Below, one piece after another: positions 1 through 64,000 of a stretch of 64,000 bases of DNA; the stretch's first letter is position 1; every line of letters starts with the position of its first letter. A model generated the notes under the pieces. The model saw nothing but the letters and a program-made list of their open reading frames with translations. It was not told where the DNA came from and did not search any database. Origin of the DNA: Arenicellales bacterium (lineage in GTDB: Bacteria > Pseudomonadota > Gammaproteobacteria > Arenicellales > Poriferihabitantaceae); NCBI GenBank assembly GCA_028285795.1, contig JAPYNL010000020.1, forward strand, positions 1,622 to 65,621. The letters are read 5' to 3'. A program made the translations under genes and the position numbers.

Positions 1-1
1 C

Positions 2-328
2 ATGGTACCGCCGGGTGTACTTGCTGTAGTGGCCCCTTGTGCTGTTGGGTTTGGGCTGGGTGCACAAGCACTCGGTGGCATGCTGGGTGGCGCGCTTCTT
101 GGCTGCGTAGTCATGGCCTTGACCATGGCCAATGCTGGCGGTGCATGGGACAATGCAAAAAAATACATTGAAAAGGGAAACTTCGGGGGCAAGGGCTCCG
201 ATGTTCATGCAGCTGCAGTGGTGGGTGATACGGTCGGAGATCCGTTCAAGGATACTTCCGGTCCGTCCATGAACATCTTGATCAATGTCATGGCCATCGT
301 GAGTCTGGTCATCGCGCCGCTTTTGTGA
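2..328 (+). CDS. hppA: H+-translocating membrane pyrophosphatase, C-terminal fragment (5' end lies outside the window)
   Basis: ORF is open from the window edge. It carries the C-terminal motifs [12 protein letters not shown] and [20 protein letters not shown], typical of membrane PPases. Stop TGA at 326-328. Confidence 0.9.
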
Positions 329-353
329 TCCGTTGGCAAACTCATGGAAAGAG

Positions 354-367
354 AGCGGAATTCCGCT
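354..367 (+). terminator. Weak hairpin (AGCGGAATTCCGCT) followed by GTCTTTCG, between convergent hppA and pfp
   Basis: Perfect 14-nt palindrome read directly, 26 nt after the hppA stop. The stem is short and the U-tract is poor. Confidence 0.3.
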
Positions 368-427
368 GTCTTTCGCTCAATCGGCAGGCTCGCAAGTTTT
401 CGCTGGCCCCGGTTGCTGACCGTTCAA

Positions 428-1687
428 CTACACCTCAAAATCCGTGCCAAGCTTCCTTGGCACGGATTTATTCTTTAGCCGGACGTAGTGTGGAATGCCG
501 TTTTGGAATGCCGGGCAGTCTTCACCCTCCATCAGCGGTGCAATGTAATCTCGACAGGCCTGCGTGATTCCAAATCCGCTCTTGTCGACAAAAGTTCTCG
601 GCAGTTTTTTCTCGATATTCGCCACTTCCTCCAGCTCAGCCTTGCCAATTTCCCATGCGTAGGGATGGCTGCTTGTGCGGACAATTGCCGGCATCACTGA
701 ATTCTCGCCTGCGAGTGCCATGAGTACGGCTGATTCGCCAACCGCATAGGCCTGTTCGACATCTGTTCTTGAAGCAATATGACGTGCTGACCGTTGCAGA
801 TAATCTGCAACGGCCCAATGATATTTGAACCCCGTATCCTGCATGACGATGGAGGCGATGGTTGGTGCAACTCCCCCCAATTGCTGATGACCGAAAGCAT
901 CGCTTCGTCCCTGGTCTGTCAGGAACCGGCCATCCTTGTCGGCAATCCCTTCCGAGACGATAATGGAAACCTGGCCATGGCATGTGACAGCATCCTGAAC
1001 GCGTTTGACAAACGATCCTCGATCGAATGCGATTTCGGGAAACAGGATAACCAGCGGGATCGGCAGTTCCTGGCTTGAGGCCATGCCGCCTGCGGCAGCA
1101 ATCCATCCGGAATGTCGTCCCATGACTTCAAGAATGAAGACCTTGGTTGAAGTTAACGACATGGAAGCAACATCAAGGCTCGCTTCAAGCACTGAAGTTG
1201 CGATGTATTTGGCGACAGATCCGAACCCGGGACTGTTGTCGGTGATCGGCAGATCGTTGTCAACGGTTTTGGGGACGTGAATGGCCTGTACCGGATACCC
1301 CATTTGCTCGGAAATCCTGGCAATCTTGAGGCAGGTGTCGGCGGAGTCGCCCCCTCCATTATAGAAGAAATAGCCGACGTCATGAGCTGCAAAGACATCA
1401 ATCAGTCTCTGGTATGCAGCATGACTTTCCTGCATGCTTTTCAACTTGTAGCGACAGGAACCAAATGCGCCCGCGGGCGTAGTGCGAAGTCTTGCGATTG
1501 ATTCGGATGACTCTTCAGACGTATCGATCAAGTCTTCCCTGAGTATGCCCACGATCCCGTTGCGTCCGGCATACACCTTGCCGATCTGTCCCGAATTTTT
1601 TCGCGCTGTTTCAATAATGGCACAGGCACTGGCATTTATGACTGCTGTCACTCCGCCTGACTGTGCATAGATTGCATTTCTGGTCAT
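428..1687 (-). CDS. pfp: Pyrophosphate-dependent 6-phosphofructokinase
   Basis: 419-aa ORF with PFK-family motifs (QSGGVTAVINAS, FFYNGGGDS, VPKTVDNDL, MGRHSGWIA). Its length and sequence style match ~420-aa PPi-PFKs. Confidence 0.85.
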   Translation of the reverse strand: MTRNAIYAQSGGVTAVINASACAIIETARKNSGQIGKVYAGRNGIVGILREDLIDTSEESSESIARLRTTPAGAFGSCRYKLKSMQESHAAYQRLIDVFAAHDVGYFFYNGGGDSADTCLKIARISEQMGYPVQAIHVPKTVDNDLPITDNSPGFGSVAKYIATSVLEASLDVASMSLTSTKVFILEVMGRHSGWIAAAGGMASSQELPIPLVILFPEIAFDRGSFVKRVQDAVTCHGQVSIIVSEGIADKDGRFLTDQGRSDAFGHQQLGGVAPTIASIVMQDTGFKYHWAVADYLQRSARHIASRTDVEQAYAVGESAVLMALAGENSVMPAIVRTSSHPYAWEIGKAELEEVANIEKKLPRTFVDKSGFGITQACRDYIAPLMEGEDCPAFQNGIPHYVRLKNKSVPRKLGTDFEV

Positions 1688-1924
1688 TGGAAAATTGACG
1701 ATTGTTTTCGAGGTAGGGGTTTGTGGGTTGCGATTTTACAGGATTGCAAATCAGAACCCTGAACCGATTTGTCCTCGCAGATTCGACCGATCAAGAGTTC
1801 CTCCCGGCCTGGATCAACCGTACGGATTGTTCCAGATCGCCGTGTGCCGGCATCTTGAAATTCAATCATGAATCAGTAAAATTCAATTTCCTTTCAGGTC
1901 GAGACATTTGTTCCTTATTCAGTC

Positions 1925-2059
1925 ATGAAACGTACATTCCAGCCAAGCAATCTCAAACGCAAACGAACTCACGGATTCAGGCAGCGCATGCGAACCCGCT
2001 CGGGCCGTGCGGTGATCAATGCCCGACGTGCCAAGGGGCGGGCTCGTCTTAGCGCATGA
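1925..2059 (+). CDS. rpmH: 50S ribosomal protein L34
   Basis: Hand-translated 44 codons: [44 protein letters not shown]. It is absent from the ORF track (<60 aa) and lies directly upstream of rnpA, as in most bacteria. Confidence 0.97.
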
Positions 2060-2073
2060 GTTGACCGTTCAAG

Positions 2074-2439
2074 TTGGCAAATTCGTCGAGGTTGACCCGT
2101 TGTCAAAGAATCGCTGACAGTGCGCCATTCAGGGCTCGTGCTCGAAATGGGGTTTCGGCGCATGGCCGACTGTTCAAGGTTCATGCGACCCACAGTCAGT
2201 TCAGGTATCCGAGGCTTGGACTGGTTGTATCGAAAAAGGCAAGTAAAAAAGCAGTACAGAGAAATCGAATCAAGCGCCAGATTCGCGAAGCATTCCGACA
2301 TTGTCAGGGTCAGTTATCCGACATGGACTTCATCGTGGTCGCAGCCCCGGGAATATCTTGCGAGACCAATGCGGCGTTGCATCGGGAACTGATGCGCCTG
2401 TTTGAGATCAGTCAAAAAAAATGTCAAAGCCAGAAGTAG
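2074..2439 (+). CDS. rnpA: Ribonuclease P protein component
   Basis: 121-aa basic ORF with the RnpA-like segment [30 protein letters not shown]. It holds the conserved position between rpmH and yidD. The start (TTG 2074) is uncertain. Confidence 0.85.
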
Positions 2440-2681
2440 ATTTCCCGAGCCGCTGTCTGCGATTCCTGATTCGCGTTTACCAGCTCGCCATCAGCCCGTA
2501 CTTGGGCAGTAACTGTAGATACTATCCCTGTTGCTCAAGATATGCACTTGAAGCGATTGATGAGCACGGTGCATGCAAGGGCTCAATGCTGACGGTCAGG
2601 CGAATTGCCCGATGTCACCCCTGGAGCTCGGGTGGTTATGATCCCGTTCCCGAGGCATTGCCGCAATCTGAACAGTCCTGA
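2421..2681 (+). CDS. yidD: Membrane protein insertion efficiency factor YidD
   Basis: Motifs [27 protein letters not shown] and [13 protein letters not shown]. The ORF overlaps the rnpA end. Confidence 0.9.
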
Positions 2682-2696
2682 ATCGGATTATCGAGC

Positions 2697-4382
2697 ATGC
2701 AGTTTCAGCGAATTCTCCTGTTTGTCGCCCTTGGGTTGACACTGGTCATGATGTGGATGTCCTGGCTGGATTTCAACAGCAATTATCAGGACGGGGATAG
2801 CCTGGAGCAGGAGGAAGTCCCGGTCACGCCGAGCGGAGTGAGTCTGGAAGAAGTGCCGGAGACACCAACAGTTATTACTGAAAAAACTCCGGAGGAGTCG
2901 GAAATTCCAGAGGTGGATGCCATTCCGGATGCTGGAGAGCGGCCGGGCCAAATCATTCAAGTCAAAACCGGTCTGGTAAATGCCGAGATTGACCTGCAGG
3001 GCGGAGACCTGATACGTCTTGAGCTGATTGATCATCCCGTGAACGTGGATACCCCGGATGATCCATTCGTACTGATGTTTAGGGAAAACCCCCGTCTTTT
3101 TGTTGCGCAAAGCGGCTTGATCGGGAGCGAGGGGGAGTATCCGAACCACAATGTTCTCTACAGTGCTGATCAGACCGCCTTCGATTTGGCTGGTCGCGAG
3201 ACTATGGAAGTGGTGCTTGACTGGACATCGCCACAGGGTATTCAGTATCAGAAAGTATTTTTGTTCAGGAAGAACAGTTATCGGATAGAGATGACTTTCA
3301 GGGTGGTGAATACGAGCGATGTGCCCTGGACAGGCTTTGTGTACGGGCATCTGAAACAGACCGAAATCGAATCTGGTGGGACCATGGGCATACTTGGTGC
3401 ATTACCGAGTTTCAGTGGAGCGGCTGTCTATACCGAAGAGGACAAATACGACAAGATCAGTTACGACAAACTGCGTGATGAGACCGTGAATCTCAATACT
3501 GACTCAGGCTGGGTGGCGATGATGCAGCATTATTTTGTCGTGGCATGGCTGCCTACCGGATCCGATGGCTACCAGCTTTACTCCGGGGTCAGTGATGACA
3601 GGGATCCGCAATATCGCATTGGCTACAAGACGCTCCAGCCGGTGACCATCCCGCCTGGCGAGTCCGGACAGCTGGAGGCCGTGCTGTTCGCTGGCCCCAA
3701 GGAACAGGTTCGTCTGGATGAGCAGGGGGCTCCCGGGCTCAAACTGACTGTAGATTACGGATGGTTAACGCCTATTGCCTCGCCATTATTCTGGCTACTG
3801 CAGAAAATCCACGGTTTCACCAACAATTGGGGGTGGGCGATTATTTTTCTGACTTTTCTGGTCAAGCTTGTGTTTTATCCGTTATCGGCTACCAGCTACA
3901 AATCAATGGCCAGAATGAAAAAGCTGCAGCCGCGCATGGTCACGCTCAAGGAGCGCTATGGCGACGACAAGCAGCGTTTTCAGCAGGAAATGATGAAAAT
4001 GTACAAGGAAGAGAAGGTCAACCCGGCAGGTGGCTGCCTGCCAATCCTGATTCAGATCCCGGTGTTTATCGCCTTGTACTGGGTGCTACTGGAAAGCGTG
4101 GAGCTGCGGCAGGCCGATTTCATGCTCTGGCTGAATGATCTCTCGGTACCGGACCCGTATTTCGTGCTACCGATAATCATGGGTGCATCGATGTTGATCC
4201 AGCACTTCCTGAATCCTGCTCCGGTCGATCCTCTGCAGAAAAAGATCATGATGGCGCTGCCATTTGTATTCACGGTTTTCTTCTTGTGGTTTCCTGCAGG
4301 TCTGGTGCTGTACTGGGTAGTCAACAACATACTTTCAATTGCCCAGCAGTACTACAATACCCGAAAATACGCGTCCAACTGA
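2697..4382 (+). CDS. yidC: Membrane protein insertase YidC
   Basis: 561-aa ORF with an N-terminal TM segment and a large periplasmic domain. The C-terminal 60-kDa insertase core carries KLQPRMVTLKERYGDDKQRFQQEMMKMYKEEKVNPAGGCLPILIQIPVFIALY. Confidence 0.95.
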   Translation: MQFQRILLFVALGLTLVMMWMSWLDFNSNYQDGDSLEQEEVPVTPSGVSLEEVPETPTVITEKTPEESEIPEVDAIPDAGERPGQIIQVKTGLVNAEIDLQGGDLIRLELIDHPVNVDTPDDPFVLMFRENPRLFVAQSGLIGSEGEYPNHNVLYSADQTAFDLAGRETMEVVLDWTSPQGIQYQKVFLFRKNSYRIEMTFRVVNTSDVPWTGFVYGHLKQTEIESGGTMGILGALPSFSGAAVYTEEDKYDKISYDKLRDETVNLNTDSGWVAMMQHYFVVAWLPTGSDGYQLYSGVSDDRDPQYRIGYKTLQPVTIPPGESGQLEAVLFAGPKEQVRLDEQGAPGLKLTVDYGWLTPIASPLFWLLQKIHGFTNNWGWAIIFLTFLVKLVFYPLSATSYKSMARMKKLQPRMVTLKERYGDDKQRFQQEMMKMYKEEKVNPAGGCLPILIQIPVFIALYWVLLESVELRQADFMLWLNDLSVPDPYFVLPIIMGASMLIQHFLNPAPVDPLQKKIMMALPFVFTVFFLWFPAGLVLYWVVNNILSIAQQYYNTRKYASN

Positions 4383-4391
4383 CGCTCTGGC

Positions 4392-5726
4392 TTGGATTCT
4401 CGTGAGACGATTGTTGCCATTGCCACACCCTACGGGCAAGGTGGGATTGGCATAGTCAGGTTATCGGGACCCCAGGCTGGCCCGATTGCAAGCAGGACCC
4501 TCTCTGCAAGCCCCGAGCCAGGCCAGGCGCAATACTGTTCCTTTCTGGATTCGAAACTGGAGGCGATTGACCGCGGTATTGCCTTGCGCTTTGTTGCACC
4601 GCACAGCTTTACCGGAGAAGATGTACTGGAGTTTCAGGGGCATGGCAGTCCGGTCATTCTGGACTTGATGGTCAAGAGATGCATGGAGCTCGGGGCACGA
4701 CCGGCCGAGCCCGGTGAATTCAGCAAGCGTGCATTCCTGAATGGCCGCATTGACTTGACCCAGGCCGAAGCCATTGCGGACCTCATCAACAGTACCACAG
4801 AATCGGCTGCTCGATCCGCGTTTCGTTCGATGAAGGGGGAATTGTCTCGCAAGGTAGAGAAACTTGCCGGGCAGTTGACTGAGCTCAGAATACTGGTTGA
4901 AGCATCGCTTGATTTCCCGGAAGAGGAAATCGATTGGCTGAGTGAGTCGGGTGCCCTGCAAAAGCTGGAAGCGCTTGCTCAACAATTCGATGAAGTTAAG
5001 TCATCCATGCGGCAGGGTCGGCTCTTGCGTGATGGAATCAAGGTTGTACTGACCGGATTGCCAAATGCGGGCAAGTCGAGTCTGCTGAATGTTCTGGCAG
5101 GGCAGGATCGGGCGATCGTCAGCGATTTGCCCGGTACAACCCGGGATACTCTGGATCAGCTCGTTGATTTGGATGGCATACCCATGGAGATTGTGGATAC
5201 GGCCGGTATCAGGGACACTCAGGATGAAATTGAGGCAGAAGGGGTGAGGCGTGCCAGACGTGTTCAGAAGGAAGCAGACATGGTATTGCTGGTTGTCGAT
5301 GATGATGCAACAGACCCATTGGAAGTCGAGCGGCTGTTGGCAAGTCATGACGAATTGCCGGTCTTGCTGGTCCGCAACAAGATCGATCTTTCCGGGCGTG
5401 ACCAATCCGAAGAGTTGATGGAGGCATGTATTTCAGTCAGGACTGGGCAGGGTGTCGAGGACTTGAAGGAAAAAATCAAGTCGGCAGTGGGCTATGTTGG
5501 CGGGCAGGAAGGAACATTCATGGCCCGACAGCGCCACATCGATGCACTGTTTCGGGCAAGGGCATCGCTGGATGCCGGAATGGAGCAGCTATGCTTGAGT
5601 CGGGCTGGTGAGATGCTGGCCGAAGATTTGTCTCTCTGTCATCGGGCCTTGTCAGAGATCACGGGCAAGGTTACCAGCGATGAGTTGCTTGGAATGATAT
5701 TCAGTTCATTTTGCATCGGGAAGTAA
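4392..5726 (+). CDS. mnmE: tRNA modification GTPase MnmE
   Basis: 444 aa with DTIVAIATP..GGIGIVRLSG at the N-terminus. G-domain motifs are GLPNAGKSSLLN and DTAGIR, and the C-terminus is FCIGK. TTG start. Confidence 0.93.
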   Translation: MDSRETIVAIATPYGQGGIGIVRLSGPQAGPIASRTLSASPEPGQAQYCSFLDSKLEAIDRGIALRFVAPHSFTGEDVLEFQGHGSPVILDLMVKRCMELGARPAEPGEFSKRAFLNGRIDLTQAEAIADLINSTTESAARSAFRSMKGELSRKVEKLAGQLTELRILVEASLDFPEEEIDWLSESGALQKLEALAQQFDEVKSSMRQGRLLRDGIKVVLTGLPNAGKSSLLNVLAGQDRAIVSDLPGTTRDTLDQLVDLDGIPMEIVDTAGIRDTQDEIEAEGVRRARRVQKEADMVLLVVDDDATDPLEVERLLASHDELPVLLVRNKIDLSGRDQSEELMEACISVRTGQGVEDLKEKIKSAVGYVGGQEGTFMARQRHIDALFRARASLDAGMEQLCLSRAGEMLAEDLSLCHRALSEITGKVTSDELLGMIFSSFCIGK

Positions 5727-5874
5727 GATGTTTATTCAATTAGGATTCCGATAGCGGCTGGGCTGGCAAATCGATATTGCTGTGGATTTAAGGATATAAT
5801 TCATTGCAGTATCGGAATCTGCTTGAGGGCCCGGCAGTGCTGGTTTGGCAACCCTGACTGCAAGTCTATCCACC

Positions 5875-6873
5875 ATGAAAATACAAAACCAAACTGGGGC
5901 TATCCTGATCAGGATGCCCATTCTCCTGGCACTTCTTGCGACGGTCTGTTTCTGGCAACGAGATATCCTGTACCAAATCTATGTCGCAAATCAGGTTCAT
6001 GCAGTGGGGATGGTGGTCAATGCAGGTATTTTTGTACTGTTTATAGGAGGCCTGCTGCAACTGGTTTACCGATTCTTCGAATACCAGGCGGAAGAACGGA
6101 ATATTTGGCTGTTTGAAGAAAATCACAGGCTGGGCAAACAGGTCTTGATGGGTATTGGCAATAACAGCATGGTGGCGGCCCGCTACCAAATTCTCAACAA
6201 GGCTGTCGAAGACGGGGTAAATATCGATCAAAGTGCCTTGGCTGCGACACTGCTTGCGGAGCAATCAAGCCGTAACAGCTTTCTGAAGTTTGTCCACAAT
6301 GTACTGATCCTGACTGGTGTTTTCGGAACCATAATCTCATTGTCCTTGTCCTTGATTGGCGCATCGGAACTGCTTCAGATAGATGGCACAGTCGGTAACG
6401 TCGTAGAACGATCCGCTGCACAGGAGTCGAGTCTAGGCGTGATGATTTATGGCATGTCAACGGCGTTGTCGACAACCATGACGGCAATCGTCGCTTACTT
6501 GTTTTTTGGATACTTCTTCATCAAGTTGACGGATATTCAAACTTACGTGATCAGCAAACTGGAACAGGTAACTGCGATTGCCATAGTGCCTCGACTTGCT
6601 GATGGTTCATCTCTGTTCACAGAGCTGGATGAGTCCAGGAAAAAATACCTCGAAGCTACAAGTCAGCTGAATGCGATGGTGGAAGAGCTGTTCAAGGCAG
6701 TAACGGATTCCGGAATGAATCAAAAGCAGCTGGATCATCTCGTGGCCATGCAAAAATCAATTCAGATCAACAGTCATCATGTTGAACAGAACAGTGAGCG
6801 GCTAGACAGGGTAATTGACCTGTTACAGGAGGGATTCCGAATCGGATCAACCCATCGAAATTCGGATGACTGA
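5875..6873 (+). CDS. MotA/TolQ/ExbB-family proton-channel-like membrane protein with a C-terminal helical tail
   Basis: Four predicted TM helices. The distal pair (LILTGVFGTIISLSLSLIGA and MIYGMSTALSTTMTAIVAYLFFGYFFIKL) resembles the MotA_ExbB signature. About 110 aa of charged helical tail follows. The start could be TTG 5845 or ATG 5875. Confidence 0.6.
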   Translation: MKIQNQTGAILIRMPILLALLATVCFWQRDILYQIYVANQVHAVGMVVNAGIFVLFIGGLLQLVYRFFEYQAEERNIWLFEENHRLGKQVLMGIGNNSMVAARYQILNKAVEDGVNIDQSALAATLLAEQSSRNSFLKFVHNVLILTGVFGTIISLSLSLIGASELLQIDGTVGNVVERSAAQESSLGVMIYGMSTALSTTMTAIVAYLFFGYFFIKLTDIQTYVISKLEQVTAIAIVPRLADGSSLFTELDESRKKYLEATSQLNAMVEELFKAVTDSGMNQKQLDHLVAMQKSIQINSHHVEQNSERLDRVIDLLQEGFRIGSTHRNSDD

Positions 6874-8107
6874 GCGCTCCGGCTTTCCTGATATCCGCAT
6901 CGGGCATACGACTCGCGGAATTGGAGATGAGGGTGTCTGGCCCTCGTTTACGGATATCATGGCAGTCATCGTCATGATTTTCCTGATGGCACTGGCTGTC
7001 ATTATGGTGCAAAAACTGGATTTGTCCAGACAGTTGATGGCTACCCAGTTCAACCAGCAGGAAGCCGAGGAAGCGCGAGATGCCCTCCAGACGCAACTCG
7101 AGCTGATGCGTATTGAGAGTGACCGCCAGCAACGGGAAATACGCGACCAGCAGTCTCAGCTGGAAGGACTCCAATCTGAAGTTGTCAATCTCCAGTCCAG
7201 GCGTGATGACCTGACAAGCACAGCCGCGCAGCTTGCCCAGGAAAAATCAGAGATTGAGCTTCGAGTCGAAAGCCTTCTGGGTCGAGTCGAGAGCCTCCTT
7301 GAAATGGAAAGACAACTTGAAAAAGAAAATCTGGAGTCTGAAAAAAGGATCAGGGAGTTCCTTGCAGCCGAAAAAATTTCACAGGAGAAAGTTGAAACCC
7401 TGATTTTCGAAAATCAGAAACTGTTGGATCAGATCTCGGGTTTGGAACAGCAGTTATCGGATTTGGAACTGGCGTCTGCTGAAAGTATTCGCTCACTCAC
7501 TGAACAGCGATCAAGCCTTGAAGACAAGCTTGATACCGTGACCTTGCAGCTTGTCAGCGTACAACAGTTACTGGATCAATCCAGTCTAGTCAATCAGGAG
7601 TTGGAATCCGAGATCAGCAGAAGCCTGGCTGCCCAGAAACGCCAGGCAGAAGAATATCGGATAACGAGTGAGCAAATGGAAGCACTGGAGAACCTGATCA
7701 GACTCATGGAACTCAAAATCGTTGATCTCGAATCAGAGGCAAGCGCCTCAAATCAGCAATACAAGACCCTTCAGGATGAATATGAAATTCTGGATGAAAA
7801 ATATCGGGATCTTGTGCGGCCCGCACGAAGCGAAGCCGGGAAACAGGTGGCGTTGGTTTATTTTGATAAAATCGGCGCCGAATTGAACTACCGAATTCGC
7901 GAGCCGGATCAGGAAAGCGCCAGAACCGTCAGCCTGGCCGAGCTGAATGAAGTTCTGCAAGGTCTGAAAGAGCAATTGGGTCAGGAACTGTATGTGAGGA
8001 TCGTGATTCCTGAAAGCAGCACGCTGTCTCACCGCCAGGCATGGCTGTTTACCGATGAGGTTCTGAGAAAATACGACTATTACTACCAACCAGAGGCAAC
8101 GCCCTAG
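6866..8107 (+). CDS. MotB/ExbD-like single-pass membrane protein with a ~260-aa coiled coil and a divergent C-terminal domain
   Basis: ATG 6866 overlaps the upstream stop by 8 nt (ATGACTGA). The N-terminal WPSFTDIMAVIVMIFLMALAVIM resembles the MotB/ExbD plug-TM with a conserved Asp. A long heptad-rich Q/E/L region follows. The C-terminal ~90 aa lacks clear OmpA-type PG-binding motifs. Confidence 0.55.
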   Translation: MTERSGFPDIRIGHTTRGIGDEGVWPSFTDIMAVIVMIFLMALAVIMVQKLDLSRQLMATQFNQQEAEEARDALQTQLELMRIESDRQQREIRDQQSQLEGLQSEVVNLQSRRDDLTSTAAQLAQEKSEIELRVESLLGRVESLLEMERQLEKENLESEKRIREFLAAEKISQEKVETLIFENQKLLDQISGLEQQLSDLELASAESIRSLTEQRSSLEDKLDTVTLQLVSVQQLLDQSSLVNQELESEISRSLAAQKRQAEEYRITSEQMEALENLIRLMELKIVDLESEASASNQQYKTLQDEYEILDEKYRDLVRPARSEAGKQVALVYFDKIGAELNYRIREPDQESARTVSLAELNEVLQGLKEQLGQELYVRIVIPESSTLSHRQAWLFTDEVLRKYDYYYQPEATP

Positions 8108-8136
8108 CTCGTTATGCTGGCGTTTCATGAGAGACC

Positions 8137-10014
8137 ATGGGCTTTTCAGAACAGTTTGATGTGATCGTGATTGGTGCTGGGCATGCCGGTGTTGAAGCAG
8201 CCCTTGCATCGGCTCGTATGGGCTCCAGTACTCTGCTGATCACGCACAATATCGAAACCATTGGCCAGATGTCCTGCAATCCAGCCATCGGGGGTATTGG
8301 CAAGGGGCATATCGTCAAGGAAATTGATGCCCTGGGTGGCATCATGGCAACTGCCATTGATCATGCAGGAATTCATTTCAGAATCCTGAATTCTCGAAAG
8401 GGTCCTGCAGTCAGGGCGACACGTGCGCAAGCCGATCGTGCACTGTACAGGATGGTAATTCGACAAGCTGTTGATCATCAGCCGAACCTGTCCGTGTTTC
8501 AGCAGTCTGTTGATGATCTGATAATTACTGATGGCCGGATAAGCGGGGTTCTATCCCAACTCGGCATTCGTATCCATGCGAAATGCGTGGTGCTGACGGC
8601 CGGAACATTTTTAAATGGCAGGATCTTTGTCGGCATGGAGCAAAGTCAGGGAGGACGCGCAGGAGACCCGCCTTCTGTTGCGCTGGCTGAAAAACTGCAT
8701 GAATTACCGCTTGCCGCGAAACGCCTCAAAACAGGCACCCCACCGAGAATCGACGGCAAGACCATTGACTACAGCACGCTTGAAAAACAACCGGGAGATG
8801 ATCCCGTTCCGGTCTTCTCCCATCTGGGCAGGCCCGACGATCACCCTGAACAGGTGATTTGCCATATAGCGCACACCAATCCGGCAACTCATGACATCAT
8901 TCAGTCGGCCTTGCATCAATCGCCAATGTATGGAGGAATGATCGAAGGAACCGGCCCCCGCTACTGCCCTTCAATTGAAGACAAGGTGGTTCGGTTTGCC
9001 GATAAGCCGACTCACCAGATCTTTGTTGAACCTGAAGGATTGAATACGACCGAGGTCTATCCTAACGGAATCTCGACAAGCCTGCCGTTCGAGACACAAG
9101 TTGCCTTTGTGCGCTCGATCAAGGGCTTTGAACATGCTCGAATCACGCGGCCGGGCTATGCCATTGAATATGATTTTTTTGACCCGAGGGGGTTGAGGGG
9201 CTCGCTTGAAACGAAATGCGTCGAAGGGTTGTTTTTTGCAGGCCAGATCAATGGGACGACCGGCTATGAAGAGGCTGCGGGACAGGGACTGATTGCCGGA
9301 TTGAATGCGGCCAGGAAAATACGGGGGCTTGAGCCCTGGTGTCCGGCCCGCAATGAGGCCTACATCGGAGTCATGATTGATGACCTGATTACACAGGGAA
9401 CTCTGGAGCCCTACCGAATGTTTACTTCGCGTGCCGAATACCGATTGCAGTTACGCGAGGATAATGCCGATTTGCGGTTGACTGAAAAAGGCCATGAGCT
9501 CGGGCTGGTAGACGATTCAAGAATGAAGGTTTTTGCAAAAAAGCGTGACCGTCTGCATCAGGAAATTGATCGTTTTAAGCGGGTGCATCTGAAACCCGAT
9601 GAAGTCCGGGAAACGTTCGTCGAGAAGTTTGGTCAGCCACTGCTTCGCGAGACCAGTCTGTTTGATTTGTTACGCAGGCCCGAGGCAAATTACCGGGAAT
9701 TGATCGATATTGCGGGTCTGGAGACGCCGCTTGAGGATTTTGATATTGAGAAGCAACTGGAAATCCAGGCTCGCTATGATGGTTATATTGAACGTCAGGT
9801 TTCTGAAATCGAGCGCCTTGGACAAAGTCATGGCCTGATGATTCCACAGGACATGAACTATGCGGACGTGCACGGATTGTCCGCTGAAGTGACCGAAAAG
9901 CTCAATCAGGTTCGTCCCGAAACGATCGGCCAGGCGGCCCGGATTCCGGGAGTTACCCCGGCCGCAATCACGATACTGCTTGTTCACCTCGACAGGTTGG
10001 TCAGAGCCGCCTGA
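8137..10014 (+). CDS. mnmG: tRNA uridine 5-carboxymethylaminomethyl modification enzyme MnmG (GidA)
   Basis: 625 aa with an FAD motif ([14 protein letters not shown]). The sequence is GidA-like throughout ([35 protein letters not shown]). Confidence 0.96.
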
Positions 10015-10020
10015 TTATGA

Positions 10021-11376
10021 TCACGCTCTCAGTGTAACGAGTTCTTCGGCTGCGGTCGGATGAATGGCAACGGTATTGTCGAAGTCTGACTTGGTAGCCC
10101 CCATCCTGACAGCGACAGCAAAGCCCTGAATCATTTCATCGGCTCCTCGTCCGGCAACATGGCAACCTACAATTCGTTCATCCGGTCCCTCAACAATGAG
10201 TTTGACGAGGGTTCGCGGTTTATGCTCGCAAAGTGCAAAGTACATGTCGACAAAGGTGTTTCGATAAACCTTGATTGAATCCTTGCCGAAATGATCCATT
10301 GCAGCCGCCTCGGTCAACCCTACGGTGCCCACAGGTGGGTGGGAAAACACGACTGTCGGAATATTGGAATAATCCAGCCTGGCTTCTTTCTGTCCGCCAA
10401 AAACCCGATCGGAGAGTTTGCGTCCGGCGGCGATGGCAACAGGTGTCAACTGGGCTCGAGGGGTGACGTCACCCACTGCATAAATTCCGCTCTGAGCGGT
10501 ATTCTGGAACTGATCGGTATCAATGAAGCCCCGGTCATTGGGACTTAATCCGGCATTTTCGAGATTGAGGGATTGAGTATTGGGACGCCTTCCGATAGCC
10601 CAGATTACACAATCGAATCCCCCTCTGGCATTGCCTTCGGTATCTTCGTATTCAATGTTGCCGCGTTTACCGTCCAGTCTGGCAAGAGAAATATTTCGAA
10701 TGATTTCGATCCCGGATTCTTCCATATGCTCAAGAACGGTCTGCTGCAGGTCTGTATCGAATGCACCCAGCAACCGGTTTTTTCGCAAAGCCATGGTGAC
10801 TTGACTGCCAAGTCCATGCATCAGTCCAGCGAGTTCTGTCGCAATATAGCCGGAACCTACCACGAGCAGATTGGACGGCTGTTCTTCCAATTCAAAAAAG
10901 CCGTTGCTGTCGATGCCAAGTTCCGTGCCTTCAAGGTTCGGATTCGAAGGCTGTCCTCCGGTGGAAATCAGGACATGCTCAGCAGAGTAACGTTCTTCAT
11001 TGACTTCAACAGAATCAGGCGAGACAAAGCGTGCGACACCCTGTTTGACGTTCACTCCGGATTTTTCCAGGTTTCGGGCATAGATCCCATTCAGTCTATG
11101 TATGTAGACGTCTCTGGATGACTTGAGCTTGTGCCAGTCAAGATGGCCTGATGTGACGGGCATTCCATATTGATGAGCGAGGCTGACTGTTTCGTGGATT
11201 TGCGAGGCTGACCACATCACTTTTTTCGGAACACAGCCGACATTTACGCAAGTACCCCCAAGATTGCCGTTTTCAATCAGCAGGACATCGGCACCATACT
11301 CGGCAGCCCTTCGTGCCGAAGCGATGCCGCCGCTACCGCCTCCAATAACAATGTAGTCGTATTTCTCGGTATTCAT
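10021..11376 (-). CDS. gor: Glutathione-disulfide reductase
   Basis: Start trimmed to MNTEKYDYIVIGGGSGGIA (ATG at 11376), giving 451 aa. The redox-active site is GGTCVNVGCVPKK, and the C-terminus HPTAAEEL is typical of Gor. Confidence 0.9.
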   Translation of the reverse strand: MNTEKYDYIVIGGGSGGIASARRAAEYGADVLLIENGNLGGTCVNVGCVPKKVMWSASQIHETVSLAHQYGMPVTSGHLDWHKLKSSRDVYIHRLNGIYARNLEKSGVNVKQGVARFVSPDSVEVNEERYSAEHVLISTGGQPSNPNLEGTELGIDSNGFFELEEQPSNLLVVGSGYIATELAGLMHGLGSQVTMALRKNRLLGAFDTDLQQTVLEHMEESGIEIIRNISLARLDGKRGNIEYEDTEGNARGGFDCVIWAIGRRPNTQSLNLENAGLSPNDRGFIDTDQFQNTAQSGIYAVGDVTPRAQLTPVAIAAGRKLSDRVFGGQKEARLDYSNIPTVVFSHPPVGTVGLTEAAAMDHFGKDSIKVYRNTFVDMYFALCEHKPRTLVKLIVEGPDERIVGCHVAGRGADEMIQGFAVAVRMGATKSDFDNTVAIHPTAAEELVTLRA

Positions 11377-12405
11377 TCGATATTCCTGAAAGAATTGTTG
11401 ATTGCGAACTGTGTCAGGCACAGCCAGAATGGAAGTTTTCTGATCGATGATGCTGGATAATTGCTCGAGTGGGTATTTCAAAGTATAGCGGTTCGATCAG
11501 CAGTATGGAAAACGATTCATTTGAAAGCGCAAAAACCGCATGGATTCATCCCCTGTATTTTTCCATATCGGCATAATGACGGGGCCGGCAACGGAAGCCC
11601 TTGCATGGAGCAAAGCCAGGAATTACCGGCTTCTTCCATCAAGAAGAGGCTTGTCCAAAATCGACTGTCGAGCGTCAACTGCCTGAAACCATGAGCATGC
11701 CTGGATACAGGCCCCTGCCTTGTTTCGTGCATCGCCGTTCATTTCCGGTCTCCATACGGGTGCAGGGTCAGGTGACCGTACAGAGCAGGATATGCGGTCG
11801 GTGGTGGGTATACAATGGTGCAGCATCATGGTATTCCCTCTGCGGCTCCGGCGGGCATGACGGATCCCAAATGCCGGATGACCAGGCGGGCCATCAAAAA
11901 GGGATGACTGAACGACAGGGCACTGTGGCAGGAACCGGTCCTGCCCATGAGGTGGCTGGAATGCAGGGTTTCCTCAGCGGCTTCATCGGAAGGCCATGTT
12001 CTGGATAACGGCCTTGCTGGCGCTCTGCCGTGATTCACCCGGGACACCGGAATCTGCAAGAACGGTCTGGCTTTCGATGTCATTGAAGACGCATGCAGTT
12101 CATGGACAGGAACATTTTCCGGAGCCGGACAGACACTGGATTGCGTGCCGGCTGATTATTTCCTGTCCAGCAACAGCTGACTGAAGCACCGCGGAGAAAA
12201 ATACTCTGTCAGCAGGCAGAATGCCGGACTGATGGCCCATCTCATGAGGTATTTTCCGCAGCTGGATTTCTCCGATATGACCAGCCCGCCGAATCCGGAA
12301 TCAGTTGGGGTTATAATGGGTCAAGTATAATGGCGACGGAACGGGCTATAATTTTTGCAAGCATCCTGACTTGAAAAGCGGTCAGTTGCTTCGATTGGCT
12401 TCTAC

Positions 12406-13203
12406 ATGAGCAACCGGGTGCCTGGTTTTGCCAGATCGGACAACTTCAAGACACAGTTTCATATCTTGTCAATTAAAGAAATCATCGCATCAAGGAGAAC
12501 CAGCAAGGTTCTTGCCAAGTCGCCATTAGAGGCCGATTTTGACCAGGCTCTTCTTGAGTCTCTGGTCAATGCGGCAGCCTATGCACCGTTTCACTACATG
12601 GCCGCCAATTCCCATCGTGAAAAGCTTTCCGACAATGCCCCGGAACCATGGCGAATTTATATTCTGAATCGAACGATCTGCAGACAACTCAGAAAGTGGC
12701 TGATTGGCCGCAATGACAAGACAAAAGTAGCAGAAATGCTGGCTGCTGCGGATATGCTGTTGCAGGTAACCTGGTGTCCGACGACAGCGGACGAGCCAGC
12801 AGGGAATGCGGAGCCTGACGGTTTTGATGCGACCCAAACCAATATGGAACATATCGCTGCCACTGCTGCAGCGATTCAAAACATGATCCTGACTGCTACC
12901 GAGCACGAGATCCCGAACTACTGGTCAAGCGGAGGATCATTGCGAGAAAGGGAAACGTTTGACTTGCTCGGTATTCCCCATGACGAAATTTTACTGGGAT
13001 CCGTGTTCTTCTTCCCCAGAAATGCAGATCAGAATCAAAACGTGACCATGTTTCCGGGAAAAATGCGCGAGCGTCGCAGCTTTGACCGCACCTGGTGTCA
13101 CCGGATAGAAGGGTTGAACATGAATTCCAGCAGCAAGTCAACAGCTCAGAAAGTCACTACGACTGTACGCATGGGGCGGAATTCGAAAGTATCTATGGAG
13201 TAG
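12406..13203 (+). CDS. Nitroreductase-family protein
   Basis: 265 aa with an N-terminal RRTSKVL segment, AAAYAPFH, and a later AIQNMILTATEHEIPNYWSSGG segment typical of the nitroreductase fold. Specific function unknown. Confidence 0.6.
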   Translation: MSNRVPGFARSDNFKTQFHILSIKEIIASRRTSKVLAKSPLEADFDQALLESLVNAAAYAPFHYMAANSHREKLSDNAPEPWRIYILNRTICRQLRKWLIGRNDKTKVAEMLAAADMLLQVTWCPTTADEPAGNAEPDGFDATQTNMEHIAATAAAIQNMILTATEHEIPNYWSSGGSLRERETFDLLGIPHDEILLGSVFFFPRNADQNQNVTMFPGKMRERRSFDRTWCHRIEGLNMNSSSKSTAQKVTTTVRMGRNSKVSME

Positions 13204-13209
13204 CAAGAC

Positions 13210-14460
13210 ATGGGCAAATCCGTTCAGCACCTTCGAATTAACGGCGACCGGCTTTGGAAAAGCATCATGGATATTGCCGAGATTGGCCCGGGTCAACATG
13301 GAGGGTCAAGTCGCCTGGCCCTGACCGAGGAAGACCGACAAGCCAGGGATCTATTTGTGAAGTGGTGCAAAAACGAAGCGTGTTCGGTATCGATTGATGA
13401 CATGGGGAATATTTTTGCCCGAAGACCCGGGACCGAGGACACGAAACTTCCGATTTGCGCAGGCAGTCACCTCGATACTCAACCGCATGGTGGACGCTTT
13501 GATGGAATCTATGGCGTGCTGGCGGCTTTGGAAGTGGTGCGTACACTAAACGAAAACTCCATCAGGACCAGGGCACCGATCGAGATTGTCGATTGGACCA
13601 ATGAAGAAGGCTCAAGATTTGCCCCGGCCATGATCGCTTCAGGCGTATACGCAGGTCTCTTCGACAAGCAATATGCCTGGGCACAAGAGGATGTGAAAGG
13701 CATCACTTTACTGGATGCACTCAGGGATATCGGCTATCTGGGGCAAGAGCCATGCGGAGCGCATTCCCTGGGCGCATTGTTTGAAGCACACATCGAACAG
13801 GGGCCAGTTCTCGAGGAAGCGGAAGACCAGATCGGGATCGTAACCGGAGGGCAGGGGGTCAAGTGGTTCGATATCACGGTATCAGGCCAGGACTCCCATT
13901 CGGGGACCACGCCGATGCCAAACCGCAAGGATGCACTGGTAGCCGCTTCCGAGATTGTCGGCATGCTGAATCGGCTTGCACTGGACAATTCGCCTCATGC
14001 ACTCGCTACCGTGGGGTGCCTGAACGTTTCACCGGGTTCCCGAAATACCATACCTGGATCAGTGCATTTCTCTGTCGACCTTCGCCATCCTGAAGATGAA
14101 GGGCTCAATAGGCTGGAGCAGGCCATGAAGAAGAATCTTCACGATATATCCGAAAGGCAAGGCATGGATATTCACCTTGAACCCATCTGGCATAACCCGC
14201 CGGTCAAGTTTGATCCTGACTGTATTGATGCGGTCAGGGAAGCGTCAGATCGACTGGGCTTGAGGGCCCGGAAAATGATTTCCGGTGCAGGTCACGATGC
14301 CTGCCAGGTTTGTCGGGTGATGCCGACAGCCATGATTTTTGTTCCGTGTCTGGATGGCTTGAGTCACAACGAAGCCGAGTATGCAAAACCCGAAGACCTG
14401 GCGGCTGGATGCAATGTATTGCTGCACGCAATGCTGAAGGTGGCAGGTGTTGACACATAA
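13210..14460 (+). CDS. M20-family Zn amidohydrolase (N-carbamoyl-L-amino-acid hydrolase / allantoate amidohydrolase type)
   Basis: 416 aa. The sequences GGSSRLALTEEDRQARD, GSHLDTQPHGGRFDGIYGVLAALEV and NEEGSRF match the AmaB/AllC family pattern. Confidence 0.8.
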   Translation: MGKSVQHLRINGDRLWKSIMDIAEIGPGQHGGSSRLALTEEDRQARDLFVKWCKNEACSVSIDDMGNIFARRPGTEDTKLPICAGSHLDTQPHGGRFDGIYGVLAALEVVRTLNENSIRTRAPIEIVDWTNEEGSRFAPAMIASGVYAGLFDKQYAWAQEDVKGITLLDALRDIGYLGQEPCGAHSLGALFEAHIEQGPVLEEAEDQIGIVTGGQGVKWFDITVSGQDSHSGTTPMPNRKDALVAASEIVGMLNRLALDNSPHALATVGCLNVSPGSRNTIPGSVHFSVDLRHPEDEGLNRLEQAMKKNLHDISERQGMDIHLEPIWHNPPVKFDPDCIDAVREASDRLGLRARKMISGAGHDACQVCRVMPTAMIFVPCLDGLSHNEAEYAKPEDLAAGCNVLLHAMLKVAGVDT

Positions 14461-14481
14461 AACCAAGATTGGGGAAATACT

Positions 14482-15594
14482 ATGGAAACCAAAGCGGCAG
14501 TAGCCCATGAGGCAGGTCAGCGATTGAGCATTGAAACGGTCCAGCTCGAAGGGCCGAAGGCCGGTGAGGTCATGGTCGAAATCAAGGCTACCGGAATTTG
14601 CCATACCGATGAATTCACGCTTTCCGGTGCAGACCCTGAAGGTCTGTTTCCAGCGATACTGGGGCATGAGGGGGCAGGCGTTGTGGTTGATGTTGGGCCC
14701 GACGTAACCAGCGTTAGAAGAGGGGATCATGTGATTCCCCTGTATACCCCGGAATGCCGGCAGTGTGACTACTGCACGAGTGGAAAAACCAATCTCTGCC
14801 AAGCCATACGTGTAACACAGGGTCAGGGCATGATGCCCGATGGCACCAGCCGCTTTTCTCTGGGCAATGAATCGATCTACCATTATATGGGCACTTCGAC
14901 CTTCTCCAATTTTACGGTGCTGCCGGAAATTGCCGTAGCCCGAATTCGCAAGGATGCGCCATTTGACAAGGTCTGCTACATCGGTTGCGGGGTGACCACG
15001 GGCATTGGGGCGGTCATGAATACTGCCAAGGTCAAGCCTGGCGACAATGTTGTGGTGTTCGGGCTTGGCGGAATCGGCCTGAATGTTATTCAGGGTGCCC
15101 GGCTTTGTGGCGCAGATATCATCGTCGGCGTTGATATTAATCCTGATCGTGAGGAACTGGCAAGCCAGTTCGGCATGACACATTTCGTCAACCCGAACGA
15201 ATTGAATGGGGAACTGGTCTCGTATCTGGTCAGTCTCACCCATGGAGGTGCGGATTTCAGCTTTGAATGCGTGGGCAATGTGGAGTTGATGCGCCAGGCT
15301 CTGGAATGCTGCCACAAGGGATGGGGTGAGAGCATCATCATCGGAGTTGCCGGTGCCGGACAGGAAATCAGCACGCGACCTTTCCAGCTGGTTACCGGTC
15401 GGGTCTGGCGGGGGACTGCATTCGGCGGAGCCAGAGGAAGAACGGATGTCCCCAGGATTGTGGACTGGTACATGGAAGGCAAAATCAACATTGATGACTT
15501 GATTACCCACAAAATGCCGCTTGAAAGGATCAATGATGCTTTTGATCTCATGCATGCCGGAGAATCCATTCGGAGCGTCGTTGAGTACGAATAG
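14482..15594 (+). CDS. frmA: S-(hydroxymethyl)glutathione dehydrogenase / class III alcohol dehydrogenase
   Basis: 370 aa. GICHTDEFTLSGADPEGLFPAILGHEGAGVV and the length are characteristic of class III ADH. Confidence 0.9.
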   Translation: METKAAVAHEAGQRLSIETVQLEGPKAGEVMVEIKATGICHTDEFTLSGADPEGLFPAILGHEGAGVVVDVGPDVTSVRRGDHVIPLYTPECRQCDYCTSGKTNLCQAIRVTQGQGMMPDGTSRFSLGNESIYHYMGTSTFSNFTVLPEIAVARIRKDAPFDKVCYIGCGVTTGIGAVMNTAKVKPGDNVVVFGLGGIGLNVIQGARLCGADIIVGVDINPDREELASQFGMTHFVNPNELNGELVSYLVSLTHGGADFSFECVGNVELMRQALECCHKGWGESIIIGVAGAGQEISTRPFQLVTGRVWRGTAFGGARGRTDVPRIVDWYMEGKINIDDLITHKMPLERINDAFDLMHAGESIRSVVEYE

Positions 15595-15641
15595 ATGGGA
15601 CTGCGCCTGTAGCTGAGTACAGTTCGTTGTTGTTGCTGAAT

Positions 15642-16796
15642 TTACGGGATCATGCGCTCGATGATTTCATCAATGAACAGGTATCCCCGATCCGTGCAGC
15701 GAAGTAGGCCATTCTCGATGACCAGTAAATCTTCATCACGGAAAACCTGAGCAAGAGAGAGCAAATCTTCTCGATTCAGTAACGTTCGCTGTTCAAATGC
15801 ATCGAGGCTAACGCCCTGCTTGATGCGAAGCGCGTTCATCATGAATTCGACCATCAGGTATTCCTGACGAACAGGTTCATGGTTCTTCCATGATGCGCCA
15901 CTTGCCACTTTACGCTGGTAATGTTCAGGGTGTTTCTCTTTCCAGATGCGCAGGACTCCGTCCTCGGCCAGAATTTTGGAGTGGGCGCCGGCACCGATTC
16001 CCAGATAATCGCCGAAAGTCCAGTAATGCATATTGTGTCTGCACTGCATGCCGGCCCTGGCATAGGCAGAAACTTCATACTGAACATAACCGTGATCCTC
16101 AAGTAGCGCCTGCAACCCCGTTTGCATCCGATAGATGCTGTCATGATCTGCCAGTGTTGGGGGATCAAGATAGAACAGCGTGTTCGGTTCAAGCGTCAAT
16201 TGATAGCATGAGATATGCTCAGTACCAAAAGCGATTGCATGCTCGCAATCCTTGATTGCCATATCAAGCGATTGATCGGGCAAGCCATACATCATGTCGA
16301 TATTGATATTGCAGAATCCTGACGTGCGGGCATTTTCGAGAGCCTTGCGGACGTCATCTGCATGGTGAATGCGACCGATACGGATCAAGCAGCCATCGTC
16401 GAGGCTCTGCACGCCCAGGGATAGCCGATTGATGCCGGCATCGAGATACTCGCCGAACTGGTCATGATGTTCAAGGCTGCCCGGATTCGCTTCAAGCGTG
16501 ACTTCCAGATCGTCCCGACAGCTGACACGATCCCTGATGTATCGGATCAGGCGTTTCAGAGACTTGCCAGAGAACAGGCTGGGTGTCCCACCGCCAAGGA
16601 AGATCGATGTTATGGTGCGGTTCCTGAATGCATCAATCGAATCATCGAAATCCCGAATCAGGGTATTGACGTAACGTCGCTCATCGATCCTGCCCCTTGA
16701 CTCATGCGAGTTGAAATCGCAGTAAGGACATTTCCTGACACACCATGGAAAATGGATATAGAGCGAAAAGTCATCGAAATTTTCAGACAACGACAT
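15642..16796 (-). CDS. hemW: Radical SAM heme chaperone HemW (HemN-like)
   Basis: 384 aa with the radical-SAM motif YIHFPWCVRKCPYCDFNS. HemW-type length. Confidence 0.88.
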   Translation of the reverse strand: MSLSENFDDFSLYIHFPWCVRKCPYCDFNSHESRGRIDERRYVNTLIRDFDDSIDAFRNRTITSIFLGGGTPSLFSGKSLKRLIRYIRDRVSCRDDLEVTLEANPGSLEHHDQFGEYLDAGINRLSLGVQSLDDGCLIRIGRIHHADDVRKALENARTSGFCNINIDMMYGLPDQSLDMAIKDCEHAIAFGTEHISCYQLTLEPNTLFYLDPPTLADHDSIYRMQTGLQALLEDHGYVQYEVSAYARAGMQCRHNMHYWTFGDYLGIGAGAHSKILAEDGVLRIWKEKHPEHYQRKVASGASWKNHEPVRQEYLMVEFMMNALRIKQGVSLDAFEQRTLLNREDLLSLAQVFRDEDLLVIENGLLRCTDRGYLFIDEIIERMIP

Positions 16797-17748
16797 TGAT
16801 CGGAGAGTTCAATTGCCAGGCTTCGATAATCTCTGACATGCTGTTGACCAGACGCTGTCGAGTCTCCCTGGAACCCCAGGCATTGTGGGGAGTTACAATC
16901 AGGTTTGGCACATCCTGCTGCAGCAGAGGGTGTGAGGCTTCTGGAGGTTCAGACTCAAGAACGTCAATACCTGCGCCTGCGATCTGACCCGACCTCAGTG
17001 CGCCGGCAAGGGCATGCGAATCGATGATGGCGCCTCTTGCCGTATTGATCAGAAATGCTTCCGGTTTCATGAGCGCGAGTTCATGCATGCCGATTAGATG
17101 ATGGGTGTCCGGCGTTAATGGGCAGTGTATGGAGACGACATCGCTTTCTTTCAGGAACCGCTGAAAATCGATGCGTTCAGGTGCCGGGCTTGTACCCTTG
17201 CGGCCCGCAACGATCACCTTCATCCCAAGGGCGCGGGCAACTGCGGCAACCTGCTTGCCAAGTGTGCCATATCCAATGACACCGAATACTTTGCCCTTCG
17301 CTTCAACAATCGGATAATCCAGCAAGCAGAATACATCAGTCCTGGGCCAGGCACCTTTCCTCACATCTTCGATATAGAGGTTTTGTCGTGTCAGCAAATT
17401 GAGCACCAACGCTATTGTATGCTGTACAACGGCTGGGGCGGAATATCCGCGAACATTGCAGACCGTTATATTTCGGTTTTTACATGCTTCAAGATCAACA
17501 TTGTCGGTGCCGGTTGCGGCAATCAATACCAGTCCGATATTTTTCGAGTTTTCAATCGCTGCCCGGTCAAGAACGACCTTGTTGGTGATGACAACACGTG
17601 CATCATGAGTCCGTGCTGCGACATTTTCGGCAGCAGTGCTTGGGTATTCAGACCACCTGATCGGCAGGTCCGATAGTGCTCGAAGGTCGATATCTCCACG
17701 ATCAAACGATCGCATATCCAGGATCACGCCCTTCAGTGTTTCGGTCAT
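16783..17748 (-). CDS. D-isomer-specific 2-hydroxyacid dehydrogenase (glycerate dehydrogenase-like)
   Basis: 321 aa with the NAD-binding motif GVIGYGTLGKQVA and a catalytic region (INTARGAIID, TPHNAWGS). It overlaps the hemW start by 14 nt. Confidence 0.85.
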   Translation of the reverse strand: MTETLKGVILDMRSFDRGDIDLRALSDLPIRWSEYPSTAAENVAARTHDARVVITNKVVLDRAAIENSKNIGLVLIAATGTDNVDLEACKNRNITVCNVRGYSAPAVVQHTIALVLNLLTRQNLYIEDVRKGAWPRTDVFCLLDYPIVEAKGKVFGVIGYGTLGKQVAAVARALGMKVIVAGRKGTSPAPERIDFQRFLKESDVVSIHCPLTPDTHHLIGMHELALMKPEAFLINTARGAIIDSHALAGALRSGQIAGAGIDVLESEPPEASHPLLQQDVPNLIVTPHNAWGSRETRQRLVNSMSEIIEAWQLNSPINVVV

Positions 17749-17794
17749 GGGTCAATTTTATGATGGTTCATCGGCTTAGCCATGATGCTCGTTG

Positions 17795-18199
17795 TCATGC
17801 GGCAAAAAACACGGAATGCATCACGCGTCCAGGCAGTAGCGTGAAGCCTCCGGCCAATACCAGTCCAAGAAAAAACAGCATGACCATGCTCATGCGGTGC
17901 TCCCTTATTCGTCCACTGCGGGCAAACATGATTGAACGGACCAATATAACAAGCGTCAGAACCGAAAGCAGGTGAATCCAGCTGAATGGGCCGAGTTGTC
18001 GAAGTTCATTTATCCAGAAACCGGTAATCGCTACGATGACCATCAAGATTACCCACACTGTCCCCGTGCCTCGATGGAGCCGGGTCCCTTTTGGGAGTGC
18101 CAGTTGAACGGTTCCAATGGTCAGGGCCATGATCGCAGCGACCGCATGCATGGAAATGATCGGCCCGCTGTGCCACAAGGGTTCCAGGTTCATGTGCAA
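17795..18199 (-). CDS. Small integral membrane protein, DUF2306-like
   Basis: 134 aa with four hydrophobic helices. The segment LPKGTRLHRGTGTVWV resembles DUF2306 proteins as I remember them. Not verified by search. Confidence 0.5.
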   Translation of the reverse strand: MHMNLEPLWHSGPIISMHAVAAIMALTIGTVQLALPKGTRLHRGTGTVWVILMVIVAITGFWINELRQLGPFSWIHLLSVLTLVILVRSIMFARSGRIREHRMSMVMLFFLGLVLAGGFTLLPGRVMHSVFFAA

Positions 18200-18784
18200 T
18201 CAATTGATGGAGCTGAATTTTAGGAATCAGGTACGGCTTGAGTCAATTCGCCGGTTAGTTCGAACTGAAACGCATTCGTCATAGTTTATACTCTTTCCCT
18301 GAATTAAGATTAGGCGTGATTCAGTTATTCTGCAGATTGTGATTTGCTTCCACGAGAAATTCAACCATCTCCCCGGATTCTTCCATGCCTTGCCGTGCAG
18401 GGATCGAATCATGTTGAGGCTTGTCAAGCCAGCGGAAATCTGGCTCGTTACGCATCCTGGCATGCTTCGATGCTGCATATGAGCTTTGCTGCCTGTGAAG
18501 CGGATGCTCGCATGGAGGAATCAAGCAGTCACGGTCGTTCAGATCGGGTGCCTTGTCATGGCCGACAGGCGTTTGTGATGGGGTTGAAAGCGGTCGATGA
18601 CGAAAGTCAGCCCGATTCTGCATTGGATCAGGCCCCGGCGCAAATTCGGGACAAGGGTTGCCATGGACGATATGAGGGTGATCATCGTTCGATTCATCAT
18701 GTTGCCCCGTGCTTTGGCAGAGAGAAGCGAAATTTGCCGGGTATTCGGGCTAACCCGGCCTAGCATCAGGGCATCAACATTCCA

Positions 18785-19387
18785 ATGGCATTCACTTCTA
18801 TTCGTACTGCACTTCAAATGCATAATCCGCTGAGAATATCTCCCGGAGGATGTCATGAGGCTGCGGTGGCCATGCTGCTTTGCGATCTGGATAAAAAGCC
18901 TAAAATGTTTTTCATTCAGCGGGCATTGCATGAACAAGACCCCTGGTCTGGTCAAGTCGCCTTCCCGGGCGGAAGTCGGGATCCCGGGGATGCCGATACA
19001 TTGTATACCGCACAACGCGAGACCATGGAAGAGGTCGGGATCTGTCTTGACGATTGTTCTCTTCTTGGCCAGCTTGACGATCAAAAAAGCTTTATTGAGA
19101 TCAATTCCAAGCCTATAGTGATCAACTGCTATGTTTTTGAAGTGTCGGGAATTGTTTCTCCAAAAAATAGCGATGAAGTCCATTGCAGCTTCTGGATACA
19201 ACTTGACCATTTAACCAATCCCGTGAATCGCATGACCCATCAGATGAAAAGATCGAATGAGTCCCGTCCGGCAGTCAAACTGGAAGATGGCAAGGTGCTT
19301 TGGGGCTTGACCTATCGTTTCGTAAATATGCTGATCCACAAGATCGGCCTTGATTCAGGCGCAGATTCCGATCAGGGAAGCGCATAG
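18785..19387 (+). CDS. NUDIX hydrolase, CoA pyrophosphatase type
   Basis: 200 aa with a NUDIX box (GQVAFPGGSRDPGDADTLYTAQRETMEEVGI), as in NudL-like CoA pyrophosphatases. Confidence 0.8.
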   Translation: MAFTSIRTALQMHNPLRISPGGCHEAAVAMLLCDLDKKPKMFFIQRALHEQDPWSGQVAFPGGSRDPGDADTLYTAQRETMEEVGICLDDCSLLGQLDDQKSFIEINSKPIVINCYVFEVSGIVSPKNSDEVHCSFWIQLDHLTNPVNRMTHQMKRSNESRPAVKLEDGKVLWGLTYRFVNMLIHKIGLDSGADSDQGSA

Positions 19388-19937
19388 TCAAGTTACTGTC
19401 ACCCCTTATACAAATGCCATTCCCCCTTTTCGGGGCTTTCTGGATGATGATCTTGCCGGTACAAGCCTGCCTGGCAATGCATGGACTGAGATACAGTCAA
19501 AGACGGCAGTCTTTCCTCTCTTGGTGCTTTCGAGGACAGGGCGCAAACCTGGGTTGCAGTACTGCATAGCTGCAATGGAAGTCAACTTTGCGGTAATTTC
19601 CGGTGATCGGGTATGGCCTTTTGTAGAGTTGTCCGGATTTTGATGCAGCTTTCGCGCCGACTCACGGAGATTCCGGTGCGAGAAGTCATTCCGTGCCAGG
19701 ACTCTCTGGCCTGTCCGTAAATCTCGAACCCTATTTTGTGTCCGGTCTTGCCTGTCCGGCTAATAAATCGAGACCTTCTCTGCAACAGACTGCATTCCGG
19801 GAATGCTGATTCTCAACGGTGATTCTGCCTGTCCGCACACCTAGGCAGAATGAATAGCTGATTGAGAAAAAAACAGCAATAAGTCCCCGATACTGCTTTT
19901 TTTAGCCATCTCCCTTAAAAAATATGTGTAAATTCGA

Positions 19938-19990
19938 TTGACAATGACATATTAAGTGGTAAAAAATAGCAAAAAGTGGGTTATAGTGGG
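19938..19990 (+). promoter_or_regulatory. Putative dcw-cluster promoter with MraZ-type pentamer repeats
   Basis: TTGACA at 19938-19943 and an A/T-rich -10-like TAAAAA at 19960-19965. GTGGT (19956), GTGGG (19976) and GTGGG (19986) are in 10-bp register, about 40-70 nt upstream of the mraZ ATG. The E. coli MraZ operator is a series of TGGGN repeats spaced about one helical turn apart. Confidence 0.55.
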
Positions 19991-20027
19991 CTAAAAGTAA
20001 AAACGCCATTCGGATTGTCAGGGTTTT

Positions 20028-20486
20028 ATGTTTCGGGGTTCATCATCAGTAGCGCTTGATAGCAAGGGCAGACTGGCTATACCGGCACGGTATCGCGAGG
20101 CGATTATGGGTGCCTGCAATGGCAGTATGGTTGTCACCCTGAACAATACCAAGGAGCGATGCCTGTGGCTCTATACCATTGACGAATGGACCAAAGTGGA
20201 ACGCAAAATCGTTGAATTGCCGAGCTTCAATCCTGAACATCAAAAGCTTAAACGGTTCGTGGTTGGACACGCCAATGATGTTGACATGGACAGCAATGGA
20301 AGGATTCTCCTGCCGGCTCACTTGAGAGAGTTTGCGGATATGGAGAAGAGCGCATTCATCATCGGACAGGGCAATAAGTTCGAGATCTGGAGCAGGGATC
20401 AATGGGTTGCCAGGCAGGCGGAGTGGCTGGAGCAACCCCTCGACCCATCTGCAATTACCCTGGAAATGGAACAACTGTCAATTTGA
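20028..20486 (+). CDS. mraZ: Transcriptional regulator MraZ
   Basis: 152 aa beginning MFRGSSSVALDSKGRLAIPARYRE, with a second SpoVT/AbrB-like repeat (DSNGRILLPAHLRE). Confidence 0.95.
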   Translation: MFRGSSSVALDSKGRLAIPARYREAIMGACNGSMVVTLNNTKERCLWLYTIDEWTKVERKIVELPSFNPEHQKLKRFVVGHANDVDMDSNGRILLPAHLREFADMEKSAFIIGQGNKFEIWSRDQWVARQAEWLEQPLDPSAITLEMEQLSI

Positions 20487-20496
20487 TCGACATGCG

Positions 20497-21429
20497 ATGA
20501 CTCATGCCGAACACATCCCTGTCATGACCAGAGAGATGCTTGACATCATTCAGCCGGAGCAATGTCAGGCAGTCGTTGATGCAACCTATGGCCGTGGAGG
20601 TCATGCCACAGCCATATATTGCCGGCTTCCACCGCATGCCCGCCTGGTTCTCGTCGACCGGGACCCTGAGGCCATCGCACATGCCAAAGCAGCATGGCAG
20701 GCCATTCAAGAGGTCGATATCGTTCACGCTCCCTTTTCAAGATTGAGCGAAGAGTTGAAGGCACTGAATCTGTTTGGAAGAGTGGATGCAGTCATTTTCG
20801 ACTTCGGCGTTTCATCTCCTCAACTGGATAGCCGTGATCGGGGATTCAGCTTCAGTCATGACGGCCCGCTGGACATGCGCATGGACAATTCATCAGGCCC
20901 AACCGCACTCGAATGGATAATCTCTACACCTGAAAAAAAACTGGCGCAGGCACTCCGGGATTATGGGGAAGAGCGGCTATCGAGAGTCATTGCATCATCC
21001 ATAAAGCGGGCTCTGTCAAATGGTTCAATCCAGACCACTCGCGATCTGGAAAAGGTGGTCGTCGCTGCCCAGCCATTCAAGGACAAGCACAAGCATCCTG
21101 CAACCCGCACATTTCAGGCTATTCGTATCGCTGTCAATGAGGAACTCTCGGAGATTGAACGGGGGCTGGAACAGGCACTCGAGGCATTGTCACCGGGTGG
21201 GCGACTGGTTGCGATCAGTTTTCATTCGATGGAGGACCGGATCGTCAAGCGATTTATCCGCAATGAATCACGTGGCGATCCCTATCCACCTGATTTCCCT
21301 GTATTCAGCAACATGATTCACCCGCGACTACGGCAGATTGGCAGGCACCTCAAGCCAAGTGCCGAGGAGATCCATGTGAACCCACGCTCACGCAGTGCTG
21401 TATTCCGGGCAGCCCAAAAAGTCGCATGA
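20497..21429 (+). CDS. rsmH: 16S rRNA (cytosine1402-N4)-methyltransferase RsmH
   Basis: Start trimmed to ATG 20497 (MTHAEHIPVM), giving 310 aa. Motifs DATYGRGGHA, GVSSPQLD and SFHSMEDRIVK are present. Confidence 0.93.
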   Translation: MTHAEHIPVMTREMLDIIQPEQCQAVVDATYGRGGHATAIYCRLPPHARLVLVDRDPEAIAHAKAAWQAIQEVDIVHAPFSRLSEELKALNLFGRVDAVIFDFGVSSPQLDSRDRGFSFSHDGPLDMRMDNSSGPTALEWIISTPEKKLAQALRDYGEERLSRVIASSIKRALSNGSIQTTRDLEKVVVAAQPFKDKHKHPATRTFQAIRIAVNEELSEIERGLEQALEALSPGGRLVAISFHSMEDRIVKRFIRNESRGDPYPPDFPVFSNMIHPRLRQIGRHLKPSAEEIHVNPRSRSAVFRAAQKVA

Positions 21430-21439
21430 GGCATGAAAG

Positions 21440-21730
21440 GTGAGATCTGCAGCCACCATGTGGATACTCCTGACGCTGGTTGTGATCAGTTCATTTGCAG
21501 TAATGACCGTTCGCCATCAGCACCGTATCGTTTTTGACCAGTTCCATCAGGCCCGCGAGCAACACGATCGACATCAGATGGACTGGGGTCGGCTATTGCT
21601 GGAGAAGGCGACCTGGACGACCACCCAGCGGGTTGGCAACATCAAAAAGGATGCTACCGAGAGATTGGGCATGGCTCCGCCTGATCCCGGGGAAATCATG
21701 TTGGTTTCGCTCGGCAAATCACCAAAGTGA
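21440..21730 (+). CDS. ftsL: Cell division protein FtsL
   Basis: 96-aa bitopic protein (one TM, then a coiled region) in the conserved slot between rsmH and ftsI. Non-ATG start. Confidence 0.8.
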   Translation: MRSAATMWILLTLVVISSFAVMTVRHQHRIVFDQFHQAREQHDRHQMDWGRLLLEKATWTTTQRVGNIKKDATERLGMAPPDPGEIMLVSLGKSPK

Positions 21731-23460
21731 ACACCTCGTCAATGTCTTCAAATCAAGATTTGTTCGAGCTCGTTTCAGGCAGGATGAGATTCGTCCTGGC
21801 GGCGGTATTCCTGTTGTTTCTCGCACTGATTGCCCGAATTGCCTACCTGCAAACTGCCATGCACCAGCAATTGATTACCGAAGGAGAGAACCGGTTTGAG
21901 CGTGTGCTCAAGATTTCAGCGCAGCGTGGCAATATTCTGGATCGAAATGGCCAGATTCTCTCGACCAGCACCCCGGTTGATTCATTGGCGGCCAATCCGG
22001 AAGTTTTTTGCCAGAGCCGGAATCGCTGGCAAGAGCTCGCGGACACCGCAGGCGTTGATGTACAGCTCGTGAATGAACGATGCAGCCATTACGGTGACGC
22101 CCGATTTATGTATGTGTTGAAGGGTATCTCGCCCGAGCGTGCCCAACAGGCCATTGATCTTCGTGTGCCTGGGCTTGAGATCAGACGCGAATACAAGCGA
22201 TTCTTTCCCGGCGGCCCCATTGGTGCACAGCTGATCGGGCTGACCAACAGCAACGACAGGGGGCAGGAGGGACTGGAACTCAAATTTGACGATTTGCTGA
22301 CCGGAGAGGAAGGCATACACCGAGTCCTCAAGGACAGAATCGGACGATATGTCGAAGCCATCGATAATCCACGCACGGTACGACATGGCGCGGACCTGCA
22401 GATCAGCATAGATCAGCGAATTCAGTCTTTGGCCACCCAGTACCTGGAGGATGCGGTCAAAAAGCACAAGGCAGCAGGGGGTAGCATTGTTCTCGTCAAA
22501 GTGCCCAGTGGGGAAATCATTGCAATGGTCAACGCCCCCCAGTTCAACCCCAATGACCGCACTACTGTAACTCACGGAGTACTTCGGAATCGGGTGGTAA
22601 CCGATGCCATTGAACCCGGCTCGCTTGCCAAGCCATTCACTATTGCAATGCTTCTCGAAGAAGGGCGGATCAACCCCGATACCATCGTCGATACCCATCC
22701 CGGAGAAATGCACATCGGCCGTAACCGAATTCAGGATGTTCGAAACTACGGGGAACTGGCAGTCACGGACATTGTGGCAAAATCAAGCAATGTCGGGACC
22801 GTGAAACTCGCTCTGGAGGTGCCTTTCGCTAAATTGCACGGTGCCTTGGCGCGTGTGGGTTTTGGCGATGCGGCCAGCGACTTGCCGGGTGAATCGGCGG
22901 GATTCCTTCCTGTCCGCAAGCGACCAATCGAACATGCAACCATGTCCTTTGGGTATGGCTTCAGTGCGACAGCACTACAGATTGCACGAGCTTATACGGT
23001 ATTTGCCACAGATGGGGTCTTGCTGGACCTGACCATCGAGCCAAAACCTGCGGGGTACACGGCTCCCGGAGAGCCCGTCTTCAGTCCCGAAACCGCATTT
23101 CAGATTCGGCAAATGCTGCGCAAGGTTGCCTCGCAGGATGGTACCGCATCCAAGGCACAAATTTCGGGTTATGAAGTTGGCGGCAAGACGGGAACGACTC
23201 ACAAGCTGGTGGACGGCAGCTACAGGAATAAGGATTACCTGTCGCTGTTTGCAGGGTTTGGGCCGATTTCGAACCCGCAATTTGTAGGTCTGGTGATGAT
23301 TGACGAGCCTCGATCAAAACAGTATTTCGGTGGTGCGGTCGCAGCTCCGGTCTTCTCCAGACTGATGGAGGATGTGATGCGGATTTACGATGTCCGTCCC
23401 GATGATCTTGAGACACTGATTACGGATACCGCGACAGTGGCCAGAGGAGGCATGGGATGA
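21727..23460 (+). CDS. ftsI: Peptidoglycan D,D-transpeptidase FtsI (PBP3)
   Basis: 577 aa with transpeptidase motifs (KSSN at AKSSNVGT, GKTGT). Conserved dcw position, with a 4-nt overlap with ftsL. Confidence 0.92.
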   Translation: MNTSSMSSNQDLFELVSGRMRFVLAAVFLLFLALIARIAYLQTAMHQQLITEGENRFERVLKISAQRGNILDRNGQILSTSTPVDSLAANPEVFCQSRNRWQELADTAGVDVQLVNERCSHYGDARFMYVLKGISPERAQQAIDLRVPGLEIRREYKRFFPGGPIGAQLIGLTNSNDRGQEGLELKFDDLLTGEEGIHRVLKDRIGRYVEAIDNPRTVRHGADLQISIDQRIQSLATQYLEDAVKKHKAAGGSIVLVKVPSGEIIAMVNAPQFNPNDRTTVTHGVLRNRVVTDAIEPGSLAKPFTIAMLLEEGRINPDTIVDTHPGEMHIGRNRIQDVRNYGELAVTDIVAKSSNVGTVKLALEVPFAKLHGALARVGFGDAASDLPGESAGFLPVRKRPIEHATMSFGYGFSATALQIARAYTVFATDGVLLDLTIEPKPAGYTAPGEPVFSPETAFQIRQMLRKVASQDGTASKAQISGYEVGGKTGTTHKLVDGSYRNKDYLSLFAGFGPISNPQFVGLVMIDEPRSKQYFGGAVAAPVFSRLMEDVMRIYDVRPDDLETLITDTATVARGGMG

Positions 23461-24974
23461 TAGCGGTGAATGCGCCAGACCATGCCTTCCTTGACCGGCA
23501 GGACATGTGCCTGAGCAAACTCCTTGATGGCTATGCTGTGGTTCCATCCGCCCATGACCGGCCTATTCGCAGACTTGCCGTCAGCAGCCGGGATGTTGAA
23601 TCCGGAGACGTGTTTTTTGCAATGCCGGGCACCCATGCAGACGGGCGTGATTATATCGGCAATGCCGTCGAGCGTCGGGCTTCTGCTGTTGTCTACGAGA
23701 AAACCGGAGCCCGCATCAAGGCCGGTCAGGGCGGGGATGTACCCCTGCTGGCCGTTGAAGGCTTGCGAGATGTGCTGGGTCCTATCGCATCGCGATATTT
23801 CGACTTTCCATCAAGACAGATTCGAGTGCTCGGCGTAACCGGTACCAATGGAAAAACCACGGTTGCCCATCTGATCGCCCAAACCCTGGATTATCTGGGC
23901 ATGCCCTGCGCATATTTTGGCACCATTGGCACGGGCAGGATTGGCAGTCTTGAGCATGCGGGCTTGACCACGGCAGACAGCGTCAGCCTACACGGCATGC
24001 TCGGCAAGCTTGTACAAGCCAAAATCCCGGCATTGAGCATGGAAGTGTCTTCGCACGGTCTGGATCAGGGTCGAGTGAATGGGGTTGAATTTGAGATCGG
24101 AATCTTCACCAACCTGAGTCACGATCACCTTGACTATCACGGAACCCTTGAAAAATACAGTCAGGCCAAACGCAAACTGTTCGAATATCCGGGCATGCTG
24201 GGCATGGTAATCAATACAGATGATGCCTTCGGTCAGGAAGTCGCCAGGTACTGTCGTACCGAAACCCGGGCACGGTGTATGACTTATGGGTTCAATCGCG
24301 GTGCGGATCTATCCCCGACCTCAATTGAACTTGGCATTCACGGAACCGTTTTTGAACTCGATCTTGAAGGGGTTCCCACTCGTTTCGAGTCACGGCTGAT
24401 AGGCCGTTTCAATATATTGAATCTGCTGGCAGCGATTGGGGCCTTGCAGTCTTTCGGGATGGCGTCGAGTCAGATCGTCAGTGCTATCCGTGAAGCCCAG
24501 TCTCCGCCCGGCCGTATGGAACTGTTGCGAATCAGAGACAGATGGCCAAAGGTGATCGTGGATTATGCGCATACTCCCGATGCCCTGAAGCATGCGCTGG
24601 TCTCGCTGAAGGAATTATGCAGGGGCACATTGGTTGCAGTGTTCGGTTGTGGAGGCGAGCGCGATGCCGACAAGCGACCCATGATGGGCGCGATTGCCGA
24701 AGAGTATGCGGATCGGGTGATTCTGACAAATGATAATCCACGCCGGGAATCGCCACGAAGCATCATTGAGGATATCGCCTGCGGTATGCAGTCCTCGCCG
24801 GAGATACGCCCGGATCGAGGCGAAGCAATCCGACTGGCAATCGAAACATCCATGCAAGATGATCTGGTTCTGATTGCCGGCAAGGGACATGAGCAGTTCC
24901 AGGTGACGGGTGAGACAGTGCGGAACTTTAATGATTCAAGTTGGGTCAAAGCGCTGCTGGAGGCTGATGCATGA
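23457..24974 (+). CDS. murE: UDP-N-acetylmuramoyl-L-alanyl-D-glutamate--2,6-diaminopimelate ligase
   Basis: 505 aa with the Mur ligase P-loop GVTGTNGKTT and a DNPR motif (TNDNPRRE) indicating DAP specificity. Confidence 0.93.
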   Translation: MIAVNAPDHAFLDRQDMCLSKLLDGYAVVPSAHDRPIRRLAVSSRDVESGDVFFAMPGTHADGRDYIGNAVERRASAVVYEKTGARIKAGQGGDVPLLAVEGLRDVLGPIASRYFDFPSRQIRVLGVTGTNGKTTVAHLIAQTLDYLGMPCAYFGTIGTGRIGSLEHAGLTTADSVSLHGMLGKLVQAKIPALSMEVSSHGLDQGRVNGVEFEIGIFTNLSHDHLDYHGTLEKYSQAKRKLFEYPGMLGMVINTDDAFGQEVARYCRTETRARCMTYGFNRGADLSPTSIELGIHGTVFELDLEGVPTRFESRLIGRFNILNLLAAIGALQSFGMASSQIVSAIREAQSPPGRMELLRIRDRWPKVIVDYAHTPDALKHALVSLKELCRGTLVAVFGCGGERDADKRPMMGAIAEEYADRVILTNDNPRRESPRSIIEDIACGMQSSPEIRPDRGEAIRLAIETSMQDDLVLIAGKGHEQFQVTGETVRNFNDSSWVKALLEADA

Positions 24975-26359
24975 TGACTTTGTCAGAGGCATCGGCTGCA
25001 GTGGGAGGCGAACTGCATGGCAATGAAGCGTCATTCAATTCAGTCAGCATTGACTCCAGAACCCTGTCTCCGGGAGGCTTGTTCGTGGCGATTTCCGGTA
25101 GGGAGCATGACGGTCATGATTTTGTCACAAAAAGCGCTGAATCCGGTGCAGTCGGTGCCATGGTCTCGAACCTGCAGCCTGCACCCATTGCCCAAATCAA
25201 GGTTGCCGACACCACTCAATCTCTGGGCGTGCTGGCCAAGAACTGGCGAGAGCACTTCAATATACCGGTACTGGCCATTACCGGCAGCAACGGCAAGACC
25301 ACGGTCACTCGAATGGTTACATCCATTCTTCAGCAAGTCGGAGCGTGTCTGGCACCTGAAAAAAGCTTCAACAACCAGTGGGGAGTGCCGCTGACAATCC
25401 TCGGGCTGAACGATTCACACCGGTTTGCGGTAATCGAAATGGGTACCAGCGGACCGGGCGAGATTGACTATCTCTCAAAACTGACAAGACCGACCATCGC
25501 CCTGATCAACAATGTTTCAGCTGCGCATGCCGAAGGGCTAGGTGGCGTCAGGCAAATATCCAGGGCCAAAGCGGAAATTTTCTCCGGCATGGACAAACGG
25601 GGCACGGCCGTTATCAATCTCGATGATTCCTTTCATGGCGAGTGGAAACGCCATTTCAGGAACCGTGTTCCCGATGGAGAAATTCTGACCTTTGGATCTG
25701 GCAGGCAAGCCACGGTTCGTTTTGAAAATCCAAGTCTTGACTGGCGGCAATCCGAGTTCGATCTGGTTATCGATCAACAAGGAGTCCGTATTGAACTGCC
25801 ATTGCCAGGCATCCACAATATCCATAATGCGACCGCCTCGGCGGCCATGGCACATGCCGTCGGTGCTGATCTGGCGTCAATCAAGAAAGGGCTTGAAGGC
25901 GCAACCGGAGCACCCGGCCGCCTGAGCAGGATTGAAGGCATCAGGGGGTCTGAATTGCTTGACGACAGCTATAACGCCAATCCCCGTTCGATCATGGCTG
26001 CCATTGATGTGCTCGCCAGCTATCCGGGCAAGAAAATCCTGGTGCTCGGCGAGATGGCGGAACTCGGAAATTCAGGTCCTGAATGCCATCGCCAGGTTGG
26101 TGCATACGCCAGGCAAAAACACCTTGACCTGTTCTTTTGCTTCGGTCGCCGGACTTCCGAATTAACCGCTTGCTATGTTCAGGGGTTTGGGCAAGGAGCA
26201 GTCCACGCTTCGGATGCCGATGCACTGATTGCCGAATTAATCAGGCATATGGACAGCAACACGGCGGTGCTGGTCAAAGGTTCCCGCTCATCCAGGATGG
26301 AGAACATCGTGGACGGCATTGCTGGCAAGGCAGGGGACAGTGGGGAGGAGTCATGCTGA
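24971..26359 (+). CDS. murF: UDP-N-acetylmuramoyl-tripeptide--D-alanyl-D-alanine ligase
   Basis: 462 aa with ITGSNGKTT and DDSYNANP motifs. Its position after murE is conserved. Confidence 0.93.
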
Positions 26360-27435
26360 CCTGGATGTTTGAGAATCTTTCCAGGGAATACACGTTTCTC
26401 AATGTGTTTCGGTATCTGACGTTTCGCAGCATTTGCGGCGTTCTCACCAGTATTGTGCTGTTTTTCATGTTTGCGCCAACCATGATCCGCAAACTGAGCT
26501 ATCTCGGCATTGGCCAGAATGTCCGCGACGATGGCCCCGAGACTCACCGGCAAAAAGAGGGTACGCCAACCATGGGCGGCATTCTCGTGCTTGGAGCGGT
26601 CGTCATTACTACCTTGCTCTGGGCAAACCTGGATAACCGCTTCATATGGATCCTGATCTTTACCACCCTCTCATTCGGAATCATCGGCGGGATTGACGAT
26701 TATTCGAAGCTGATCCGCAGGAATTCCAGAGGATTGAGCGCACGCAGCAAGTTTCTGCTTCAGTCACTGGCAGGCATGTCAGTGGCGGTGTTCCTGTACT
26801 GGAGCGCAACAACCCCGGCAGAGACCGAATTACTGTTGCCGTTCTTCAAGAATGTGGCCTTGCCGCTGGGCTGGGGATATCTGCTTCTTGCCTATCTGGT
26901 CATTGTCGGAAGCAGCAATGCCGTGAATCTTACGGACGGTCTGGATGGTCTTGCGATCATGCCGGTTGTCATGGTTTCCGGCGCATTGGCAATCTTTGCC
27001 TACGCGACCGGACATTTCAATTTTTCCTCCTATCTTGGCATCCCCTACATACCGGGTGCTGGCGAAGTTGCCATTTTCTGTGCGGCTCTGGTTGGTGCCG
27101 GTCTTGGTTTCCTCTGGTTTAATGCCTATCCTGCACAGGTATTTCTGGGTGATGTGGGGGCCTTGAGCACGGGTGCAGCGATCGGCCTGGTTGCGGTCAT
27201 TGTCCGTCAGGAAATTGTATTGTTCATTATGGGGGGCGTGTTCGTGATCGAGACGATCTCGGTGATGATCCAGGTTGTCTCCTACAAGATGACGGGCCGC
27301 AGGGTGTTCAAAATGGCACCCCTGCATCATCACTTCGAGCTCAAGGGATGGCCAGAGCCGCGGGTGATCGTGCGCTTCTGGATAATCAGCCTGATCCTGA
27401 TGTTGATCGGGCTTGCCACACTGAAGATCCGATAA
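26353..27435 (+). CDS. mraY: Phospho-N-acetylmuramoyl-pentapeptide transferase
   Basis: Start trimmed to ATG 26353 (MLTWMFENL), overlapping the murF stop, giving 360 aa. Motifs [20 protein letters not shown] and APLHHHFE are present. Confidence 0.95.
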
Positions 27436-27438
27436 GCC

Positions 27439-28636
27439 ATGACAGCCCTCTCGCAACATCAGCAGCCAATGAAGTCGATTCTGGTTATCGGGCTTGGAAT
27501 CAGCGGGTATTCGGTCATACGCCATCTCGCCTTGCAACCCGTCAGTCTGACTGTTGCCGATACGCGCGAGATACCGCCGTATTTGAATTCGTTAAGGGAG
27601 CACTACCCTGGAGTCAAGGCGATAACGGAATGGATTCCGCCCGGGAATCTGGACGATTTTGATGAAATCGTGATAAGTCCAGGCATCGATCTGCCCGAGT
27701 CGGTGAAGGTCAGCAACCTGGTGGGCGACATTGAGCTTTTTGCAAGAACGGTCCAGGCACCGGTGATTGGAGTTACCGGATCAAACGGCAAGTCAACCGT
27801 AACCATGCTGGTTCGTGACATGTTGCTCGCTGCCGGTAAAACGGTGGCTGCAGGAGGCAATCTTGGCACTCCGGCTCTGGATTTGCTCGAGGAAGAGAAG
27901 CCCGATTTTTACCTGCTTGAGTTATCGAGTTTTCAGCTGGAAACCGTTTGTAACCTGAATCTGGCGGCAGCGGCAATTCTCAACATCAGCGAAGACCATT
28001 TGGATCGGCATGCGACCATTCAGGCCTATAGGGACACCAAGCTGAGAATTTTCCGGAATGCGGAACAGGCCGTCATCAATCGCGATGATCATCATTTGCG
28101 TCAGGTATCTACCGGGAGGGCTGGCAATCCCATTGGCTTCGGATTGCAATCTGCCGCTCAAGACTGTGAGTTCGGCATCCGTGAGCAGAATGGCACACGA
28201 ATTCTCATGCATGGCGAGCAGCCGTTGATCCGGGAAGATCAGCTCAGCATTCAGGGCAACTCTCATGTCCTGAATGTACTGGCCGGGTGCTGCCAAGGCT
28301 GCGATCTTGAGTTTCAATCAGCCCATCATCCTGATTGTCGGGGGGCAGGGCAAGGGTGCAGATTTCAGCGATCTGGGACAAGTGATCAGGCAGAAGGTTC
28401 GCCATGTCATCCTGATCGGCGAGGATGCCGACATCATTGATGCGGCTCTTTCTGACAGTACTCAAAGAAGCAGTGCCTTCTCGCTGGAGCAGGCCGTGGA
28501 AATGGCCGGAAAGCTGGCAGGTACGGGTGAGGTGGTGCTGTTCTCTCCCGCCTGCGCCAGTTATGACATGTTTGAAAGCTACATCCACAGGGGAGAGGCT
28601 TTCAGCGAAATCGTTTCCAAACGGGTGAAGGCGTGA
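27439..28636 (+). pseudogene. murD: UDP-N-acetylmuramoylalanine--D-glutamate ligase, apparently frameshifted and missing an internal segment
   Basis: Frame 1 reads normal MurD (GVTGSNGKST ... GNSHVLNVLAG) up to about 28287, then degenerates. The C-terminal MurD sequence (IILIVGGQGKGADF ... VLFSPACASYDMFESYIHRGEAF) continues in the +1 frame (track ORF 28274..28636). The region that carries the GLxHR and NDSKATN motifs in E. coli and Pseudomonas MurD is absent. Confidence 0.7.
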
Positions 28637-29817
28637 TCACGGCGAATTTCTTCAGGTCCAGCTCGAAAGAGATCCAGGTTTCCGATAGCTCCTTCGGCAT
28701 CGGAAGCAGTCAATTGTTCATGATTGTCTCCCTGCTGATGGTCTTTGGCCTGATAATGGTTTTTTCTGCGACCGTAATCAGCTCGGATCAGTCGCTGACC
28801 CCAAATTATCAGAAATTCTTGCGGCATCTGGGCCATACCGCGATCAGCCTGATTGTGATGTGGGCAGTCTCCCATGTCAGCATTGAGTGGATACAGCAAT
28901 ACAGCAAGTGGATAATGGGGGTCGGTATTGCAATGCTGGCACTGGTTTTGATTCCGGGTATCGGGGTCGAAATTAATGGCAGTCGACGATGGATTGATGT
29001 TGGTATGGCAAGGCTTCAACCTGCTGAACTCACCAAGATCATGATCATGGTTTTCTTTGCGGCCCACCTCTCTCGACATCGCCACCAAGTCCGGACCCGC
29101 CGAATCTGGCTGTCGTTTTTTCTGGTACTGGTCCCTGTCTGCCTGTTGCTGCTGTTCCAGCCGGATCTCGGGATGGCCATGGTGATCGCGATGACCATCA
29201 GCATCATGCTGTTCGTGGCTGGCGCCCGTTTGATGGATTTTCTGATATTCGGCTCTTTGGGCGTTGTCGCCATTGCGGTGTTGATTGTGTCTGTCGATTA
29301 TCGCCGGGAAAGGCTATTCGGCTATCTCGATCCATTCAATGACCCTACCGGTAGTGGCTATCAACTGGTTCAGTCACTGATTGCAATTGGCCGTGGAGAG
29401 TGGTTCGGGGTTGGCTTGGGAAACAGTATTCAGAAGCTGTTCTATCTGCCCTTTGGGGAGAATGATTTTCTGATCGCGATTGTTGGCGAGGAGCTGGGCT
29501 CGCTCGGAATCATTGTCATCATAATGCTGTTTGCAGCCCTGATGTGGACGGTATTTCAACTTGCAAGAAGCTGCTGGTCACAGGGATACATGTTCTGCTG
29601 CTTCCTGGCGCTTGGCGTCGGCTTCCAGATTTCATTTCAGGCGATTGTCCATGTCGGGGTCAACATTGGGCTGTTGCCCACGACAGGCCTGACCTTGCCC
29701 TTCATTAGCTACGGCGGGAGCAGCATGCTGAGTTCGATGATCGGAATCGGATTATTGCTTGCGGTTGAACGACACATCAAGTGCTGTAGTGAACATGCCA
29801 TGGAGGAATATGCATGA
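28633..29817 (+). CDS. ftsW: Peptidoglycan glycosyltransferase / lipid II flippase FtsW
   Basis: 394 aa, polytopic SEDS-family sequence (RWIDVGMARLQPAELTKI, PFISYGGSS). The GTG start overlaps the murD stop. Confidence 0.9.
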   Translation: MITANFFRSSSKEIQVSDSSFGIGSSQLFMIVSLLMVFGLIMVFSATVISSDQSLTPNYQKFLRHLGHTAISLIVMWAVSHVSIEWIQQYSKWIMGVGIAMLALVLIPGIGVEINGSRRWIDVGMARLQPAELTKIMIMVFFAAHLSRHRHQVRTRRIWLSFFLVLVPVCLLLLFQPDLGMAMVIAMTISIMLFVAGARLMDFLIFGSLGVVAIAVLIVSVDYRRERLFGYLDPFNDPTGSGYQLVQSLIAIGRGEWFGVGLGNSIQKLFYLPFGENDFLIAIVGEELGSLGIIVIIMLFAALMWTVFQLARSCWSQGYMFCCFLALGVGFQISFQAIVHVGVNIGLLPTTGLTLPFISYGGSSMLSSMIGIGLLLAVERHIKCCSEHAMEEYA

Positions 29818-30890
29818 CGAAAATCATGATTTTGGCTGGTGGAACCGGAGGGCATGTCATGCCTGCCCTGGCGGTTGCTGAAGAACTGGCAAATCAGCAG
29901 GTTGAACTCTCCTGGATTGGAACAGTCAAGGGCCTTGAGTCGCGTCTGGTGCCGATGGCGGGGATTGCTCTTGACACGATTTCCGTCAGGGGCTTGCGGG
30001 GCCGCGGCATGACCGGGCTGTTGAAGCTGCCATTCATGATGGCAAGAGCCATGTCGCAAGCCTTCAGGATTATCCGGAAAAGACAGCCGGATGCGATTGT
30101 CGGCATGGGAGGATTTGTATCGGGACCCGGCGGACTGATGGGAGCAGTCATGGGCTTGCCGCTACTCCTGCATGAACAAAATTCAGTTGCAGGATGGACC
30201 AACAGGTTCCTGGCAAAGATCGCAAGAGTGGTGATGTCCGGATTTCCTTGCCCGCGAGGAATTCGACAGTCGGTATGGACCGGCAACCCGGTTCGCAGCA
30301 GTATTTCCGGTATTCCCGGGCCGGCAGAGCGCTTGTCCGGCATTTCATCCATGACGCGCATTCTAGTGCTGGGAGGGAGTCAGGGGGCAGCAGTGTTTAA
30401 CCGTGATTTGCCGGAGTTGCTGGGCAAGTCAGGACTCGACAATCTGGAAGTATGGCATCAGTGCGGTGAGCGCGATGCCTCCACCATTGTCGCTGAATAT
30501 GAACGGCTGGGGATTGAATGCCGGGTAGACCGGTTCATTGATGACATGGCCGACGCCTATGCCTGGAGTCATGCGGTTATCTGTCGGGCCGGGGCCATGA
30601 CCATTGCTGAAATCTGCTGCGCCGGGGTGGCGGCAATTCTGGTGCCGTATCCGCATGCCGTGGACGACCACCAGGCAGTCAATGCTGAATTTTTGGTCAA
30701 TCACCGGGCCGCCCTGATGTTTCGCGAGCAGGAATGGCACAGGGGTGACTGGCTGGCTGACCTGAAACGCCTCATGGAAACTCCCGGAGCATTGATTGCA
30801 ATGGCCAGTGCGGCACGTGCGCTTGGCAAGCCCGAAGCTTCCCGGTCGGTCGCAAAAACCTGTCTGGAGGCCGCATGCGCGAGTTTGTAG
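29814..30890 (+). CDS. murG: UDP-N-acetylglucosamine--N-acetylmuramyl-(pentapeptide) pyrophosphoryl-undecaprenol GlcNAc transferase
   Basis: 358 aa starting MILAGGTGGHVMPALAVAEEL, with HEQN and RAGAMTIAE motifs. Confidence 0.93.
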   Translation: MTKIMILAGGTGGHVMPALAVAEELANQQVELSWIGTVKGLESRLVPMAGIALDTISVRGLRGRGMTGLLKLPFMMARAMSQAFRIIRKRQPDAIVGMGGFVSGPGGLMGAVMGLPLLLHEQNSVAGWTNRFLAKIARVVMSGFPCPRGIRQSVWTGNPVRSSISGIPGPAERLSGISSMTRILVLGGSQGAAVFNRDLPELLGKSGLDNLEVWHQCGERDASTIVAEYERLGIECRVDRFIDDMADAYAWSHAVICRAGAMTIAEICCAGVAAILVPYPHAVDDHQAVNAEFLVNHRAALMFREQEWHRGDWLADLKRLMETPGALIAMASAARALGKPEASRSVAKTCLEAACASL

Positions 30891-32290
30891 AAAACATTCA
30901 TCTGGTGGGAATCGGCGGGGTCGGCATGAGCGGCATTGCCGAGGTGCTGCTGGATCTCGGTTACCGCATATCGGGTTCGGATGTCGCTCATTCACGCACC
31001 ATGGAACGGCTGGCACAGGCTGGAGCCAAGCTGTATGACCAGCATCATCCCGATAATCTTGGCAATGCGGATGTCGTGGTGTATTCAACGGCAATTGACC
31101 ATGACAATCCGGAACTTGCAGAGGCTCGCCTGCAAAAGATTCCGGTTGTGTCCAGAGCGGAAATGCTCGGAGAGGTGATGCGTTTCAAAAAGGGCATCGC
31201 CATTACCGGAACACACGGTAAAACCACAACCACCTCTCTGGTATCCACCCTGCTGATCAATGCTGGGACCGATCCAACCTTTATTGTCGGCGGTGTCATC
31301 AACAGCACCAATACCAACAGCCGTTTGGGTGCCGGCGAGTTTCTGGTGGCTGAGGCCGATGAGAGCGATGCGTCGTTTTTGCATCTGCAGCCGCTGATTG
31401 CCGTGGTTACCAACATTGATCAGGATCACATGGAAACCTATGATGGCAAGGTCGAAAACCTGCAACGGACATATGTAGATTTTCTGCATAATCTTCCGTT
31501 CTACGGATTTGCGGTCCTGTGTATTGATGATTCGGGTGTTCGAAGTATTCTGGATCGGTTGAATCGTTCATATGTGACCTATGGTTTTTCGGATGATGCT
31601 GACTTCAGGGCCAGTCATTTCTCGCAAATCGGCTGCGAGAGCTTCTTTCGGGTAACACGCGGCCATCAACCGGTCGGCGAATTCAAGCTGGCCCTGCCGG
31701 GACGACACAACGTCTTGAATGCGCTAGCGGTGATTGCAACCGGATTCAAGCTGGATTTGCCGCCTGAAGTGATTCGTTCGGCACTATCGGAGTTCCAGGG
31801 TATATCGCGGCGTTTCGAGATATTGGGCGAGATTCACCTTGACGGTCACAGAGTCGAGCTGGTCGATGATTATGCCCACCATCCGAGTGAGATTGAAGCG
31901 ACCCTGCAGGCCGCCCGGAATTGTTGGCCGGAGCGTCGCATTGTTGTGGTTTTCCAGCCCCATCGCTATAGCCGGACCCGAGACCTGTTTGATGAGTTTG
32001 TGCAAATTCTGGTATCCGTGTCCGCTCTGGTAGTTACCGAGGTCTATGCGGCCGGCGAGGAGATCATTCCGGGCTACGATGGCAAGGCCTTGTCCGATGC
32101 CATTAGTGAGCAGGGCGGATCTCCGGAATTTGCTGAAAATTTCGATGATCTGAAAATCAGTCTTGCGAATATGACCCGACAGGATGATGTGGTCATCACC
32201 ATGGGTGCAGGCAGCATTGCCCAGTTTGCTTCCGAGCTGACAGTCAGGCACGCCGTGGATAACCTCGATCTGGAGCGGGACAGTGCCTGA
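30875..32290 (+). CDS. murC: UDP-N-acetylmuramate--L-alanine ligase
   Basis: 471 aa with IHLVGIGGVGMSGIAEVL at the N-terminus and ITGTHGKTTTT and DYAHHPSEI motifs. Confidence 0.93.
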   Translation: MREFVENIHLVGIGGVGMSGIAEVLLDLGYRISGSDVAHSRTMERLAQAGAKLYDQHHPDNLGNADVVVYSTAIDHDNPELAEARLQKIPVVSRAEMLGEVMRFKKGIAITGTHGKTTTTSLVSTLLINAGTDPTFIVGGVINSTNTNSRLGAGEFLVAEADESDASFLHLQPLIAVVTNIDQDHMETYDGKVENLQRTYVDFLHNLPFYGFAVLCIDDSGVRSILDRLNRSYVTYGFSDDADFRASHFSQIGCESFFRVTRGHQPVGEFKLALPGRHNVLNALAVIATGFKLDLPPEVIRSALSEFQGISRRFEILGEIHLDGHRVELVDDYAHHPSEIEATLQAARNCWPERRIVVVFQPHRYSRTRDLFDEFVQILVSVSALVVTEVYAAGEEIIPGYDGKALSDAISEQGGSPEFAENFDDLKISLANMTRQDDVVITMGAGSIAQFASELTVRHAVDNLDLERDSA

Positions 32291-33203
32291 ATCTGTTGCT
32301 CAAGAGTTCAGTCTGCCCCAATCTCTGGCTGGGGAATTGCGTTTTGGCGAACCGATGTCCAGACATACCAGCTGGAGAACTGGCGGTGTTGCAGATTACA
32401 TGTATTTTCCTCATGACAAGCAGGATTTGTTGCAAATGCTCAAAGCCTTGCCGGACACTATGCCAGTCTCATGGATCGGGCTTGGCAGTAACTTGCTGGT
32501 TCGCGATGGCGGCGTACGGGGCATGGTGATTCAGGTCTCGTCAGGACTGAGGAAAATTGCAGTTCTCGACGGTTATCGACTGTATGCCGAATCCGGCGTG
32601 TCCAGTGCCAACGTGGCAAGGACTGCAGCTTCGAACAGGCTGAGGGGGGTGGAGTTCCTGGCGAGTGTTCCCGGATCTTTCGGCGGCGCATTGGCCATGA
32701 ATGCGGGGGCGTTTGGAGACGAGACCTGGCATTGCGTGGAATCGATCGAGTGTGTTGATCGAAATGGTGAGTGCGAGATCCTCGAAAAAGAGGCCGTCTC
32801 GCATGGCTATCGCCGGGTGGAGCTGCCTGAGGGCTGTTGCATACTTGCCGCGACACTGGCCCTGGAGAAAGCATCAGATGACTATGACGGCCGGCAAGTC
32901 ATTCGTGATCAACGCAGTCGCCGAAATGCTTCTCAGCCGGTGCAGACCGCAAATGCAGGCTCGGTATTCCGCAATCCACAAGGCGATCATGCCGCACGCC
33001 TGATTGAAGAGTGCGGACTCAAGGGGCATGCCATCGGTAACGCAGTGGTTTCTGATGTGCATGCGAACTTTATTGTTAACCGCAATCGCACAGCGACTTC
33101 CAGACAGATTGAAGATCTGATTATCCATGTTCAAAACGAAGTCGAAAAAGCCACCGGTGTGCGTCTGGTACCGGAAGTTCGAATTATTGGAGATTGCCAA
33201 TGA
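32283..33203 (+). CDS. murB: UDP-N-acetylenolpyruvoylglucosamine reductase
   Basis: 306 aa with HTSWRTGGVADYM, GLGSNLLVRDGG and GSVFRNP motifs. GTG start overlapping murC. Confidence 0.9.
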   Translation: MPESVAQEFSLPQSLAGELRFGEPMSRHTSWRTGGVADYMYFPHDKQDLLQMLKALPDTMPVSWIGLGSNLLVRDGGVRGMVIQVSSGLRKIAVLDGYRLYAESGVSSANVARTAASNRLRGVEFLASVPGSFGGALAMNAGAFGDETWHCVESIECVDRNGECEILEKEAVSHGYRRVELPEGCCILAATLALEKASDDYDGRQVIRDQRSRRNASQPVQTANAGSVFRNPQGDHAARLIEECGLKGHAIGNAVVSDVHANFIVNRNRTATSRQIEDLIIHVQNEVEKATGVRLVPEVRIIGDCQ

Positions 33204-34267
33204 ATGATGATCAAGGACACCGAGACTTGTTTGTCGAACCGAGAAACTGCTCAAGACGAATAGCACCGGTGATGGTCGCTAATCACGAAAAACCGGAATT
33301 GTTCATTGAGCCAGTATGTAAAGCGTCGATAAGCAAACAGCCCGAATACGAAGAACCCGGATATGACAGTGACAGACACGAATACCAGGGGCCTGAATGC
33401 GAAGATCCAGTATATGGACAGTACGAATGCGGAGATGCTGATGTCCTTGCGGAGTCGAAGCCCATTCACTCCTGGGTCAGGCTGGCCCTGTTCATTACAG
33501 CCATGATCGTGCCATTGGGACTGATTTATGCGGTCGACCAGCGTTACATCCATGACAAATTCCTGTTTGACCAGATCATCATCAAGGACGGATTCGATAG
33601 TCGCGGCACCGAGAGAATTCGGGAAGCTGCACTATCAGAGCTCGATGGCAACTTCTTCTCTGCCAATCTCGGGAAGCTGAAGGACCAGATCGCACAGATC
33701 TCCTGGATAGCTTCGGTCTCGGTACGTCGACAATGGCCTTCAACGCTGGTTGTTGCAGTCGATCCAATTAACCCCGTGGTGCGTTGGAACGACCGGAAAT
33801 GGATCAATTACACCGGAGAGATCCTCGATATTCCTCCGTTTATCGAAGCACATGAATTGGCTGGACTGCCCGTGCTTTTCGGCGCTCCGGGTCAGGAGCT
33901 GGAATTATTCGAGTCCTATCTTGACTGGTCAGAGAAATTCGCGGCATGGGGCTTGACCCTGGTTTCCCTTGCTGCTGACGATACGAATTTATGGCATCTT
34001 GAATTGTCCCCCAGTGCTTTGTCCAAGACCAGAAATCCGGTTGCAGGCACGCTTGAATCCCCCGAATGGGTTAAGACGCCGACCCGCATGGTGGTCAATC
34101 ATCACAATGCCAGAGAACGGATTCCAAGGTTCGTGGCCAGTCTCGATCGAGGACTGATGGACCAGTTCGAAGGGATCGCATCCATTGATCTTCGCTACAG
34201 CAACGGTTTTGCAGTTCGCTGGAAGACGGAAAAGGAAGGGACTCTGGCAATGCGAGAGTCGGAATAA
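33200..34267 (+). CDS. ftsQ: Cell division protein FtsQ with an unusually long acidic/aromatic N-terminal tail
   Basis: The ATG overlaps the murB stop (ATGA). About 95 aa of cytoplasmic tail precede one TM (WVRLALFITAMIVPLGLIY). A POTRA/FtsQ region follows (ISWIASVSVRRQWPSTLVVAV). Slot is before ftsA. Confidence 0.85.
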   Translation: MNDDQGHRDLFVEPRNCSRRIAPVMVANHEKPELFIEPVCKASISKQPEYEEPGYDSDRHEYQGPECEDPVYGQYECGDADVLAESKPIHSWVRLALFITAMIVPLGLIYAVDQRYIHDKFLFDQIIIKDGFDSRGTERIREAALSELDGNFFSANLGKLKDQIAQISWIASVSVRRQWPSTLVVAVDPINPVVRWNDRKWINYTGEILDIPPFIEAHELAGLPVLFGAPGQELELFESYLDWSEKFAAWGLTLVSLAADDTNLWHLELSPSALSKTRNPVAGTLESPEWVKTPTRMVVNHHNARERIPRFVASLDRGLMDQFEGIASIDLRYSNGFAVRWKTEKEGTLAMRESE

Positions 34268-34298
34268 CCGCGTGATTGAAAGGGTCCGCAAATAAATT

Positions 34299-35537
34299 AT
34301 GGCCAAGAAACTTCCAGATCCCGTGCTAGTTGGCCTCGATATCGGCACCACCAAGGTGCTCGCAGTTGTGGCCGAGTTTAATGCACGGGGGCAGATGAAA
34401 ATCATTGGCTTGGGGCATCACCGCTCGAAGGGCATGAAAAAGGGCGTGATTTCAGACATTGAATCGACAGTTCAGTCAATACAGAGAGCGGTTGAAGAGG
34501 CCAGTCTGATGGCCAATTGCGATATCAGTTCTGCCTATGTCGGGATTGCCGGTGCCCATATTCATAGCATTAACTCGCTAGGAGTCGCGCCGATAAAGAA
34601 TGGCGAGGTAGATGAACTTGATGTTCGGCATGTCCTTGAAGCTGCACGGGCCATGGCCGTACCCAGCGACCACAGTATTCTGCATGTTCTGCCACAGGAT
34701 TTCACGATTGATGGTCAAAAGGGAATCCACGATCCAATAGGCATGTCCGGCATCAGGATGGAGGCTGGAGTGCACGTCATTACGGGGTCTACAAGTGCGG
34801 CCCAGAACATCATGAAATGCATCCGCCGCTGCGGTCTTGAAGCAAATGCGCTGGTACTTGAGCAGATCGCATCATCTGAGTCAGTGTTAAGTCATGACGA
34901 AAGGGACCTCGGGGTGTGCATGGTTGACATTGGTGGAGGGACCACCGACATCGCGGTCTATCATGATGGCTTCATCAAGCATACCGCAGTCATTCCAATC
35001 GCTGGAGATCATGTTACGAATGACATAGCAATCGCTTTCAATACGCCAAAGACCGTCGCGGAAGAAATCAAGAAACGCTTTGGAAATGCCTTGATTCAGC
35101 TGGTTGACAAGCATCATGAAATTGAAATTGACAGCATCGGCGGGCGGCCGACAAGAAAACTGAAACGCTGGGCATTGGCTGAGGTCATTGAGCCGAGAAT
35201 TGACGAGTTGATGATGATGATTCAGGCTGAACTGGACCGTAGCGGCTTTCACAATCTGATCGGCTCTGGAGTCGTACTGACCGGTGGTACTTCAGGCCTC
35301 GATGGAATCGTTGAACTGGCCGAAGAGGTTTTTCACCTGCCAGTTCGCCGGGGCTTGCCGAATTACCAGGGAAATCTGGAGCAGGCGGTCAGAAATCCGA
35401 TCTTTTCCACAGGCATTGGACTGCTTGAGTACGGGCTTGCCCGACAGAACAGGAAGGGCCGGTCTCTCGAGGAATATTCCACTGAAGAAAAAATGAGCAA
35501 GTCCATCATGGGACGGCTAAAGGGCATCTTTGCATGA
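34299..35537 (+). CDS. ftsA: Cell division protein FtsA
   Basis: 412 aa, actin-like (VGLDIGTTKVLAVVAE, DIGGGTTDIAV). Confidence 0.95.
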   Translation: MAKKLPDPVLVGLDIGTTKVLAVVAEFNARGQMKIIGLGHHRSKGMKKGVISDIESTVQSIQRAVEEASLMANCDISSAYVGIAGAHIHSINSLGVAPIKNGEVDELDVRHVLEAARAMAVPSDHSILHVLPQDFTIDGQKGIHDPIGMSGIRMEAGVHVITGSTSAAQNIMKCIRRCGLEANALVLEQIASSESVLSHDERDLGVCMVDIGGGTTDIAVYHDGFIKHTAVIPIAGDHVTNDIAIAFNTPKTVAEEIKKRFGNALIQLVDKHHEIEIDSIGGRPTRKLKRWALAEVIEPRIDELMMMIQAELDRSGFHNLIGSGVVLTGGTSGLDGIVELAEEVFHLPVRRGLPNYQGNLEQAVRNPIFSTGIGLLEYGLARQNRKGRSLEEYSTEEKMSKSIMGRLKGIFA

Positions 35538-35601
35538 AACGGGAAAACGAAAATCAATCCCTCACCACATCTGACAAGTTTATCAAACCGGAGAAATAGC
35601 T

Positions 35602-36753
35602 ATGTTTGTACTTGAAAATCAACGCGCGGTAATCAAGGTTATCGGTGTTGGCGGGGCTGGCGGCAATGCTGCCGAATATATGCTGTCGGCCAATCTTACC
35701 GATGTTGAATTCATTATCGCCAATACCGATGCACAGGCTTTGGGCAGCGCGTCATCAGGATTAATCACCAAACTCCAGCTAGGCGAGAATATCACTCGGG
35801 GTCTGGGTGCTGGAGCGAATCCCGAGATCGGTCGACAGTCAGCACTTGAAATGCGTGAGGGTATCGCAAGCGCTCTCGAAGGGGCTGATATGGTGTTCAT
35901 AGCAGCAGGCATGGGTGGCGGTACTGGCACCGGGGCCGCGCCAGTTGTTGCCGAAGTTGCACGCGAACTGAAAATCCTGTCGGTAGCGGTGGTTACCCGG
36001 CCGTTCAAATATGAGGGAGCGAAGCGTAATTCGGTCGCGGAGGATGGCATCGCTGAACTTCAGAAACAGGTCGACTCCCTGATTATCATACCCAACGACA
36101 AAATTCTGGAAGTTGCGGGTGGAAATGCAAATTTGGAGACTGCTTTTGGCATGGCCGATCAGGTTTTGCTGGATGCGGTAAAGGGCATATCAGACCTGAT
36201 TACCAAGCCCGGCAAGATCAATCTCGACTTTGCCGATGTCAAAACCGTAATGGGAGCCATGGGCATGGCCGTTATGGGTTCGGCCACGGCAAGTGGTGAA
36301 AATCGAGCTGAAGAAGCCATACAGATGGCGATCTCGAGTCCATTTCTGGAAGATGGGGAAATCGAGGGTGCCAAAGGCATTCTGGTCAATATCACCAGCG
36401 GACCGAACATGCAAATGGATGACTATGAAAAAATCTGTACGATTATCAACGAATATGACCACAAGGACTGCAACATGATAATCGGAATGTCCATTGACGG
36501 TGAAATGGTGGATGAGATCAGTGTTACAATTGTTGCGACTGGCCTTACTTTCAACAGGGCTTCGAAGATCGGACTGGTTGAGCCGACAGATGACGATGAC
36601 GAAAACAATGAACAGGGAGTAGCGGTTGCTGCCTTGCCACCACGACGACAGGCTCATCAATTGCGCAGTGCCGGTGGCCAGCCAGGAGACTTTTCCGGGA
36701 AAAGCATGGACCATTATGATCTGCCGCACTGGTTGCGCCGGCAGGCCGATTGA
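35602..36753 (+). CDS. ftsZ: Cell division GTPase FtsZ
   Basis: 383 aa with the tubulin signature GGGTGTGAAPVVAE and a C-terminal DLPHWLRRQAD peptide. Confidence 0.97.
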   Translation: MFVLENQRAVIKVIGVGGAGGNAAEYMLSANLTDVEFIIANTDAQALGSASSGLITKLQLGENITRGLGAGANPEIGRQSALEMREGIASALEGADMVFIAAGMGGGTGTGAAPVVAEVARELKILSVAVVTRPFKYEGAKRNSVAEDGIAELQKQVDSLIIIPNDKILEVAGGNANLETAFGMADQVLLDAVKGISDLITKPGKINLDFADVKTVMGAMGMAVMGSATASGENRAEEAIQMAISSPFLEDGEIEGAKGILVNITSGPNMQMDDYEKICTIINEYDHKDCNMIIGMSIDGEMVDEISVTIVATGLTFNRASKIGLVEPTDDDDENNEQGVAVAALPPRRQAHQLRSAGGQPGDFSGKSMDHYDLPHWLRRQAD

Positions 36754-37116
36754 AGTGGCATCCGGCGTCTCGTCGAATCGTACGAATTCGGAGGCAGGGG
36801 TTCAGTCTCGCTTATGGATACTATTTCTCCGTGACTTATAATAACAGCCCATAAGCCGTGATCAGGGTTGGGGCCATGTACTCAATTCCGATCCATTTTT
36901 CTTTCCTTGTATGAGTGGGTTGATACATGGCGAGACTGTTTGAGTGCGCAATTTATTGCTGGACATGCTGCATGAAACATTTCTGACTGTACCATGGCTG
37001 GTCAATTTTTGTCTCTGAGTAAAAATATTGTAATGAATGCATGGCATGGCTGCTATGTATAATCGGATTTGTCGGATAATGTAATCACCGTGCAAGTCTG
37101 AAACTACGTATTGTCT

Positions 37117-38034
37117 ATGATCAAGCAAAGGACACTGAAGAATCCCATTCGCGCGACCGGGATCGGTTTGCATACTGGCGAAAAAGTCACGTTGCGACTG
37201 ATGCCGGCAAATGCCAATCAAGGCATTGTTTTTCGTAGAGTAGATGCTGAAGGCCAGGAAATGGGCGAATTTCAGGCCAATGTCGAGCATGTTCGGGATA
37301 CCCGCTTATCGACAACCCTCGAAAAAGACGGGATCCGGGTCTCGACCGTCGAGCACCTGATGTCAGCATTTGCTGGCCTCGGCATCGATAATGTGATCGT
37401 CGAGTTGAACGCCTCGGAAATTCCGATCATGGACGGCAGTGGTGGCCCTTTTGTATTCCTGTTGCAGTCGGCTGGCATTGTTGAACAGTCTGCGCCGAAA
37501 AAATTCATACGAATCAAGCGGCATATCAAAATCAACGACGGTGACAAATGGGCGAGTCTCAGCCCCTATTCGGGCTTCAAGGTCAAGTTCACCATCGATT
37601 TCGATCATCCGGTCATGCAAAACTCGACCCAGAGTGAGGAACTGCAATTCTCGACGACTTCCTTCATCAAGGAAGTCAGCAGAGCCCGCACCTTCGGGTT
37701 TATCGATGAACTGGAAATGCTGCAGAATGCCGGACTCGCGAGAGGGGGCAGTTTTGAAAATGCGATCGTTCTGGATTCATTCCATATTCTGAACAAGGAG
37801 GGCTTGCGTTACGAAGGTGAATTTGTCAAGCACAAGATTCTCGATGCAATTGGCGATCTGTATTTGACGGGACATCTCCTGATCGGCGAGTTTCAGGCCT
37901 ACAAATCAGGGCATTCGCTCAACAATCATCTGATCCGAAAGCTTATGCAAGACAAGTCAGCATGGGAACTGGTGACTTTTGATGATCCGGAAGAGGCGCC
38001 GATCTACTTTAACGACGTAGCACTGGCTTACTGA
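37117..38034 (+). CDS. lpxC: UDP-3-O-acyl-N-acetylglucosamine deacetylase
   Basis: Start set at [24 protein letters not shown] (ATG 37117), nearly colinear with the E. coli LpxC N-terminus. 305 aa. Confidence 0.95.
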
Positions 38035-38522
38035 TTCCCGAGTCTCCGTTTCGCCGAACGGCCGAGTTGTTCAAGGGATGCTTTCAGGCGCGGGTTGTCA
38101 ATATTCCGGGCGGTCTTGAGGATGTCGTTTGCCGCTTTTTCGGATATTGGGATGACATGGTCGTTTTGCTTGATTGTTGCCATCTCTTCACTTGGGCCTG
38201 AATGTGGTCGCGATGGCCTGACCCGTACCGCAATTTCCTTGACTGAAAAACCCCGATCCTTAAACTTGCCCATGATGGTAGGAGCCTGGGCGCGAAGATT
38301 GGTTGCCCAGACCGATGACTTGCATTCGATAACCAGTTTACCGGACCGCTGAAGGGTGGGGCGGGCAAATGGAGTAAGGTTGCCGGCAATCGTTGTCCAT
38401 GCTTTTTGCAGCTGGATGTCCTGATCGGCAGCAGGTGCATTCATCTCTGGGCGTATAATGTGCTTGATAAAGGCCGATATTGGCTTTGCAGAGGACTGGG
38501 ACAGATCCTGGATCATTGGCAT
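38028..38522 (-). CDS. DUF721 / DciA-like protein
   Basis: About 164 aa. The central [46 protein letters not shown] fits the DUF721 pattern. The location between lpxC and secA is typical of non-enteric Gammaproteobacteria. Start trimmed so it does not overlap the secA start. Confidence 0.65.
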
Positions 38523-38560
38523 CAGCTTTGTATTTTTCCTAATGGTACTACAGTGAATCC

Positions 38561-41272
38561 ATGTTGCAAACCGCACTGAACAAGGTTTTCGGAAACCGCA
38601 ATCAACGATTGTTGCGCAAGATGCAGAAATCGGTACAGCGGATCAATGCTCTGGAATCTGCCATGCAACCGCTTTCCGATGATGATCTGAAGGCCAAGAC
38701 AGCCGAATTCAAGGCACGTGTTGCCGAGGGAGAGACTGCCGAAAGCATTCTTGAAGAGGCGTTTGCGGTGGTTCGTGAAGCATCGGTGAGAACCATTGGC
38801 CTGCGTCATTTTGATGTTCAGCTGATTGGCGGCATGGTGTTGAATGAAGGCAAGATTGCCGAGATGAAGACCGGTGAGGGCAAGACGCTGGTTGCCACAC
38901 TGCCTGCCTATCTGAATGCGGTTTGCGGGATTCCGGTGCATATCGTGACCGTAAATGATTATCTTGCCCATCGGGATGCAGACTGGATGGGCGAGATTTA
39001 CAAGTTCCTTGAACTTGCGGTTGGGGTTGTGCATTCAGATCAGCCACGCGAGAACAAGCGGCAAGCCTACCAGTCAGATATTGTTTACGGGACCAATAAC
39101 GAGTTTGGTTTTGACTATCTCAGGGACAACATGGCGTTTTCCGGTCAGGATCGTTTTCAGCGCGAGCTGGGTTTCGCAATTGTCGATGAAGTTGACTCGA
39201 TTCTCATTGATGAAGCCAGAACGCCATTGATTATTTCGGGTCCTTCTGAGGGCAATATCGAACTTTATCAGCAAATCAACAAGGTAGTGCCGCATCTGGA
39301 GCGCCAGCTTGAAGAGGACGGTCCGGGTGATTTCAGTGTTGACGAGAAAACCCGGCAGGTGGCGCTCACCGAGTCGGGTTTTGAAAGTGCGGAGAAAGTG
39401 CTGACTGCATCCGGTCTGCTGCCTGAAGGGGGCAGCCTTTACGATGTCAGTCATATCGGTCTGCTGCATCACTTGTATGCCGGACTGAGAGCCCATCATG
39501 TGTTCAGACTGGATGTCGAGTATATTGTCCGGGATGACTCGATTGTAATCATTGATGAATTTACTGGGCGCATGATGCCTGGCCGGCGTTGGTCGGAGGG
39601 TCTGCATCAGGCAATTGAAGCCAAGGAAGGTGTAGCTATTCAGCAGGAAAACCAGACGCTTGCATCGATCACGTTCCAGAACTACTTTCGACTTTACGGC
39701 AACCTCTCGGGCATGACCGGAACGGCGGACACAGAAGCCCCCGAATTTTTGCAGATATACGGGCTTGAGGTTGTGGTCATGCCGACCAATCAGCCGATGA
39801 TCCGCAAGGATTTTCCGGATCAGGTGTACCGCACCTCGAGAGAGAAATACGATGCGATTGTCCAGGGGATCGAAGATTGTCGATCGAGACAGCAGCCGGT
39901 TCTGGTCGGAACGGCTTCCATTGAATCATCGGAACTGGTGTCGGGAATTCTCAAGAAAAAGAAGGTTCCGCATCAGGTTCTGAATGCCAAGCAACACCAG
40001 CGGGAAGCCGAGATCATTGCCGAAGCCGGCAGACCGGGGAAGGTCACGATTGCCACCAACATGGCTGGACGGGGAACCGACATTGTACTTGGCGGCAATC
40101 TGGAGATCGAGCTGGCACAACTTGAGGATGTCAGCCAGATCGAAAAGGCGAAGGCCGAATGGCAGGCTCGACACCGACAGGTGATCGAATCTGGCGGGCT
40201 GCATGTTCTGGGCACGGAAAGAAACGAATCCCGACGCGTGGACAATCAACTCAGGGGCCGCTGTGGACGTCAGGGAGATCCTGGTTCAAGCCAGTTCTAT
40301 CTGTCGATGGAAGATTCACTGATGCGAATTTTCGGATCCCAGAAGATTTCCGGACTGATGAGCAAGTTGGGCATGGAGGAGGGGGAGGCCATTGAGCATA
40401 CGCTGGTTACTCGTGCGATCGAAAATGCCCAGAAAAAAGTCGAGGGGCACAATTTTGACATGCGCAAGCAGCTCCTCGAGTACGATGATGTCTCGAACGA
40501 GCAGCGCAAGATTGTCTATGACCAGCGGAACGATCTCATGGAGAAGGACGATATCTCGGATTATATTGAATATGCCCGGGAGGAAGTGGTCAAGCAGGTC
40601 ATTGACCGTTCGATTCCCCCGCAGACACTGGAAGAACAATGGGAAGTGCCGCAGCTCGAGCAAGACCTGAAGCAGGATTTTGGGCTAGAGCTGCCCATTT
40701 CGGAATGGCTTGCGCGGGAGGACAGTCTGGATGAGGATTTGTTGCGAACGCGAATTCAGGAGGCGATTGTCAGCAATGCCGAAACCAAGACAAGGCAGGT
40801 GGGCGAGACCAATATGCGCACTTTCGAAAAGCACATCATGCTCAAGGTACTTGATGAGCAGTGGAAGGAGCATTTGGCAAACATGGATTACCTGCGCCAG
40901 GGCATTGGGCTGAGAGGGTATGCTCAAAAGAATCCGAAGCAGGAATACAAGCGAGAAGCGTTTTCGATGTTCAACGCCCTGCTTGATTCGGTGCGTCATG
41001 ACGTGATCTCGATTCTGGCCAGAGTGCATATCCCGACTGAGGAAGAGCAGATTGAAATGGAAAACCGCTTGCGCCAGCGCCAGGCTGAAGAAGCCAAAAT
41101 GAGGTATGTGCATGAAAGCGCATCAGCTCAGGGAGGTTCCGGAGACCGGCAAGGCGATGCAAAAGGCTCAGGCAGTCAGACATTTGTGCGCACAGCTCGC
41201 AAGGTTGGACGAAACGAGCCATGTCCATGCGGTTCAGGAAAAAAATTCAAGCACTGTTGCGGCAGGATTTAA
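38561..41272 (+). CDS. secA: Preprotein translocase ATPase SecA
   Basis: 903 aa with DEAD-motor motifs ([30 protein letters not shown]) and a C-terminal zinc motif [14 protein letters not shown]. Confidence 0.98.
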
Positions 41273-41289
41273 TTTCAGAGACTGGCAAG

Positions 41290-42141
41290 GTGGATCACAG
41301 CAGCCCCCTGGCTCCGCCGGGTTTTCCGGACATTCCCTCCATTGCGGGGCTTGGCATGGCCGCAGGTGATGCGGGAATCAAGTATTCAGGTCGTGATGAT
41401 TTGGCGGTCTGGGTTCTGGATTCCGGTACCCGGGCTGCCGGGCTATTCACGCGCTCCGCATTGCCGGCTGCTCCGATAGACGTTACCAGAGAGCATATCC
41501 GGTCTGCATCCCCGAGAGCGCTGGTCGTCAATTCGGCCAACGCAAATGCATTCACGGGCATGCAGGGACGAACGTTCAATGCGATCACGGTGGACTCGGA
41601 TACTTCAACGAGTGACATGCTGCTGTTGTTTGCGACCGGGAAAGCGTGCAATATCCCACCCCAAGGTGCAGATGATCCCAGGTTCAAGGGGTTTCGGGAG
41701 GCTTTGGACGAGCTCTTGAAGGATCTTGCCATGCAGGTTGTTCGGGATGGTGAAGGCGCATCCAAGTTGATTGAGGTACGGATTACGGGGGCCGTGAGTG
41801 ACGCTTCAGCCCGCAAGATGGCCGAGTCGATCGCAAATTCACCGCTGGTCAAAACTGCGATTGCAGGCGGTGATGCCAACTGGGGTCGAATCATCATGGC
41901 GCTCGGCAAGTCGGGCGAAAGCATCAAGGCGGAAAACCTCCTGATTCGCATCGGCGGCGAGATGGTGGCCAAAGGCGGCCAACGAGCTGAAAATCATGAT
42001 GAGTCTCTTATTTCCCGTCATCTTGAAGGGAGCGAAATACTGATTGAGGCAGAACTTCAAATGGGTGACGGCGAGTTCACGGTTTGGACTTGTGACCTTA
42101 CCCATGGCTATATTTCGATCAATGCAGACTACCGCAGTTAG
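41290..42141 (+). CDS. argJ: ArgJ-like ornithine acetyltransferase / N-acetylglutamate synthase with a large in-frame internal deletion (probably non-functional)
   Basis: The N-terminal GIKYSGRDDLAVWVL...NSANANAFTGMQG joins directly to RTFNAITVDSDTSTSD...VRDGEGASKLIEV...DANWGRI...YISINADYRS. About 110 residues present in 405-aa ArgJ proteins are missing, including the autoproteolytic (P)xM-ATML Thr site. The start (GTG 41290 or ATG 41221) is uncertain. Confidence 0.7.
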   Translation: MDHSSPLAPPGFPDIPSIAGLGMAAGDAGIKYSGRDDLAVWVLDSGTRAAGLFTRSALPAAPIDVTREHIRSASPRALVVNSANANAFTGMQGRTFNAITVDSDTSTSDMLLLFATGKACNIPPQGADDPRFKGFREALDELLKDLAMQVVRDGEGASKLIEVRITGAVSDASARKMAESIANSPLVKTAIAGGDANWGRIIMALGKSGESIKAENLLIRIGGEMVAKGGQRAENHDESLISRHLEGSEILIEAELQMGDGEFTVWTCDLTHGYISINADYRS

Positions 42142-42559
42142 CCAGAGATTGCAGGTTGTGGTCGGCTTGCTGGCAGACCGGGACCGCAGGCTGCTTGTCC
42201 AGCAGCGACGCCCCGGAACACCTTGCGCAGGTCAATGGGAATTTCCGGGCGGCAAAGTCGAAAGCGGGGAGGCTGTCCGTGCCGCATTGTCTCGGGAACT
42301 TGAGGAGGAACTTGGCGTTCAAGTAAAAAAAGCCTTCAAGCTGACGACGATCCAGCACGATTATGACCATGCGAGAGTTGCACTGGAAGTGTTTGTGGTC
42401 GATGTCTACCAGGGCATTGCGGAGGGCAGGGAGGGACAAAGCATTGAATGGCTAGACAGTGAAGCGATCCGCGAGATGAATGTACTTGAAGCCGTGCACA
42501 TGATTCTTGATCACCCTGAAATTGAGCGATTGTTTCAGCGGGAAAAAAGTGATGAATAG
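42122..42559 (+). CDS. mutT: 8-oxo-dGTP diphosphatase MutT-like NUDIX hydrolase
   Basis: Start trimmed to ATG 42122, giving 145 aa. NUDIX box GQWEFPGGKVESGEAVRAALSRELEEELGV. Synteny is secA-argJ-mutT. Confidence 0.85.
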   Translation: MQTTAVSQRLQVVVGLLADRDRRLLVQQRRPGTPCAGQWEFPGGKVESGEAVRAALSRELEEELGVQVKKAFKLTTIQHDYDHARVALEVFVVDVYQGIAEGREGQSIEWLDSEAIREMNVLEAVHMILDHPEIERLFQREKSDE

Positions 42560-43149
42560 AGCGTGTGGAGCTGTTCGACCTGTTCCTTCAAGTTCTCAAG
42601 AGTGCCCTTGTTTTCCAAGACGTCATCGGCATGCTGAATTCGTTCCTGATCCGTTAACTGGACAGACATGACTCTTCGGGCATTCTGTTCAGTCAGATTT
42701 CGGGTGCTGATGAGACGCTTGATCCGGGCCTTGAGGTCAGAGGTCACCGCCAAAACCCGGTCCATGTTTTGCCACTGACCGGTTTCAATCAACAGCGGAA
42801 TTTCCAGAATGCAGTAATCATCCTCGAGTGTAGACACTGCATCCCGCATGTATTTCCTGATTGGCGGATGCAGGATTGATTCAAGGGTTTTGAGCCGTTC
42901 CGGGTCACTGAACACAATCCTTGCCAACCCGGCACGGTCAAGACTGCCGTCGCCATTTTGGACGTCAGGCCCGAAAGCTTCCAGAATTTGCCCGAGTTGC
43001 GGGCTCCCCGGTATAACCAGCTCCCTGGAAATTTGGTCGGCACTGAGTACTGATATTCCCAGATCCCTGAACATGCTGGCCACGGTTGACTTGCCGCTTC
43101 CAATCCCGCCGGTCAGTCCAATGGTACTGGTTTTTCCCATCTCCTTCAT
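42535..43149 (-). CDS. coaE: Dephospho-CoA kinase
   Basis: 204 aa with the P-loop IGLTGGIGSGKSTVASMF. Convergent with mutT, overlapping it by 25 nt. Confidence 0.92.
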   Translation of the reverse strand: MKEMGKTSTIGLTGGIGSGKSTVASMFRDLGISVLSADQISRELVIPGSPQLGQILEAFGPDVQNGDGSLDRAGLARIVFSDPERLKTLESILHPPIRKYMRDAVSTLEDDYCILEIPLLIETGQWQNMDRVLAVTSDLKARIKRLISTRNLTEQNARRVMSVQLTDQERIQHADDVLENKGTLENLKEQVEQLHTLYSSLFSR

Positions 43150-43650
43150 GCTGCAGCAATTCTAATCATGGAAATTTTGTTCTAGTCGAGCGTTATAATA
43201 TACTGTTTTATAATAATATTATCTTGGATTGTTCAGACAGTAACCGGTTTTCATGATGAACATTCGGGTTAGCAAGGCGGAGGATTTCGGGTTTTCAGGC
43301 AGCTTTTCCTGTCTCACGGTACTTGGACATCATAACCCAGAGCCACTTATTTTACGCCCAGGCTCACGATTTCGCCGATGTCTGCCGATGAACCCGAAAG
43401 GCACCCGTGACTGGGGATCGGGATCATCGCGATCTGGTCGGAATTCTGGGGGACTGGCCGGGCCTGGCGATGCTCCCGGGCTATCCGGGCCGACTGCATG
43501 CCGAATGCTCGGGAGGCAGCGCAGCTCAAGCAATGTTTCACACATCCCGGAATTTCATCACCATTTATCTTTGGCTGTACAGATTGGGCATCATTCCTAA
43601 AAAGTTTTTTGTTGACCCATTGAATTTTTCGTAATCTGCCATCATATGCG

Positions 43651-43677
43651 AATTTCCTACTATAATAGTAGGAAATT
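43651..43677. promoter_or_regulatory. Perfect 27-bp palindrome with an embedded TATAAT, candidate operator for the downstream Rrf2 regulator
   Basis: AATTTCCTACTAT-A-ATAGTAGGAAATT read directly; TATAAT at 43661-43666. It lies about 90 nt upstream of the Rrf2 gene start, and a TTGACC is at 43612-43617. Confidence 0.55.
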
Positions 43678-43764
43678 ATTTTACTCACGCTGGAGAACTT
43701 TCATGGGCTACGAAGACTGGACAGGCATGCAGAATGCCGAGACTGGCGACTGGGGAGAGGAGCG

Positions 43765-44232
43765 GTGCGACTGACTTCGAGAGGCAGGTATGCGGTCTCT
43801 GCGATGATTGATTTATCGGTTAACCAGGGTGAAGGCCCGGTGACCCTGAAACGCATCTCCGAGAACCAGAGTATCTCATTATCCTATCTTGAGCAGCTGT
43901 TTGCCAAGTTGAAAAAGCGTGATCTGGTTTCCGGCACTCGTGGCCCCGGTGGCGGGTACATTCTGGCACGTGATGCCGACAGGATCAGTATCGCTGATAT
44001 CGTGCTGGCGGTAGATGAGCCGCTTGATATCACCGAATGCGAGGGAAAGATGGATTGCCACGATGGCAAGAAGTGTGTTGCCCACGGATTATGGAGCGAG
44101 CTGAGTGATCGATTGCACGAGTTTCTCTCGGGTATTTATCTCGGTGAACTGATGGGAGATGCCGAGCCTCCGGCTGAAATGCCTGGTCGACAAAGGGTTA
44201 AGGCTCCCTCACTGTCGGCTGAACAAGGTTAA
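43765..44232 (+). CDS. Rrf2-family transcriptional regulator (IscR/SufR-like), first gene of the suf operon
   Basis: 155 aa beginning [17 protein letters not shown], with the wHTH segment [30 protein letters not shown] and a Cys cluster (C-x6-C-x5-C) suited to an Fe-S ligand set. GTG start; the stop overlaps the sufB ATG. Confidence 0.85.
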
Positions 44233-45713
44233 TGGATAAAACGGAAACTGACATGAATGAGCAGATTGATACTGAAGAACATCTGGAGTCGTTGACCCAG
44301 CGCGAATACAAGGAGGGGTTTGTAACGGACATTGATGCCGATACACTGCCCCCAGGTTTGGATGAAGATATTATCCGCACTATTTCGACCAAAAAGGAAG
44401 AACCGGAATTCCTGCTTGAGTGGCGTCTCAATGCCTACCGCAACTGGTTGAAGATGCGGGAACCGGACTGGCCGCATCTGCATTATCCGAAAATCGATTT
44501 TCAGGAAATCAGCTATTTTTCTGCCCCGAAACAGAAAAAGCTTCTGGATAGCCTCGACGAAGTGGACCCGAAACTACTCGAGACCTATGAAAAGCTGGGC
44601 ATTCCTCTGGACGAGCAGAAGGCACTGGCCGGTGTCAAGGTTGCCGTCGATGCGGTTTTCGACAGCGTTTCCGTGGCTACAACGTTCAAGGAAACGCTGG
44701 CCGAAGCAGGCGTCATTTTCTGTCCCCTTTCGGAAGCGGTTACGGATTATCCGGAGTTGGTGCAGCAATATCTGGGATCGGTTGTACCGCCGGGTGACAA
44801 TTACTATGCCGCACTGAATTCTGCGGTCTACAGCGAAGGGTCCTTTGTCTATGTGCCCAAGGGCGTGCGCTGTCCGATGGAACTGTCCACTTATTTCAGG
44901 ATCAACGCCATGAACACCGGTCAGTTCGAGCGCACCCTGATCATAGCGGATGAAGACAGTTACGTAAGTTATCTTGAGGGTTGCACTGCACCCATGCGGG
45001 ATGAAAATCAACTGCATGCCGCAGTGGTTGAACTGGTTGCCTTGAAAGGTGCTGAAATCAAGTATTCCACTGTTCAGAACTGGTATCCGGGCGATGAAAA
45101 TGGCAAGGGAGGAATTTACAACTTTGTCACCAAGAGAGGAGTCTGCAAGGGCGAAGGCTCGAAAATATCCTGGACTCAGGTCGAGACCGGTTCGGCCATT
45201 ACCTGGAAATACCCGAGTGTGGTTCTCGAAGGCGATAACTCGGTGGGTGAGTTCTACTCAGTGGCACTGACCGGAAATTACCAGCAGGCTGACACCGGCA
45301 CCAAGATGGTGCATGTTGGCAAGAACGCGAGAAGCACCATTATCTCGAAAGGCATTTCTGCCGGACATGGCCAGAACTCGTACCGTGGGCTGGTAAAAAT
45401 TCTCAAGGGAGCGGAAAATGCCCGCAACTACTCGCAATGTGATTCACTGTTGATGGGCGACAAGTGCGGAGCCCATACCTTTCCGTATATCGAGGTGAAG
45501 AATCCCGATGCCGTGGTTGAGCATGAGGCAACCACATCCAAGATCAGCGAGGATCAGCTGTTTTACTGCCGACAGCGGGGTTTGTCCGAGGAAGATGCCG
45601 TATCCATGATCGTCAATGGTTTCTGTAAAGAGGTGTTCAAGGAATTACCCATGGAGTTCGCGGTCGAAGCGCAGAAACTGCTGAGTATCAGTCTTGAGGG
45701 TGCAGTTGGATAG
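44232..45713 (+). CDS. sufB: Fe-S cluster assembly scaffold SufB
   Basis: 493 aa, SufB-like throughout ([49 protein letters not shown]). Confidence 0.96.
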
Positions 45714-45744
45714 CCCGGCTGGTCATTACTAATGGATAAGGAAT

Positions 45745-46500
45745 ATGTTGAAAATTAACAATTTGCGTGCAAGCATTGAGGGCAAGCCGATTCTCAATGG
45801 CTTGAGCCTGGAAGTAAACGCTGGCGAAGTGCATGCCGTGATGGGCCCCAATGGATCGGGAAAAAGCACGTTGGCCAATGTTCTGGCTGGTCGCGACCAG
45901 TATGAGGTGACTTCAGGAACAGTGACTTTCAAGGGCCGGGAATTACTGGAACTGGAGCCTGAAATTCGGGCCCGTGAAGGACTGTTTCTGGCTTTTCAGT
46001 ACCCGGTTGAAATTCCCGGGGTCAGCAATGTGCACATGCTGAAGGCCGCACTCAATGCAATGCGCATCCATCAGGGCGAGAAGGAACTGGATGCGGTGAG
46101 TTTTCTGAAACTGATCAAGGAAAAAGCCGAATTGGTTGGCATGAAGCAGGAATTTCTCTATCGAGCAGTCAACGAGGGGTTCTCGGGAGGCGAGAAGAAA
46201 CGCAATGAAGTGCTGCAGATGTCACTGTTTGAGCCACTGTTGAGCGTGCTCGACGAGACCGATTCGGGTCTCGATATTGATGCGCTCAGGATTGTCGCTG
46301 AGGGCATTAACAGCTTGCGAAGCCCTGAACGCGCAATGCTGGTCGTGACCCATTACCAGAGATTGCTGGATTATATCGAGCCGGATTTCGTCCATGTTCT
46401 GGCGCATGGGAGAATCATTCGTTCGGGTGGAAAGGAACTGGCCATGGAACTTGAGGAACACGGATATGGATGGGTCGAAGAGCATGCCTGCACAGCTTGA
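45745..46500 (+). CDS. sufC: Fe-S cluster assembly ATPase SufC
   Basis: 251 aa with Walker A (GPNGSGKST), the ABC signature (FSGGEKKR) and Walker B (LSVLDETDSGLD). Confidence 0.96.
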   Translation: MLKINNLRASIEGKPILNGLSLEVNAGEVHAVMGPNGSGKSTLANVLAGRDQYEVTSGTVTFKGRELLELEPEIRAREGLFLAFQYPVEIPGVSNVHMLKAALNAMRIHQGEKELDAVSFLKLIKEKAELVGMKQEFLYRAVNEGFSGGEKKRNEVLQMSLFEPLLSVLDETDSGLDIDALRIVAEGINSLRSPERAMLVVTHYQRLLDYIEPDFVHVLAHGRIIRSGGKELAMELEEHGYGWVEEHACTA

Positions 46501-47830
46501 TACGCATCATGATCCGCAAGTCCAGCCCTATCTGGATTTGCATGATCAGACTCATAGCCTGTTGCCGGGTGAAGACATTGAGTGGCATTCGCTTTGGCGT
46601 CACGGTTGCCTGCAGCGTTTTGCAGATCAGGGATTCCCAACTCCACGAGATGAAAACTGGCGATATACGCCTTTGCGCCCCCTATTGACCAGGCAGTTCC
46701 TGCCATCGCAGAAGTCGGATGTCACAACCCAATGCACCGCTGAGCGAATCCAGGGGGCCAGTCACTCGCTGGTATTCGTTGACGGGGTGTTCCGGGAGCC
46801 GGCTCCTGTGGGTGAAATTGCCCCCGGCATACGCATCGAATCGATTCCTGCGGTGCTTGGCAGGGATCCTGATTATCTGCGACCGTATCTTGGCAAGTCC
46901 AGTGAGGATGCTGCTCATGCATTCTCGTTAATGAATAATGCACTGTATTCGGAAGGGGTACTGGTCGAGATTGGACCCAATGTGAAGAGCGATGCGCTTG
47001 TTGAATTGCTGTTCGTGTCGCAAACCGATGCGGCTCTGATCTTGCCACGAATACTGATCATTTCGCATTCCGGGTCGTCTGCCCGGATTGTCGAGAGGCA
47101 TGTCGGGGGATCCGGCATTCATTCCCTGACCAGCAGTGTCGGGGAAATCTATCTCGAGAAGGGTGCCCACCTGAATTATCACCTGATTGAATCGGCTTCG
47201 ACCACTGCCTATCAGATGCTGGGCAATTGGGCATATCTGAGTGCCGACAGTCAGCTGGATTTTCATACCACGACGGTCGGCGGTTCCCTGGTTCGCAATG
47301 ATCTGGTGATTGATCTCAAAGAGCCGGGTGCCAAGTGCAATCTGATGGGCGCATACTGTCTGTCAGGCCGACAGCATGTCGACAATTTTACGACCGTGAT
47401 TCACAGTGCGCCCCACTGCTGTAGCAATGAGCATTACAAGGGAGTACTGGACAAACGCTCGCGTGCGGTATTCCATGGGCGTGTTCGGGTAGCCCCCGAT
47501 GCCCAGCAAAGCGATGCCCAGCAGGCCAACAATACACTGCTGCTCTCGGATGATGCTGAGATCGATACCAAGCCACAACTTGAGATTTATGCGGACGACG
47601 TCAAATGCTCGCACGGTGCAACCGTCGGCAATCTGGATGAACAGGCCATGTTCTACCTGAAAGCGCGAGGCATTGACGGGGACAGTGCCCGTTCCATGCT
47701 GATTCGTGCCTTTATCGATGAAATACTGGACAGGGCCGAGCCTGACCAGGTCCAGAACCATGTCAAGACATTGCTGGATGACAAGATGTCGAATTTCCGG
47801 GAATCTCGGAGATCCGGAGCGCAATCATGA
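46484..47830 (+). CDS. sufD: Fe-S cluster assembly protein SufD
   Basis: SufB/D-family C-terminal core (DTKPQLEIYADDVKCSHGATVGNLDEQAMFYLKARGI). The start is ambiguous (46466 or 46484) and overlaps the sufC end. Confidence 0.88.
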   Translation: MPAQLDTHHDPQVQPYLDLHDQTHSLLPGEDIEWHSLWRHGCLQRFADQGFPTPRDENWRYTPLRPLLTRQFLPSQKSDVTTQCTAERIQGASHSLVFVDGVFREPAPVGEIAPGIRIESIPAVLGRDPDYLRPYLGKSSEDAAHAFSLMNNALYSEGVLVEIGPNVKSDALVELLFVSQTDAALILPRILIISHSGSSARIVERHVGGSGIHSLTSSVGEIYLEKGAHLNYHLIESASTTAYQMLGNWAYLSADSQLDFHTTTVGGSLVRNDLVIDLKEPGAKCNLMGAYCLSGRQHVDNFTTVIHSAPHCCSNEHYKGVLDKRSRAVFHGRVRVAPDAQQSDAQQANNTLLLSDDAEIDTKPQLEIYADDVKCSHGATVGNLDEQAMFYLKARGIDGDSARSMLIRAFIDEILDRAEPDQVQNHVKTLLDDKMSNFRESRRSGAQS

Positions 47831-48264
47831 AGCACGTAAACTTTGATCCTGAACTGGAGCTCAAGAAGACACGGATCATGCAGGAGTTCGAGCACAATGA
47901 GGGGCCGGGGGAAGAGAGAACGCCGGGCACGTTCAACGATGGCCCAGTTACCGAGGTGGACGAACAAGTCCTGCATGAAGGCATCATTGAGGCATTGAAG
48001 ACTGTCTACGATCCCGAAATCCCTGTCAATATTTATGATTTGGGACTGATCTATGATGTCCAGATCAAGGATCAGGTTGTCGAAGTGGACATGACACTGA
48101 CGGCACCGGGATGTCCTGTTGCCCACACTTTCCCCGGTATGGTGGAGCGTACGGTTGCCATGGTACCCGGAGTTGCCGGTGCAGTTGTTGATTTAGTCTG
48201 GGACCCTCCCTGGACACCGGATTTGATCAGTGAAGCGGCAAGACTTGAGCTGGGTCTGATCTGA
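47827..48264 (+). CDS. sufT: DUF59-type Fe-S assembly protein (SufT-like)
   Basis: 145 aa with YDPEIPVNIYDLGLIY and TLTAPGCPVA motifs. ATGA overlap with sufD. Confidence 0.85.
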   Translation: MKHVNFDPELELKKTRIMQEFEHNEGPGEERTPGTFNDGPVTEVDEQVLHEGIIEALKTVYDPEIPVNIYDLGLIYDVQIKDQVVEVDMTLTAPGCPVAHTFPGMVERTVAMVPGVAGAVVDLVWDPPWTPDLISEAARLELGLI

Positions 48265-48584
48265 TGTCTGAATGGCTTGAAGTCGCCAAGGCGGATGATT
48301 TGAAGCCGGGCGATCATATTGTGGTCGATATTGATGATGTATCGGTTATGGTGTTTAATCTCGATGGTGAATTTTACGCACTCGAGAATGTCTGTACGCA
48401 TGATGGGAGCGAGCTTTCCGGAGGCTGGGTGGTCGGCGATCAGATTGAGTGCCCGTTTCATGGTGCACGGTTCTGTATTCGTACCGGCGAAGTCAAGGCT
48501 CCTCCTGCCTATGAACCGGTGGAAAAGCTGCCAGTCAGGGTGCGTAATGGCATGGTTGAAGTTCGCGATGACCGTTGGGACTGA
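48264..48584 (+). CDS. Rieske [2Fe-2S] ferredoxin
   Basis: 106 aa with the Rieske motifs CTHDG and CPFHGARF. TGATG overlap with sufT. Confidence 0.85.
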   Translation: MSEWLEVAKADDLKPGDHIVVDIDDVSVMVFNLDGEFYALENVCTHDGSELSGGWVVGDQIECPFHGARFCIRTGEVKAPPAYEPVEKLPVRVRNGMVEVRDDRWD

Positions 48585-48633
48585 ATTATCCCGGACAATC
48601 CGCTGTTGATCTGGATCATGCCAGGCTGACTCG

Positions 48634-49881
48634 ATGAAAGCACTGGAAGGAATCAGGATTCTGGATTTCACGCATGTGCAGTCAGGACCTACCTGCACCC
48701 AGTTGCTGGGCTGGCTTGGTGCCGATGTCATCAAGGTTGAGCGCCCCGGAGTCGGTGATGCGACCCGCAAGCAGCTGGTTGATGTTGAGGGGGCTGACTC
48801 CCTGTACTTCACGATGCTCAATCACAACAAGCGCTCGCTGACTCTCAATACCAAGCATGAGGCGGGCAAGCAGGTTCTGGAACGCATGGTCAAAACCTGC
48901 GATGTGCTGGTTGAGAATTTTGCTCCCGGTGCCCTGGACCGAATGGGGTTTTCATGGGAAAGGATTCGGGAGCTCAATCCTCGCATGATCATGGCTTCCG
49001 TCAAGGGATTTGGCCCTGGCCCTTATGAGGACTGCAAGGTTTACGAGAACGTTGCGCAATGTGCAGGTGGGGCCGCCTCTACGACCGGGTTTCGTGATGG
49101 ACCTCCACTCGTAACCGGTGCCCAGATTGGGGATTCGGGAACGGGCCTGCATCTTTGTCTGGGGATTGTCGCGGCATTGTTTCAGCGTGAAAAGACTGGG
49201 CGGGGACAACGGATACTGGCCCCGATGCAGGACGGGGTCTTGAATTTATGCCGAGTCAAGCTTCGCGATCAGCAGCGACTGGGTCGGGGGCCTCTCGAGG
49301 AATATTCACAGTTCGGAGAAGGGATACCCTTTGGCGAGGCCACACCCAGAGCAGGAAACGATTCTGGTGGAGGTCAACCGGGAAGAGTTTTGAGGTGCAA
49401 GGGCTGGGAAAAGGACCCCAATGCCTATACGTACTTTATTACCCAGGCTGCAGTCTGGCCGCAAATATGCGATGTGATTGGCAGGCCTGAGTGGAAGGAG
49501 CATGAGGATTTTGCCAAACCTCAGGCAAGGCTCAAAAGGCTGAATGCGGTTTTCGATGCGATTGAAGCATGGACCATGACCCGGACCAAGCATGAAGTCA
49601 TGGAAACCTGTAATCCGCTGAACATTCCGGTTGGACCCATCCTCTCCATGAAGGAACTGGCTGAAGAGCCGTCACTCAGAGAATCCGGAACAGTCGTTGA
49701 GTTGGAGCATCCTGGGCGAGGCAAGTACTTGACGGTCGGTTGTCCCATCAAGATGTCGGATTCTCCGGTTGAGGTTGTCCGCTCCCCGTTGCTGGGGGAG
49801 CATACTGATGAAGTTCTGTCGCAAATGCTGGGCTATGAAGATGACGAGATAGCCGGGATGCGTGAAGGCGGCGTGATTTAG
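48634..49881 (+). CDS. frc: Formyl-CoA:oxalate CoA-transferase (family III CoA-transferase)
   Basis: 415 aa, colinear as I recall it with O. formigenes Frc / E. coli YfdW ([60 protein letters not shown]). Confidence 0.85.
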
Positions 49882-49906
49882 ATAGCCTGGGTTCGATTCC
49901 AGACCA

Positions 49907-51176
49907 TCAGGCTGGCCCGTGCCCGGCGGCATGGATAATGAGCAGCAACTCGGAATTGTCAATCACCCGGTATTCGGGCAGTTTTCCGGAGAGTTTCTCG
50001 CTTACGGAGAGAATGAACGGCACGCCTTCTCCTCGCTTATCCATTATATGTGTTCGATGGCCGATAAAATCGTCTCTCTCAATGGGGCAACGCGCCAGCT
50101 GACTTGTGATAGCTTCATTTCTGGTAGCCTGTCTGTATGGCAGGCTTTCGGGAGTCATCGTATTTACCAAAGGACCGGGTGTATATATCTCGAGGCGGTC
50201 TTCAAATAATCGTAGTCTTACCTTGCTGCCGTACATGGAATAGTCCCGATGGGCAACGGCATTGGTTATTGCCTCGAAGATGGCAAGCATCCCAAACTGT
50301 GGCATGTCCTCGCGTCCACCTCGTGAGCTTTTTCTGGCGGCTACCCACATGTTTTTTCGGACAAACTCACACGCTTCAAAAATCTGATGATCCAGGGGGC
50401 CGGTGATGTCTCTTGCATCACGTTGATAAGCTTTGTCCGACTGCGGTGATATTTCCGTCCCATGGTATGCGACTGCCTGAATGAATGCGTTATGGAGTAA
50501 TTTTTCAGGTTGTCGGCAGGCCAGCAATATCCCGGCCACTGTCGGCCGCCAAGTACCGCCATGATCTTTTGCTGCCATACCAAGCTTGGCAAGAAACTGC
50601 TCAGTAGAATCACTTGTAAGCGATGTGGCGAAGCGGTTCCATAGATTCTCGTCCAATTCATTCCATTGTTGCATGGGTAACAGGAAATTCATCAAATCGT
50701 ATAAGCCTTGCCTGACTTCGCTGTTGGAACAATATTCCCAAATATTCAGGCGGGATTTGTCGCTTTGATGAGCCTGCACGATGAAAGTACCCTCCCGGAC
50801 TTTGATGAATATACAGACTTCGTGGAATTTCCACACGCAGGATTGCCTTTTCAACGCCTGCGCTATTTGGCAGTGGCATGCGCTCAATTATGGAGATGCC
50901 AGATGGCTCCAGTGATTCTTCACACGCCTGTCTCACCAAGGTTTCCACTGCATCCAGTTGCTCGATAGGGATTCCAACCGTCTCACGCGTTTTGTCATGG
51001 ACACCCAATAGAATCATTCCTCCCTGTGAGTTAGCGAAGGCCGCCAACTCATCGGCAAGATCATCTTGCGTTGGCCCACGTATTTTGCCACCCGCAAAGC
51101 GAACTTCCTTTAATTCCAGAAAGCCGTCTTCTCCAGATCGAATCTTTTCAAGCAATTCACTGCGTGTAGAGAACAT
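49907..51176 (-). pseudogene. AlbA_2 (Schlafen-like DNA-binding) + HATPase_c_4 putative regulator, split by one frameshift
   Basis: Track ORF 50658..51188 carries the AlbA_2 motifs (DGFLELKEV, AAFANSQGGMILLGV). Track ORF 49907..50887 carries the HATPase_c_4 motifs (FEAITNAVAHRDYS, RLEIYTPGPL). The two frames overlap and would join near 50658-50690 (..FPVTHATME* / ..ELDENLWNRF). Confidence 0.7.
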
Positions 51177-51778
51177 GTCAAACCTCACGGCTCAAACGAG
51201 CCCAACGTCGTAAAAGTGCCTCGCGGCCACCTGCCGTGACTCGGCAAATTTACTCTCGAACGAAACGGTCTGGTAATGCCCGAATTCAACAACTCGACAT
51301 CGACCACGGTTGCATTCAAGGGCATGAACCATCTGTGCATCCCATCAACCAGAATATTGGGGTTGTGAAGACAATAACGAGTTGCCATAGCAGCTTGTTT
51401 TCACGAATCCGATGAACAATCTACTCTTCTAATCAAGCGGTCAGTCAAATCATTGTTCAGGGCGAGTTAGCACTACGGGGCGCATCGACGACCAGCGCGA
51501 AGACGATGAATTCGAGAAACATGACGTCAGGCCGGGCCGGTCAAGCTCGAGAACACCCTGCGAAATCCCTGAGCTACTGGAACGGGCGCTCGATTCGCTA
51601 TGCCGCCTGTACAGCTTCCATTGGTATTCCCATGGAGCAACGCGGCTACTCTTCGGAAGTATCATGGGCATGAATCCGAGGTCAACGGCTTCTCCATTTT
51701 TCCACCCAGAAAACTACAGTAAAACCTTTGGAGTAATGAGAATATTTTATTCAATTCCCCTTCTTTTGCAATGATCAA

Positions 51779-52810
51779 TTAGGGTCGGTGAATTTTCCCA
51801 GTCGCATCGAGAATTCGCTTGACTAGAGCAGGGCCCTGGTAGATGAGGCCGGTATAGAGTTGAATCAGACGGGCTCCTGCCTCAAATTTTTCCAGAGCGG
51901 ATTCCGGACTGTGAATTCCACCAACTCCGATAATCGGAATTTCATCCTGTAGGTTGTCATGGAGCAATTTGATGATTTGGGTAGAGGGTTGTCGCAGTGG
52001 TGCTCCGCTGAGCCCGCCGTTTTCGGCTGAAAGAGGGTGATTTTCGACTCCGGGACGGGAGACCGTAGTATTGGTTGCGATGATGCCATCTATCGAGTGG
52101 CTTCGTATCAAGGCGGCGATTGCATTGACCTGGGAGTGATCCAGATCTGGCGCAACCTTGATTGCCAGGGGTTTACGGTTTCCGGTTTTATCGGAGAGGT
52201 GCTCCCGTTCCCGGTTTAGACTTGCAAGAAGCGTATCCAGTAATTCGCGGTCCTGAAGTTGTCGCAGCCCTTCGGTATTGGGTGAGGAAATGTTGATGGC
52301 GATGTAGTCAGCGAGTGTATAGACTTCCCGCAGGCAGGTCAGATAATCGCCAATTGACTCGTTGATTGGGGTGGTGGCATTTTTTCCGATATTGATTCCA
52401 GTGACAATGTTGCCTGAAGTCGCTGCCAGGTTTTTCTTGAATTGCTCGAGGCCGACGCTGTTAAACCCCATGCGGTTGATGAGAGCCTGGTGTTCCTCCA
52501 GGCGAAACATGCGGGGTTTCGGGTTGCCGGGTTGAGGTTCTGGTGTGACGGTGCCGATTTCGACGAAACCGAATCCCAGTCTGCGAAAGATATCTCTGGC
52601 CGTACCCTGCTTGTCCAGTCCGGCAGCCAGCCCGATCGGATTGGGAAAGCGGATGCCCATTAGCGGGAGAGATTGATCGTGTTCTGCTTGTGCCTGCACG
52701 GGTTTTCGAGTATTCGAAAACCGACTGGTCAAGGCAAGCAGACGCAGTGCAAGATCGTGGCTGGTTTCCGGATCCAGTCGAAACAAAAGCGATCGGATCA
52801 ACGAGTACAT
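51779..52810 (-). CDS. pyrD: Dihydroorotate dehydrogenase (quinone), class 2
   Basis: Start trimmed to MYSLIRSLLFRLDPETSHDLAL (ATG 52810), giving 343 aa. Motifs GFVEIGTVT, NISSPNT and ATNTT are present. Confidence 0.92.
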   Translation of the reverse strand: MYSLIRSLLFRLDPETSHDLALRLLALTSRFSNTRKPVQAQAEHDQSLPLMGIRFPNPIGLAAGLDKQGTARDIFRRLGFGFVEIGTVTPEPQPGNPKPRMFRLEEHQALINRMGFNSVGLEQFKKNLAATSGNIVTGINIGKNATTPINESIGDYLTCLREVYTLADYIAINISSPNTEGLRQLQDRELLDTLLASLNREREHLSDKTGNRKPLAIKVAPDLDHSQVNAIAALIRSHSIDGIIATNTTVSRPGVENHPLSAENGGLSGAPLRQPSTQIIKLLHDNLQDEIPIIGVGGIHSPESALEKFEAGARLIQLYTGLIYQGPALVKRILDATGKIHRP

Positions 52811-53565
52811 CAGAAGTTTTCCCGATCGCCCAGAAGGCGCCATTTGCCACGCGGGATACCGGTCAGCTCGACTTTGCCGATCCGGGTCCGGACCAGTGTT
52901 TTGACCGTCAAACCGACTGCATCGCACATGCGGCGGACTTGCCGTTTGCGGCCTTCTTTCACTATGAAGACGAGTCGCTCACGGCCGGATTGTTGAATTG
53001 ACGCTTTCCTCAAGCGCTTGCCGTCAAGATCGATGCCTTCAGTCAGCTGCTTGATGCATCGTTCAGTGATTTCTCCTTGAACCCTGACTACATATTCCTT
53101 TTCGATCTGGCCATGCTCACCGATCAGTTGTTTTGCAATTCGACCATCCTCGGTGTAAACCATAAGGCCACTGGAATCGATGTCCAGCCGCCCAGCGGGG
53201 GCAAGCCCCTTATGTCCTGGAACTGAAGTATTGGAGTGAATGGCATTTGTTCGGGTAATCAGGGCAACTGCCGATCGGTAACCCTTTTCAGGTTGTCCTG
53301 AAACATAGCCGGGTGGCTTGTTCAGCAATACTGTTATCAGTCGATCCTGTTGCCATTGTGCATGTGGGGATAGCCGTACTTCCTGATCGGGATATACCTT
53401 GTATCCGAGGGTTTGCACAATGTCCCCATCGACTTCCACCAGACCGAGGGCGATATACCTGTCCGCTTCGCGACGGGAGCATATTCCGCGCATTGACATC
53501 AGTCTTGACAGACGTATCGGTTCCCCTGTATTTCGGTCAGACATCCCGCGCGGCTTGGACGGCAT
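52810..53565 (-). CDS. RsuA/RluB/RluF-family rRNA pseudouridine synthase
   Basis: 251 aa with an S4 domain (RLSRLMSMRGICSRREADRYI), the catalytic GRLDIDSSGL motif and a C-terminal EGRKRQVRRM. Confidence 0.85.
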   Translation of the reverse strand: MPSKPRGMSDRNTGEPIRLSRLMSMRGICSRREADRYIALGLVEVDGDIVQTLGYKVYPDQEVRLSPHAQWQQDRLITVLLNKPPGYVSGQPEKGYRSAVALITRTNAIHSNTSVPGHKGLAPAGRLDIDSSGLMVYTEDGRIAKQLIGEHGQIEKEYVVRVQGEITERCIKQLTEGIDLDGKRLRKASIQQSGRERLVFIVKEGRKRQVRRMCDAVGLTVKTLVRTRIGKVELTGIPRGKWRLLGDRENF

Positions 53566-54919
53566 GACCGGTATAGCTGGCGGGGGTAAGGGCTAGCAGT
53601 GAATGCTTGGCCTGCTCAGGGATATCGAGTTCAACAATAAAGGCATGCAGCATGCTCCGGGTAATGTTGTCCTGACCGCGGGTGAGCCGTTTTAGCTGCT
53701 CATACGGTTCGGGAACCCCGTAGCGTCGCATGACAGTCTGAATCGCTTCGGCAAGAATTGCCCAATTGTCATTCAAGTCGGTCTCGATGATATCTTTATT
53801 GGCAGCCAGTTTGCCAAGTCCTTTGAGGGTTGAGTCCCAGGCAATGAGCGAATGACCAATGCCAACTCCAAGGTTGCGAAGTGCGGTTGAGTCAGACAGA
53901 TCACGCTGCCATCGGCTAATTGGCAGTTTACCTGCAAGGTGTGCCAGAATGGCATTGGCGAGTCCCAGATTGCCTTCGGAATTCTCGAAATCAATGGGAT
54001 TGACCTTGTGTGGCATGGTGCTTGAACCAACTTCCCCGACAAGGGTTTTTTGTCGCAAATAACCCAAAGAAACATATCCCCAGAGATCGCGATCCAGATC
54101 CATGACAATGGTGTTGATGCGGCTGAGGGCATGACAGAATTCGGCAATTGTGTCATGTGGTTCGATCTGTGTACTATAGGCCTGGTTTGCAAACCCAAGT
54201 CCTTCAACAAAAGATTTGGAAATCGATTCCCACCGAGCTTCGGGATAGGCCGCATAATGGGCATTGAAGTTACCCACTGCACCGTTCATCTTGCCGCACA
54301 TCACAACTCCGAACAGTGTTTTCCCTGCATCATTCAGTCGGCTGACGAAATTTGCGAACTCCTTGCCGAGTGTAGTTGGACTAGCCGGCTGTCCATGAGT
54401 GCGGGACAGCATGGCCTGATCCTGGTGTTCCCGAGCCATGTTCCTAAGAGTACTGGCTAGTTTGGCTAGCCTGGGCTTGAGTATTTCCGATTGGCTTGCC
54501 GCGAGTAACGAGGCATAGGACAGATTGTTTATGTCTTCAGATGTGCAGGCAAAATGCACGAATTCCAGATTGCTTTCGGGGATGCCGAGTGCCTCGACCT
54601 GCTCCTTCACGTAGTATTCAACAGCCTTTACGTCATGGTTGGTTGTGCTTTCGACTTGCTTGATTTTTAGTGCATCCTCAATTCCGAATTGATCGGCGAT
54701 TGCGCGAAGTGCATCAATCGTCCGATCGGGAAATTCGGCAATTTCGGGCAAGTCGGATTGTCTGGACAGGTGGATCAGCCATTCGATTTCGATTTTCACG
54801 CGTGCCTTGATCAGTCCGAATTCACTGAATAACGGGCGCAGCGCATCAACTTTTGCATGATAGCGGCCATCGAGAGGCGAAATCGCATTCAAGGGATTGG
54901 AGGTAGGCCCTGAATTCAT
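53537..54919 (-). CDS. purB: Adenylosuccinate lyase
   Basis: 460 aa beginning LNAISPLDGRY, with the fumarate-lyase signature SSTMPHKVNP. Confidence 0.96.
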   Translation of the reverse strand: MNSGPTSNPLNAISPLDGRYHAKVDALRPLFSEFGLIKARVKIEIEWLIHLSRQSDLPEIAEFPDRTIDALRAIADQFGIEDALKIKQVESTTNHDVKAVEYYVKEQVEALGIPESNLEFVHFACTSEDINNLSYASLLAASQSEILKPRLAKLASTLRNMAREHQDQAMLSRTHGQPASPTTLGKEFANFVSRLNDAGKTLFGVVMCGKMNGAVGNFNAHYAAYPEARWESISKSFVEGLGFANQAYSTQIEPHDTIAEFCHALSRINTIVMDLDRDLWGYVSLGYLRQKTLVGEVGSSTMPHKVNPIDFENSEGNLGLANAILAHLAGKLPISRWQRDLSDSTALRNLGVGIGHSLIAWDSTLKGLGKLAANKDIIETDLNDNWAILAEAIQTVMRRYGVPEPYEQLKRLTRGQDNITRSMLHAFIVELDIPEQAKHSLLALTPASYTGHAVQAARDV

Positions 54920-56004
54920 CGGTTAATCCCGTCCTGATTGTAGGCATGCCGGATTATGCCACCGCCAACGCAGATGTCGTTATCGTAAAACACAATTGAC
55001 TGGCCGGCTGCAACTCCCCATTGCGGCTCGTCAAAGGTTACGTCTATACTGCTCCTGGCAGAAGGCAGGACCCGGCATTTCTGATCGGGCTGGCGATAAC
55101 GGGTTTTGGCCATGCAGTGAACGGGGGCCTCGGGGGATTTTCCATTTACCCAATGCACTTCTTCCGCAACAAGGGAAGTGCTGAAAAGTGCCGGGTGGTC
55201 CTTGCCCTGGACTGCATAGATCATGTTTTGGTCGACATCCTTTCTGGCTACGTACCAGGGTTCTCCGTCGCCACCGATGCCCAGGCCCTGTCGCTGTCCT
55301 ATAGTGTAATAGCAGGCACCCTGATGCTGGCCCACTGTCTCTCCGTCCAGGGTCAATATCTTGCCGGGTTCTGCCGGGAGATATGCTTTCAGAAAATCCC
55401 TGAATCTTCTCTCTCCGATAAAGCAAATGCCGGTACTGTCCCTCTTGTCATGAACCGGGAGTGATAAATCCCGAGCTCGTTCCCGAACAGCCTGTTTGGT
55501 CATATTTCCAATCGGGAAACAGGACTGGTTCAAGATCTCCTGGCTCAGCGTATACAGAAAATAGCTCTGATCCTTGTCACCATCGCGACCCTTGAGAAGA
55601 GTGAAATGTCCGTTGGCATTCTCGATTCGGGCATAATGGCCGGTGGCAATGCAATCCGCGCCAAGGCTGACAGCCCATTCCAGAAATTCCTTGAACTTGA
55701 TTTCCCGGTTACAGACGATATCGGGATTTGGGGTTCGGCCTCTGCGGTATTCATCAACAAACCGGGTAAATACGCGTTCCCAGTATTCCCTTGAAAAATT
55801 GATGGTCTTCAATTCAATGTCCAGCAACTTGCAGATTTCCGCTGCATCGTTGAGATCTTCGGCCGCGGCACAGTATTCGGCTGTATCGTCCTCTTCCCAG
55901 TTCTTCATGAAAAGCCCTGTAACCTGATGGCCGTCTTCAACAAGCCTGGAAGCGGCGACTGAAGAGTCCACCCCGCCGGAAAGCCCCACCATGATGTTTG
56001 ACAT
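54916..56004 (-). CDS. mnmA: tRNA-specific 2-thiouridylase MnmA
   Basis: 362 aa with the PP-loop VGLSGGVDSSV, the catalytic-Cys context (NPDIVCNREIKF) and the ATGHYAR motif. Confidence 0.95.
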   Translation of the reverse strand: MSNIMVGLSGGVDSSVAASRLVEDGHQVTGLFMKNWEEDDTAEYCAAAEDLNDAAEICKLLDIELKTINFSREYWERVFTRFVDEYRRGRTPNPDIVCNREIKFKEFLEWAVSLGADCIATGHYARIENANGHFTLLKGRDGDKDQSYFLYTLSQEILNQSCFPIGNMTKQAVRERARDLSLPVHDKRDSTGICFIGERRFRDFLKAYLPAEPGKILTLDGETVGQHQGACYYTIGQRQGLGIGGDGEPWYVARKDVDQNMIYAVQGKDHPALFSTSLVAEEVHWVNGKSPEAPVHCMAKTRYRQPDQKCRVLPSARSSIDVTFDEPQWGVAAGQSIVFYDNDICVGGGIIRHAYNQDGINR

Positions 56005-56054
56005 GACCGGTATGTTCGCTTCAGCCTGGCCTGGAGGGCAGTCCGGTCAAACCA

Positions 56055-56696
56055 TCAATGCTGATCATTGCCTGATCGATCGGAACTGTCAATGACTGCG
56101 CTCATGAAGGGGATATCCTCCCATTCCTCGCTCGCCTGAATAATGGGCAGGTAGCCGTTGGGTTGAAACCAGGAATCGACAACGAAGCGAGTACCGGTTG
56201 ATTTTTCTCGAACTTGTGCGGCCCAGTGCTGGTCAAATATGGCTTGGCGATAGGCTCGTTCGATCACCTCGAAATGTTGCAGAAGACCCTGTTGTTCGAA
56301 CAATCGCAAGTAGGTGGTGGTATTGGTGGATTCATCGATGCAGTCCTGCTGGCCCGGAAACAGGTCGCGGTAATTATCGGTTCGGGGCAGGGAGAAAGCC
56401 ACATCCCTATGCGTCGGCGTGTGCCGTCCTATCAGGACTTCCATCCAGCCTATCGCATGCTTGATTTGCCGAAGTTCTTCTTCAGGCGTTTTGGCTGGGG
56501 GGTGAAACCAGTGGGCAACTTCCAGCCATTCATGTTCGGGCAGGTTCACGGTTGACCGATTCTTGCATCCGAAGTCATAGCAGACAGTTATCGCATCCAG
56601 TCTGGGTTCGGGTACCGGAGGATCGACCTCTTTGGCCATGAGTGAATCCGTCACTGGCAGGGTGCAGGCCACTGCCAGCAGGCATGCCTTAATCAT
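56055..56696 (-). CDS. Hypothetical exported protein
   Basis: Start trimmed to MIKACLLAVACTLPVTDSLMA (signal-peptide-like), about 213 aa. I recognise no family. It is wedged between the NUDIX gene and mnmA and overlaps the NUDIX stop by 8 nt. Confidence 0.5.
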   Translation of the reverse strand: MIKACLLAVACTLPVTDSLMAKEVDPPVPEPRLDAITVCYDFGCKNRSTVNLPEHEWLEVAHWFHPPAKTPEEELRQIKHAIGWMEVLIGRHTPTHRDVAFSLPRTDNYRDLFPGQQDCIDESTNTTTYLRLFEQQGLLQHFEVIERAYRQAIFDQHWAAQVREKSTGTRFVVDSWFQPNGYLPIIQASEEWEDIPFMSAVIDSSDRSGNDQH

Positions 56697-57162
56697 TCTG
56701 AACTGTCTGTAAAATCGCATCCTCAGGCAACCGTTTTCCGGACTCGAAATCATCAACACATTGTAGCACTATCTGATTTCTGAGACGGTCAGGGTTTTCT
56801 GCAAGGGCAGCCCGGTTCAGCCACAGAACTTCCTCGATTTGGGTGTCGATCTCGTGGCCTGCAACCTTTCCAAGCAAGGTCCCGCAAAAGGCAAACCGCA
56901 GATAGGAAATGCCGGTCCGGTTCTGCATGTAGTAGATGCCCACGAGTCCCTCTGGCTCAAATTGCCAGCCAGTTTCCTCGAGGCATTCCCGGATGACCGC
57001 TTCCTGAAGCGTTTCATGTTCTTCAAGATGGCCAGCTGGCTGGTTGAGCACCGGATTGCCCAGTATCCGTTCCTTGACCATCAGGTACCTGTCGCGATGC
57101 CGAGCGATCGCTGCAACCGTGACATGCGGGTACCATGGGGCAGGTTGCTCAATTGCTGTCAT
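56689..57162 (-). CDS. NUDIX hydrolase (NudJ-like by position)
   Basis: NUDIX box QPAGHLEEHETLQEAVIRECLEETGW. Start set at MTAIEQPAPW. Its position upstream of mnmA matches E. coli nudJ-mnmA. Confidence 0.8.
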   Translation of the reverse strand: MTAIEQPAPWYPHVTVAAIARHRDRYLMVKERILGNPVLNQPAGHLEEHETLQEAVIRECLEETGWQFEPEGLVGIYYMQNRTGISYLRFAFCGTLLGKVAGHEIDTQIEEVLWLNRAALAENPDRLRNQIVLQCVDDFESGKRLPEDAILQTVQND

Positions 57163-58123
57163 GACTACCTCGGAAGCTGGAGGGATCCTGAACATGTCCG
57201 GATCGCCTGAAAAAATCAGGAGACAGGGTTTCGATAAAGCGGCTGGCCTGAGCGGATATGAATTTTCCACGTCTCAGAATAATCCCGTAATTGCGTGGAG
57301 GGAAATGCTCGCCAACCGGAATAACACCGAGTCTGTCATTTGTCCCAAGGCAAATATCGGTCACGATAGAAATGCCAATCCCCAATTCGACGTAGCGTTT
57401 TATAACTTCCCAGCCACCGGTTTCAAGACTGACATTATGCTTGATGTTGTGGCGTTGAAAGGTCGAAATGACGATGTTCCAGGTGCTCAAATAGCGAGGT
57501 GGGAGAATCAGGCTGTACTTGGCAATTTCCTCAAGACTGACTCTTGTTTTTCCAGCCAGGGGGTGGCTGGTCGGCGTGATCAGGGTTGGGGTGAAGCGAC
57601 AGATCGGAAAGTAGTTCATGTCATCCGGTATTTCCAGCATGGAGCCAACGGCGAAATCCGCATCATCGGCGCGCAGCATGGCAAGGCCGTCGACACCGTT
57701 CACGTTGTGCAACCGGATACGCACCCCGGGATACTGTCCGGAGAAGGATTTGATGGTTTTGGGGAGCATGTACAGGATTGTGGACTCTCCAGCTGCGATG
57801 TTGATGTAGCCACTGTTCAGATTGCCGGACCGGGAGGCAAAAGTATCCCGGAGCGAATCCATGCCTTCCACCATGGGTAGGGCAATGTCCAGCAGTTCCT
57901 TGCCATCTGGAGTCAGGTTGATTTTTGGACCGCGACGCTCGAATAAAATGGTATTGAGTTCGCGCTCCAGGGCCTGAATTTGCAGTGAGACGGATGGCTG
58001 GCTGAGATACAGCTTGGCAGCAGCCTTTGAGATGCTGCCACTGCGTGCCGTGTGGCAAAACGCACGGAGCTGTTTCAATCGATTCTGCTTATAGTAGGAG
58101 GCAGCTTTGGGTTTCATTTTCAA
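57149..58123 (-). CDS. LysR-family transcriptional regulator
   Basis: 324 aa with the N-terminal HTH segment LKQLRAFCHTARSGSISKAAAKLYLSQPSVSLQIQALEREL and a LysR substrate-binding domain after it. Confidence 0.88.
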   Translation of the reverse strand: MKMKPKAASYYKQNRLKQLRAFCHTARSGSISKAAAKLYLSQPSVSLQIQALERELNTILFERRGPKINLTPDGKELLDIALPMVEGMDSLRDTFASRSGNLNSGYINIAAGESTILYMLPKTIKSFSGQYPGVRIRLHNVNGVDGLAMLRADDADFAVGSMLEIPDDMNYFPICRFTPTLITPTSHPLAGKTRVSLEEIAKYSLILPPRYLSTWNIVISTFQRHNIKHNVSLETGGWEVIKRYVELGIGISIVTDICLGTNDRLGVIPVGEHFPPRNYGIILRRGKFISAQASRFIETLSPDFFRRSGHVQDPSSFRGSHDSN

Positions 58124-58822
58124 GGAGTTGTCCTGTGCAATGTCAGTTTCTTTCCAAGCCTGGATAAATTATATCACTTGGGGCTTGGCTGTCAGGTCTG
58201 ATTCGGAAAACCCCATGCTGCTTATTTGACCACGATACCACATCCTTGAGCTTTAGGACCTATGGACATGGCCGGATAATGGCCGTTCTTGGGTCGCACT
58301 ACTTCAATTTTGACGTCAAGTCGAGTGGCCGGACCGCCTGCAGGCCGAATCCATCAGCCGTTGTCAGGCCTGGTTGCCAGTTCGGCTCATTCCGTTTTGC
58401 AGCTACGGGAATGGATGCCGGATGCAGCACCACTCTGGAACATGGGGCAAACCGCAATAAGTCCGCCTGCGAACATGCCGGATCAGGCTGGGCAACATGG
58501 AGTTGTACCCCGCATGACATGCGCTGAAACATGCGTCCGGCAAACCATGCAGGGTCATGGTCCGTACTCGACAGGAAAGAAGCAGTTCGACATGGTTCTT
58601 TTTCCGTCCTGCATGCAGGTGATGCTAATGGCTGTCGAGAGGAGTCTTCAAGGCACCCTAGCCATTGTTGTTGATCTTCGTCTAGGCGCAGCGGATCCTG
58701 GCTTTGCATTTGCAATAATCATCGGCATCAGCAGTTTCTCCATCTCTCTCGAAGTAGTTGCTCTGCGATTCAGTCCAATTAGCAGCATTGGCCGAAATGG
58801 AAACTGCCGGGCCGCTCCCGGA

Positions 58823-58858
58823 CAGGTTCAGGCACCCCTGCAGGGGTGCCTGAACCTG
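58823..58858. repeat. Perfect 36-nt palindrome (16-bp GC-rich stem, TGCA loop)
   Basis: CAGGTTCAGGCACCCCTG|CAGGGGTGCCTGAACCTG read directly, followed on the + strand by GTTCCCATTATTTTC. It lies in a region with no convincing CDS. Confidence 0.8.
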
Positions 58859-59370
58859 GTTCCCATTATTTTCAGATCCATGACAGCACCCCCTGTTTTG
58901 TCACCCCAAAAGAGGCATTTTAGAATTGGCTTGATACTCCGGGTCTTGTCAGAGCGGGAATGTGCCATGGTTATGCGATGACGATGTCATGCTCGAACAT
59001 CTGGGGCGGCTTTGTGATTTTTCGATGTCTGAGGAGGAGTTGAGGACAGGGTTTGCTCCATGAGGCAGGGAAAATGGCCTTTTCCTTTGTGCATTTCCGG
59101 CAAGCTGTTAACGAATAGAACCGTCTTTTGCCCGATTGCGCTAGTTTGGGATGGTCCCGGCACCGACTGAAATCCGTACTCAAAATCACCCCGATTGATG
59201 TTTGCCCAAGCCATGACCATTGGTCTGATCTTGATGCATGAGCATTTCTTTTTTCGGGCGATTTGTCGATATAATGACTTGCTCAGGAGTGGACCGGAAC
59301 ATGACGGTCTTCTATCCGTAATCCCTGCCTTTCGACGAATTGAGCAAACAGCAATATTGCCTTTCGAGTC

Positions 59371-61800
59371 ATGAAGTTCATACTGAAGCCTCTGCTTGCC
59401 GTTTTCCTGTATGGCATTGTATTTCTGGCAACTATGGGTATTGGTCTTGGGCTTTATGCAATCACTTTGCTTGAGGATTTGCCGACCATTGAAGAAATCC
59501 GGGAAATTCCGCTGAATATCCCGCTTCGGATTTATACATCCGACCATAAAATGATTGCCGAATACGGCGTTGAACGCCGGATTCCGATAACTCTTGACGA
59601 AACTCCCCAGCTATTGCTTGATGCCATCCTGGTAACCGAGGATGACCGGTTCTATCATCATACAGGCGTGGATTTTCCAGGTCTGTTGCGCGCTTCGGTT
59701 AGCAATATTCTAACCAAGTCCCGGGGGCAGGGTGCCAGTACGATCACCATGCAGGTGGCACGCAACGTGTTTCTCAATCCCGAGAAGACCTATGTTCGCA
59801 AGCTCAAGGAAATTCTGGTGGCTTTCAATATGGAGCGGACCTTGACCAAGGATGAGATTCTCGAGTTGTATCTGAACAAAATCTTTCTGGGCCATCGTGC
59901 CTATGGATTTGCCGCCGCTGCGCGTGTTTATTATGGTGAAGATCTTGCGAACCTCAGCGTACCCGAGATTGCCATGCTGGCTGGGCTCCCTCGGGCCCCT
60001 TCCCGTGATAATCCGATCAGTAATCCGGAGCGAGCCCAGGAACGCCGTGCTTTCGTGCTCAAACGACTCCATGAGCTCGGACGTATTGACAATTACAGTT
60101 ATGAAAATGCCTTGAACTCCCCGATCACGGCAAGAAGGCAGATTGATGATGCCAAGCTCACTGCTCCCTATGCATCGGAGATGGCGCGGCAGGTGTTGTA
60201 TGGCTATTTTGGCGAATCCGTGTATGAGCGGGGACTGAATGTTACATTGACTATAAACAGTGAATATCAGGCTCAGGCGGAGCAGGTTCTCAGGGACGGT
60301 TTGATTGCCTATGACCAAAGACATGGATACCGTGGGCCGGTTGGCGAGATTGCGGTGGATGCATTTGATCCGATGGCGGATGTCGACAGGCTTAAGTCGG
60401 CAGTTCGGGATTTTCCCAATAGCAAGGAGATTATTCCGGCAGTCGTGATCAAGGTTGAGTTTGACTATTTCGAAGCCCTCGTTCATGAGGCGGGTGAGGA
60501 TGTCAGGATAGCAAGGGTCGACTTTGATAATATGTCATGGGCTCGGGAACAGATTGGAACCAGTTGGCTTGGCGAGGAGTTGCGAAGCCCTGCCGACGCA
60601 GTCAAACTGGGTGATATTGTCTATTTGCGAAAGCCGCAGGCGGACAGTGAAGAATTCTGGTCGCTGTCTCAGATACCGGAAGTATCCGGGGCCCTGGTCA
60701 GTCTCGACAGTAATACCGGTGCTATTTTGGCCATAACAGGTGGTTTTGACTTCTTCCTGAGTAAATTCAATCGGGCTGTGCAGGCCAAGCGACAGCCCGG
60801 CTCGAACATCAAGCCATTCATCTACTCCGCGGCTCTGGAACATGGGTTCACTCCATCAAGCATTATCAGTGCCGGTCCGATTGTGGTCGAGGACAAGCTT
60901 GAAGGGATTTGGCGCCCCCGGAACTACAGCAACAAATTTTTTGGTCCTACTCGCTTGCGCAAGGCGCTTAGCCTTTCCCTGAATCTGGTATCTGTGCGAT
61001 TGCTCCGATCAATCGGCATTGTGCCTGCGATTGAACATCTGGCAAAATTTGGATTCAGTCCGGAGGATTTGCCGCAGCATCTTTCCTTGTCTCTTGGGGC
61101 CACCGAGGCCACCCCGCTTGAAATTGCCAGTAGTTTTGCGGTCTTTGCAAACAGCGGCTATCGAGTTACACCTTATTTGATCGAAACCATTACAGATTCG
61201 CAGAACAACCCGGTTATCCTGCCTGAATTGAATTGCATTGAATGCGGGTCCGATGTGCCTCATGCAATCGCCGAGGAAGAGATTTCGGAGGAAGACGTTA
61301 ACCCTGCACAAATTGGTCCTGAACAGGCCAGACAGGTCATATCGCCCGAGAATGTCTTTCTCATGCAGAGTATGTTGCAGGGCGTAGTCACGGATGGTAC
61401 CGGACGTAAGGCCCTGTCTCTCAACCGCTCGGACTTTGCGGGCAAGACGGGCACAACGAATAATTTCAGGGATGCATGGTTTTCGGGATTCATTCCCGAT
61501 ATAACGACTACGGTATTCGTAGGGTTTGATATTCCGAAATTCCTGGGAAACCGGGAATCCGGAGCGGTCGCCGCACTACCGATCTGGATCAACTACATGA
61601 GAAGGGTGATTCAGGACTATCCGGAAAAAGCCTATCCACGCCCAGAGACGATAATCACGCGATTCATCAACAAGGACACGGGCAGAATTACCCGTCATGA
61701 TGATCCGGATGGCTATCAGGAATATTTTGTTCGTGGAACGGAACCCACAAATTTACCCAATGCCGATGATCCATCGGATGTTTCGGAAAACCTGTTTTGA
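59371..61800 (+). CDS. mrcA: Penicillin-binding protein 1A (bifunctional transglycosylase/transpeptidase)
   Basis: 809 aa with an N-terminal TM and GT51 motifs (EDDRFYHHTGVD, GASTITMQVARN, RKLKE). Transpeptidase motifs are SNIKPF and KTGTTN. Confidence 0.94.
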   Translation: MKFILKPLLAVFLYGIVFLATMGIGLGLYAITLLEDLPTIEEIREIPLNIPLRIYTSDHKMIAEYGVERRIPITLDETPQLLLDAILVTEDDRFYHHTGVDFPGLLRASVSNILTKSRGQGASTITMQVARNVFLNPEKTYVRKLKEILVAFNMERTLTKDEILELYLNKIFLGHRAYGFAAAARVYYGEDLANLSVPEIAMLAGLPRAPSRDNPISNPERAQERRAFVLKRLHELGRIDNYSYENALNSPITARRQIDDAKLTAPYASEMARQVLYGYFGESVYERGLNVTLTINSEYQAQAEQVLRDGLIAYDQRHGYRGPVGEIAVDAFDPMADVDRLKSAVRDFPNSKEIIPAVVIKVEFDYFEALVHEAGEDVRIARVDFDNMSWAREQIGTSWLGEELRSPADAVKLGDIVYLRKPQADSEEFWSLSQIPEVSGALVSLDSNTGAILAITGGFDFFLSKFNRAVQAKRQPGSNIKPFIYSAALEHGFTPSSIISAGPIVVEDKLEGIWRPRNYSNKFFGPTRLRKALSLSLNLVSVRLLRSIGIVPAIEHLAKFGFSPEDLPQHLSLSLGATEATPLEIASSFAVFANSGYRVTPYLIETITDSQNNPVILPELNCIECGSDVPHAIAEEEISEEDVNPAQIGPEQARQVISPENVFLMQSMLQGVVTDGTGRKALSLNRSDFAGKTGTTNNFRDAWFSGFIPDITTTVFVGFDIPKFLGNRESGAVAALPIWINYMRRVIQDYPEKAYPRPETIITRFINKDTGRITRHDDPDGYQEYFVRGTEPTNLPNADDPSDVSENLF

Positions 61801-61993
61801 TCGTATGCCGGATATCGAGAGAGTGCGATGTACAAGTTTGTCGGTTAGGCTTCAAGAGATATCAAGAAGAAATCGCGGCGATGGCATTTAATTCGTGGTC
61901 AAGGAGCACTTCCACGATGCTGAAATTGCACTTATGTGGATAATATCCCGAGCGTGCATTCTACAAAGTTCAAACAATATTATTATTCTCGGA

Positions 61994-63184
61994 ATGGTGA
62001 TGACGAATAATCCGGTTTTCACGATATTTGTCGTGTGGCATCCATCGTATCGTGAAGGACAGGATATTGCTGACTCACTAAGTAGCCACTTCGTTGGGAA
62101 CCTCTATCAGAATATCGAAGACGATTGTCCAGTAAGCGTTCTTGAGCGTAGCCAAATCGTACCAGGTATAACTACTCCCTTGCCAATTGGCTGGAATGAC
62201 TCGGAATTTACTGCAGTCGTGGTTCTGACGGAGACGACTTTAGTTGAAGATGAGGAGTGGGTAGCGTATGTGCACATGATAGAAAAAGGCACCCAAGACC
62301 AAGGACTTTCATCTAGGCTTTTTCCAGTAGCAATGGATCGCAGAGGCCTTGAACTTGGGGTCTCGCAACAAGCTTTGCGGTGGGATGAATGGGTTGAGTC
62401 AATAGAAAACCCGATTCAACGACTCATTTCTGATCTTACCCATGAATTTTGTCGAATGCTCCGACATAAATTTGACCAACACCGATATTCCGATGGAGTA
62501 GACTCTGGCTTGGGGCACTATCTCAAGAAGATTAAGGTTTTCATAAGCCACTCGAAACACGATAAAGATGGAAAATCCCTTGGAGGTAGAATTCGTGACT
62601 GGATTCATAATGAGAGTTTGCTTGACAGCTTTTTTGACGTCTACGATATACCGCCAGGATTATCATTTGAGGATGTTTTGTTGCATGAGGTAGGGGATAG
62701 TGTGTTCCTGGCAGTAAACACAGATTCGTACTCTTCCCGAGAATGGTGCAGACGGGAGGTCATTGAAGCAAAACGCCGCCTGGTTCCAATCATCGTATTT
62801 GATTGTGTGCGAGATATGGTTCCCCGTGCAATGCCCTATTTGGGGAATGTTCCAGTCGTGCGTGTGGATCCAGATTTAAAGGGCCTGGAACTGACCGACC
62901 GTATCAAAATGGTCACAAGTTGTCTCCTTGATGAGGTTTTTCGAACCTGGTTGTGGTTTTGTCGGGTTGGTCCCGATGTTTCAGATTCTCCGGGCGTTTT
63001 GTTCACGCCAAGACCTCCAGAGTTGATTGAACTGGCAGCAGTACCGTTTTCAGGTGGTGAAACAGTTCAAACGATCGTATATCCCGATCCTTTATTGCCG
63101 GTGCATGAGGAACAACTGTTCAGAAAAATCGCACCGGAAGTGTCTTTGCAGACTTTGACAGATTGGCTCGAGGGTCAACCATGA
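61994..63184 (+). CDS. Two-domain TIR protein: an N-terminal TIR-like/flavodoxin-like domain, a canonical TIR domain and a C-terminal extension
   Basis: The central segment has TIR hallmarks: KVFISHSKHDKDG, DIPPGLSFEDVLLHEV and NTDSYSSREWCRREVIEAKR (candidate catalytic Glu), then PIIVFD. The N-terminal PVFTIFVVWHPSYREGQDIADSL looks like a second degenerate copy. The start (61994, 62000 or upstream GTG 61895) is uncertain. GC is lower than in neighbouring genes. Confidence 0.75.
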   Translation: MVMTNNPVFTIFVVWHPSYREGQDIADSLSSHFVGNLYQNIEDDCPVSVLERSQIVPGITTPLPIGWNDSEFTAVVVLTETTLVEDEEWVAYVHMIEKGTQDQGLSSRLFPVAMDRRGLELGVSQQALRWDEWVESIENPIQRLISDLTHEFCRMLRHKFDQHRYSDGVDSGLGHYLKKIKVFISHSKHDKDGKSLGGRIRDWIHNESLLDSFFDVYDIPPGLSFEDVLLHEVGDSVFLAVNTDSYSSREWCRREVIEAKRRLVPIIVFDCVRDMVPRAMPYLGNVPVVRVDPDLKGLELTDRIKMVTSCLLDEVFRTWLWFCRVGPDVSDSPGVLFTPRPPELIELAAVPFSGGETVQTIVYPDPLLPVHEEQLFRKIAPEVSLQTLTDWLEGQP

Positions 63185-64000
63185 ACCTGTCCAATAGTGA
63201 TTATTCTCCTTCGGTCGGAATTTCGATTTCGGAGAGCCCGGACTTGAAATACCTCGGAATGAACCAAGGGCATTTACGCAATGCCATGAATCACATGGCA
63301 TTAAAGCTACTTGCTTCAGGTGTCAGTTTGGCCTACGGCGGGGATTTGCGAAAAGATGGATTCACCCGGGTTCTAGCCGAACTGGTGGGACGTTATCGAG
63401 GTCATCCACGGCACTCCGGAACTATAGTCATAACAGACTATCTCGCTTGGCCGGTGCACATCAGGCTCACGCAAGACCAGCTCGACACTTTCTTTAAGGA
63501 TCATCAGCCGACCGTACATCTTGTCTTGCTTTCCCTGGATGGTGAAAGACTTGCTCTGGAGAAACGAGAGGAGCTCTCTACATACGAACCACGAGAGGAT
63601 GAATGGACGACAGGACTAACTGCAATGCGAAACTCAATGCTTGCGGACATCCATGCCCGGGTAGTAATGGGTGGTAGAGTTGAGGGATACAAGGGAAAAA
63701 TGCCGGGCATTGCCGAAGAAACGCATCTTTCACTTGAAGCCAAACAACCTGTTTACGTATTGGGCGGATTTGGCGGATGCGCTCGCGATATTGCAGAGAC
63801 TGTCGGTCTTGCTGACCCCTGGGCGGGTTCCCGTGATCATTGGCAGGGTCGACAGTGTTTCAAGGAGTATTCAGTGTCTGACTTTAATAATGGCCTTACC
63901 AATGAAGAAAACGTGGCCTTGGCACATACTCCCCATATTCAAAAGGCAGCCAGCCTCGTATCTCGCGGACTTAGTCATGTGCTCAACAACAAAAATAGCC
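63181..64000 (+). CDS. SLOG-superfamily (LOG/DprA/ThsA-SLOG-like) protein, 3' end outside the window
   Basis: Not in the ORF track. Hand translation gives 273 uninterrupted codons from ATG 63181, which overlaps the TIR gene stop (ATGA). Rossmannoid SLOG-like signatures are VGISISESPD, SLAYGGDLRKDGFT, VVMGGRVEGYKGKMPG and PVYVLGGFGGCARDIAE. Confidence 0.7.
   Translation, partial: MNLSNSDYSPSVGISISESPDLKYLGMNQGHLRNAMNHMALKLLASGVSLAYGGDLRKDGFTRVLAELVGRYRGHPRHSGTIVITDYLAWPVHIRLTQDQLDTFFKDHQPTVHLVLLSLDGERLALEKREELSTYEPREDEWTTGLTAMRNSMLADIHARVVMGGRVEGYKGKMPGIAEETHLSLEAKQPVYVLGGFGGCARDIAETVGLADPWAGSRDHWQGRQCFKEYSVSDFNNGLTNEENVALAHTPHIQKAASLVSRGLSHVLNNKNS

Follow-up and report, generated by a model that had tools for sequence, protein, structure and literature searches.

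A putative Thoeris-family cassette whose TIR–SLOG effector is split between two overlapping genes

What does a pair of overlapping TIR and SLOG genes do when it lies directly after the core gene mrcA? The pair is found at the 3' end of the window, by which we mean the whole stretch of 64,000 nucleotides that was analysed. A sequence-only reading had called it Thoeris-like in logic and had cast the TIR protein (gene 1) as a ThsB-like signal maker. We found that the pair is part of a three-gene cassette, with a ThsB_TIR gene (gene 3) in third place, so the Thoeris-like logic holds up. The assignment of gene 1 is probably wrong: the ThsB-type TIR protein is gene 3, which was beyond the view of the window. 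Judging from sequence comparisons, we propose that the locus is a horizontally acquired, Thoeris-family cassette for anti-phage signalling, and that genes 1 and 2 encode a split effector. We put the probability of this reading at roughly 0.6. The TIR–SLOG domain families, their logic and the fused architecture have already been described, and the locus brings no new principle; it is a putative TIR–SLOG effector, usually one protein, that is split into two translationally coupled genes.

Three overlapping genes after mrcA

We first give the layout (Table 1). Gene 1 encodes 396 amino acids. Its reading frame is open from a GTG at 61895, and its homologues, including a 99%-identical protein (P0121), begin at the ATG at 61994. 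Its stop codon (TGA, 63182-63184) overlaps the start codon of gene 2 (ATG, 63181-63183), which bears out the ATGA overlap that had been described. In near-identical contigs, the cassette consists of gene 1 (396 amino acids), the SLOG gene (275 amino acids) and the ThsB_TIR gene (198 amino acids), with all three overlapping, and is followed by a hairpin with 21-nt arms and then by a convergent gene.

Table 1. Coordinates of the cassette features within the window
Feature	Position	Strand	Basis or remark
Intergenic region between mrcA (PBP1A) and gene 1	61801..61993	+	Presumed promoter and 5' boundary of the cassette
Gene 1, TIR protein	61994..63184	+	Pfam TIR_2; alignment of homologues
TIR_2 core of gene 1 (aa 182-271)	62537..62806	+	Pfam
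ATGA stop/start overlap of genes 1 and 2	63181..63184	+	Direct reading of the sequence
Gene 2, stand-alone SLOG cluster2 protein	63181..64000	+	Pfam LD_cluster2
Possible 5' end of gene 3 (ThsB_TIR)	63977..64000	+	In-frame ATG at 63977

The upstream neighbour is an 809-amino-acid PBP1A (mrcA) with Transgly, PCB_OB and Transpeptidase domains. The GC content of gene 1 is 46.3%, versus 52.1 ± 2.1% for 1.2-kb windows (about 1% of these are equally low), and the intergenic region before gene 1 is the GC minimum of the locus, at 42.5%. The low GC content and the position after a core gene had been taken as signs of an acquired module. Both observations stand, and the cassette also has mobile relatives (see below). 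In this genome, the cassette stands alone between mrcA and a Calx-beta gene, and its flanks are of a housekeeping type, not a defence island. No direct repeats were found flanking the cassette, and no Rfam family matched at the locus.

The intergenic region before gene 1 presumably acts as the promoter. No promoter-like site was found in the equivalent region of a 99.6%-identical locus (L089), and the scan of the region as a whole gave 4 sites versus 4.3 expected by chance. Except for the long hairpin after gene 3, the promoter and terminator scan did not rise above chance.

We then examined the three proteins. In gene 1, Pfam's TIR_2 matches amino acids 182-271 (E = 3e-9, 37.8 bits versus a cut-off of 28). 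The motifs VFISHSKHD and SYSSREWCRREVIEA are both present, and the candidate catalytic glutamate, which the sequence-only reading had pointed to, is Glu255 (codon GAG at 62756-62758). Glu255 is invariant in 26 homologues of the split form and is retained in at least 90% of 120 fused TIR–SLOG proteins. Gene 1 is probably a TIR enzyme, given that its profile score exceeds the cut-off and that the glutamate after the S..W motif is conserved.

Gene 1 has a conserved N-terminal region (amino acids 1-175), the TIR domain (about 180-295) and a conserved C-terminal region (about 296-396). The last of these is the C-terminal extension of about 100 amino acids that had been noted. An additional N-terminal TIR-like domain had also been claimed, but Pfam gives no second TIR stretch at E ≤ 1, and when amino acids 1-140 were compared with the protein's own TIR domain by hhalign, the probability was only 0.13. 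The AlphaFold2 (AF2) model of gene 1 is unreliable over this N-terminal region. Full-length homologues of gene 1 are 51-68% identical, and an exact look-up of the protein gave no match.

Gene 2 is a stand-alone protein of the SLOG cluster2 family (Pfam LD_cluster2, PF18163; E = 1.5e-69, 235 bits versus a curated cut-off of 25.3). The match spans model positions 6-223 of 264, within the protein as far as the window's end. The predicted SLOG domain was thus confirmed, and its two glycine-rich loops, AYGGDLR and VLGGFGGCARDIAE, are present. Across the SLOG family, YGGD (the GxD/E signature), PGIAEE and GGFGGC are conserved, and these motifs are retained in at least 90% of the 120 fused proteins. 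Neither gene 1 nor gene 2 has a match to SIR2, as the sequence-only reading had stated.

The window holds 273 of the 275 residues of gene 2, so we took the full sequence from two related loci (L002 and L089). The stop codon lies 6-8 nt beyond the window's end, that is, two codons on. It was correct that gene 2 does not stop within the window, but the window's end does not truncate a long protein: a 99%-identical homologue has 275 amino acids, and homologues have 270-285. Gene 2 has no effector domain. The effector domain that had been expected after the SLOG domain is absent, and in the relatives' contigs, which extend past position 64000, the ThsB_TIR gene comes next.

Structural comparisons added little. 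Both AF2 models, one per protein, have low confidence (pLDDT of 59 and 63.5). Foldseek gave weak matches of gene 1 to generic flavodoxin, REC or TIR folds, and weak matches of the SLOG protein to the SLOG-like N-terminal domains of TRPM (E of about 1e-3); both amount to weak consistency. Because the models are poor, structural support is limited to the generic fold. When the SLOG alignment was used as a profile against PDB sequences, no meaningful match came up.

Gene 3 encodes 198-206 amino acids and starts at or just past the end of the window. In one related locus (L002), it was called from the ATG equivalent to 63977, which is in frame with gene 3, and has 206 amino acids. In L089, where the full cassette spans positions 10001-12604, it was called from the ATG equivalent to 64001 and has 198 amino acids, with an 8-nt overlap with gene 2. 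Either start is possible in the window's lineage. Gene 3 matches Pfam's ThsB_TIR (E = 1.3e-19, 70.9 bits versus a cut-off of 21.2), and at least 95% of the sequences keep the glutamate at the catalytic position (that of DWEI). By this profile and this residue, gene 3 is probably a TIR enzyme too. It shares 41-43% identity with the TIR domains of ThsB from two Thoeris systems of type VI (E = 2e-30 and 2e-25), both of which defended against phage (bioRxiv 10.64898/2025.12.03.692087). Gene 3 does not match any NCBIfam model.

A single-chain counterpart of genes 1 and 2

In many other bacteria, a single chain of 650-740 amino acids carries TIR_2 followed by SLOG cluster2. Gene 1 aligns with the first half of this widespread protein and gene 2 with the second, each from end to end. 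Amino acids 1-391 of gene 1 align with the first 390 or so residues of the fused proteins, and amino acids 12-267 of the SLOG protein align with the other half. The split falls in the inter-domain linker of the fused homologues. Among the best 150 representatives of the family, 25 have 650-740 amino acids and a C-terminal SLOG domain. All six fused proteins that we tested have TIR_2 (at amino acids 180-290 or so) as well as LD_cluster2, and both domains are found in all of the best 120 homologues of one fusion. The fused form is present in Bacillus, Paenibacillus and cyanobacteria. For instance, B. cereus encodes a 680-amino-acid TIR_2–LD_cluster2 protein (P0395). The window's proteins are about 29-34% identical to the Bacillus-type fused proteins.

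Separate TIR genes were present in all six of the fused-gene neighbourhoods that we examined, and some of these TIR proteins are fused to WD40 sensor-like repeats. Single chains that join gene 1 to SLOG, with separate TIR genes alongside, form the pattern of a sensor–effector fusion. An arrangement that fits our assignment of roles less well occurs in three loci from Latescibacterota, where it is the ThsB-type TIR that shares a chain with SLOG.

Since genes 1 and 2 are collinear with the single-chain TIR–SLOG protein, their layout matches that of ThsA, with the NADase at the N terminus and SLOG at the C terminus. In type I Thoeris, ThsA (SIR2–SLOG) works with a separate TIR protein, ThsB, that makes the signal. 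Our locus has the same logic and order: an N-terminal domain that would consume NAD+, a C-terminal SLOG sensor and a separate signal-making TIR protein of the ThsB type. It differs in that there is no SIR2 domain (and PADLOC has no model for its SLOG protein), the proposed NADase is a TIR domain, and the effector is split.

We propose the following mechanism. Gene 3 would be the sensor of infection and would convert NAD+ to a signal derived from ADP-ribose, probably a cyclic ADPR isomer. Gene 2 would be the receptor for this TIR-made nucleotide signal. The TIR domain of gene 1 would be the effector subunit: once SLOG binds the signal, NAD+ would be degraded and growth would stop (abortive infection). 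Genes 1 and 2 would then form a ThsA in which a TIR domain replaces SIR2. The signal maker, the signal sensor, the identity of the signal and NAD+ depletion as the toxic step are what we infer. By analogy only, TIR-SAVED and the CARF–TIR protein Cat1 offer a working model: in them, a domain that senses nucleotides is linked to a TIR NADase, which is activated when the ligand drives assembly. TIR-STING is likewise a sensor–TIR NADase effector that is activated by ligand-driven assembly. These systems differ from ours in their sensor folds (SAVED, CARF or STING) and in their signal makers (CD-NTase or Cas10).

Comparison with type IX and type III Thoeris

The sequence-only reading had called this architecture non-canonical and TIR-associated SLOG families largely uncharacterised experimentally. 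Both statements now hold only in part: two kinds of Thoeris that resemble the locus, type III (2024) and type IX (a preprint of December 2025), have been shown to defend.

Type IX Thoeris comprises ThsB and an effector, ThsJ, that is annotated as "TIR and SLOG" (Yirmiya et al., bioRxiv 10.64898/2025.12.03.692087, December 2025 preprint). The type IX system from B. cereus VD021 defends B. subtilis (bioRxiv 10.64898/2025.12.03.692087). Our locus resembles type IX in three ways. First, a ThsB-type TIR gene (here gene 3, overlapping the SLOG gene at its 3' end) adjoins an effector that combines TIR and SLOG domains. Second, Bacillus cereus and Paenibacillus encode fused counterparts of genes 1 and 2, and both of the type IX systems that have been tested come from these genera (B. 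cereus VD021, and P. macerans with IMG gene 2639430607). Third, separate TIR genes flank the fused genes. The likeness to the validated ThsJ (IMG gene 2538300522, B. cereus VD021) is by annotation, not by ThsJ's sequence. And while ThsJ is one protein, the TIR and SLOG domains are encoded here by two ATGA-coupled genes. We also looked for a link to the fused loci with the ThsB sequences of the type IX systems in the preprint, but the matches were distant (23-34%). Plasmid homologues of the ThsB from B. cereus VD021 were found in records without the fused gene.

If our reading is correct, then an effector like that of type IX also comes in the form of two subunits, which are encoded by separate genes and coupled in translation. 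The natural split would offer a handle for separating the SLOG sensing subunit from the TIR catalytic subunit in biochemistry. A caveat comes from type IX itself: its ThsB made 3'cADPR, but 3'cADPR failed to trigger the effector, so a simple model in which the signal binds to SLOG may be incomplete.

Type III Thoeris suggests another way to read the same genes. Papers that cite van den Berg et al. [quoted passage not shown] By this account, genes 1 and 3 would be parallel sensors of the ThsB type that both make the signal, and the stand-alone SLOG protein would be the effector, for example as a nucleotide-processing enzyme of the LOG/PpnN kind that the signal activates or as a YpsA-like binder that arrests growth. 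The layout is similar: two TIR genes flank a 275-amino-acid, SLOG-only gene, and there is no other effector. The best NCBIfam match for gene 1 is the type III TIR protein ThcB4 (4.5e-10), whose 375-position model places TIR centrally and so shares the overall layout of gene 1. By eye, two of the type III TIR proteins look like ThsB_TIR, as gene 3 does. There is also a precedent for a stand-alone SLOG protein that acts by itself, as the predicted role of SLOG proteins is either to sense or to process nucleotides, and overproduction of YpsA arrests cell division (PMC6459960). The many invariant polar residues in the alignment of the SLOG protein would fit an active role, as would the loci in which SLOG is accompanied by either one of the TIR genes (or, in 10 of 80 loci, by neither).

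Nevertheless, we consider the type III-like reading to be unlikely. A large share of the family joins gene 1 and SLOG in a single polypeptide and has further, separate TIR genes alongside, and the same SLOG family (LD_cluster2) also occurs fused to Patatin, in line with a role as sensor. At the position that we take to be the glutamate of the LOG-type motif GGxGTxxE (aligned by eye), the family has Arg-Asp. Many of the partial loci are visibly decayed. At the level of families, the similarity to type III is limited, and these low scores count against our own split-effector reading: the SLOG protein scores 17.2 bits against ThcA (cut-off of 110) and gene 1 scores 38.9 bits against ThcB4 (cut-off of 220). 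Here the SLOG protein is a 275-amino-acid member of LD_cluster2, versus a ThcA model of 184 positions; type III has four TIR genes, versus two here; and the TIR domains are weakly alike. As for the defence databases, PADLOC (2.0) assigns gene 1 to ThsB1 (3.7e-8) and has no model that matches the SLOG protein, so the profile searches that had been suggested worked for both proteins with Pfam, but with PADLOC only for gene 1. Returning to the split-effector reading, the natural split suggests that types III and IX may be variants of a single design.

Relatives, neighbours and mobility

The searches for relatives of the cassette gave 177 genome hits, and the intact trio is present in 32 of 80 related loci. 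At the family level, the commonest neighbours are subunits of type I restriction-modification systems, AIPR, Schlafen-like genes, extra TIR genes and transposases. The neighbours vary between loci, and no fourth gene is conserved across them. A partner, or at least its remnant, adjoins the SLOG gene in 70 of the 80 loci.

The split form is common: sponge symbionts have it, and so do plasmids of Klebsiella, Pseudomonas, Rhizobium and Methylorubrum. On pKpnB199, a plasmid of K. pneumoniae (NZ_MK552108.1, 109904-112742), the cassette is flanked by IS elements, and it was also found in Rhizobium, in Burkholderia (including USMB20) and on further proteobacterial plasmids. A relative with 85% identity lies at a different genomic place and adjoins an integrase fragment. 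As part of our overall reading, and with the same confidence, horizontal acquisition is the best explanation for the cassette.

Most of the related loci are from the genomes of sponge symbionts, from many phyla. The closest relatives are overwhelmingly metagenome-assembled, and several of them have either sample tags that look like sponge or coral, or names that include Poriferihabitaceae, Porisulfidus or Entotheonella, which are sponge-associated groups. This raises the issue of whether the TIR proteins are symbiosis factors. The sponge literature counts TIR among the eukaryotic-like domains for host interaction (PMC7848895), so these "eukaryotic-like" TIR proteins might interfere with TIR/TLR signalling in the sponge host, with SLOG as an accessory and with no role in phage defence. 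Several observations make this extremely improbable. The cassette is also found in bacteria that are not symbionts (the plasmids of K. pneumoniae and other proteobacteria, Rhizobium and Burkholderia, and in fused form Bacillus, Paenibacillus and cyanobacteria). Its neighbours are restriction-modification, AIPR, Schlafen-like and transposase genes. Both TIR proteins conserve the glutamate at the catalytic position, as would suit enzymes but not mimics of adaptors. And no signs of export were noticed by eye.

For sponge-microbiome genomics, the locus is a caution against taking all TIR-domain proteins for host-interaction factors. A bolder version of the split-effector reading, which we hold tentatively and think is somewhat doubtful, is that the two-chain effector may answer to a novel TIR-made signal and that the split cassette may be a shared immune module, passed repeatedly between very distant organisms of the sponge microbiome (an ammonia-oxidising archaeon among them). 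If the cassette is such a shared module, then many of the "eukaryotic-like" TIR proteins of sponge symbionts would be phage-defence enzymes instead of host-interaction factors.

In one lineage (L003-L008), the SLOG gene and gene 3 are kept, while gene 1 is truncated and frameshifted. The remnant of gene 1 has a dN/dS of 0.09, which suggests that the loss is recent. We had considered SLOG and gene 3 as the functional core, given that gene 1 is broken in this lineage, but the low dN/dS of the remnant weakens that idea.

Finally, the losses might indicate a selfish module akin to a toxin–antitoxin or addiction system, in which a TIR NADase toxin is held in check by SLOG, or else a decaying cassette with no function. 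After all, 48 of the 80 loci lack the intact trio, the nearest relative has a broken gene 1, plasmids rich in IS elements carry the cassette, and translational coupling is typical of toxin–antitoxin pairs. We judge these accounts to be very unlikely. A toxin–antitoxin pair leaves unexplained both the constant presence of additional, sensor-type TIR genes and the fusion of TIR to SLOG. High turnover is usual for defence genes, too. And in the window's lineage, all three reading frames are intact, with a dN/dS of 0.16 for gene 3 and 0.22 for the SLOG gene.

The three-gene cassette at the window end

The features discussed here are listed in the table. (L-numbers are contigs and loci from our homologue and genome searches.)

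Positions of the cassette genes, their domains, and related elements
Feature	Sequence	Position	Strand	Details
Gene 1 (TIR)	window	61994-63184	+	396 aa
TIR_2 domain	window	gene 1 residues 182-271		Pfam E = 3e-9, above the curated cut-off
Codon of TIR Glu E255	window	62756-62758		in gene 1
Gene 2 (SLOG)	window	from 63181, past the window end	+	273 codons inside the window
SLOG cluster2 domain (LD_cluster2, PF18163)	window	gene 2		Pfam E = 1.5e-69
Spacer segment	window	58659-58826		~169 bp
Perfect palindrome	window	58823-58858		36 nt, CAGGTTCAGGCACCCCTG/CAGGGGTGCCTGAACCTG
Inverted repeat	L089	12702-12749		outside the window
Gene 1 remnant	L003	1390-1937
SLOG cluster2 gene without TIR partner	L064	6741-9038
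SLOG cluster2 gene without TIR partner	L066	8001-10602
SLOG cluster2 gene without TIR partner	L049
SLOG cluster2–ThsB_TIR fusions	L080, L084, L087	~7950-9350 each
ThsB_TIR/Nmad2/MazG_C operon	L093	1533-4970
Split cassette of plasmid pKpnB199	L096 (NZ_MK552108.1)	109904-112742

Gene 2 starts inside the ATGA that closes gene 1. The sequence-only reading had described this overlap and had called gene 1 a TIR gene and gene 2 a SLOG gene, and the Pfam matches agree; every motif it quoted was found in the window's proteins. According to PADLOC, gene 1 weakly matches a ThsB model and gene 2 has no match.

We read the sequence past the window end from four contigs (L001, L002, L089, and L090; 99.4-99.6% identity to the window). 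The earlier note had allowed for an effector domain on the SLOG protein beyond 64000. Instead, gene 2 stops two codons past the window end, so the SLOG protein lacks an effector domain. (Its homologues are all 270-285 aa, and one that is 99% identical has 275 aa.) Gene 3 overlaps the 3' end of gene 2 and encodes a protein of 198-206 aa with a ThsB_TIR domain (E = 1.3e-19). It starts either at an ATG at window position 63977, as called in L002, or at an ATG just past the window, as in L089, where this codon arises from a K-to-M difference. Thus, the reading frames of all three genes overlap, and the window pair is two thirds of a three-gene cassette. Gene 3 is followed by a hairpin, whose arms are 21 nt long, and then by a convergent Calx-beta gene. 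The hairpin (95% complementary arms and a 6-nt loop in L089, ~100 bp past gene 3) probably acts as a terminator in both directions or else is a repeat element.

Split and fused forms of the TIR–SLOG protein

In a profile search of 1.84 billion representative proteins, the SLOG alignment matched 2,317 representatives of the family, 1,616 of them at E ≤ 1e-10. Among the 150 best of these, 25 are 650-740 aa long with the SLOG domain at the C terminus. All six of the long representatives that we checked with Pfam have TIR_2 at about residues 180-290 plus LD_cluster2, and when we searched for homologues of one fusion, the best 120 matches all had both domains. The fused proteins come from Bacillus cereus, B. 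toyonensis, Priestia, Paenibacillus, Lysinibacillus, Gloeothece, and others. Members of the SLOG family that are fused to Patatin or to TPR repeats were also seen.

The gene 1 protein matches the fused proteins over its residues 1-391 and their N-terminal ~390 residues (29-41% identity), and the SLOG protein matches their C-terminal ~270 residues (30-48% identity). The window proteins also keep the residues that are conserved across the family (E255 in TIR; YGGD, PG..EE, and G.FGGC in SLOG). Because the alignments run end to end and these residues are retained, we infer that genes 1 and 2 encode one protein that is split at the inter-domain linker and joined by translational coupling. The sequence-only reading had placed a second, TIR-like domain at the N terminus of gene 1, and our comparisons did not support it.

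AlphaFold2 models were built from 23 sequences for the SLOG protein (pLDDT 59) and from 26 for gene 1 (pLDDT 63.5, good only for residues 180-396). With Foldseek, all matches of the gene 1 model were generic flavodoxin-like folds, TIR domains among these. The nearest structures to the SLOG model were the N-terminal domains of TRPM channels, with weak E-values; these domains are SLOG-like and, in TRPM2, bind ADP-ribose. No solved structure matching by sequence was detected.

The fused proteins resemble ThsJ, the effector of type IX Thoeris, in annotation, genera, and gene layout, not by alignment. (Type IX is one of eleven types defined in a preprint by Yirmiya et al., bioRxiv 10.64898/2025.12.03.692087; its Table S2 annotates ThsJ as "TIR and SLOG".) According to that preprint, the type IX system of Bacillus cereus VD021 protected B. 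subtilis and that of Paenibacillus macerans did not; type IX ThsB made 3'cADPR on infection, and 3'cADPR did not trigger the effector's toxicity. In the window, an effector type that has already been described and partly validated thus occurs as two separate proteins.

Separate TIR genes were present in all six fused-gene neighborhoods that we examined. Paenibacillus polymyxa has two ThsB_TIR and two TIR_2 genes around the fused gene, and a metagenomic contig has a ThsB_TIR gene directly upstream. Of two further loci, one has a 547-aa TIR_2 protein upstream and the other a TIR-WD40 protein. L098 has three TIR genes nearby and a Priestia plasmid has two. So, the recurrent design is one TIR–SLOG protein or split pair with at least one separate, variable TIR protein. 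Beside the fused gene in L093 is an operon of ThsB_TIR, Nmad2, MazG_C, and UDG-like genes; a second ThsB_TIR gene comes after it, and HipA and an integrase are close by. This operon may be a second nucleotide-centered conflict system.

Hosts and neighborhoods

In a scan of one genome per species, the SLOG gene had 177 relatives, and we examined 80 loci. The split form is the rule among these. The trio is intact in 32 of them, and in 70 the SLOG gene has gene 1 or gene 3, or what remains of one, directly beside it; the partner genes are often fragmented. The hosts are mostly metagenome-assembled genomes of very distant groups (Alpha- and Gammaproteobacteria, Rhodothermales, Acidobacteriota, Binatia, Gemmatimonadota, Chloroflexota, Latescibacterota, Acidimicrobiia, Entotheonella, and a Nitrosopumilaceae archaeon), with SLOG proteins 47-69% identical to the window's. 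The archaeal locus (L073) has the full trio and extra ThsB-like matches. At least a dozen distant lineages carry the cassette (L009-L088). Several host names and sample tags point to sponge or coral holobionts, and many of the names are those of sponge-associated groups. This suggests repeated transfer between phyla inside one habitat. The SLOG gene is also found in cultured Rhizobium mongolense and Burkholderia sp. USMB20.

Plasmids from Klebsiella pneumoniae, Pseudomonas veronii, Rhizobium, Methylorubrum, and Rhodococcus carry the split form too. The K. pneumoniae plasmid, pKpnB199, is a conjugative IncFIB/IncHI1B plasmid from a blood isolate. Its gene 1, SLOG, and gene 3 proteins are 44.5%, 47.7%, and 51% identical to the window's, and its ThsB-type gene is divergent. 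The cassette lies between ISNCY and IS3 transposases, near a gene for an "S-4TM family putative pore-forming effector", and is a convenient cultured source for experiments. The value of the split cassette is that it provides an unsolved effector naturally divided into two subunits, and that its spread across distant sponge-associated lineages is striking.

Among the nearest neighbors of ~65 loci, there is no fourth conserved gene. The commonest neighbor families are subunits of type I restriction-modification systems (7 HsdS, 4 HsdR, and 2 HsdM proteins), additional TIR genes, AIPR, Schlafen-like genes, and transposases or integrases. These defense-type neighbors, and the presence of non-symbionts among the hosts, make it unlikely that the TIR proteins act in host interaction, as the sponge-symbiont literature assumes for TIR domains (PMC7848895). 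Three loci have a SLOG cluster2 gene inside a type I restriction-modification operon with no TIR partner (L064, L066, and L049). One of these encodes a 765-aa fusion of SLOG with Schlafen/AlbA_2 and HATPase_c_4; another has an AIPR abortive-infection gene 3' of the SLOG gene.

In the nearest relative (L003-L008, 85% SLOG identity), the cassette is at another genomic place, beside a Phage_integrase fragment. There, gene 1 carries frameshifts and lacks its 5' part, with the break inside the TIR domain; the other two genes are intact. (The SLOG protein is identical on 12 contigs from several samples.) Given the integrase fragment, the moved site, the decayed partners, and the defense and transposase neighbors, the cassette looks like an accessory, mobile module. 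The sequence-only reading had proposed an acquired module. At the family level, neighbors and mobility fit this, but the window copy sits alone between housekeeping-type genes, not in a defense island. As that reading had noted, mrcA lies upstream (it encodes an 809-aa PBP1A), and the locus is low in GC: gene 1 has 46.3% and the spacer before it 42.5%, whereas the value for the window is 52.1 ± 2.1%. Only about 1% of 1.2-kb segments have GC as low as gene 1.

Proposed roles of the three proteins

The best-supported reading is the canonical Thoeris logic with a different, divided effector. Gene 3's protein, of the ThsB type, would sense infection and make an ADP-ribose-derived signal; the SLOG protein would bind it; and the gene 1 protein, in complex with the SLOG protein, would then consume NAD+. 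Four lines of evidence argue for this. First, the fusions have an N-terminal NADase domain and a C-terminal SLOG domain, the same order as in type I ThsA. Second, the LD_cluster2 family is also partnered by Patatin. Third, the extra TIR genes vary. Fourth, residues at the catalytic position are conserved in both TIR proteins. The sequence-only reading correctly recognized the Thoeris-like logic, but by making gene 1 the ThsB-like signal maker it probably reversed that protein's role. Gene 3 is 41-43% identical to the ThsB TIR domains of two type VI systems that protected against phage in the work of Yirmiya et al. (The type VI signal is 2'cADPR, whose production was shown for three type VI TIR proteins.)

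The main rival, in the style of type III Thoeris, gives the sensor role to both TIR proteins and makes the SLOG protein the effector. (Yirmiya et al. and other papers describe type III, from van den Berg et al. 2024, as several TIR proteins with a SLOG-domain effector and uncharacterized signaling.) Some loci do have only one TIR gene, and SLOG proteins can act as enzymes or growth inhibitors (PMC6459960). Also, SLOG–ThsB_TIR fusions exist: three Latescibacterota loci encode one (466-475 aa). The window proteins miss the NCBIfam equivalog cut-offs for type III by far (gene 1 matches ThcB4 and gene 2 matches ThcA, both below threshold), and the type III TIR domains (four sequences) are only weakly similar to that of gene 1. 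In L080, gene 1 is upstream of the SLOG–ThsB_TIR fusion and a 158-aa ThsB_TIR gene is downstream.

The L003-L008 lineage does not discriminate between the divided-effector reading and this rival. Its gene 1 remnant still has a dN/dS of 0.09, which makes the loss of gene 1 look recent; dN/dS is 0.22 for the SLOG gene and 0.16 for gene 3.

Finally, the ~169-bp segment in the spacer between a LysR-type gene and mrcA is missing from L089, which is 99.6% identical to the window. The two blocks of the alignment share 12 nt of L089, a sign of a short direct repeat where they meet, and the palindrome lies at the end of the segment. The segment could be a small element that is mobile or prone to recombination.
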